Below, piece by piece: positions 1-7,441 of a DNA stretch of 7,441 nucleotides (positions are counted from its first letter, which is position 1; every line of letters begins with the position of its first letter). Source of the stretch: a virus (lineage: Duplodnaviria > Heunggongvirae > Uroviricota > Caudoviricetes); the IMG/VR virus record IMGVR_UViG_2713896784_000023; one strand, 5' to 3'. The notes under the pieces are model-generated. The model was not told where the DNA came from and did not search any database. It worked only from the letters and a program-made list of their open reading frames with translations. The position numbers and the translations under genes are program-made.

Positions 1-130
1 CAGCCTGCTTAGCCCTGGCTTCATTGGCCCATTTCAGATCCTGCGCTGCATTAATTTTCTGGCGCATCCACTCATAAAGTTCATCATCGGTATAGTCTGG
101 TGCGATGATGACGGGTTCTCGTTTCTGCAT
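1..130 (-). CDS. Hypothetical early-left protein, 5' part only (begins MQKREPVIIAPDYTDDELYEWMRQKINAAQDLKWANEARAKQA, runs off the window edge)
   Basis: ATG at 130-128 on the minus strand preceded by GAGGAA Shine-Dalgarno; open to position 1; third gene of a leftward operon. Absent from the ORF track only because it is truncated. No family recognised. Confidence 0.4.
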   Translation of the reverse strand, partial: MQKREPVIIAPDYTDDELYEWMRQKINAAQDLKWANEARAKQA

Positions 131-159
131 ACTGATTCCTCGCGGTGCTGTTTCGCTTA

Positions 160-288
160 TCAGCCGTTAGATTTTGCCGAGCTGGAAAGCGCCTGTTTAA
201 ATTCGTTGAAGCTGAGAGCTTCTTCGCCGTCGGCAAGACCTTCGAAGTATTCTTCATAAGCCTTTTCCATGATTGTGTCGAAATCCAT
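160..288 (-). CDS. Small acidic hypothetical protein, 42 aa (MDFDTIMEKAYEEYFEGLADGEEALSFNEFKQALSSSAKSNG)
   Basis: ATG at 288-286 lies 1 nt after the stop of the upstream gene (TGAtATG) with GGTGA as Shine-Dalgarno; below the size cutoff of the ORF track; same strand as its neighbours. Function unknown. Confidence 0.4.
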   Translation of the reverse strand: MDFDTIMEKAYEEYFEGLADGEEALSFNEFKQALSSSAKSNG

Positions 289-289
289 A

Positions 290-481
290 TCACTCACCTG
301 AGTTTCTTTCCAGCCAGCNNNNNNNNNNNNNNNNNNNNNNNNNNNNNNNNNNNNNNNNNNNNNNNNNNTCGGTTTTAAACGTTTTGCTTTTGGTATACGT
401 CATCGCGGTGAACGTGCCGTCCTGGTTGGGGAACACGCCACATACCAGAGATTCGCTGTTGCCAAGATCGATAGTATCCAT
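290..481 (-). CDS. Hypothetical small protein, about 63 aa (MDTIDLGNSESLVCGVFPNQDGTFTAMTYTKSKTFKT...WLERNSGE), interrupted by the N-run 319-368
   Basis: ATG at 481-479 with GAGG 5 nt upstream; first gene downstream of the pL-like promoter. The track's longer version (290-586) starts at a TTG inside the promoter region and is less plausible. About 17 residues are masked. Confidence 0.4.
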   Translation of the reverse strand: MDTIDLGNSESLVCGVFPNQDGTFTAMTYTKSKTFKTXXXXXXXXXXXXXXXXXXWLERNSGE

Positions 482-554
482 GCTGACCTCATTTCCCCTT
501 AACGCCGGGTAGCGGAACTGTTTGCTGAGAACACCGTGCGGTGTCTTGATGGGT

Positions 555-612
555 GGTAATTTAGTTTTCTCATGAATGTTGGTCAAGTATTTTTAATGAG
601 AAAGCTCAATAT
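555..612 (-). promoter_or_regulatory. pL-like leftward early promoter with two flanking operator-like sites
   Basis: On the minus strand: -35 TTGACC (586-581), 17-bp spacer, -10 TAAATT (563-558). Flanked by AATGAGAAAGCTCAAT (595-610) and, in inverse orientation, ATGAGAAAACTAAATT (573-558), both resembling the palindrome TTGAGAAAACTCAA at 1129-1142. The arms TTCTCAT (567-573) and ATGAGAA (596-602) are an inverted repeat bracketing the -35. Confidence 0.35.
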
Positions 613-670
613 TTAATGCAAAATAAAGCCAATACATTGAAATGTAAGGCTTTAAAATTTGTGAAGGGGG

Positions 671-1078
671 TTACTGATGTTTGTTACGTTTGCGAGCTTC
701 TAGTAGCTCGGTGAATAGGCGATTAAAATTCTCAACGCGGGCACGGAGTTCGCTGATTTGTGCTTGCTGCTCTGATTTTGGAAGTGCGCGATACAATCGC
801 AACATCTCCAACTCATCTTCCGATAAGTCTAAGGCGCTGTTGAGTGCAACTGGTGGATCTGGTGTTTTATCCTCGTCACCAAACAGTATCCAAGTTGGTG
901 AACATTGCAATACCTCAGCCAGGCGATGCAAATTTTGCCCGCGCGGGGCTGTATGGTCGCTTTCCCATAGTGAAATTGATGAGCCAGATACGCCAGCGGC
1001 TTTGCTTAAATCGTTTTGACTTAAACCAACCTGTTTGCGTCTTTCTCTAATTCGTTGACCTAAAGTTTTCTCGTTCAT
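671..1078 (-). CDS. dicA: HTH XRE-family prophage repressor, DicA-like (CI functional analogue), 135 aa
   Basis: N-terminal Cro/C1-type HTH (QRIRERRKQVGLSQNDLSKAAGVSGSSISLWE) and a C-terminal region containing VLQCSPTWILFGDEDK and ELRARVENFNRLFTELL, which I recall from E. coli DicA; divergent from a Cro-like gene across a 77-bp operator region. Symbol denotes a DicA homolog, not necessarily Qin dicA itself. Confidence 0.85.
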   Translation of the reverse strand: MNEKTLGQRIRERRKQVGLSQNDLSKAAGVSGSSISLWESDHTAPRGQNLHRLAEVLQCSPTWILFGDEDKTPDPPVALNSALDLSEDELEMLRLYRALPKSEQQAQISELRARVENFNRLFTELLEARKRNKHQ

Positions 1079-1086
1079 ATTTAGAT

Positions 1087-1155
1087 ATCTTAATCACCCT
1101 TGACTTGAGATTCCTTGAGTGATTACTATTGAGAAAACTCAACTTTGGAGGGGTG
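1087..1155. promoter_or_regulatory. Divergent immunity-region promoter/operator (pR-like rightward promoter, operator palindromes)
   Basis: -35 TTGACT (1100-1105), 18-bp spacer, -10 TACTAT (1124-1129); palindrome TTGAGAAAACTCAA (1129-1142) overlaps the -10 and start region; 7-bp inverted arms TAATCAC (1091-1097) and GTGATTA (1119-1125); direct repeat CTTGAG at 1104-1109 and 1114-1119; GGAGG Shine-Dalgarno at 1147-1151. A -10-like TAAGAT on the minus strand (1092-1087) about 8 nt from the repressor ATG hints at a near-leaderless pRM-like transcript. Confidence 0.5.
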
Positions 1156-1383
1156 ATGTTTAAATCAGACGTAATTAATTTTTATGGGACGAAAGCCAAA
1201 GTAGCGAAAGCTGCTGGTGTTGATCCATCTGCTGTTTCTCAATGGGGGGAACTGGTTCCTGAAGGTCGCGCGATGCGCCTGCAAGAGGCATCCGGCGGGG
1301 AACTTCAGTACGACCCCAAAGTTTATGACGAATATCGTAAGGCAAAGCGGGCGGGGCGGTTGAACAATGAAAATCACCCCTGA
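1156..1383 (+). CDS. dicC: Cro-like small HTH regulator (DicC/YdaS family), 75 aa
   Basis: ATG at 1156 preceded by GGAGG; the track's TTG start at 1129 is less likely. Motif FYGTKAKVAKAAGVDPSAVSQWGELVPEGRAMRLQEASGG is typical of the YdaS/DicC Cro-like family; divergent from the repressor. Assigned by recollection and position, not by search. Confidence 0.7.
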   Translation: MFKSDVINFYGTKAKVAKAAGVDPSAVSQWGELVPEGRAMRLQEASGGELQYDPKVYDEYRKAKRAGRLNNENHP

Positions 1384-1918
1384 ACAGGTTTGTGAGGCTC
1401 TGGATGCCTGGGTATGTCGACCAGGAATGACACAGGAGCAGGCGACGATATTAATCACGGAAGCATTCTGGGCTCTGAAAGAACGCCCGAACATCGATGT
1501 TCAACGCATCACGTTTAATGATGGCGAGGTTGATCAACGGGCACTGGGCGTTAACCGGGTGAAGATATTCGAACGCTGGAAAGCTATCGACACCAGGGAT
1601 AAGCGGAAAAAATTCACGGCGCTGATTCCGGCAATTATGGAGGCTATCCGAATTAGTGATTTCAGGTTGTATCGTGAGATCAGTGATGGAAAAAGCATTA
1701 CGTACATGATCGCCGGATTAAACAAAGAATATGGCGATGTGGTGGAGTCCGGGCTGCTTTTTGCGGATCCATCTGTTGTGGAACGTGAGACTGACGAGCT
1801 TATAGAAAAAGCTATTGCTTTCAAGCATGCGTATCGTCAGCAGTATCAATATTACTTTGCAGATAAACAAATATCTGTCTGGGGTTCGTATGAGTATCGA
1901 TGCACTACGATGGGCTAA
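1367..1918 (+). CDS. YdaT-family protein (candidate CII functional analogue), 183 aa
   Basis: Sits directly after the Cro-like gene, overlapping it by 17 nt, as in racR-ydaS-ydaT and CP-933P cI-cro-ydaT switches; N-terminus MKITPEQV... and an internal ...KFTALIPAIMEAI... segment resemble YdaT as I recall it. Family call is tentative. Confidence 0.55.
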   Translation: MKITPEQVCEALDAWVCRPGMTQEQATILITEAFWALKERPNIDVQRITFNDGEVDQRALGVNRVKIFERWKAIDTRDKRKKFTALIPAIMEAIRISDFRLYREISDGKSITYMIAGLNKEYGDVVESGLLFADPSVVERETDELIEKAIAFKHAYRQQYQYYFADKQISVWGSYEYRCTTMG

Positions 1919-2930
1919 AAAGGTGAAAACCGGCAGTTCATCCAGTAAGTCAGTATTGACCTGGCTTGCTGATATGTGCGGTGCCGATTTGTGTGCATAC
2001 CCGTCTGTATCTGCACTGGCAGAAGTAACGGAACTGAACAAAAAGACTGTGCAGGACAGCTTACGACACCTGATGGAGATTGGGTTAATTGTTGATACCG
2101 GTGAGAGAAAAGGCAGAACAAAGCAAATTGTGGTGTACCGACTTATCGGTGTAGAAGAAAGTGTTGCCGAGCCTGAATACACCCAAAAACGGGTGTCTTT
2201 AAAGGTGGGTAAAATTGGTGCTGTTAATAAAAACAGTACCGAAAACGGTTATGTTTCAGCACAAAAGAGCCCCAAAAACGGAACTCTTTGTTGCATGGAA
2301 AATAACCAAAGACACCCAAATTTTCCATCAAAGACACCCAAAAACGGATCACGGAACCCAAAGGAACCCAAAGATCTAAACCCCACACATAACGCACGCG
2401 AGAGTGCTCCGATCAGTGAGCAGGAAGTTTTGTCGTTACAGGCAGCCCCCCATGTATTCCTGGATGGCCTGAGCGAACCCATCGGAAAATTTCCGATGAC
2501 CGATAGCTGGTATCCGTCACGGGATTTTCGACGACGGGCTGCGTTGTGGGGGATGGCTTTGCCGGAGACAGAATTTACACCTGCTGAACTTACCGCATTC
2601 CGGGACTACTGGGCAGCGGAGGGGAAAGTGTTTACGCAGATTCAGTGGGAGCAGAAATTCGCCCGTCACGTAAATCACGTCAGGGCGCAGGTTAAACCAG
2701 TCAGCAAGGGGGTAAACCATGCAGCAGCACCAGGTGGCACCGCATCACGGGCAGTTCAGGAAATTCGGGCAGCACGTGAGCAGTGGGAACGTGAAAACGG
2801 ATTTATCAGCGACGGAAACGGCCTGGAAGCTGTGGGAACTCATGGGGGAGGTTTATTCGAACCGCTGGACCCAGAAGAACGGGGCCGCACCTTCGAAGCT
2901 CTGGATTGCACAGATTGGCGCGATGACTGA
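1890..2930 (+). CDS. Replication initiator (lambda O functional analogue): N-terminal HTH replication domain plus C-terminal DnaT-like domain, 346 aa
   Basis: ATG at 1890 (MSIDALRWAKKV...). N-terminal winged-helix replication-protein domain (VLTWLADMCGADLCAYPSVSALAEVTELNKKTVQDSLRHLMEIGLI); low-complexity linker encoded by the iteron region; C-terminal IGKFPMTDSWYPSRDFRRRAALWGMALPETEFTPAELTAFRDYWAAEGKVFTQIQWEQKFARH matches the E. coli primosomal DnaT C-terminal domain as I recall it. The frame stays open to 2930, overlapping the next gene. Confidence 0.8.
   Translation: MSIDALRWAKKVKTGSSSSKSVLTWLADMCGADLCAYPSVSALAEVTELNKKTVQDSLRHLMEIGLIVDTGERKGRTKQIVVYRLIGVEESVAEPEYTQKRVSLKVGKIGAVNKNSTENGYVSAQKSPKNGTLCCMENNQRHPNFPSKTPKNGSRNPKEPKDLNPTHNARESAPISEQEVLSLQAAPHVFLDGLSEPIGKFPMTDSWYPSRDFRRRAALWGMALPETEFTPAELTAFRDYWAAEGKVFTQIQWEQKFARHVNHVRAQVKPVSKGVNHAAAPGGTASRAVQEIRAAREQWERENGFISDGNGLEAVGTHGGGLFEPLDPEERGRTFEALDCTDWRDD
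2181..2390. repeat. Iteron-like direct repeat cluster, candidate replication origin inside the initiator gene
   Basis: ACCCAAAAACGG-type repeats at 2181-2193, 2238-2248 (variant), 2270-2281 and 2336-2347; CAAAGACACCCAAA at 2307-2320 and 2329-2342; tandem GGAACCCAAAG at 2353-2363 and 2363-2373. Several copies are spaced by about 10, 20 or 22 bp. The encoded peptide here is low-complexity linker (PKNGTLCCMENNQRHPNFPSKTPKNGSRNPKEPKDLNP). Confidence 0.5.
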
Positions 2931-3384
2931 GCAGCAAATCCGGCAGGTCTGCCGCCAGTGCATGGACCGCTGCCGGGCGGGTGAAACATGGCCTCCGGAC
3001 CTGGCTGAGTTTGTGGCGCTGATTTCGGAAAGCGGGGCCAATCCATTTGGCCTGACGGTGGATGCTGTGATGGAGGAGTATCGCCGCTGGCGTAATGAGT
3101 CCTGGCGATATAACGGAAGCGACAAATATCCGTGGCCTCAGCCTGTGCTGTATCACATTTGCCTCGAGATGCGTTCAAAGGGGATTGAACGCCAGATGAC
3201 CGAAGGGGAATTAAAACGGCTTGCAGAACGGCAGCTGACGAAATGGGCAAAGCATGTTAGTAACGGCCTGAGCGTTCCGCCAGTACGGCGACAACTGGCG
3301 GCACCAAAACGCCCGTTGGGACCAACGCCAATTGAGTTGCTGAAACAGGAGTATGAACGCCGGAAAGCGGCTGGTTTTGTCTGA
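2719..3384 (+). CDS. Replication protein P-like helicase loader, 221 aa
   Basis: ATG at 2719 with AAGGGGG Shine-Dalgarno at 2706-2712. The protein aligns by eye with lambda P along most of its length (for example [15 protein letters not shown] against PFLPSPGQFVAWCREE, and a YPWP...[16 protein letters not shown] segment against lambda YPWKS...ALTDAELRRKAADEL). An alternative start at ATG 2842 cannot be excluded. Confidence 0.75.
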
Positions 3385-3418
3385 TTTGAGAAGTAATTTT
3401 TATCCGGAGGAAATTTTA

Positions 3419-4057
3419 ATGGGAACCGTATTGCATGCACTGAAAGCGATGGGTAAAGCCAATTCTGTTGAACTGGCGGCGCGGCTTGATATCAGCCGTG
3501 AAGAAGTTCTCAACGAACTGTGGGAACTCAAAAAAAATGGCGTTGTTGATAAAACGGGTCACACCTGGTTTCTGGCTGTCGAAGGTGAATCCGGGGTAAC
3601 CGAAGGGCAGGCACTACAACCTGAAGCGCCGGATGTGGTAACCGAAGAGGTCNNNNNNNNNNNNNNNNNNNNNNNNNNNNNNNNNNNNNNNNNNNNNNNN
3701 NNTCGTTACTGCATGCCGGGCGATAATTTACCAGCAGAGCCGAAAGCCGCGCTGGTAACGGAAAATGATGGTAAAGCCTTTCCTCAGCCAGCAGGTGTTG
3801 CGTTACCAGTCCGGGAAGCGGAAACACAGGAAGAAATGAAAACAGAAATCGTGGAAGACATTGTGAAGTTACAGCCATCGGTCACCGAAACGAAAGCAGA
3901 TGACCTGATTCTACCATCGCTGCATGTGGCTAACCGAGAGCTGCGCCGGGCGAAAAGTGATGTGCAGAAGTGGGGGCGAGTCTGTGCCGCTCTGCGGGAA
4001 CTGAACAAACACAGGGATATTCTCCGGGATATTACCGCCACCAGAGAGCAGCAGTGA
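3419..4057 (+). CDS. Hypothetical phage protein with N-terminal winged-helix-like domain, about 212 aa, interrupted by the N-run 3653-3702
   Basis: ATG at 3419 preceded by GGAGG at 3407-3411; the track's upstream extension from 3353 is less likely. N-terminal [45 protein letters not shown] looks like a MarR-type winged helix; acidic middle; C-terminal basic helix. Reading frame is continuous across the N-run. Occupies the ren/nin position after P. Confidence 0.6.
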
Positions 4058-4116
4058 GTGGCTGGAAGACGTGGTGCCGGGCTGAAATCCTGATACTCCG
4101 GTAGTGTGCGGGAACG

Positions 4117-4302
4117 ATGACAGTCGAAAGTATCGGCAGTCTGATTGGTCGTAGCGAGGCAGCGGTCAGAGCGAAAGCCCGGGATAAGGGAATAAGCCTG
4201 ATGCTGCGGGGGGATTTTCGCCTGTCAGCCAAATTACCGTATAAAGCGATGGACTGCCTGAAGCGAAACGGACTGATTGGCGCTGAGGATAGTTTACGAT
4301 GA
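4117..4302 (+). CDS. Small hypothetical protein with HTH-like segment, 61 aa
   Basis: ATG at 4117; weak GGGAA Shine-Dalgarno; SIGSLIGRSEAAVRAKARDKGISL resembles a helix-turn-helix; same strand as flanking genes. An antisense ORF (4032-4232) competes, so confidence is low. Confidence 0.4.
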   Translation: MTVESIGSLIGRSEAAVRAKARDKGISLMLRGDFRLSAKLPYKAMDCLKRNGLIGAEDSLR

Positions 4303-4382
4303 CCTGGCCTGAGGCATTCGTAACGGTAGGAGTTGCAATGGCGGTAGCGCTGGTGGTGTATTCGATTTGCCGCTGGGGTTGA
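4299..4382 (+). CDS. 27-aa hydrophobic micro-ORF (MTWPEAFVTVGVAMAVALVVYSICRWG), candidate single-pass membrane peptide
   Basis: ATG at 4299-4301 overlaps the TGA at 4300-4302 of the upstream ORF (ATGA coupling); the core VTVGVAMAVALVVYSI is transmembrane-like; immediately followed by a structured region and an intrinsic terminator. Too short for the ORF track. Confidence 0.3.
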   Translation: MTWPEAFVTVGVAMAVALVVYSICRWG

Positions 4383-4466
4383 CGTAATTACTAATCCGGG
4401 GCTATATTCACCTCACGGTCGAGTTGACCGTCGGGATTGAGACCCCGGATAGAAACCGCGACAGAC

Positions 4467-4489
4467 ACACGCCGCGAGCGTGTTTTTTA
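4467..4489 (+). terminator. Rho-independent terminator (stem ACACGC / GCGTGT, 5-nt loop, T6 tract)
   Basis: ACACGC (4467-4472), loop CGCGA, GCGTGT (4478-4483), then TTTTTTATT; GC-rich perfect 6-bp stem ends the 4117-4382 gene pair. Confidence 0.6.
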
Positions 4490-4583
4490 TTGTCGTATGC
4501 ACGCGCACATCTGAATTATGGTGGGGCGTATAGGGGAGCTGAAAAGCTCGCCGGTTGGTTTCCCGGTAGTCTCAACCCTGTAC

Positions 4584-4649
4584 GTCTCACCACCCGACGA
4601 TTGAGACCTGACGGTGGTGATAGTTTAGAAACCACCCTAGGGTGTCGTT
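4584..4649 (+). promoter_or_regulatory. Structured 5' leader of the ORF6N-type gene with mutually exclusive hairpins
   Basis: Hairpin A: GTCTCA (4584-4589) with TGAGAC (4602-4607). Hairpin B: CACCACC (4588-4594) with GGTGGTG (4613-4619). Hairpin C: GGTGGT (4613-4618) with ACCACC (4631-4636), ending 2 nt before the AGGG Shine-Dalgarno (4639-4642); palindrome CCCTAGGG at 4635-4642. A, B and C share bases and cannot all form at once. Confidence 0.35.
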
Positions 4650-5198
4650 ATGACTACTCAAATCTCTGTTGAAACTCTTGTTGCTATTACTTACAACCAA
4701 ATCCCTGTAATTACCACTGAGTTGTTGGCGCATCTTTATGGTGCAGACGTTAAGAATATTCAAAACAACTTTGCAAGGAATGTAGGGCGCTTTCAGATTG
4801 GAAAACACTTTTTTAAGATCGAAGGTGAAGAGTTACGTGAATTGAAGCACAGACCATCTTTAAGTGGGTCTGTGAAAATCGCCCGTAACGTTCGTTCCCT
4901 CATCCTCTGGACAGAACGCGGAGCAGCCCGTCATGCAAAAATGCTCGAAACCGATCAGGCGTGGGAAGTATTCGAAAAACTCGAAGACAGTTACTTCAAC
5001 CAGTACGAGAAAGAGCGGGCTATGGGAAAAATGAATATCGATTTTCACCTGGCGATCCGTGACGATAAAACCGCCTTCATCCGAAGTTATGCGCCTGGCC
5101 AGCTGGTGACGGTTGAAGAAGCCCTGGCTTTGCTTAAATCGCGCGGATGGCTGGTAATGCCACGAGATGAACTGGCCGGAAAATTAATGGAGCTTTAA
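4650..5198 (+). CDS. ORF6N/Rha-type phage regulatory protein (antirepressor-like KilA-N superfamily), 182 aa
   Basis: N-terminal NQIPVITTELLAHLYGADVKNIQNNFARNVGRFQIGKHFFKIEGEELRELK matches the ORF6N/Rha-type DNA-binding domain pattern; C-terminal part uncharacterised. AGGG Shine-Dalgarno 7 nt before the ATG. Confidence 0.7.
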   Translation: MTTQISVETLVAITYNQIPVITTELLAHLYGADVKNIQNNFARNVGRFQIGKHFFKIEGEELRELKHRPSLSGSVKIARNVRSLILWTERGAARHAKMLETDQAWEVFEKLEDSYFNQYEKERAMGKMNIDFHLAIRDDKTAFIRSYAPGQLVTVEEALALLKSRGWLVMPRDELAGKLMEL

Positions 5199-5215
5199 CC
5201 GATTGAGTTAACCTT

Positions 5216-5235
5216 GATATGGGAATTCCCATATC
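5216..5235. repeat. Perfect 20-bp palindrome GATATGGGAATTCCCATATC
   Basis: Read directly from the sequence; exactly self-complementary; lies 18 bp after the ORF6N stop codon; not followed by a T-tract. Confidence 0.9.
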
Positions 5236-5312
5236 GGGAGAACATTACCATCGGGGATAAAATGATTTGCGGGGAAAGAAGAGTTAAGTAGAATTGCTGC
5301 GGGTGCTTGAGG

Positions 5313-5348
5313 CTGTCTGCCTCGGGCATGCCGCCGTAAGGCAGACAG
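5313..5348 (+). other. Strong hairpin: 10-bp perfect stem CTGTCTGCCT / AGGCAGACAG with 16-nt loop containing palindrome GGCATGCC
   Basis: Read directly from the sequence; no adjacent T-tract on either strand, so not a canonical terminator; part of a roughly 270-bp stretch with no ORF of 60 aa or more on either strand. Confidence 0.5.
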
Positions 5349-5469
5349 AGAAAAGCCCCAGTTAACATTACGCGTCTTGCAGGACGCTTAACATTAATCT
5401 GAGGCCAATTTCATGCTTTGCACATGTAGGTTAGCCTCTTACGTGCCGAAAGGCAAGGAGAAGCAGGCT

Positions 5470-5583
5470 ATGAAGCAGCAAANNNNNNNNNNNNNNNNNN
5501 NNNNNNNNNNNNNNNNNNNNNNNNNNNNNNNNACCGGCCAGACGGAGGTCGCTGTCTTCACAGCTTACGAACCTGAGGAGTAA
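5470..5583 (+). CDS. Candidate small ORF, about 37 aa (MKQQ...TGQTEVAVFTAYEPEE), interrupted by the N-run 5483-5532
   Basis: Consensus AAGGAG Shine-Dalgarno at 5455-5460, 9 nt before ATG 5470; the frame is continuous across the 50-N mask and stops at TAA 5581-5583; a 9-bp GAAA-tetraloop hairpin follows at 5591-5612. An in-frame upstream ATG at 5413 with GAGG would give about 56 aa. Coding status unproven. Confidence 0.3.
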   Translation: MKQQXXXXXXXXXXXXXXXXXTGQTEVAVFTAYEPEE

Positions 5584-5642
5584 GAGACCTGGCGAGGGAG
5601 AAATCCCTCGCCACCTCTGATGTGTCAGGCATCCTCAACGCA

Positions 5643-5672
5643 CCCGCACTTAACCTGCTTCGGCGGGTTTTG
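5643..5672 (+). terminator. Putative intrinsic terminator (stem CCCGC / GCGGG, long loop, TTTTGTTGTATT)
   Basis: CCCGC (5643-5647) and GCGGG (5663-5667) followed by a T-rich tract; lies between the convergent small ORF and the antitoxin gene end. Weak stem with long loop. Confidence 0.4.
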
Positions 5673-5685
5673 TTGTATTAGAATA

Positions 5686-6003
5686 TCAGGATATTACCTG
5701 GATCCCGTTTTTCTCGACAACTGAAAGAAGCCGAAGAGCTGCACCTCCCGGGCGTTTCACTCCTCGTTCCCAGTCTGATATCAGGTTTTTACTGACGTTG
5801 AGGTATCTGGCAAAAACAGGTTGAGACAGATGCTCTCGTTCTCGCAGTGCACGGATCCTTTCCGGAGACATTACCGGCGCAGGCTGAAGACAAGTTTCAT
5901 CGAATTCGCGCATAGTTTGTTTTGTGATTGCACCGATATCATGGAGTGACTCCATCATTTCATGTACAGATGCAAGTGCATCACTGCGGTAATTTTTACT
6001 CAT
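5686..6003 (-). CDS. XRE-family HTH antitoxin (HigA-like), 105 aa
   Basis: C-terminal Cro/C1-type HTH (LREREHLSQPVFARYLNVSKNLISDWERGVKRPGGAALRLL) with an N-terminal extension, as in antitoxins partnered with RelE-like toxins; ATG at 6003-6001 overlaps the upstream toxin stop by 8 nt; GGAGG 6 nt upstream. Confidence 0.85.
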   Translation of the reverse strand: MSKNYRSDALASVHEMMESLHDIGAITKQTMREFDETCLQPAPVMSPERIRALREREHLSQPVFARYLNVSKNLISDWERGVKRPGGAALRLLSVVEKNGIQVIS

Positions 6004-6367
6004 TGGGTACCTCCGTGAACTGGCCTTGTTGAATCAATTGTGCCAGCTGTTCATCAGTAAGATTGAGGACATGGGGAGCGGCTTTTCGAAAAGCATTTTC
6101 CTCTATAGCAGTGATATTCTCTCGTTCATTCTTTGCGTATGCGTAGATGAAAAAGGCTTTTTCTGCAACGCGGTAAAAAATTATTGTCCGGTAACCGCCT
6201 GATTTTCCGCCACCACTTCGGGCTAATCTTTGTTTAATGACACCACTACCCAAATTTGCGGATATGATCCCCTTATCGGCCTGCTCCACGATTTTGCGCA
6301 GCGATTTATCGGAAATCCGATGTTTTCGGGCGAAACGTTCAAACCAGGCGTTTTTGAAAATTCGCAT
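5996..6367 (-). CDS. RelE/ParE-superfamily type II toxin (HigB-like, toxin-first operon), 123 aa
   Basis: Motifs FKNAWFERFARKHRI, LGSGVIKQRLAR and GKSGGYRTIIFYR...FIYAYAKNERENI match the RelE-like toxin family that pairs with XRE antitoxins; GAGG Shine-Dalgarno upstream of ATG 6367-6365; orientation opposite to flanking phage genes. Confidence 0.85.
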   Translation of the reverse strand: MRIFKNAWFERFARKHRISDKSLRKIVEQADKGIISANLGSGVIKQRLARSGGGKSGGYRTIIFYRVAEKAFFIYAYAKNERENITAIEENAFRKAAPHVLNLTDEQLAQLIQQGQFTEVPNE

Positions 6368-6420
6368 ACCTGCCTCTGCATTTTATATAACACATAGTGT
6401 TACACCATGTGGACTATGGA
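6368..6420 (-). promoter_or_regulatory. Toxin-antitoxin operon promoter region with operator-like inverted repeat TAACACATAGTGTTA
   Basis: AT-rich region with TATATAAAAT -10-like element on the minus strand just upstream of the toxin Shine-Dalgarno; inverted repeat AACAC...GTGTT at 6388-6402 overlaps it, as expected for antitoxin autoregulation. No convincing -35 found. Confidence 0.4.
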
Positions 6421-6590
6421 GGCAATCTTTATTTGAGAATGCTTGCTGATTTATCGGTGTTCAAAAAATAGACGTAATTCAGATTGTATAAACGGCAGAC
6501 AGAAAAAGTCATTGTTCTTGCGCATAAAATCCTCAGATTTACTGAGTGAAATGCGTCTCTTTTCATGGTTATAGTCCGAGAGAAGCGATA

Positions 6591-6818
6591 ATGCATTTCA
6601 TTTCCTTTACGTCAGGAGGTGTTGTGAAAATCCCAGCCAGTTTGATCCCGGGGTTTTATGAGAGCACGCGCCCGGTTGTTGTTTACAGAAACAGTGATGG
6701 TTCTTTTCAATGTGGTTTTGTTATGCGAAGTAATGAGGTTGTTGTAAGCCTTTCTCTTCTTTCTGAGGTAAGAGAGTTGGCAGGATTACCTGTTGATGAT
6801 ATTCAGAAGCAGCTATAA
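6591..6818 (+). CDS. Hypothetical protein, about 75 aa from ATG 6591 (the track's alternative start at 6546 gives 90 aa)
   Basis: Open frame on the rightward strand after the moron; weak Shine-Dalgarno for either start; sequence ...GGVVKIPASLIPGFYESTRPVVVYRNSDGSF... not confidently assigned to a family. Confidence 0.4.
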   Translation: MHFISFTSGGVVKIPASLIPGFYESTRPVVVYRNSDGSFQCGFVMRSNEVVVSLSLLSEVRELAGLPVDDIQKQL

Positions 6819-6871
6819 AATCAGGCTGACTTGAACCGTCGCTGAGAAACACCGTGCCACCGGAGATCCCG

Positions 6872-7141
6872 ATGGCGCACGATAGCAGATTGCACAATTC
6901 TGCCGCCCTTGCCAGTAGGCAAGGGCGGTGTTCGCACGTATTTAAAACCGACTGGTTCCAGCATCCCCTATGCACTGAAGAACAGGCCGAATGGCTGATC
7001 CAGTGTTACCGCAGGCGCGGATATGAGTTTGAGAAAACCCTCAGCTTCGATCGTCGTCACTGGATAATCTCCGTCAGGCTCCCTTATTCCGAACGCCCAC
7101 CGCGTCCGTCCCGCACATTCCAGCAGCGCATCTGGAGGTAA
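6872..7141 (+). CDS. Hypothetical phage protein, 89 aa (MAHDSRLHNSAALASRQGR...)
   Basis: ATG at 6872 with GGAG at 6862-6865, 6 nt upstream (the track starts at GTG 6854); its stop TAA at 7139-7141 is followed 1 nt later by the next start. Family not recognised. Confidence 0.5.
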   Translation: MAHDSRLHNSAALASRQGRCSHVFKTDWFQHPLCTEEQAEWLIQCYRRRGYEFEKTLSFDRRHWIISVRLPYSERPPRPSRTFQQRIWR

Positions 7142-7142
7142 C

Positions 7143-7441
7143 GTGCGGGTATTACTTCGACCTGTTCTGGTACCGGAACTCGGTCTGGTTATCGTTAAGC
7201 CAGGCCGTGAATCAATGTCAGTATTCCATAACGGCAGAATATTGGTGGAGCCGGAACCGAAAAACATGCGTGGTCTGCCGTCCGGAGTCGTTCCTGCCGT
7301 TCGCCAGCCGCTGGCAGAGGATAAAACATTACTGCCATTTTTCAGCGATGAGCGGGTTATTCGTGCAGCAGGTGGTGCAGGTGCACTGTCTGACTGGTTA
7401 TTACGTCACGTGAAATCCTGCCAGTGGCCACACGGCGATTA
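7143..7441 (+). CDS. Hypothetical phage protein, N-terminal part only (VRVLLRPVLVPELGLVIVKPGRE..., runs off the window end)
   Basis: GTG at 7143 preceded by GGAGG (7133-7137) that overlaps the end of the upstream gene; open to the window end (99 codons); an alternative start is ATG 7215. Not in the ORF track because it is truncated. Family not recognised. Confidence 0.45.
   Translation, partial: MRVLLRPVLVPELGLVIVKPGRESMSVFHNGRILVEPEPKNMRGLPSGVVPAVRQPLAEDKTLLPFFSDERVIRAAGGAGALSDWLLRHVKSCQWPHGD

Follow-up and report, generated by a model that had tools for sequence, protein, structure and literature searches.

The initiator and loader genes

The stretch of DNA analysed here, hereafter the window (7,441 nt of an E. 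coli prophage; IMG/VR virus record IMGVR_UViG_2713896784_000023), carries on its plus strand an O-like replication initiator gene (1890–2930; ATG at 1890, TGA at 2928–2930; 346 aa), whose coordinates are equal to those of the RefSeq protein WP_000020565.1, and a P-like helicase loader gene (2719–3384, plus strand; 221 aa in its full form) that begins inside it. From its N-terminus onwards the initiator, laid out with the help of an AF2 model, comprises a putative winged-HTH-like domain, a disordered linker, the DnaT-like domain and 79 residues of tail. The N-terminus was modelled as a helical domain with short strands (pLDDT about 70–85), and the Pfam HTH_36 profile reached 20.9 bits there, which is under its cut-off of 25. 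The DnaT-like domain, encoded at 2490–2690 on the plus strand, was matched by Pfam DnaT (PF17948; residues 201–267, 1.4e-16, 60.4 bits vs. a cut-off of 25) as well as by the structures of E. coli DnaT (E = 5.5e-19). It constitutes the last single-coding stretch of O; the initial annotation had put the open frame beyond it at about 80 codons, and 79 codons were counted between residue 267 and the stop. The linker-coding region contains iteron-like direct repeats (2175–2372; four copies of the CCCAAAAACGG type and three of CAAAGACACCCAAA), which are probably the replication origin, given that their position is analogous to that of the ori iterons within lambda O.

The loader scored above the curated profile thresholds for a P-like helicase loader, both with Pfam PF06992 (Phage_lambda_P; residues 56–188, 4.3e-16, 59.6 bits vs. 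a cut-off of 26) and with PHROG 109 ('P-like helicase loader'; E = 1.2e-62, residues 19–220 against profile positions 22–235 of 236); the NCBIfam models gave no match to it. It had been proposed that this protein aligns with lambda P from near its start. The membership in the family holds, but not the alignment from the start itself, as it begins at residue 72 with phmmer, at residue 56 with Pfam and at residue 19 with PHROG 109. Since the direct phmmer alignment to lambda P reaches only residue 72 and cannot settle the start site, profiles, structure prediction and comparative DNA were used for this purpose. In the AF2 model residues 1–27 are disordered (pLDDT < 50) and helices span residues 29–104, 114–181 and 204–217, with the N-terminal part resolved into helices 29–46, 48–54 and 60–67 at pLDDT of about 83. 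Foldseek searches with this model returned as the best matches the lambda P chains of DnaB-P complexes (E = 7e-6, 194–215 aligned columns), at TM-scores that are low (0.4–0.5) because the domains are flexibly linked. The predicted architecture is thus that of lambda P: a disordered N-terminal lasso, two helical domains and a C-terminal lasso. P-like genes were also seen in two Erwinia loci (L027 and L035) beside chromosomal genes (ttcA and a PTS gene), where there is no upstream initiator and the W..W motif is kept; these genes, which are not overlapped, look like prophage remnants and for this reason were taken as weak support only.

Conservation of the overlap

The two genes share positions 2719–2930, that is 212 nt or 70 codons of each gene, P lying in frame O+1. 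A TAA at 2713–2715 of the P frame is preceded by the Shine-Dalgarno sequence AAGGGGG (2706–2712, plus strand), which is embedded in the O codons K-G-V, and is followed by the ATG at 2719–2721. The extent of this out-of-frame overlap, as well as the ribosome-binding site and the start codon, had been read from the window alone and were all confirmed. Is such a long overlap a property of this single sequence? It was found in 28 loci from Escherichia, Citrobacter, Enterobacter, Klebsiella, Salmonella, Pectobacterium, Serratia, Rouxiella, Erwinia, Buttiauxella, Samsonia, Limnobaculum and others, which fall into 14 clusters at >30% nucleotide distance and 24 at >20%, and hence stand for about 14–24 independent enterobacterial lineages; third-position differences between clusters amount to 0.64. 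The overlap is 149–224 nt long in these loci (median 212), always with P = O+1. The initial annotation had asked for an alignment of homologues, and such an alignment showed that the ends of O and the starts of P correspond to those of the window across the 28 loci.

Both frames are free of stops over the overlap in 28/28 of these diverged loci, while in the single-coding flanks off-frame stops occur once per 19.5 and once per 23.6 codons. Synonymous-codon resampling gave a probability per locus (geometric mean) of 0.03 for an O frame that is open given the P protein and of 0.22 for the reverse, and the products over the 24 clusters (>20% nucleotide distance) were 1e-36 for the O frame and 8e-16 for the P frame. 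The position of the O stop is narrow, at +104 or +107 nt after P residue W36 in 23 of the 28 loci. A description of the O/P overlap was not found in full-text searches of an incomplete collection of literature.

Division of constraint between the two frames

In part 1 of the overlap (2719–2823, plus strand) the O frame is dominant. It encodes the conserved motif TASRAVQxIRxAR and a helix that AF2 places at O residues 287–302 (2748–2795), and its identity is well above that of the same frame of the P-only control (p = 6e-8). P residues 1–35, comparable to the domain I 'lasso' of lambda P, are variable (identity 0.29) and disordered. Variants among E. coli sequences follow the same division, with 11 O-synonymous/P-nonsynonymous changes vs. 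5 of the opposite kind, and O-synonymous differences are lowered slightly, to 0.49 vs. 0.55 (p = 0.02).

In part 2 (2824–2930, plus strand), which ends with the O stop at 2928–2930, the P frame is dominant. It codes for the initial helices of domain II and for the conserved residues W36, W39, M42, W50, K53, N54, G55, P58 and W62, at about 50% overall identity, and the O frame encodes a disordered acidic tail with the motif HGGxLFEPLDxEER...DxxDWxDD. The comparison of synonymous-site variation, which had been suggested together with the overlap, revealed that O-synonymous differences fall from 0.55 to 0.19 in this part (2823–2927; p = 4e-11). The E. coli variants are here divided the other way round, 12 being P-synonymous/O-nonsynonymous vs. 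4 of the opposite kind. Over the whole overlap the density of E. coli variants is 17–22 per 100 nt vs. 34–41 in the flanks, where it may be inflated by recombinant segments. These patterns argue for purifying selection in both frames, that on P being strong in 2824–2927 and weak in 2719–2823, and that on O being strong in 2719–2823 and modest in 2824–2927.

One may ask if the modest signal on O in part 2 reflects any function at all. It could be that function is confined to the first half of the O tail and that the last ~35 O codons (2824–2927) are functionless, being translated just because the P sequence happens to lack stops in the O frame. In the deep set P-synonymous differences are indeed not significantly reduced there relative to the P-only region (0.54 vs. 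0.58, p = 0.16), and selection on the amino acids of the last 35 residues of the O tail is therefore weak. The tail is also predicted to be disordered (AF2 pLDDT < 50 for O residues 306–346, the confidence for the tail being low), the O stop lies about 35 nt earlier in two lineages (L021 and L036), and the PHROG 1032 and 1408 profiles end short of the end of the tail. Nevertheless, the last codons behave in several respects as coding sequence. An O frame open in all 28 loci, with its stop within a narrow window, is hard to reconcile with the about 3% of resampling trials per locus in which it stays open. Stops in this frame have a frequency of 0.002 vs. 0.051 in the control, O-frame identity is 0.35 vs. 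0.27 in the P-only control (p = 0.006–0.02), with the BLOSUM score also above that of the control frame, and the elements GG.L.EPLD.EE and D..DW recur in homologues. Moreover, P-synonymous polymorphism in E. coli is halved in this part (12 per 104 nt vs. 111 per 451 nt). A functionless end of the tail is thus unlikely, even if it is the least improbable of the alternatives, and a tail coding up to its stop is the preferred reading.

The start of the loader gene

The length of the overlap depends on where P translation begins. Two internal ATGs of the P frame would shorten it: the ATG at 2842–2844 (plus strand; P M42), the alternative start of the 177–181-aa database entries, to 89 nt, a figure that the initial annotation had given correctly, and the ATG at 2923–2925 (plus strand; P M69), the RefSeq/PGAP start of 'replication protein P' (WP_000139476.1, 153 aa), to 8 nt. 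The latter forms together with the O stop ATGACTGA, a classical coupling arrangement that would allow termination-reinitiation, and in either case the upstream P ORF would be open by chance. The shorter forms correspond to what the databases hold in part, since PGAP gives the 153-aa P in E. coli genomes and many P entries have 177–181 aa; loader homologues of 221–223 aa are present as well, and other records have 140 aa. A late start would also agree with the poor conservation of P residues 1–35, and M42 is nearly invariant, being missing in one locus (L022). M69, on the other hand, is Met or Leu in homologues and hence not a conserved start.

The sequence around 2719 argues against the shorter forms. 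An ATG occupies this position in 28/28 loci, 25–36 codons upstream of W36, and the start site is built of the O codons GGA GGT nnn nnn NAT Gnn, giving GGAGGT-N7-ATG in most of the loci. The NAT codon that supplies the AT of the P start is AAT in 13 loci, CAT in 12, TAT in two and GAT in one, so that the amino acid in O varies among His, Asn, Tyr and Asp; the synonymous NAC never occurs. In the window the anti-Shine-Dalgarno duplex energy is −11.8 kcal/mol for ATG 2719, in line with the strong ribosome-binding site initially noticed, vs. −4.2 kcal/mol for ATG 2842. Across the loci the Shine-Dalgarno sequence at the 2719 position is strong in nearly all cases (about −5 to −12.6 kcal/mol), nearly always stronger and usually much stronger than that of M42. 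No RNA structure masking the P ribosome-binding site was found, this region being less structured than shuffled sequences (z = +1.0), and structure-dependent coupling at this site is for that reason unsupported.

The protein sequence points in the same direction. W36, W39 and the predicted helix 29–46 lie upstream of M42, the alignments to the Pfam and PHROG profiles begin before M69, and that to PHROG 109 begins even before M42. Domain I of lambda P was described as residues 1–29, intrinsically disordered, and domain II as about residues 30–119 (PMC12661323); lambda P without residues 9–86 is inactive. The short annotations would miss domain I and part of domain II, the region whose deletion inactivates lambda P, and the RefSeq start at 2923 in particular cuts off conserved residues that are predicted to fold and correspond to lambda P domains I and II. 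A lambda-type ATGA stop/start-coupled junction was accordingly not found in the window: the ATG at 2923 abuts the O stop but is not a conserved start and has conserved P sequence, predicted to fold, upstream of it, and the conserved start lies 210 nt upstream of the O stop. Finally, a P frame open by chance in all lineages contrasts with the resampling value of about 0.22 for each. Taken together, the data favour the 221-aa loader over the shorter annotated forms; a start at 2842, which had been offered as an alternative, is not favoured, and any short overlap is quite improbable.

The P frame being +1 relative to O, programmed +1 frameshifting might be thought to produce an O-P fusion protein, and PHROG 15931 and a few database proteins do resemble such fusions. 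Those examined represent a deletion (P0084) or multi-frame, pseudogene-like ORFs (P0108), with a different junction in each, and P has its own conserved Shine-Dalgarno sequence and ATG, so that this reading was rejected as very improbable.

Long overlaps in bacterial annotation are often mispredictions, and one related locus, that of Leclercia (L033), does carry a frameshift, by which its P frame continues in the frame of the O tail. Yet the idea that the O frame of the window was lengthened near 2690–2720, at the expense of the real O tail, by an indel from sequencing or assembly or by a true frameshift of recent date is refuted. Many closed E. coli genomes carry the sequence at 100% identity, so that it is not a read error; the stop position and the tail itself are conserved among the 28 diverged loci as well as in every protein homologue examined; and initiators ending near 2700–2720, which were searched for, are confined to those with a different tail/P cassette. 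At least 80% of the O/P gene pair is present in 906 complete E. coli genomes, O157:H7 and other Shiga-toxin strains among them.

Exchange of tail and loader between phages

The different cassette is best seen in phage TL-2011b. Its initiator shares 80% nucleotide identity with the DnaT domain of the window, and this identity breaks off at about 2685, shortly before the P ribosome-binding site. Past this breakpoint TL-2011b has a lambda-O-like tail (LDWNNTDWIEGV) and a lambda-type P, which overlap by 29 nt. The NTDWI.GV tail is likewise paired with a lambda-type P in lambda itself and in two further loci (L037 and L039). Conversely, the window-type tail and P were found behind Phage_rep_O, HTH_36, DUF1376 and Pfam-less cores that have no DnaT domain. 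The type of the tail is thus seen to follow the type of P and not the initiator core, and this distribution argues that tail and loader travel as one recombination cassette, for which TL-2011b is a natural 'other cassette' control. Such tracking across unrelated initiator cores indicates where the specificity between initiator and loader resides. The ydaU/ydaV pair of the K-12 Rac prophage was also considered as a control, a DnaT-type initiator with a different loader being expected there; ydaU is DUF1376-type and ydaV an ATPase, which made it uninformative. No homology is claimed between the end of the window tail, LDCTDWRDD, and that of lambda O, LTNTDWIYGVDL, because the shared TDW motif is too short.

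A model of the initiator-loader junction

On these grounds it is highly probable that 2719–2930 is a genuine, conserved dual-coding segment which joins a lambda-type initiator/helicase-loader pair, with the constraint split between the frames and with tail and loader forming one cassette. Comparative data speak for the long dual-coding overlap with the P start at 2719 that had been one of the readings considered at the outset. They indicate that the initiator is translated through to the TGA ending at 2930 and that translation of the loader starts, in the +1 frame, at the ATG at 2719, which lies together with its own Shine-Dalgarno sequence (2706–2712) inside the initiator gene. Part 1 would provide the initiator with a conserved short helix and the loader with a variable, disordered N-terminal segment, whereas in part 2 the loader would receive the first, conserved helices of its domain II and the initiator a disordered acidic tail.

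The co-variation of tail and loader, along with lambda genetics, in which the C-terminal part of lambda O is the docking element for P, suggests that the tail of the initiator may serve as a docking element for its cognate loader. Written inside the loader gene, such a tail would keep the partners matched when phage modules are exchanged. Initiation of P on mRNA that is crossed by O-translating ribosomes might, more speculatively, also tie the synthesis of the loader to that of the initiator. A bolder formulation, which we put forward tentatively and at somewhat less than even chance, is that the loader gene encodes over its own first 70 codons, in a second frame, the docking tail of whatever initiator lies upstream, thus making the interacting surfaces inseparable by recombination. 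If this is true, any initiator core recombining in-frame just before the loader ribosome-binding site would gain a matching tail, which would equip the mosaic replication modules of phages with a compatibility device of their own.

The late P start in RefSeq (153 aa) hides the O/P overlap. Both in bacteria and in tailed phages, long overlaps between different frames are usually written off as mispredictions, but the O/P overlap is kept across many genera and, with its clean split of constraint, makes a good natural case for two proteins that share one sequence.

Comparison with known systems

The arrangement is a variant of the known lambda O/P module. The order of the genes, their operon position (after cro and the genes at the cII position) and the probable origin iterons within the initiator gene are common to both, and so are the loader family (PF06992, PHROG 109) and the predicted four-part layout of the loader. 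In lambda the O and P genes have 4 nt (ATGA) in common and P lies in frame O+2, whereas here they share 212 nt and P lies in frame O+1. The initiator core also differs, being composed here of a putative HTH and a DnaT-like domain, unlike that of lambda O, and domain II of the loader is of the W..W...NRW..KNG type here and of the F..L...FPAS...ENGITTMEQV type in lambda P. With gp12/gp13 of TL-2011b the DnaT-like domain and the operon position are shared, but not the cassette, which is the window-type tail and loader here and the lambda-O-like tail and lambda-type P there.

A further parallel is offered by O', a read-through product of lambda O into the 5′ part of the P gene, which is described as a minor product whose role is not established (Yates et al., 1977, cited in PMC3640518). 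On the lambda sequence the O frame was found open for 34 codons beyond its UGA. As in O', the initiator polypeptide continues here without a change of frame into the beginning of P; unlike in O', no stop intervenes, so that every initiator molecule would carry the extension, which is conserved, and the frame of the tail relative to P is +1 in lambda and −1 here.

Out-of-frame overlaps are well known in other phages, e.g., lambda Rz/Rz1, phiX174 and MS2, in which the DNA for an ordered region in one protein also encodes a disordered region in its partner. The O/P overlap resembles them in that two proteins are encoded by one stretch of DNA in different frames, ordered over disordered. Rz1 is wholly embedded, and the Rz and Rz1 products form the lysis spanin; unlike Rz/Rz1, the overlap described here links two consecutive replication genes, the last part of the first being shared with the first part of the second.

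Two Frames across the Initiator–Loader Junction

The O-like initiator is encoded from ATG 1890 to TGA 2928–2930 (346 aa) and the P-like helicase loader from ATG 2719 to 3384 (221 aa; Pfam Phage_lambda_P), in the +1 frame relative to the initiator, and these coordinates confirm the 212-nt out-of-frame overlap (2719–2930) proposed in the initial annotation. The Pfam DnaT domain covers initiator residues 201–267, and the 79 codons beyond it, termed here the tail, agree with the estimate of about 80. Since the first stop in the O frame is that at 2928, translation of the initiator must run on through the tail. Just before the loader ATG there are an AAGGGGG (2706–2712) and a TAA in the loader frame (2713–2715).

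For comparison, 38 loci were taken from one-genome-per-species contigs, of which 28 with the overlap architecture were retained once near-duplicates were dropped. They form 14 nucleotide-distance clusters at >30% and 24 at >20%, and third positions differ between clusters at 64% of sites, so that synonymous sites are nearly independent. The loader lies in frame O+1 in every one of the 28 loci, with overlaps of 149–224 nt (median 212). Aligning homologues to locate the initiator end and the loader start, as had been suggested, placed the former 68–140 nt downstream of the codon for loader W36 (+104 or +107 in 23/28) and a loader ATG 25–36 codons upstream of it, in 28/28 cases. At one related locus (L033, Leclercia adecarboxylata NCTC13032, about 2438–2689) the P frame enters the O tail frame (...AWHLWQVMGGNILEPVDAEEWGRTFGALDSPDRFDD*) by a one-base frameshift, and this copy is therefore either a pseudogene or the carrier of an assembly error. 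At two Erwinia loci (L027, L035; about 2470–3120) intact P-like genes directly adjoin chromosomal genes (ttcA-like, PTS transporter) and lack an upstream initiator; they could be remnants of prophages or loaders that have been domesticated.

The Start of the Loader

Database records disagree on the loader start. RefSeq WP_000139476.1 begins at ATG 2923 (2923–3384, 153 aa, 8-nt overlap), DDBJ records of PPompW/Stx2a phages begin at an ATG further downstream (140 aa; L002, 2663–3085), and others give 177–181 aa (ATG 2842, codon M42) or 221–223 aa. The residues W36, W39, M42, W50, K53, N54, G55, P58, and W62, kept in loader homologues at about 50% identity, all lie upstream of the RefSeq start, and M42 is missing from one locus (L022). 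Residues 1–35 are variable, yet the frame is open. A start at the proposed position (AAGGGGG with ATG 2719 in the window) is kept in relatives (ATG in 28/28 loci), with a Shine–Dalgarno duplex energy of about −5 to −12.6 kcal/mol, which nearly always exceeds the M42 site in strength. Written in initiator codons, the site is GGA GGT nnn nnn NAT Gnn; the NAT codon specifies His, Asn, Tyr or Asp and its synonym NAC occurs in 0/28 loci, thus what is conserved is the "AT" of the loader ATG and not an initiator residue.

The AlphaFold2 model of the 221-aa loader has a disordered stretch (1–27) followed by helices 29–46, 48–54, and 60–67 (pLDDT about 83), and in fold comparison it best matches the lambda P chains of DnaB-P complexes (194–215 aligned columns). 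This predicted layout agrees with lambda P, where domain I (1–29) is a disordered "lasso" and domain II spans about 30–119 (PMC12661323). The PHROG 109 "P-like helicase loader" alignment begins at loader residue 19, and lambda P without residues 9–86 is inactive (PMC3640518). Taken together, the conserved residues, start site, predicted structure, profile and lambda P deletion argue that the 153-aa and 180-aa forms would be truncated proteins. No significant RNA structure was detected around the loader ribosome-binding site (z = +1.0), hence initiation is probably direct and independent of structure melting; that ribosomes translating O influence P initiation is a speculation.

Constraint on the Two Frames

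Off-frame stops occur once per 19.5 codons for the O frame in the P-only flank and once per 23.6 codons for the P frame in the O-only flank. When synonymous codons were resampled with the other protein fixed, the frame stayed open per locus in about 3% (O) and about 22% (P) of trials; multiplied over the 24 clusters, these chances come to 1e-36 and 8e-16, respectively. The tail carries the recurrent motifs TASRAVQxIRxAR and then HGGxLFEPLDxEER...DxxDWxDD.

Synonymous-site variation, the check proposed earlier, was measured among the 28 diverged loci as differences at O-synonymous sites in pairs with identical residue, and fell from 0.55 in the DnaT region to 0.49 in 2718–2822 (p = 0.02) and 0.19 in 2823–2927 (p = 4e-11). 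P-synonymous differences in these loci did not drop significantly (0.54 in the overlap vs. 0.58 downstream). Against a matched control, the corresponding −1 frame of P-only sequence at equal P identity (0.56), O-frame identity was far above expectation in 2722–2823 (p = 6e-8) and 0.35 vs. 0.27 in 2824–2925 (p = 0.006–0.02). In 55 distinct, closely related E. coli sequences the overlap halves hold 22 and 17 variants per 100 nt and the flanks, which recombination may inflate, 41 and 34; the variants are O-synonymous by 11 vs. 5 in the first half and P-synonymous by 12 vs. 4 in the second. The AlphaFold2 model of the initiator, of low confidence in the tail, has a helix at 287–302 (window 2748–2795) and disorder at 306–346, so the ordered part of each protein is predicted to sit over a disordered part of its partner. 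The evidence for the overlap as a whole is comparative or predicted, and its weakest link is selection on the final 35 or so residues of the tail.

A programmed frameshift producing an O-P fusion is not supported, since a conserved start of its own serves the loader and the apparent fusions examined are one deletion (P0084) and pseudogene-like ORFs (P0108, a multi-frame fusion). The family phrog_15931 (482 positions, function unassigned) matches the C-terminal half of the initiator plus the whole loader, and seems to derive from fused ORFs. The sequencing or frameshift error raised in the initial annotation is excluded by tail conservation and by identity across closed genomes: a lambdoid (Rac/PPompW-like) prophage matching the window is present in 1284/5426 complete E. 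coli genomes, many of them 100% identical over 1800–3450.

The Operon

RefSeq gives the gene order repressor, Cro-like, YdaT-family protein, "DnaT-like ssDNA-binding domain-containing protein," "replication protein P," and DUF1627. This is a lambdoid early-right operon in which the initiator and the helicase loader take the places of O and P. Two more small out-of-frame overlaps occur in it, Cro-like/YdaT-like (17 nt, 1367–1383) and YdaT-like/initiator (29 nt, 1890–1918). Iteron-like direct repeats at 2175–2372 (CCCAAAAACGG-type, four copies; CAAAGACACCCAAA, three; GGAACCCAAA, two), within the part coding for the initiator's disordered linker, are probably a replication origin, as ori-lambda inside gene O. 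Downstream, RefSeq annotation of an identical locus places a RelE/ParE-type toxin with HTH antitoxin and a hokD-type toxin (5686–6367 and about 5413–5583). Three 50-nt N runs (319–368, 3653–3702, 5483–5532), one within the DUF1627 gene that follows the loader, leave the overlap free.

A Tail-Loader Cassette and Comparison with Lambda

Phage TL-2011b (L124, 2006–3578) has the same DnaT domain at 80% nucleotide identity, which ends in a mosaic breakpoint at about 2685 of the window, just upstream of the loader ribosome-binding site. Past it, TL-2011b carries a lambda-O-like tail (LDWNNTDWIEGV) and a lambda-type P, overlapping by only 29 nt. An NTDWI.GV tail is paired with the lambda-type P N-terminus in lambda, L037, and L039, and a third tail/P pairing is found in L040 and L041. 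The window-type tail and loader also stand behind initiator cores without the DnaT domain (Phage_rep_O, HTH_36, DUF1376, or no Pfam domain; L019, L020, L021, L022, L026, L031, initiator ORFs upstream of the P match), and within E. coli unrelated N-terminal halves are joined to a common DnaT-plus-tail half at 85–89% identity. In these exchanges tail type thus tracks loader type rather than initiator core, as expected if the tail docks the loader. Lambda genetics has established the C-terminal portion of O as the docking element for P. Lambda O 156–299 served as a P-interacting fragment (PMC12661323). By analogy, the pairing suggests that the tail may be the loader-docking element of the initiator, and with the tail written inside the loader gene, recombination would be unable to separate the two partners. 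The window tail ends ...LDCTDWRDD (TDW at 2907–2915) and the lambda type ...NTDWI.GV; the common TDW may be a docking motif or chance.

No description of an O/P overlap of this type was found in the full-text literature searched. Initiator and loader are members of known families and their module works as lambda O/P does, but the junction is different: in lambda the two genes share the 4 nt of ATGA, and P is in frame O+2. The closest phenomenon on record is lambda O', in which read-through carries the O polypeptide on into P (Yates et al., 1977, as cited in PMC3640518); an open O frame of 34 codons beyond the UGA was confirmed in the lambda sequence. In lambda the extension needs stop-codon read-through, while in the window-type initiator it is constitutive and conserved.

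Follow-up and report, generated by a model that had tools for sequence, protein, structure and literature searches.

A probable P1 immI/IsrK-type antisense RNA module precedes an ORF6N antirepressor gene in a lambdoid prophage

How the expression of an ORF6N-domain gene is controlled from its leader is the question raised by positions 4383-4649 of a 7,441-nucleotide stretch of Caudoviricetes DNA (IMG/VR record IMGVR_UViG_2713896784_000023; hereafter the window, which contains three 50-nt N-masked runs). The first-pass annotation had read this region as a riboregulator-like leader with alternative hairpins and a duplicated structural module. All of the sequence strings and complementarities it listed were found to be exact, and its reading is partly right: this is an RNA element that regulates the ORF6N gene and has alternative folds of nearly equal energy, as borne out by a C4 match, covariation and fold energies, but it would act via a trans-acting antisense RNA. 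We consider it very probable that positions 4379-4649 form a complete antisense RNA module of the P1 immI or IsrK type that controls an ORF6N antirepressor gene. The locus is a typical representative of the phage P1 c4/Salmonella IsrK family, a kind of device already known, and its most likely role is the silencing of a prophage antirepressor gene by a C4 RNA encoded between copies of its own targets. The anatomy of the region, its family membership, its conserved structure, the three-way covariation of its recognition words and its orthology to known loci were established in this analysis.

The regulated gene and its setting

The gene downstream of the region and its Shine-Dalgarno (SD) sequence were located as follows:

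4639-4644, + strand: SD AGGGTG of the ORF6N gene, assigned from the sequence and aligning with the SD of relatives
4650-5198, + strand: putative ORF6N-domain antirepressor gene (182 aa), ortholog of Gifsy-1 AnrP

The encoded protein matched Pfam ORF6N (E 3.7e-19) and, over its full length, PHROG 2379 'anti-repressor' (E 4.5e-81), and was found to have 112 of 186 aligned residues in common with AnrP/STM2616, with the same N-terminus. The downstream genes of related loci are annotated Ant, and the controlled gene is, by annotation, a putative antirepressor. A scan of 596 Gb of genome contigs with the pattern CGGGATTN{62,92}ATGGTGGG detected C4 in 0 of the 100 loci screened; the pattern was too loose and gave chance matches in unrelated phyla. 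At the module locus an RNA gene is absent from RefSeq, and several GenBank phage records place hypothetical-protein coding sequences over the RNA.

Promoter, short RNA and terminator

The 5' part of the region consists of a promoter and a short transcription unit:

4379-4408, + strand: sigma-70 promoter of the module (-35 TTGACG at 4379-4384, 18-nt spacer, -10 TATATT at 4403-4408)
4415-4489, + strand: IsrK-like short RNA, a leader with a1 and b1 that stops at a terminator of its own; isrK RF01394 match and ortholog of Gifsy-1 IsrK
4415-4431, + strand: leader 5' hairpin, ACGGUCG-AGU-UGACCGU, which includes the CGGTC/GACCG helix
4467-4489, + strand: intrinsic terminator (stem ACACGC/GCGTGT, loop CGCGA, U-run), assigned from the sequence and with an equivalent in P1

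The promoter, which matched at 10 of 12 positions, was the sole promoter-like site within 4000-5300, and its predicted transcript start is A4415. Positions 2 (A) and 6 (T) of its -10 element were at least 90% conserved among 59 loci, and it aligned both with the P1 promoter P1c4 (P51b) and with the isrK promoter of Gifsy-1, where the mapped +1 aligns with 4415. Positions 4415-4488 matched the isrK covariance model (RF01394) at 52.4 bits against a cut-off of 50, and the layout is that of isrK, with two 5' hairpins and an intrinsic terminator directly after the promoter. The outer pairs of the equivalent leader 5' hairpin were 93% paired with covariation, and the a1 hairpin described below was paired in 98.7% of cells (59 loci each). 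The terminator that the first-pass annotation had marked at 4467-4489 is real: its U-tract (4484-4487) was at least 90% conserved in the 59 loci, and both the minimum-energy fold and the centroid retained the hairpin. Partial read-through of the terminator has been demonstrated in Gifsy-1 (Hershko-Shalev 2016).

C4 antisense RNA

A C4 RNA was identified downstream of the terminator, with the following parts:

4514-4597, + strand: C4 antisense RNA, full-length match to Rfam RF01695
4519-4535 with 4576-4592, + strand: C4 basal stem, 17 bp, from the minimum-energy fold
4536-4549, + strand: C4 hairpin 1, GAGCT-GAAA-AGCTC
4550-4567, + strand: C4 hairpin 2, with an 8-nt loop

The match to RF01695 scored 70.5 bits against a cut-off of 45 and covered model positions 1-87 of 87; P1 itself scored 68.8 bits. 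The minimum-energy fold (-44.2 kcal/mol, z-score -5.9) was the Rfam structure. Covariation in related loci had been suggested as a check on the leader, and it bore out the fold: the C4 stems were paired in 94-100% of cells across 59 loci (94.1% for the basal stem, 97.3% for hairpin 1, and 100% for hairpin 2), with many compensatory changes, including 10 of the 17 basal stem pairs and all five pairs of hairpin 1. The last of these is the GAGCT-GAAA-AGCTC tetraloop hairpin of the first-pass annotation, in which the dominant structure, the 17-bp basal stem, was absent. The RNAalifold consensus of C4 contained 27 pairs, eight of them compensatory. C4 and isrK were the only Rfam families matched above curated cut-offs; c4-a1b1 (RF03163) was sub-threshold (26.2 bits versus a cut-off of 46.7) because the 5' hairpin differs in the subfamily of the window. 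P1 was not recovered by BLAST with the Rfam C4 consensus as query, and its C4 coordinates were taken from the GenBank annotation.

Mature C4 is predicted to span 4520-4594, with RNase P cutting between U4519 and G4520. The AUUAU/GG junction at this point and residues C4591, C4593 and C4594 (the stem end and CC tail) were each at least 90% conserved in the 59 loci. For P1, secondary citations describe a C4 RNA of about 77 nt whose 5' end is made by RNase P from a longer precursor. In P1 and P7, ant is repressed by C4.

Recognition words and three-way covariation

Two short words in C4, a' and b', were found to have complements on both sides of the RNA:

4432-4447, + strand: a1 hairpin with stem CGGG/CCCG, whose 8-nt loop AUUGAGAC displays a1
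4437-4443, + strand: a1 target word TTGAGAC, exact 7-nt complement of a'
4452-4457, + strand: b1 target word GAAACC, which complements b' of the C4 loop
4556-4562, + strand: b' word UGGUUUC, exposed in the hairpin 2 loop (8 nt) of C4, with no partner in the minimum-energy fold; complements b1 and b2
4569-4575, + strand: a' word GUCUCAA in the single-stranded C4 junction, likewise with no partner in the minimum-energy fold; complements a1 and a2 exactly
4601-4607, + strand: a2 target word TTGAGAC, 7 nt past the predicted C4 3' end
4628-4634, + strand: b2 target word GAAACCA, 4 nt 5' of the SD and at -22 to -16 from the start codon

The order of parts is therefore promoter, a1, b1, terminator, C4 (b', a'), a2, b2, SD and antirepressor gene, which matches P1 immI, and both order and spacing agree with the annotated P1 locus. 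In the window, a':a2 and b':b2 are exactly complementary over 7 nt each, and the duplex energy of a' is -7.6 kcal/mol with a1 and likewise with a2. These energies are for the short words; RNAduplex on whole RNAs yielded uninformative full-length pairings.

Exact complements of a' and b' were present at conserved distances upstream and downstream of C4 in nearly all of 61 unique modules. Among 59 loci, 19 different a' and 45 different b' words occur, in 52 combinations, yet a change in an a or b word is matched at all three of its sites. A match of at least 7 nt was found for cognate versus non-cognate pairs in 98% versus 3.3% (a'-a2), 90% versus 3.3% (a'-a1) and 88% versus 3.9% (b'-b2), and a match of at least 6 nt in 78% versus 22% (b'-b1). 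The a and b words constitute a specificity code, and each phage may have its own version of it. The b2 word overlaps the SD in P1 and most relatives, whereas in the window it ends 4 nt upstream, and direct occlusion of the SD is therefore less certain here.

The three-way relationship also changes how the duplicated module is to be read. The 10-mer GATTGAGACC does occur twice (4435-4444 and 4599-4608), and the copies are those of a1 and a2, targets of C4. The duplication alone is not significant: chance would give a window about one 10-mer pair within 200 nt, and some 22 pairs are actually present here. It becomes meaningful only because the reverse complement of the word, at 4569-4575, lies between the copies, a point absent from the first-pass annotation, and because all three co-vary in relatives. 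Most of the 10-mer pairs of the window are iteron-like repeats at 2100-2400; Tandem Repeats Finder reported no repeats in the window.

Additional and alternative helices

Two further helices were examined through these arms:

4394-4401, + strand: 5' arm ATCCGGGG of a long-range helix, exact complement of 4443-4450
4613-4620, + strand: conserved element GGTGGTGA, which can pair with the C4 3' strand and tail at 4587-4594

The three mutually exclusive helices that the first-pass annotation had placed before the SD had different outcomes. Helix 4588-4594/4613-4619, here extended to 4587-4594/4613-4620, is conserved and backed by covariation. Across 59 loci it was paired in 86.9% of cells, with compensatory changes in 7 of 8 pairs and 43 double-change cells versus 12 +/- 6 in shuffles, and pairing fell to 35-68% when the partner was slid. 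This helix excludes the C4 basal stem and would put a2 in a hairpin loop. Helix 4584-4589/4602-4607 was paired in 57.8% of cells (59 loci), which is the background level, and is a coincidence of the a2 word of the window, since relatives with other a2 words keep the C4 3' strand. Helix 4613-4618/4631-4636 is present in close relatives and, family-wide, did no better than shuffles (mean P 0.34). The nested helix upstream is exact and its arms co-vary, and it is held at a fixed position (at least 7 bp) in 48% of 58 loci, P1 included, where the counterpart is CGTTCAGGC/GCCTGAATG. Its 4394-4401 arm sits between the -35 and -10 elements of the module's own promoter and is therefore present only in RNA started further upstream. 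Neither helix 4587-4594/4613-4620 nor helix 4394-4401/4443-4450 was described in the Rfam models or literature searched.

Two conformations of the read-through RNA in the window are nearly isoenergetic, (i) the C4 fold at -75.1 kcal/mol; and (ii) the cis pairing of a1b1 with a'b' at -74.0 kcal/mol. They correspond to the Gifsy-1 ortholog's structures A and B, which have been shown experimentally, with two conformers on native gels (Hershko-Shalev 2016). Given the conserved, covarying helices 4587-4594/4613-4620 and 4394-4401/4443-4450, conformers formed in cis probably matter.

Comparison with known systems

In layout the module resembles immI c4 of P1 and P7: in both, a1 is displayed by a hairpin loop and followed by b1 and a hairpin resembling a terminator; C4 has three helices, with b' in the hairpin-2 loop, a' in the junction, an A-CC tail and GG where RNase P is predicted to cut; a2 comes just past the C4 3' end, and b2 adjoins the SD of the antirepressor operon. 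The words differ (P1 versus window: a, TTGACAG versus TTGAGAC; b, GTTAGTG(A) versus GAAACC(A)), as do the placement of b2, which in P1 overlaps the SD and in the window lies 4 nt upstream, the antirepressor (Ant1/2 versus an ORF6N protein) and the host element (plasmid prophage versus lambdoid chromosomal prophage). A C1 operator is not evident in the window, unlike P1. In P1, icd lies between b2 and ant with translational coupling, whereas in the window the SD and ATG of the ORF6N gene (182 aa) come immediately after b2, with no icd; C4 would therefore act directly on the antirepressor gene. Functionally the locus would resemble immI, although strictly speaking it is no immI operon.

The direct ortholog is the isrK-STnc1160/'orf45'-anrP locus of Gifsy-1 (217 of 285 aligned nucleotides, with promoter, +1 and terminator in common), and its AnrP is 60% identical to the ORF6N protein of the window. 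The Gifsy-1 intergenic region scored above cut-off for isrK, c4-a1b1 and C4 alike. The published IsrK:orf45 pairs of Gifsy-1, G28-C162 and G31-C159, which were proven by experiment, map exactly to a1:a', and 'orf45' begins at the C4 AUG; the equivalent pairings, a1:a' and b1:b', are complementary by sequence in the window. Differences are found in the words (Gifsy-1 versus window: a, TTGGCGT versus TTGAGAC; b, TCACCG versus GAAACC), in the C4-internal ORF (45 aa and overlapping the anrP start, versus 28 aa and ending 45 nt before the gene), in the position of the module (after antQ, versus after replication genes), and in the published model, which does not treat STnc1160 as a C4-type repressor.

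CI RNA of P4 and sar of P22 were also compared. P4 CI RNA (seqA/seqC) is likewise a small RNA, cut from the leader of the very operon that it regulates, with target copies on both sides, but it acts by premature transcription termination and belongs to another fold and sequence family, to which the window gave no Rfam match. In the immI region (sar/ant) of P22, an antisense RNA likewise limits antirepressor synthesis in a temperate phage; sar reads across the ant ribosome-binding site from the other strand and is thus cis-antisense in the full sense, whereas the regulator in the window is on the same strand and would act via two short loop-exposed words.

Proposed mechanism

By analogy, the regulatory steps known from P1/P7 and Gifsy-1 would also operate at the window locus. 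Transcription from the 4379-4408 promoter would start at about 4415, and most transcripts would end at 4467-4489, giving an IsrK-like RNA of about 75 nt with a1 in a hairpin loop and b1. Transcripts that read through would include C4 and the mRNA, and by homology to P1, RNase P would free C4 at G4520 as a stable RNA of about 75 nt. In trans, C4 would pair with a2 and b2 just 5' of the SD, and this pairing would block ribosome loading on the antirepressor gene and keep the prophage repressor safe. The a1/b1 copy would compete for the C4 words, either from inside the precursor, in cis, or once free as the short RNA, and would therefore have an anti-antisense or decoy role; when the short RNA is abundant, C4 would be titrated and the antirepressor made. 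A caveat to this C4 model is that the host prophage may be defective.

In Gifsy-1, the short IsrK pairs with a' and raises anrP translation more than 100-fold (139- to 171-fold in trans), a' mutants derepress anrP, and the stable RNA STnc1160 arises by processing downstream of IsrK (Hershko-Shalev 2016). Point mutants of a1 in cis also derepress anrP, by 23- to 55-fold (Hershko-Shalev 2016), which is not predicted by a pure decoy role of a1 and suggests a further effect of cis a1:a' pairing, on the folding of the precursor or the maturation of C4. We tentatively propose, as possible rather than probable, that IsrK is the P1 a1/b1 leader and a decoy for C4 (= STnc1160), and that both conserved helices, the C4 3' strand with GGTGGTGA past a2 and the promoter-spacer arm with the a1 3' flank, make the read-through precursor a conformational switch. 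If so, the switch would choose between C4 release and display of a2 in a hairpin loop according to transcription start site, and the published 'activation' by IsrK would be relief of C4 repression at a2/b2.

Alternative explanations

The authors of the Gifsy-1 work attribute activation to translation of orf45 and not to C4 (Hershko-Shalev 2016). In the equivalent model for the window, the read-through RNA would fold silently, the IsrK-like RNA would open the ribosome-binding site of the ORF at 4518, coupling would activate the antirepressor, and C4 would be no repressor. Stop- and start-codon mutants of orf45 lower activation in Gifsy-1, where 30S footprinting and native-gel conformers are also consistent with it (Hershko-Shalev 2016); the AUG in the C4 5' strand (4518) is conserved in most loci, and the nearly isoenergetic conformations of the window would suit this model as well. 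Yet the stop codon of the 28-aa window ORF, at 4602-4604, lies 45 nt short of the ATG at 4650, and coupling by overlap is therefore impossible. Across loci the C4-internal ORF ranges from 14 to 64 aa (14 aa in P1), is open-ended, or is without an AUG (8 loci), and the IsrK authors themselves noted that nucleotides are conserved and amino acids variable in orf45. A conserved peptide from the C4 AUG was rejected, as neither its length nor its presence is conserved. Moreover, the model leaves the co-variation of a2/b2 with a'/b' in 88-98% of loci unexplained, and the a1+a' double mutants of Gifsy-1 did not regain repression (224 and 327 units versus 4; Hershko-Shalev 2016); we regard it as quite improbable for this locus. 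Transcriptional autoregulation through a1/b1, comparable to that through seqA for P4 CI RNA, in which C4 on the nascent leader would alter read-through of 4467-4489 and set the C4 and mRNA levels by feedback, is compatible with the C4 module and only rather unlikely. The 3' end of b1 is 9 nt from the terminator stem, at least 90% of loci, P1 among them, conserve the terminator, a transcriptional fusion in Gifsy-1 rose 8-fold with IsrK in trans, and the IsrK authors had raised the possibility of feedback termination and noted a resemblance to P4 (Hershko-Shalev 2016). Counter to this, constitutive STnc1160 left IsrK-mediated toxicity unreduced in Gifsy-1 (Hershko-Shalev 2016), and no alternative helix overlapping the terminator was found in folds of the region.

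The first-pass annotation favored a purely cis-acting leader, in which exclusive hairpins would serve attenuation or translational switching and the duplicated module would bind a protein or RNA polymerase, for instance as a put-like element. The proposed helices do exist, and 4587-4594/4613-4620 and the upstream nested helix are conserved with covariation. All three helices before the SD, however, lie at least 95 nt downstream of the terminator stem (4467-4483), and as they do not overlap it, they cannot make up a terminator/antiterminator attenuator. The duplicated words complement a third copy in C4 and all three co-vary (59 loci), whereas a protein site would not require a third copy; no put-like Rfam match was obtained, helix 4584-4589/4602-4607 is a coincidence, and helix 4613-4618/4631-4636 lacks support beyond close relatives. 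This reading is thus highly improbable. Equally hard to credit is an inactive relic of a defective prophage that regulates nothing. The prophage does carry the cryptic-prophage-type genes dicB, ydfB/C and hokD, with a truncated pseudogene just upstream of the module, which favors such a reading; but all parts of the module are intact, from the promoter (10/12) and the perfect complements a1, a2, b1 and b2 to a C4 that scores 70.5 versus 68.8 bits for P1 and a full-length ORF, and similar modules occur in 674 of 5,426 complete E. coli genomes.

Significance

The practical gain of assigning this region to the C4 family is a correct annotation of the locus. Beyond the known anatomy of such modules, two conserved helices (4587-4594/4613-4620 and 4394-4401/4443-4450) are pointed out. 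The comparison suggests that the Salmonella IsrK and P1 C4 systems, which are handled separately in the literature searched, are one mechanism, with IsrK activation amounting, we infer, to relief of C4 repression. Furthermore, the two-word a/b code, with its 52 combinations in 59 loci, would set which prophage's C4 silences which antirepressor, and may thus bear on how the many lambdoid and Stx prophages of enterohaemorrhagic E. coli cross-talk and are induced.

Identity of the RNA element and of the regulated gene

The whole window was scanned against Rfam, and three relevant matches were found 5′ of the ORF6N gene (4650..5198, + strand): the C4 antisense RNA (RF01695), at full length at 4514-4597 with 70.5 bits (cut-off 45); isrK (RF01394), a short terminated leader RNA, at 4415-4488 with 52.4 bits (cut-off 50); and c4-a1b1 (RF03163) at 4402-4451, which at 26.2 bits was below its cut-off of 46.7. 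A lambdoid prophage of E. coli O157:H7 matches the window at 100% identity; its RefSeq annotation includes the ORF6N gene and no RNA. The encoded protein was found to match PHROG 2379 ('anti-repressor') over its full length (E-value 4.5e-81) as well as Pfam ORF6N, and homologous DNA in Stx phages, other lambdoid phages, and APSE-1 was always located directly upstream of an annotated antirepressor Ant gene. Modules of similar kind were detected in 674 of 5,426 complete E. coli genomes. In deposited phage genomes, protein-coding genes labelled 'hypothetical protein' or 'putative phage regulatory protein' are annotated across the IsrK/C4 region (loci L002, 2984-3223; L124, 1114-1287; L127, 953-1786); these are probably mis-annotations.

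The identical O157 record was matched by BLAST in four pieces with shifting offsets, because three runs of 50 Ns mask parts of the window (319-368, 3653-3702, and 5483-5532). Elsewhere in the window, a hok/sok type I toxin-antitoxin locus was detected at 5301-5475 (+ strand; sok RF01794, 117 bits; RefSeq gene name hokD), with a partly N-masked hok ORF at 5413-5583; downstream of hokD, RefSeq places a RelE/ParE-family toxin gene and a helix-turn-helix antitoxin gene in the identical record (5686-6367, − strand). Iteron-like direct repeats at 2175-2372, inside a DnaT-like/O-type replication gene, comprise a unit of about 19 nt (AAAGAnnCCCAAAAACGG) present four times and a second unit, CAAAGACACCCAAA, present three times; they are probably the prophage replication origin.

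Anatomy of the module and comparison with P1

The features of the module, in which C4 carries the words a′ and b′ and the target copies are a1/b1 upstream and a2/b2 downstream, are as follows.

4379-4408, promoter (TTGACG, 18-nt spacer, TATATT)
4437-4443, a1 (TTGAGAC), in the loop of a CGGG/CCCG hairpin
4452-4457, b1 (GAAACC)
4467-4489, terminator
4514-4597, C4
4556-4562, b′ (TGGTTTC), in the hairpin 2 loop
4569-4575, a′ (GTCTCAA), in the junction
4601-4607, a2 (TTGAGAC)
4628-4634, b2 (GAAACCA)
4639-4644, Shine-Dalgarno (SD) sequence (AGGGTG)
4650, start codon (ATG)

The strings and complementarities listed in the first-pass annotation were all exact, and the terminator that it had marked was also recovered by a consensus scan. 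The promoter is the sole sigma-70-like site within 4000-5300 and aligns with the −10 of the P1 promoter P1c4. Two small ORFs that share an ATGA overlap precede it, at 4117-4302 (61 aa, PHROG 30109; a truncated pseudogene according to RefSeq) and 4299-4382 (27 aa, hydrophobic), with the stop codon of the latter overlapping the −35. In the dominant structure, which the first-pass annotation had missed, a 17-bp basal stem (4519-4535 with 4576-4592) encloses two hairpins, GAGCU-GAAA-AGCUC at 4536-4549 and another at 4550-4567; the 84-nt C4 segment folds at −44.2 kcal/mol (z-score −5.9 versus shuffles). A conformer in which a1b1 pairs in cis with a′b′ was nearly isoenergetic in the window (−74.0 kcal/mol, versus −75.1 for the C4 fold).

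Our comparison with P1 rests on the GenBank record annotation of the immI locus, which includes promoters, a1, b1, C4 RNA, a2, b2, icd, and ant. The layout was found to be identical and the words different: in P1, a1 lies in a hairpin loop, a′ (CTGTCAA) in the C4 junction, b′ (TCACTAAC) in the hairpin 2 loop, a2 after the C4 3′ end, and b2 against the SD. Because of this shared layout, the two copies of the 10-mer GATTGAGACC were assigned to a1 and a2. Unlike P1, the window has no icd gene, its b2 stops 4 nt short of the SD instead of overlapping it, and its antirepressor is of a different family. The isrK model also recognized the P1 leader (35 bits), in a match that takes in a terminator-like hairpin.

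Covariation of the specificity words

About one 10-mer repeat with copies no more than 200 nt apart is expected per window by chance; evidence that the pattern exceeds chance is weak from the window by itself but decisive from the comparison across loci. Eight modules were aligned, a C4 covariance model was constructed, and with it 64 further C4 copies were found in viral contigs. In nearly all of the 61 unique modules, exact complements of 6-8 nt flanked a′ at about 75 nt on the upstream side and 1-9 nt on the downstream side; the complements flanking b′ lay at about 60 nt and 29-39 nt, respectively. When cognate and non-cognate pairs were compared at a threshold of at least 7 nt, matches were found for a′-a2 in 98% versus 3.3%, a′-a1 in 90% versus 3.3%, b′-b2 in 88% versus 3.9%, and b′-b1 in 51% versus 5.9%; the 19 a′ and 45 b′ words occurred in 52 combinations. 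Such three-way covariation is predicted for an antisense RNA that acts in trans through two recognition words. The duplication noticed in the first-pass annotation is therefore real, its copies being complementary to a′ and covarying with it, but the proposed protein- or RNA polymerase-binding role is disfavored since such a site would not give three-way covariation. Likewise, the reading of the leader as a riboregulator with alternative folds was retained, while attenuation and a put-like element gave way to antisense pairing.

In a 59-sequence alignment, the C4 basal stem was 94.1% paired (compensatory changes in 10 of 17 pairs), hairpin 1 97.3% (5 of 5 pairs), hairpin 2 100%, and the a1 hairpin 98.7%; the terminator U-tract and key −10 positions were at least 90% conserved. 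In some viral contigs (L084, 9709-11108; also L039, L041, L015, L055, L074, and L089), complete C4 modules follow one another as tandem pairs or triplets spaced by about 656 nt; the a/b words differ from module to module, and every module has a short downstream gene of its own.

Alternative helices

Of three mutually exclusive helices suggested before the start codon, one was found to be conserved. This helix (4588-4594 with 4613-4619), extended to 4587-4594/4613-4620, was 86.9% paired with compensatory changes in 7 of 8 pairs and 43 double-change cells (12 ± 6 in shuffles). In it, the C4 3′ strand pairs with an element that follows a2. The helix is mutually exclusive with the C4 basal stem, is not in the Rfam models, and would put a2 into a hairpin loop, like a1. 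The helix of 4584-4589 with 4602-4607 was paired at the background level (57.8%) and is a coincidence, because relatives with other a2 words retain the same C4 3′ strand. The third (4613-4618 with 4631-4636) was present in close relatives and not above shuffles across the family. An upstream nested helix (4394-4401/4443-4450) of at least 7 bp was found at a fixed position with covarying arms in 48% of loci, including P1 (L128, 8210-8218 with 8263-8271). Because the promoter spacer contains its 5′ arm, it can form only in RNA begun further upstream, from P2c4 in P1 and presumably by read-through from the early operon in the window, which implies a function in such transcripts. The first-pass observation was partly confirmed and its interpretation partly supported.

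Comparison with Salmonella Gifsy-1 IsrK

The 273-nt antQ-anrP gap of Gifsy-1 (NC_010392) matched isrK (79 bits), c4-a1b1 (48 bits), and C4 (69 bits). Between this locus and the window module, 217 of 285 aligned nucleotides are identical, as are 112 of 186 residues between AnrP and the ORF6N protein, which have the same N-terminus. Numbered from IsrK +1, G28 and G31 are in a1 (TTGGCGT), C162 and C159 in a′ (ACGCCAA), and A107 is in the AUG in the C4 5′ strand; therefore, the published 'helix b-I' corresponds to a1:a′ plus b1:b′, and 'orf45' overlies C4. STnc1160, a stable processed RNA, is very probably C4. Near-isoenergetic conformers are common to Gifsy-1 (reported) and the window (computed). 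In Rfam, isrK belongs to no clan and c4-a1b1 to clan CL00128; their matches overlap in the window (4402-4488), P1 (L128, 8218-8312), and Gifsy-1 (L249, 34240-34329), and by these overlaps the two families appear to describe one element.

Mechanism

The best-supported reading is the P1 mechanism, which was established for P1 and P7 in 1990-1995. C4 would be released from a read-through transcript, and its a′ and b′ would pair with a2 and b2 to block antirepressor translation; the a1/b1 copy upstream of it, present chiefly as the short terminated RNA, would compete for C4, so that activation by IsrK would be anti-antisense. RNase P processing of C4 is known for P1. In Gifsy-1, the IsrK study found that a fraction of transcripts passes the IsrK terminator, that short IsrK in trans raised anrP translation 139- to 171-fold, and that a′ mutants derepress.

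The published model of coupling through orf45 is less favored, at least for the window, where the ORF from the C4 AUG has 28 aa and stops 45 nt before the gene; across loci this ORF is not conserved, being 14-64 aa, open-ended, or absent. The Gifsy-1 a1+a′ double mutants also speak against coupling, as they stayed derepressed (224 and 327 units versus 4); under the P1 mechanism this failure is expected because a′ must match a2 too. However, a1 single mutants in cis derepress, which disfavors a pure decoy role of a1 within the P1 mechanism, and cis pairing probably also influences precursor folding or C4 maturation. In one subfamily (L084, L127, L118, and related loci; promoter TTGATTCT...), the reading frame opened by the C4 AUG lacks a stop codon and is continuous with that of the downstream gene.

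The element is already known, its family being in Rfam, and the locus is a typical representative, distinguished by its own a and b specificity words. C4 and isrK are already catalogued for E. coli O157 EDL933, and both RNAs have been noted together in APSE phages. In the literature searched, IsrK and C4 were handled separately: the IsrK paper likens IsrK only to P4 CI/seqA, and a 2025 review has the two as separate entries. A modest gain would lie in uniting IsrK with C4 and in the two conserved helices.

What the first reader, a model, noticed from the sequence alone, without database searches (positions are those of the whole stretch)
5199..5685. About 490 bp of densely structured non-coding sequence with a possible small ORF, candidate novel RNA element
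No ORF of 60 aa or more on either strand, yet the stretch is packed with secondary-structure signals: a perfect 20-bp palindrome (5216-5235); a 10-bp perfect-stem hairpin (5313-5348); a hairpin GCGTC/GACGC (5372-5387) bracketed by 9-bp direct repeats TTAACATTA (5362-5370, 5388-5396); a TGCC-GAAA-GGCA tetraloop hairpin (5444-5455) partly occluding a consensus AAGGAG Shine-Dalgarno; a small ORF (5470-5583) whose stop is followed by a 9-bp GAAA-tetraloop hairpin (5591-5612); then a T-tract terminator. A TTGCGG -16- TAGAAT promoter-like pair (5267-5294) could drive it. This looks like a structured sRNA or cis-regulatory leader with a micro-protein, not spacer DNA, and it sits convergent to a toxin-antitoxin moron.
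Basis: seen in the sequence. Interest (0 to 1): 0.7.

Follow-up and report, generated by a model that had tools for sequence, protein, structure and literature searches.

The report
Intact hokD/sok type I toxin-antitoxin locus
The "structured non-coding block" is a complete, already well-known hok/sok-type toxin-antitoxin cassette (small membrane toxin HokD, its highly folded mRNA and an antisense RNA antidote) carried by an E. coli lambdoid prophage, so it is real but ordinary.

Summary
Window 5253-5680 is a hok/sok-family type I toxin-antitoxin cassette. Rfam RF01794 ("sok", in fact the hok-mRNA leader) matches 5301-5475 full length (117 bits; threshold 59). The small ORF is HokD: Pfam HOK_GEF 83 bits, and RefSeq annotates hokD at this spot in a 100% identical E. 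coli O157:H7 record. A 50-N mask in the window hides 92 real bases, so the ORF is 51 aa, or 70 aa from the in-frame mok start at 5413.

- the 5' tac element and its hairpin
- the ucb/mok-SD stem, which is also the Sok terminator on the other strand
- the hairpin before the hok SD, which carries the Sok -35
- the 3' protective hairpin, fbi and the terminator

Folding reproduces the published closed, open and metastable conformations, and homologous loci show compensatory changes.

The locus is 91% identical to the tested hokW-sokW of phage 933W/Sp5. Unlike K-12 hokD, it keeps the whole leader.

The 20-bp palindrome (5216-5235) lies outside the transcript. It looks like a relic of a KilA-N gene segment and is dispensable.

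Verdict: real, already known, low interest.

The parts
5199..5254 (.). Intergenic junction between the ORF6N gene stop (5196-5198) and the hok cassette. It contains the perfect 20-bp palindrome 5216-5235 inside a longer imperfect hairpin (outer arms CCGAT 5199-5203 / ATCGG 5250-5254). It is not part of the hok transcript.
   Evidence: fold -23 kcal/mol, z -3.3. Homology to 933W hokW starts only at about 5256. The palindrome is half deleted in strain JNE23-001. On the minus strand, 5188-5238 reads DMGIPISRLTQSVK, which resembles KilA-N proteins (DMGIPISELIQSFK).
5267..5294 (+). hok promoter: -35 TTGCGG (5267-5272), 16-nt spacer, -10 TAGAAT (5289-5294). The predicted transcription start is G5301.
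   Evidence: Read from the sequence. The block GTTAAGTAGAATTGCTGCGGGTGC is conserved in hokW and in 78 viral-contig cassettes. The R1-type homolog has TATAAT at the same distance from the conserved 5' end GGCGCUUGAGG. The Rfam model starts at 5301.
5301..5677 (+). Full-length hokD mRNA. It spans 377 window positions, which is 419 nt in reality because the N mask hides 42 extra bases.
5301..5312 (+). tac (translational activator) element, GGGUGCUUGAGG, at the mRNA 5' end.
   Evidence: Pairs with fbi in the full-length fold, with ucb in the 3'-truncated fold, and with 5319-5329 in nascent RNA.
5313..5348 (+). 5' hairpin with a 10-bp perfect stem, enclosed by the tac/ucb stem in the open conformation.
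   Evidence: Compensatory changes across homologs: one pair occurs as AU 11 / UA 9 / GC 2.
5353..5361 (+). ucb / anti-SD of mok (AAGCCCCAG).
   Evidence: Pairs with the mok SD in the full-length fold and with tac in the truncated fold.
5351..5421 (-). Sok-type antisense RNA (antitoxin), about 71 nt. It has a single-stranded 5' tail, a long stem-loop terminator and a UUUUC tail. The hairpin 5372-5387 and the TTAACATTA repeats form the upper part of this stem.
   Evidence: Position-for-position homologous to the annotated sokW misc_RNA of phage 933W. Fold -28 to -30 kcal/mol, z -4.8.
5428..5456 (-). Sok promoter on the minus strand: -35 TTGCCT (5456-5451), 17-nt spacer, -10 TAACCT (5433-5428).
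   Evidence: Read from the sequence. The homologous -10 is the site mutated to silence sokW in PMC8621323 (primers YO-421/422). The R1-type homolog has TTGCCT / TATCCT at the same place.
5401..5415 (+). mok translation start: SD GAGG (5401-5404) and ATG 5413. The mok frame runs in frame into hok (70 aa in total).
   Evidence: (aligned with the annotated mokW).
5434..5438 (+). dcb (downstream complementary box), GCCUC.
   Evidence: Pairs with the mok SD GAGGC (5401-5405) in all truncated-mRNA folds that end at L001 6512-6524.
5444..5460 (+). Small hairpin TGCC-GAAA-GGCA (5444-5455) abutting the hok SD AAGGAG (5455-5460).
   Evidence: The stem covaries among loci (TGCC/GGCA, GACC/GGTC, GCGC/GCGC, GGCC/GGTC); 46 of 77 loci form all 4 pairs.
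5470..5583 (+). hokD coding sequence. It is really 156 nt / 51 aa; window positions 5483-5532 are a mask. It includes the TACG motif at 5566-5569 (Tyr47 codon), the known TadA A-to-I editing site.
   Evidence: HOK_GEF 82.9 bits; PMC5630033.
5585..5618 (+). G+C-rich 3' hairpin (core 5591-5612, 9 bp, GAAA loop). This is the 3'-terminal stem-loop of the processed mRNA.
   Evidence: (I2). A homologous hairpin is present in K-12, 933W and R1-type loci. Its role in protecting against 3' exonucleases is taken from PMC9841398.
5626..5645 (+). fbi (fold-back inhibition) element, CAGGCAUCCUCAACGCACCC.
   Evidence: Complementary to 5301-5319 (I3 and I8). Covaries with tac across loci.
5652..5680 (+). Intrinsic terminator: stem 5652-5669 (AACCTGC-TTCG-GCGGGTT) followed by a T-rich tail.
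   Evidence: Shared with K-12 hokD.

Best explanation

The steps below are shown experimentally for R1 hok/sok, and in part for hokW-sokW. Here they are inferred from homology and predicted folds.

1. The weak promoter at 5267-5294 makes a ~419-nt mRNA from G5301.
2. While the RNA is nascent, the 5' tac element is trapped in a local metastable hairpin.
3. In the full-length RNA, tac (5301-5312) pairs with fbi (5633-5645) at the 3' end, and ucb (5353-5361) sequesters the mok Shine-Dalgarno (5401-5404). This RNA is neither translated nor bound by the antisense RNA.
4. Slow 3' trimming back to the hairpin at 5591-5612 removes fbi. tac then pairs with ucb, the mok SD pairs with dcb (5434-5438), and the RNA becomes open.
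5. The open form is normally caught by the short-lived antisense Sok RNA (minus strand ~5421->5351, from the promoter at 5456-5428) and destroyed by RNase III.
6. If Sok is no longer made (loss of the element, or transcription shut-off), translation of mok (ATG 5413) drives synthesis of the 51-aa membrane toxin HokD (5470-5583).

The 20-bp palindrome at 5216-5235 is outside this unit. It is most likely a relic of a KilA-N gene segment at a module junction.
For: - Rfam RF01794 matches 5301-5475 end to end, 117.3 bits against a threshold of 59, E = 5e-27.
- The unmasked ORF is HokD: HOK_GEF 82.9 bits against a threshold of 22.
- The region is 100% identical to RefSeq records that annotate hokD at this spot. 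Matching hok-type sequence occurs in 4718 of 5426 E. coli genomes; 148 of them contain this whole 601-nt stretch.
- It is 91% identical over window 5256-5655 to phage 933W, where mokW, hokW and the antisense sokW are annotated. Transferring those coordinates puts Sok at 5421->5351 and the mok ATG at 5413.
- hokW-sokW was shown experimentally to be a type I TA. Its probes and primers match this window exactly or nearly, including the Sok -10 that was mutated to silence sokW.
- The full-length fold pairs positions 1-12 with the 3' CCUCAA.GCACCC, z = -7.6.
- Truncated folds switch to tac/ucb plus mok-SD/dcb, and nascent folds give the metastable tac hairpin. This is the pathway described in PMC9841398.
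- Comparative support comes from 79 loci of other species. Loci with tac GGUGC have fbi GCACC (24 of 28), and loci with tac GGCGC have GCGCC (17 of 18).
- Compensatory pairs are seen in the 5' hairpin, the ucb/SD stem and the pre-SD hairpin.
- The Sok stem has G.U pairs where the sense strand has C.A mismatches.
Against: - No expression data were available for this locus. Transcription of either strand, 3' processing, RNase III cleavage and toxicity in the native context are all inferred.
- Chromosomal hok loci of E. coli were reported unable to mediate post-segregational killing (Pedersen & Gerdes 1999, as cited in bioRxiv 10.1101/2025.08.07.668861 and PMC5630033). Intact-looking elements therefore do not prove activity.
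- The consensus promoter scan called neither promoter.
- The shuffle controls of the covariation counts are inflated by shared ancestry of the sequences.
Confidence: 0.96

Rival explanations
1. A novel structured sRNA or cis-regulatory leader with a micro-protein, unrelated to known families.
For: The dense hairpins and the small ORF are real.
Against: - Full-length match to Rfam RF01794.
- Pfam HOK_GEF match.
- RefSeq hokD annotation on identical DNA.
- 91% identity to the annotated and tested hokW-sokW.
- Every hairpin inside the transcript corresponds to a named hok element.
Confidence: 0.01
2. The cassette is a structurally intact but functionally silent hok locus. Like the K-12 chromosomal hok loci, it would be carried passively by the prophage and contribute neither killing nor regulation.
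For: - Chromosomal hok loci were reported inactive for post-segregational killing.
- The K-12 copy of the same toxin gene has lost its whole leader, and homology there begins only at the hok SD. This shows that these loci do decay.
- Neither promoter is close to consensus.
Against: - All regulatory elements are present and mutually compatible: tac/fbi/ucb/dcb, mok SD and ATG, and the Sok promoter and terminator.
- The HokD coding sequence is toxic when expressed (bioRxiv 10.1101/2025.08.07.668861).
- The 91% identical prophage paralog hokW-sokW is active and promotes phage release (abstract).
Confidence: 0.25
3. The palindrome-containing segment 5199-5254 is a functional part of the unit. It could be an RNA hairpin that stops or insulates read-through from the ORF6N gene into the hok promoter, or a protein-binding operator.
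For: - The exact 20-mer lies at a fixed distance upstream of the hok 5' end in 78 of 120 viral contigs that contain it: 49 nt in 72 of them and 67 nt in 6.
- The longer hairpin folds at -23 kcal/mol, z -3.3.
- One outer-stem pair differs compensatorily between two variants, CCGAU/AUCGG against CCGGU/ACCGG.
- In the window, U.G pairs extend the stem on the plus strand only.
Against: - The viral contigs were retrieved by exact match, so conservation of the 20-mer is by construction.
- The palindrome is absent upstream of the functional hokW of 933W and half deleted in JNE23-001, whose hok cassette is otherwise intact.
- There is no U-tract after it and no Rfam match.
- The same 20-mer is ordinary coding sequence (DMGIPIS) in KilA-N genes, and its left flank in the window still resembles that gene. 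A recombination relic is therefore sufficient to explain it.
Confidence: 0.12

Closest known systems
hokW-sokW (mokW) of Stx2 phages 933W / Sakai prophage Sp5
   Same: - 91% nucleotide identity over window 5256-5655.
- Same promoter block and same 5' end.
- Same in-frame mok and same Sok position and length, including the 16-18-nt apical hairpin insertion in the Sok stem.
- Also in a lambdoid prophage.
- Experimentally a type I TA that depends on RNase III and Hfq and helps phage release.
   Different: - The toxin C-terminus differs (…VFTAYEPEE here, …VFVDYESEK in HokW).
- The variable segment around the mok start, which faces the Sok 5' tail, differs (AATTTCATGCTTTGC here, CAATCCATGCTGAAC in hokW).
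- The sequence after fbi differs: here it is the K-12-type terminator.
- 933W has no upstream palindrome.
hokD (relF) of the E. coli K-12 Qin prophage
   Same: The toxin protein is identical. The hok SD, coding sequence, 3' hairpin, fbi and terminator are nearly identical.
   Different: In K-12, homology starts only at the hok SD. The promoter, tac, ucb, mok start and the whole Sok gene are replaced by the 3' end of relE, with hokD lying downstream of relBE in the same orientation. The window has the complete, presumably ancestral, cassette, and an unrelated convergent RelE/HTH pair lies downstream.
hok/sok of plasmid R1 (compared here through an R1-type copy on Klebsiella plasmid pKPHS2)
   Same: - Same architecture and order of elements.
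- Conserved 5' end GG(C/U)GCUUGAGGCU, ucb AAAGCCCC and mok SD GAGGC.
- Conserved Sok promoter plus hok SD block.
- tac/fbi pairing with matching covariation.
- The folding pathway as described in PMC9841398.
   Different: - Only 41% toxin identity.
- In the R1 type, mok is in the +1 frame overlapping hok; here it is fused in frame.
- The R1-type 5' hairpin is longer and its Sok stem lacks the apical insertion.
- The R1 locus is on a plasmid rather than in a prophage.

Membership tests
[quoted passage not shown] | A small (~50 aa) hydrophobic toxin of the Hok/Gef family. | tested here: met
   The unmasked ORF is 51 aa. Pfam HOK_GEF scores 82.9 bits against a cut-off of 22. RefSeq annotates the identical DNA as HokD, WP_000813254.1.
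[quoted passage not shown] | A conserved, structured hok mRNA leader (Rfam RF01794). | tested here: met
   Window 5301-5475 on the plus strand matches model positions 1-157 of 157, 117.3 bits against a gathering score of 59. The family is named 'sok', but the match is on the hok-sense strand and ends at the hok AUG.
[quoted passage not shown] | An upstream mok reading frame with its own SD, overlapping or fused to hok. | tested here: met
   SD GAGG 5401-5404 and ATG 5413, in frame with hok (70 aa). It aligns with the annotated mokW. The in-frame arrangement is found in 38 of the unique loci examined. Translational coupling itself was not testable.
[quoted passage not shown] | A cis-encoded antisense Sok RNA gene, with promoter and terminator, opposite the mok translation-initiation region. 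| tested here: met
   - The site is homologous to the annotated sokW.
- Promoter TTGCCT-17-TAACCT lies on the minus strand.
- The -10 is homologous to the one mutated in PMC8621323.
- The RNA folds into a terminator stem-loop followed by a U-tail, z -4.8.

Transcription was not tested.
[quoted passage not shown] | Long-range 5'-3' tac/fbi pairing that closes the full-length mRNA. | tested here: met
   - 5301-5319 is complementary to 5626-5645 (I3 and I8).
- This pairing is in the minimum-free-energy and centroid folds.
- tac and fbi covary across 46 unique loci.
[quoted passage not shown] | Alternative pairings: a metastable tac hairpin in nascent RNA, and tac/ucb plus mok-SD/dcb after 3' truncation. 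| tested here: met
   Predicted folds of the 112-nt and 175-nt nascent RNAs, and of RNAs ending at L001 6512-6524, give these structures. They match the description in PMC9841398. This is in silico only.
[quoted passage not shown] | Functional behaviour: 3' processing, RNase III cleavage of the hok/Sok duplex, and killing when Sok decays. | not testable with these tools
   This needs Northern or RACE mapping and genetic assays. It has been shown for R1 and in part for the 91% identical hokW-sokW.
K-12-type truncated hokD (relBE-hokD operon) | hokD lacking its own leader and Sok gene, lying directly downstream of relE. | tested here: not met
   The window keeps the full leader upstream of the hok SD, and no relBE lies upstream. 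The K-12 alignment breaks at the hok SD.

The most novel reading that the evidence does not exclude
The ~56-nt palindrome-centred hairpin (5199-5254) found just upstream of many hokD/hokW-type promoters may be more than a KilA-N gene relic. It could be a functional insulator, processing element or protein-binding element that shields the hok promoter and 5' end from read-through transcription. Read-through would produce 5'-extended hok mRNAs that cannot fold correctly.
Probability: 0.1. Interest if true: 0.3.

Novelty: already known. Interest (0 to 1): 0.1.

Why it matters
It matters mainly as a correct annotation. The window contains a complete hokD cassette, with promoter, mok, Sok RNA gene and all the folding-switch elements. 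The laboratory K-12 copy has lost these elements. Public annotation marks only the hokD CDS, so the antisense RNA and mok are unannotated here. Such intact prophage copies are the natural material for asking what hokD does in prophages: maintenance, help with lysis as reported for hokW, or phage exclusion. Nothing about the element itself is new.

Tried and rejected
- The consensus promoter scan found no promoter on either strand. I kept the promoters on the basis of homology with R1-type and hokW loci, not on the scan.
- RNAalifold on a plain MAFFT alignment recovered only the 5' hairpin/tac stem. The other stems had to be specified by hand and counted. The 4-bp pre-SD hairpin was misregistered by an alignment gap and by my first regular expression, and was recounted.
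- My first pattern for fbi was too strict and missed most loci. It was replaced by duplex prediction and a simpler motif test.
- I considered that the TTAACATTA pair marks a direct-repeat insertion. I rejected this because the two copies pair with each other in the Sok stem.
- I considered the palindrome as an intrinsic terminator, as an operator for the neighbouring HTH antitoxin, and as a known RNA family. It has no U-tract, there is no second copy in the window at up to 3 mismatches, and there is no Rfam hit at E <= 10.
- I considered it an obligatory cassette boundary. I rejected this because 933W lacks it and JNE23-001 has half of it.
- The weak Rfam hit to ceN48 (24 bits against a threshold of 70) is noise.
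- A literature search for 'sokD' found nothing relevant.

Full report
**Observation**

I read 4900-6000 and listed all ORFs.
- the perfect 20-bp palindrome 5216-5235 (I6; no shuffle of the window gives one)
- the 10-bp stem 5313-5322/5339-5348
- GCGTC/GACGC at 5372-5387
- TTAACATTA at 5362-5370 and 5388-5396
- TGCC-GAAA-GGCA at 5444-5455, touching AAGGAG at 5455-5460
- ATG 5470 and stop 5581-5583
- the 9-bp GAAA hairpin 5591-5612
- a terminator-like stem with a T-rich tail

One caveat is important. The window contains three 50-N masks, and one of them (5483-5532) sits inside the small ORF. In the 100% identical genome record the masked stretch is 92 bases. The ORF is therefore really 51 codons, and the in-frame ORF from ATG 5413 is 70 codons. 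'No ORF of 60 aa or more' is an artefact of the mask.

**Identity**

A covariance-model scan of the whole window gives a full-length match of 5301-5475 (plus strand) to Rfam RF01794 'sok': 117.3 bits against a gathering score of 59, E = 5e-27. The match is on the hok-sense strand and runs to the hok AUG, so the family really models the hok mRNA leader, which contains the complement of Sok.

Megablast against 5,426 complete E. coli genomes finds 100% identical copies in 147 records, annotated 'hokD: type I toxin-antitoxin system toxin HokD'. Related sequences occur in 4,718 genomes. I fetched one identical record (E. coli O157:H7 PV15-279, locus L001) as an unmasked proxy.

Its ORF translates to MKQQKAMLIALIVICLTVIVTALVTRKDLCEVRIRTGQTEVAVFTAYEPEE. 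This scores 82.9 bits on Pfam HOK_GEF, against a cut-off of 22.

The neighbourhood is a lambdoid prophage early region: DicB, YdfC, CI/Cro-like, replication genes, an ORF6N gene, then hokD, a convergent RelE-family/HTH pair, RusA and an antiterminator.

**Anatomy**

By alignment with phage 933W (91% identity over window 5256-5655), where mokW, hokW and the antisense sokW are annotated features, the Sok-type RNA falls on the minus strand at 5421->5351 and the mok start at ATG 5413.

The Sok promoter reads -35 TTGCCT (5456-5451), 17 nt, -10 TAACCT (5433-5428). The homologous -10 is the site that Takada et al. mutated to silence sokW. Their hokW probe YO-597 and primer YO-350 match the window exactly (PMC8621323).

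The GCGTC/GACGC hairpin together with the TTAACATTA 'repeats' forms the upper part of the Sok terminator stem.

Folded as the minus-strand RNA, this is a 5' single-stranded tail, a long stem-loop and a U-tail: -28 to -30 kcal/mol, z = -4.8. The two TTAACATTA copies pair with each other through two G.U pairs on the Sok strand. On the sense strand those positions are C.A mismatches.

The hok promoter TTGCGG-16-TAGAAT (5267-5294) lies at the same distance from the conserved 5' end (GGGUGCUUGAGG, from G5301) as TATAAT does in an R1-type plasmid copy. The block is invariant in 78 phage-contig cassettes. The generic promoter scanner did not call either promoter.

**Folding switch**

The three predicted states are as follows.

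- *Full-length mRNA (419 nt).* It folds at -182.4 kcal/mol, z = -7.6 against shuffles. Positions 1-12 pair with CCUCAA.GCACCC near the 3' end (tac/fbi), and AAGCCCCAG (ucb) pairs with the mok SD.
- *3'-truncated mRNA.* RNAs cut just upstream of fbi refold so that tac pairs with ucb (1-8 with 53-59) and the mok SD GAGGC (5401-5405) pairs with GCCUC (5434-5438, dcb).
- *Nascent RNA (112-175 nt).* tac is trapped in a local hairpin (3-13 with 19-29).

These are the closed, open and metastable states described for R1 hok mRNA (PMC9841398). The 9-bp GAAA hairpin corresponds to the terminal stem-loop that protects the processed mRNA.

**Comparative test**

I collected 79 hok loci from other species' genomes. 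I analysed their leaders and 3' UTRs alongside L001 and the R1-type plasmid copy, the 933W hokW copy and two further E. coli hokD loci fetched separately.
- Among 46 unique loci with a recognisable tac, 24 of 28 with GGUGC have GCACC in the 3' UTR, and 17 of 18 with GGCGC have GCGCC.
- On a 24-sequence leader alignment, one pair of the 5' hairpin occurs as AU 11, UA 9 and GC 2. The ucb/SD stem has a pair split GC 11 / AU 10. Paired cells are 84-90%, against 22-55% when partners are slid.
- The little hairpin before the hok SD occurs as TGCC/GGCA, GACC/GGTC, GCGC/GCGC and GGCC/GGTC.

The shuffle controls overstate significance because the sequences are related. The pattern nevertheless agrees with the covariation known for this family.

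**Relation to K-12 hokD**

The K-12 Qin prophage has the same toxin, 3' hairpin, fbi and terminator. Homology starts only at the hok SD, and everything upstream is the end of relE. The window therefore carries the complete cassette that K-12 has lost. Whether it is active cannot be decided here. Three facts bear on it:
- chromosomal hok loci were reported inactive for post-segregational killing
- the HokD coding sequence is toxic when expressed
- the close paralog hokW-sokW is functional and promotes Sp5 release after mitomycin C

**The palindrome**

Positions 5199-5252 are not part of the hok transcript, and 933W has no counterpart. In strain JNE23-001 half of the palindrome is deleted, although the hok cassette is otherwise intact.

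In 78 of them a hok 5' end lies 49 nt (72 loci) or 67 nt (6 loci) downstream of the 20-mer. In others the 20-mer is ordinary coding sequence (DMGIPIS) inside KilA-N domain genes.

In the window, the minus strand of 5188-5238 still reads DMGIPISRLTQSVK, against DMGIPISELIQSFK in a phage KilA-N protein. The nucleotide match extends 15 nt beyond the palindrome. The simplest reading is a relic of a KilA-N gene segment at a module junction.

A functional hairpin is not excluded. The fold is -23 kcal/mol, z = -3.3, and one outer pair changes compensatorily between two variants. Rfam has nothing there.

**Verdict**

Novelty: already known. Interest: low.

Noticed in passing
window 4402-4597 (+), upstream of the ORF6N gene 4650-5198: Rfam hits above threshold to isrK (4415-4488, 52.4 bits against 50) and C4 antisense RNA (4514-4597, 70.5 bits against 45), plus a sub-threshold c4-a1b1 target hit (4402-4451). 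They lie directly upstream of an ORF6N-domain gene. From my own knowledge, this resembles a P1/P7 c4-ant or Gifsy-1 isrK-anrP type antirepressor control module.
   Followed up: no
window 319-368, 3653-3702, 5483-5532: There are three runs of exactly 50 N. The third replaces 92 real bases (L001 6334-6425), so coordinates and ORF lengths downstream of a mask are shortened. This made the hok ORF look like 37 codons instead of 51.
   Followed up: partly
window 5566-5569 (+): A TACG motif sits on the Tyr47 codon of hokD and lies in a predicted hairpin loop. This is the TadA A-to-I editing context reported to recode Tyr to Cys at this position in hokC, hokD and hokE (PMC5630033).
   Followed up: partly
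window 5188-5238 (-), and loci L095, L206: The 20-bp palindrome GATATGGGAATTCCCATATC is also coding sequence (DMGIPIS) in KilA-N domain genes of other phages. The window's copy with its left flank looks like a decayed fragment of such a gene, antisense to the 3' end of the ORF6N gene. The exact 20-mer lies 49 or 67 nt upstream of a hok 5' end in 78 of 120 viral contigs retrieved.
   Followed up: partly
loci L019, L084, L085 against window 5413-5472: The mok arrangement varies among otherwise similar hok loci:
- in-frame fusion to hok (this window; 38 unique loci)
- a long +1-frame overlap (R1 type)
- a short upstream ORF whose stop overlaps the hok start (CUAUGA; 5 loci)
   Followed up: partly
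window 5686-6367 (-): A convergent type II TA-like pair: a RelE-family toxin (PF06296, 158 bits; 5996-6367) and an HTH_3 protein (5686-6003). The HTH gene's stop is about 6-9 nt from the end of the hok terminator tail. The hok terminator does not look bidirectional.
   Followed up: no
loci L013, L023, L030, L069-L071: Hok loci identical or nearly identical to E. coli or R1 types turn up in assemblies labelled Veillonella, Acinetobacter, Xanthomonas, Streptomyces, Ferruginibacter and Oscillibacter. Most are on short contigs. Contamination of those assemblies is more likely than real hosts.
   Followed up: no

What the first reader, a model, noticed from the sequence alone, without database searches (positions are those of the whole stretch)
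5686..6420. Reverse-oriented RelE/ParE-like toxin plus XRE antitoxin moron inside the nin-like region
A toxin-first (HigBA-like) two-gene operon is inserted on the opposite strand between rightward phage genes, with an 8-nt start-stop overlap and an operator-like inverted repeat (6388-6402) in its promoter. Prophage-borne toxin-antitoxin morons of this kind commonly act in abortive infection or superinfection exclusion. The family is known; its placement next to the structured RNA block and small ORF suggests a possible larger functional unit.
Basis: partly seen in the sequence, partly recalled or inferred. Interest (0 to 1): 0.55.

Follow-up and report, generated by a model that had tools for sequence, protein, structure and literature searches.

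The report
Prophage HigBA-2-type toxin-antitoxin pair
This is an ordinary two-gene toxin-antitoxin module of the well-studied HigB-2/HigA-2 family. It is carried as an optional cassette in an E. coli O157-type lambdoid prophage and public annotation already labels it as such.

Summary
On the minus strand a 123-aa toxin gene (5996-6367) overlaps a 105-aa HTH antitoxin gene (5686-6003) by 8 nt. A palindrome lies 37 nt upstream of the toxin start.

The toxin matches Pfam PF06296 over its full length (E 1.4e-47). That family contains Vibrio cholerae HigB-2. The antitoxin's closest solved relative is HigA-2.

The DNA is 100% identical to E. coli O157:H7 prophage sequence, where RefSeq already calls the toxin a 'type II toxin-antitoxin system RelE/ParE family toxin'.

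The palindrome is not significant in the window alone (P about 0.3). It is, however, part of a 19-nt motif, TRTMAYAC-N3-GTRTKAYA. That motif recurs upstream of the toxin in most of 79 homologous loci from many phyla, so it is very likely the HigA-2-type operator.

The gene pair is the conserved unit: 79 of 80 loci keep it, and none of those has hok or ORF6N nearby. The neighbouring 'structured RNA plus small ORF' is a separate hok/sok type I module. Related phages carry hok/sok without this pair.

Any role in phage defence is untested here. Verdict: real, correctly read, already known, low interest.

The parts
5996..6367 (-). Toxin gene, 123 aa, HigB-2 family (Pfam PF06296, 'PF_RelE'). Predicted ribosome-dependent mRNA endonuclease.
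   Evidence: ORF. Pfam PF06296 E 1.4e-47, profile 1-120 of 120. Best PDB relatives are all V. cholerae HigB-2. 1418 homologs, and all 120 listed carry PF06296. RefSeq WP_001217944.1 is named 'type II toxin-antitoxin system RelE/ParE family toxin'.
5686..6003 (-). Antitoxin gene, 105 aa. [quoted passage not shown] HigA-2 / YiaG type.
   Evidence: ORF. HTH_3 32 bits. HigA-2 structures 5jaa and 5j9i match at E 6.7e-08 over aa 45-99. A homolog lies directly downstream of the toxin in 79 of 80 loci. phrog_2104 E 5e-43.
5996..6003 (-). 8-nt overlap of the toxin stop and antitoxin start (ATGAGTAA), with GGAGG at 6014-6010. This suggests translational coupling.
   Evidence: Sequence. The same 8-nt overlap occurs in L005, L013 and L017.
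6386..6404 (-). Operator-like 19-mer TGTAACAC-TAT-GTGTTATA (minus strand). Its 5' end is 37 nt upstream of the toxin ATG.
   Evidence: 100% conserved in phage PhiR12_3 while the flanks diverge. Conserved in four enterobacterial lineages. At least 14 of 19 positions match in 59 of 79 loci from many phyla, whereas only 2 of 1580 shuffles reach 14.
6380..6392 (-). Candidate -10 region overlapping the right arm of the operator (TG-T-TATATA, TATAAA or TAAAAT). The promoter is not mapped.
   Evidence: Read from the sequence. The consensus scan found no strong sigma-70 site here; its only minus-strand hit is 6512-6483. The family-wide layout is TTnAnG, then the operator, then TA..A. This assignment is inference.
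5675..6868 (.). Optional cassette: the toxin-antitoxin pair, its control region and one small rightward ORF (6624-6818). Related phages lack it or carry something else here.
   Evidence: blastn against phage Evi (L003) and HannyBb (L004). Homology stops at 5674 or 5671 and resumes at 6869 or 6832.

Best explanation
This is a type II toxin-antitoxin operon of the HigBA-2 family. It is carried as an optional cassette on the opposite strand of the nin-like region of an E. coli O157-type lambdoid prophage.

**Shown here**
- The toxin is a full-length member of Pfam PF06296.
- The antitoxin is an XRE-HTH protein most like HigA-2.
- The two genes overlap by 8 nt.
- A conserved palindromic 19-mer sits just upstream of the toxin gene.
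- The pair is kept together across many phyla.

**Inferred from the V. cholerae HigBA-2 work**
- The toxin enters the ribosomal A site and cleaves translating mRNA.
- The antitoxin's N-terminal segment folds onto the toxin and neutralises it.
- Its C-terminal HTH dimer binds the palindrome over the promoter and represses the operon.
- When antitoxin synthesis stops or the antitoxin is degraded, free toxin arrests translation.

Because the operon points against phage early transcription and has its own control region, it is probably expressed in the lysogen. The most likely net effect is addiction, that is stabilisation of the prophage segment. A defence role is possible but unshown.
For: **Family assignment**
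- PF06296 at 161 bits, full length. According to PMC11980606, PF06296 contains V. cholerae HigB-2 (Q9KMA6), a ribosome-dependent mRNase with toxin-antitoxin gene order.
- The best solved relatives of both proteins are HigB-2 and HigA-2.

**Catalytic residues**
- VcHigB2 Arg51, Arg64, Tyr82 and Lys84 (PMC5416850) align with R47, R60, Y77 and K79.
- R60 is invariant, and R47 and K79 nearly invariant, in 68 relatives.

**Conservation of the pair**
- 79 of 80 genome loci and 59 of 59 viral loci have the antitoxin directly downstream on the same strand.

**Operator**
- The 19-mer is conserved family-wide.
- Like the VcHigA2 operator it is a single inverted repeat spanning 19 bp next to or over the -10 region (PMC11006873).

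**Indirect evidence of toxicity**
- 14 of 38 enterobacterial viral contigs, and phage PhiR12_3, carry a frameshifted toxin beside an intact antitoxin. That antitoxin is 99-100% identical to the window's in the 14 contigs and about 90% identical in PhiR12_3.

**Existing annotation**
- RefSeq already names the toxin as a type II TA toxin.
Against: - Nothing here was tested experimentally, and I found no paper on this exact pair.
- The AlphaFold model of the toxin is mediocre: pLDDT 66, with residues 38-61 below 50. Foldseek ranks HigB2 chains first to sixth but without significance (E at least 0.23, TM 0.38-0.43).
- Sequence identity to VcHigB2 is low, and only the central part aligns (aa 38-90).
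- The residue aligned with catalytic Tyr82 is Tyr in this protein but Phe in most relatives. The family-conserved tyrosine is Y75, so the catalytic Tyr assignment is uncertain.
- The four base-contacting residues of VcHigA2 (R68, E71, N72, R77) are N, S, D and V here. DNA recognition is therefore analogous, not identical.
- No convincing sigma-70 -35/-10 pair was found at the operator.
- No intrinsic terminator follows the antitoxin gene on the minus strand.
Confidence: 0.88

Rival explanations
1. The same toxin-antitoxin pair serves mainly as a prophage-encoded anti-phage module, through abortive infection or superinfection exclusion. Infection by another phage would deplete or inactivate the antitoxin, and the freed mRNase would shut down translation. 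This concerns biological role and is compatible with the mechanism above.
For: The pair is recurrent prophage cargo: 114 IMG/VR contigs encode a relative, and both proteins have PHROG families. It sits in an accessory hot spot beside another toxin module, hok/sok. Other RelE-superfamily modules, the HigB-type TAC systems, are reported to abort lambda infection (PMC11980606).
Against: The toxin has no PADLOC model, and the antitoxin gives only generic HTH hits. The literature search found no defence test of a PF06296 module. The same pair is common in chromosomes with no phage genes nearby, for example Halomonas. Frequent toxin frameshifts in prophages argue against strong selection for a working defence.
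Confidence: 0.2
2. The pair is one part of a larger functional unit with the neighbouring hok/sok locus and the isrK-C4-ORF6N antirepressor module. One possible link is convergent transcription from the pair running antisense into hok.
For: hok lies within 2.5 kb, convergent with the pair, in 28 of 59 viral contigs, and ORF6N lies nearby in 28 of 59. An ORF6N gene with isrK and C4 RNAs lies divergent to the toxin in the 85%-identity lineage. No minus-strand terminator separates the antitoxin gene from hok. K-12 Qin has relBE next to hokD at the equivalent place.
Against: Order, spacing and orientation of the three modules differ between lineages. hok/sok occurs without the pair in many phages, and 4392 E. 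coli genomes match part of the query against only 201 that match nearly all of it, the pair included. The 92% lineage lacks both hok and ORF6N, and the 85% lineage lacks hok. None of 80 loci from other taxa has hok or ORF6N within 1.5 kb. The pattern fits a shared insertion hot spot rather than a unit.
Confidence: 0.07
3. The module is functionally decayed in this prophage. The toxin would be attenuated, and the HTH protein would act only as a transcription factor or as an anti-addiction antitoxin.
For: Toxin genes are frameshifted in 14 of 38 related viral contigs and in PhiR12_3, while the antitoxin stays intact. The antitoxin is more conserved (55-82% identity) than the toxin (46-66%) across taxa.
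Against: In the window the toxin ORF is intact and full length. It has a Shine-Dalgarno sequence and the aligned catalytic residues. It is 100% identical in many STEC genomes.
Confidence: 0.06

Closest known systems
Vibrio cholerae HigBA-2 (HigB-2 VCA0468 / HigA-2; PDB 5ja8, 5ja9, 5jaa, 5j9i, 8a0x)
   Same: Same Pfam toxin family, PF06296. Toxin-first order. The antitoxin has an N-terminal extension plus a C-terminal XRE HTH, and HigA-2 is its best PDB match. Aligned catalytic Arg, Arg, Tyr and Lys. A Gly/Lys-rich loop lies between the strands that carry the two aligned catalytic Arg residues. Both have a single inverted-repeat operator spanning 19 bp at the promoter.
   Different: Only aa 38-90 of the toxin align with HigB-2 in the phmmer search (E 4e-4). 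The toxin is 123 aa against 110. The operator sequence differs: TRTMAYAC-N3-GTRTKAYA against TGTACGC-N5-GCGTACA. The four base-contacting residues of HigA-2 are not conserved. The host element is a lambdoid prophage rather than the superintegron.
relE-yiaG bicistronic modules ('PF_RelE' toxins with YiaG-like antitoxins; Gerdes 2025, PMC11980606)
   Same: A PF06296 toxin lies upstream of an XRE-HTH antitoxin related to YiaG. The antitoxin hits the PRK10072/YiaG model weakly, E 2.7e-5. E. coli examples are described in that paper.
   Different: The subfamily highlighted there has toxins with extended, disordered N-termini. The window's toxin starts directly with the conserved MRIFKNAWF core.
relBE-hokD of the E. 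coli K-12 Qin prophage
   Same: A RelE-superfamily type II module lies next to hokD, between the immunity/replication genes and rem-ydfU-Q of a related lambdoid prophage.
   Different: K-12 RelE is PF05016, the order is antitoxin first, and it is co-oriented with and upstream of hokD. Here the module is PF06296, toxin first, downstream of and convergent with hok. Here hok also keeps a full sok/mok region.
Rts1 / Proteus vulgaris HigBA
   Same: Toxin-first gene order, a ribosome-dependent RelE-superfamily toxin and an HTH antitoxin.
   Different: It belongs to a different Pfam family (PF05015). Neither window protein hits PF05015 or PF09907. Hadzi et al. (PMC5416850) show that HigB2 is structurally closer to E. 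coli RelE than to Rts1 HigB.

Membership tests
HigB-2 toxin family (Pfam PF06296, 'PF_RelE') | Full-length match to the family profile above the curated cut-off | tested here: met
   161.3 bits against a cut-off of 27, E 1.4e-47, profile positions 1-120 of 120. All 120 listed homologs carry PF06296.
HigB-2 toxin family (Pfam PF06296, 'PF_RelE') | RelE-like catalytic residues (VcHigB2 Arg51, Arg64, Tyr82, Lys84) | tested here: met
   They align with R47, R60, Y77 and K79. R60 is invariant, and R47 and K79 nearly invariant, in 68 relatives. Caveat: position 77 is Phe in most relatives, and Y75 is the conserved Tyr.
HigB-2 toxin family (Pfam PF06296, 'PF_RelE') | RelE/BECR fold | tested here: inconclusive
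   AlphaFold2 model has pLDDT 66 and pTM 0.60. The top six Foldseek PDB hits are all HigB2 chains, but E is 0.23-1.2 and TM 0.29-0.43.
HigB-2 toxin family (Pfam PF06296, 'PF_RelE') | Toxin gene first, with the antitoxin gene immediately downstream in one operon | tested here: met
   8-nt overlap in the window. The arrangement is kept in 79 of 80 genome loci and 59 of 59 viral loci.
HigB-2 toxin family (Pfam PF06296, 'PF_RelE') | Ribosome-dependent mRNA cleavage, and growth arrest that the antitoxin neutralises | not testable with these tools
   Only indirect evidence: recurrent frameshifts of the toxin beside an intact antitoxin.
HigA-2 / YiaG-type antitoxin | C-terminal XRE-type helix-turn-helix domain | tested here: met
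   HTH_3 at 32.3 bits against a cut-off of 23. HigA-2 chains match at E 6.7e-08 over aa 45-99.
HigA-2 / YiaG-type antitoxin | N-terminal intrinsically disordered segment that folds onto the toxin | not testable with these tools
   A 45-aa N-terminal extension is present and conserved (YRS.A.A..HE.ME.LH..GA..KQTM). Disorder and binding were not tested, and this segment did not align with HigA-2.
HigA-2 / YiaG-type antitoxin | Single palindromic operator at the operon's promoter | tested here: met
   The 19-mer at 6386-6404 is conserved in position and sequence across lineages. Binding itself was not tested.
Rts1-type HigBA (PF05015 / PF09907) | Match to the HigB or HigB-like toxin profiles | tested here: not met
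   At E up to 0.01 the toxin hits only PF06296.
MqsRA | MqsA-type antitoxin with an N-terminal CxxC zinc finger and a match above the cut-off | tested here: not met
   PF15731 scores 18 bits against a cut-off of 30, and TIGR03830 scores 33.5 against 61.8. Both cover only the HTH part. The antitoxin has a single Cys. The toxin does not hit MqsR.
Catalogued anti-phage defence systems (PADLOC-DB 2.0) | Match of the effector to a defence-system model | tested here: not met
   The toxin has 0 hits. The antitoxin has only generic HTH hits (RmrA, control protein, capH) at E 1e-5 or weaker.

The most novel reading that the evidence does not exclude
In Qin/Rac-like lambdoid prophages of enterobacteria, the hok/sok module, the HigBA-2-type pair and the isrK-C4-ORF6N antirepressor module may be co-selected as a small addiction or immunity islet. 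Cross-talk could occur through read-through of the pair's transcript antisense into hok, or through toxin activation on prophage induction or superinfection. On this reading the pair would contribute to abortive infection or to control of induction, rather than being a stand-alone selfish module.
Probability: 0.08. Interest if true: 0.45.

Novelty: already known. Interest (0 to 1): 0.13.

Why it matters
It matters little beyond correct annotation. The module adds one more RelE-superfamily toxin-antitoxin pair to the accessory load of STEC prophages. That is relevant to prophage stability and possibly to stress or phage responses of O157 strains.

Two by-products may be useful:
- A family-wide operator consensus, TRTMAYAC-N3-GTRTKAYA, for this HigA-2/YiaG-like antitoxin subfamily. 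I did not find it stated in the papers I read.
- The observation that the toxin gene is often frameshifted in prophages while the antitoxin is kept.

Tried and rejected
- **Palindrome statistics in the window alone.** Not significant (P about 0.30), so the case rests on comparative data.
- **Promoter scan.** The sigma-70 consensus scan found no site at the operator, only a weak ATGACT-18-TACAAT at 6512-6483. The promoter position remains inferred.
- **Toxin structure.** The AlphaFold2 model was of mediocre confidence, and the Foldseek search against PDB gave no significant hit. HigB2 chains took ranks 1 to 6. I treated this as inconclusive.
- **Profile search against PDB.** A profile of 68 toxins did not extend the HigB-2 match beyond aa 40-92.
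- **NCBIfam.** No model for the toxin.
- **PADLOC.** No defence model for the toxin.
- **Literature.** Searches for the RefSeq accessions, COG4737 and O157 prophage HigB found no study of this pair. A search for HigB2 with anti-phage terms found no defence test.
- **'Larger unit with hok/sok'.** Rejected as an obligate unit on comparative grounds.
- **MqsRA and Rts1 HigBA membership.** Rejected.

Full report
**1. What is in the sequence**

The minus strand of 5686-6367 holds two ORFs. One is 5996..6367, 123 aa, starting MRIFKNAWFERF. The other is 5686..6003, 105 aa. The second ATG lies inside the last codons of the first gene (CCC AAT GAG TAA), which gives an 8-nt overlap. GAGG precedes the first ATG at 6376-6373, and GGAGG precedes the second at 6014-6010. 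All neighbouring genes are on the plus strand. The palindrome TAACAC-ATA-GTGTTA is at 6388-6402, as stated.

**2. Where the window comes from**

The segment 5600-6545 is 100% identical to chromosomes of E. coli O157:H7 and other STEC. 201 of 5426 complete E. coli genomes carry it nearly full length.

In NZ_AP018488 the gene order is as follows:
- dicB, ydfC, ydfB, a DicA-like repressor, Cro, YdaT;
- replication genes and DUF1627;
- the ORF6N antirepressor and hokD;
- [HTH protein, then RelE/ParE toxin, both reversed];
- two small ORFs, DUF968 (YdfU), RusA and antiterminator Q.

This is the nin-like region of a Qin/Rac-like lambdoid prophage. RefSeq already names the toxin 'type II toxin-antitoxin system RelE/ParE family toxin' (WP_001217944.1). 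It names the partner 'helix-turn-helix domain-containing protein' (WP_000042395.1).

**3. Identity of the two proteins**

The toxin matches Pfam PF06296 over the whole profile, at 161 bits and E 1.4e-47. A recent survey of the RelE/ParE superfamily (PMC11980606) states that PF06296 ('PF_RelE') contains V. cholerae HigB-2. That paper describes HigB-2 as a ribosome-dependent mRNase with toxin-antitoxin gene order. The only solved structures that match the toxin by sequence are HigB-2 chains.

The four residues shown by mutagenesis to matter in VcHigB2 are Arg51, Arg64, Tyr82 and Lys84 (PMC5416850). They align with R47, R60, Y77 and K79. R60 is invariant, and R47 and K79 nearly invariant, in 68 relatives. 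One caveat applies. Position 77 is Phe in most relatives and the conserved Tyr is Y75, so which Tyr acts in catalysis is uncertain.

An AlphaFold2 model built on 68 sequences reached only pLDDT 66. Foldseek put six HigB2 chains on top, but without significance. The fold test is inconclusive, and the assignment rests on sequence.

The antitoxin has an XRE-type HTH (HTH_3). Its best solved relatives are HigA-2 chains, at E 6.7e-08 over aa 45-99. It also has a conserved N-terminal extension of 45 aa. That is the architecture of HigA-2, in which the N-terminal disordered segment neutralises the toxin. Matches to MqsA models are below threshold and cover only the HTH. Neither protein hits the Rts1-type HigB families.

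**4. The pair is the conserved unit**

A protein search found 1418 relatives of the toxin. All 120 listed carry PF06296.

Eighty loci were fetched from species-representative genomes. They span Proteobacteria, Chloroflexota, Deinococcota, Planctomycetota, Acidobacteriota and others. In 79 of them a homolog of the antitoxin lies directly downstream on the same strand. The one exception is cut off by a contig end. The antitoxin is more conserved (55-82% identity) than the toxin (46-66%). None of these 80 loci has hok or an ORF6N gene within 1.5 kb. In Halomonas the pair sits between ordinary chromosomal genes.

**5. The operator**

Taken alone, a 6+3+6 palindrome in a 178-nt spacer is expected by chance about 0.44 times. 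Comparison with other loci changes the picture.
- In phage PhiR12_3 (79% identical genes, different context) everything upstream of the toxin start has diverged. The exception is a 19-nt block, TGTAACACTATGTGTTATA, which is identical.
- Two Salmonella lineages and a second E. coli lineage keep the block with one or two changes, inside otherwise unalignable DNA.
- Across the 79 loci from other taxa, the best match to this 19-mer within 150 nt upstream of the toxin is at least 14 of 19 in 59 loci, and at least 12 of 19 in 73. Only 2 of 1580 shuffled controls reach 14.
- The block nearly always starts 32-61 nt upstream of the start codon.

The consensus is TRTMAYAC-N3-GTRTKAYA. In the window it occupies 6386-6404, with its 5' end 37 nt upstream of the ATG.

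The experimentally mapped VcHigA2 operator is also a single inverted repeat spanning 19 bp, TGTACGC-N5-GCGTACA. It lies between the -35 element and over the -10 element (PMC11006873). The sequence differs, and so do the four base-contacting residues: R68, E71, N72 and R77 in HigA-2 against N73, S76, D77 and V82 here. The design is therefore shared and the specificity is different.

The promoter itself is not mapped. The right arm overlaps TATA-rich candidate -10 hexamers at 6380-6392. The family-wide layout, TTnAnG then operator then TA..A, is compatible with the operator filling the spacer and touching the -10. The consensus scan found no strong site there.

**6. Moron status and neighbours**

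In phages Evi and HannyBb, homology to the window runs through hok/sok up to 5674 or 5671 and resumes at 6869 or 6832. The segment between is replaced by 73 nt or about 400 nt of other sequence. The pair, its control region and one small ORF thus form an optional cassette.

Just upstream are isrK and C4 antisense RNAs in front of the ORF6N antirepressor.

These modules do recur near the pair in enterobacterial prophages. hok is within 2.5 kb in 28 of 59 viral contigs, and ORF6N in 28 of 59. In the 85%-identity lineage the isrK-C4-ORF6N module is divergent to the toxin. However, order, spacing and orientation vary, several lineages lack one or both, and non-enteric loci lack them altogether. 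K-12 Qin has relBE beside hokD at the same place. The simplest reading is a shared hot spot for small selfish or accessory modules, not one functional unit.

**7. Indirect sign that the toxin is active**

Of 38 enterobacterial IMG/VR contigs with close relatives, 14 carry a frameshifted toxin gene next to an antitoxin gene that is 99-100% identical to the window's. PhiR12_3 shows the same pattern, with an antitoxin about 90% identical to the window's. Loss of the toxin with retention of the antitoxin is what is expected for a harmful gene. In the window the toxin gene is intact.

**8. Function**

The mechanism (mRNase toxin, neutralising and autorepressing antitoxin) is inferred from family membership with high confidence. 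The biological role is open. Addiction or stabilisation of the prophage segment is the default.

An abortive-infection role cannot be excluded, but nothing supports it here. The toxin has no PADLOC model, and I found no paper testing a PF06296 module for defence. The family is also common outside phages.

One unresolved detail: no intrinsic terminator follows the antitoxin gene on the minus strand. Read-through antisense to hok is therefore possible but untested.

**9. Verdict**

The finding is real and was read correctly. It belongs to a known, structurally characterised family and is already annotated in public records. Interest is low.

Noticed in passing
window 5301-5583 (+): A complete hok/sok type I toxin-antitoxin locus (Rfam sok, 117 bits, full model; hokD CDS from 5470). 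This is the 'structured RNA block and small ORF' of the finding. The hok terminator hairpin is at 5652-5669.
   Followed up: yes
window 4415-4597 (+) and 4650-5198 (+): isrK (52 bits) and C4 antisense RNA (70 bits) lie directly upstream of an ORF6N antirepressor gene. This resembles a P1 immI-like c4/ant module inside a lambdoid prophage. The same isrK-C4-ORF6N block lies divergent to the toxin in another E. coli lineage (L005, L006, L002).
   Followed up: partly
L124-L137 (IMG/VR contigs) and L002 5416-5733: The toxin genes are frameshifted while the adjacent antitoxin genes are intact. Those antitoxins are 99-100% identical to the window's in the 14 of 38 enterobacterial viral contigs, and about 90% identical in phage PhiR12_3.
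   Followed up: partly
L005-L010, about 4696-5001 (+): In the 85%-identity E. coli lineage, a third gene follows the antitoxin on the same strand. It encodes another HTH_3 protein of about 101 aa. The window has no counterpart.
   Followed up: no
window 5483-5532 (also 319-368 and 3653-3702): These are masked runs of 50 N. The run at 5483-5532 stands for 92 nt of the reference (NZ_AP018488), so coordinates shift by 42 nt across it and the hok CDS appears shortened.
   Followed up: yes
L019 (E. coli K-12 Qin prophage, NC_000913.3 1645119-1645872): relB-relE-hokD occupies the equivalent position, between the dicA/dicC immunity side and rem-ydfU-ydfT. The flank of hokD therefore hosts different RelE-superfamily modules in related prophages.
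   Followed up: partly
window 1367-1918 (+): The gene at the cII position is annotated in RefSeq as a 'toxin YdaT family protein'. This is another toxin-family label in the same prophage.
   Followed up: no
L020-L099, 32-61 nt upstream of the toxin start: A family-wide conserved 19-mer, TRTMAYAC-N3-GTRTKAYA, is often preceded by TTnAnG and followed by TA..A. It is a candidate operator and promoter consensus for this antitoxin subfamily. I did not see it stated in the papers I read.
   Followed up: partly
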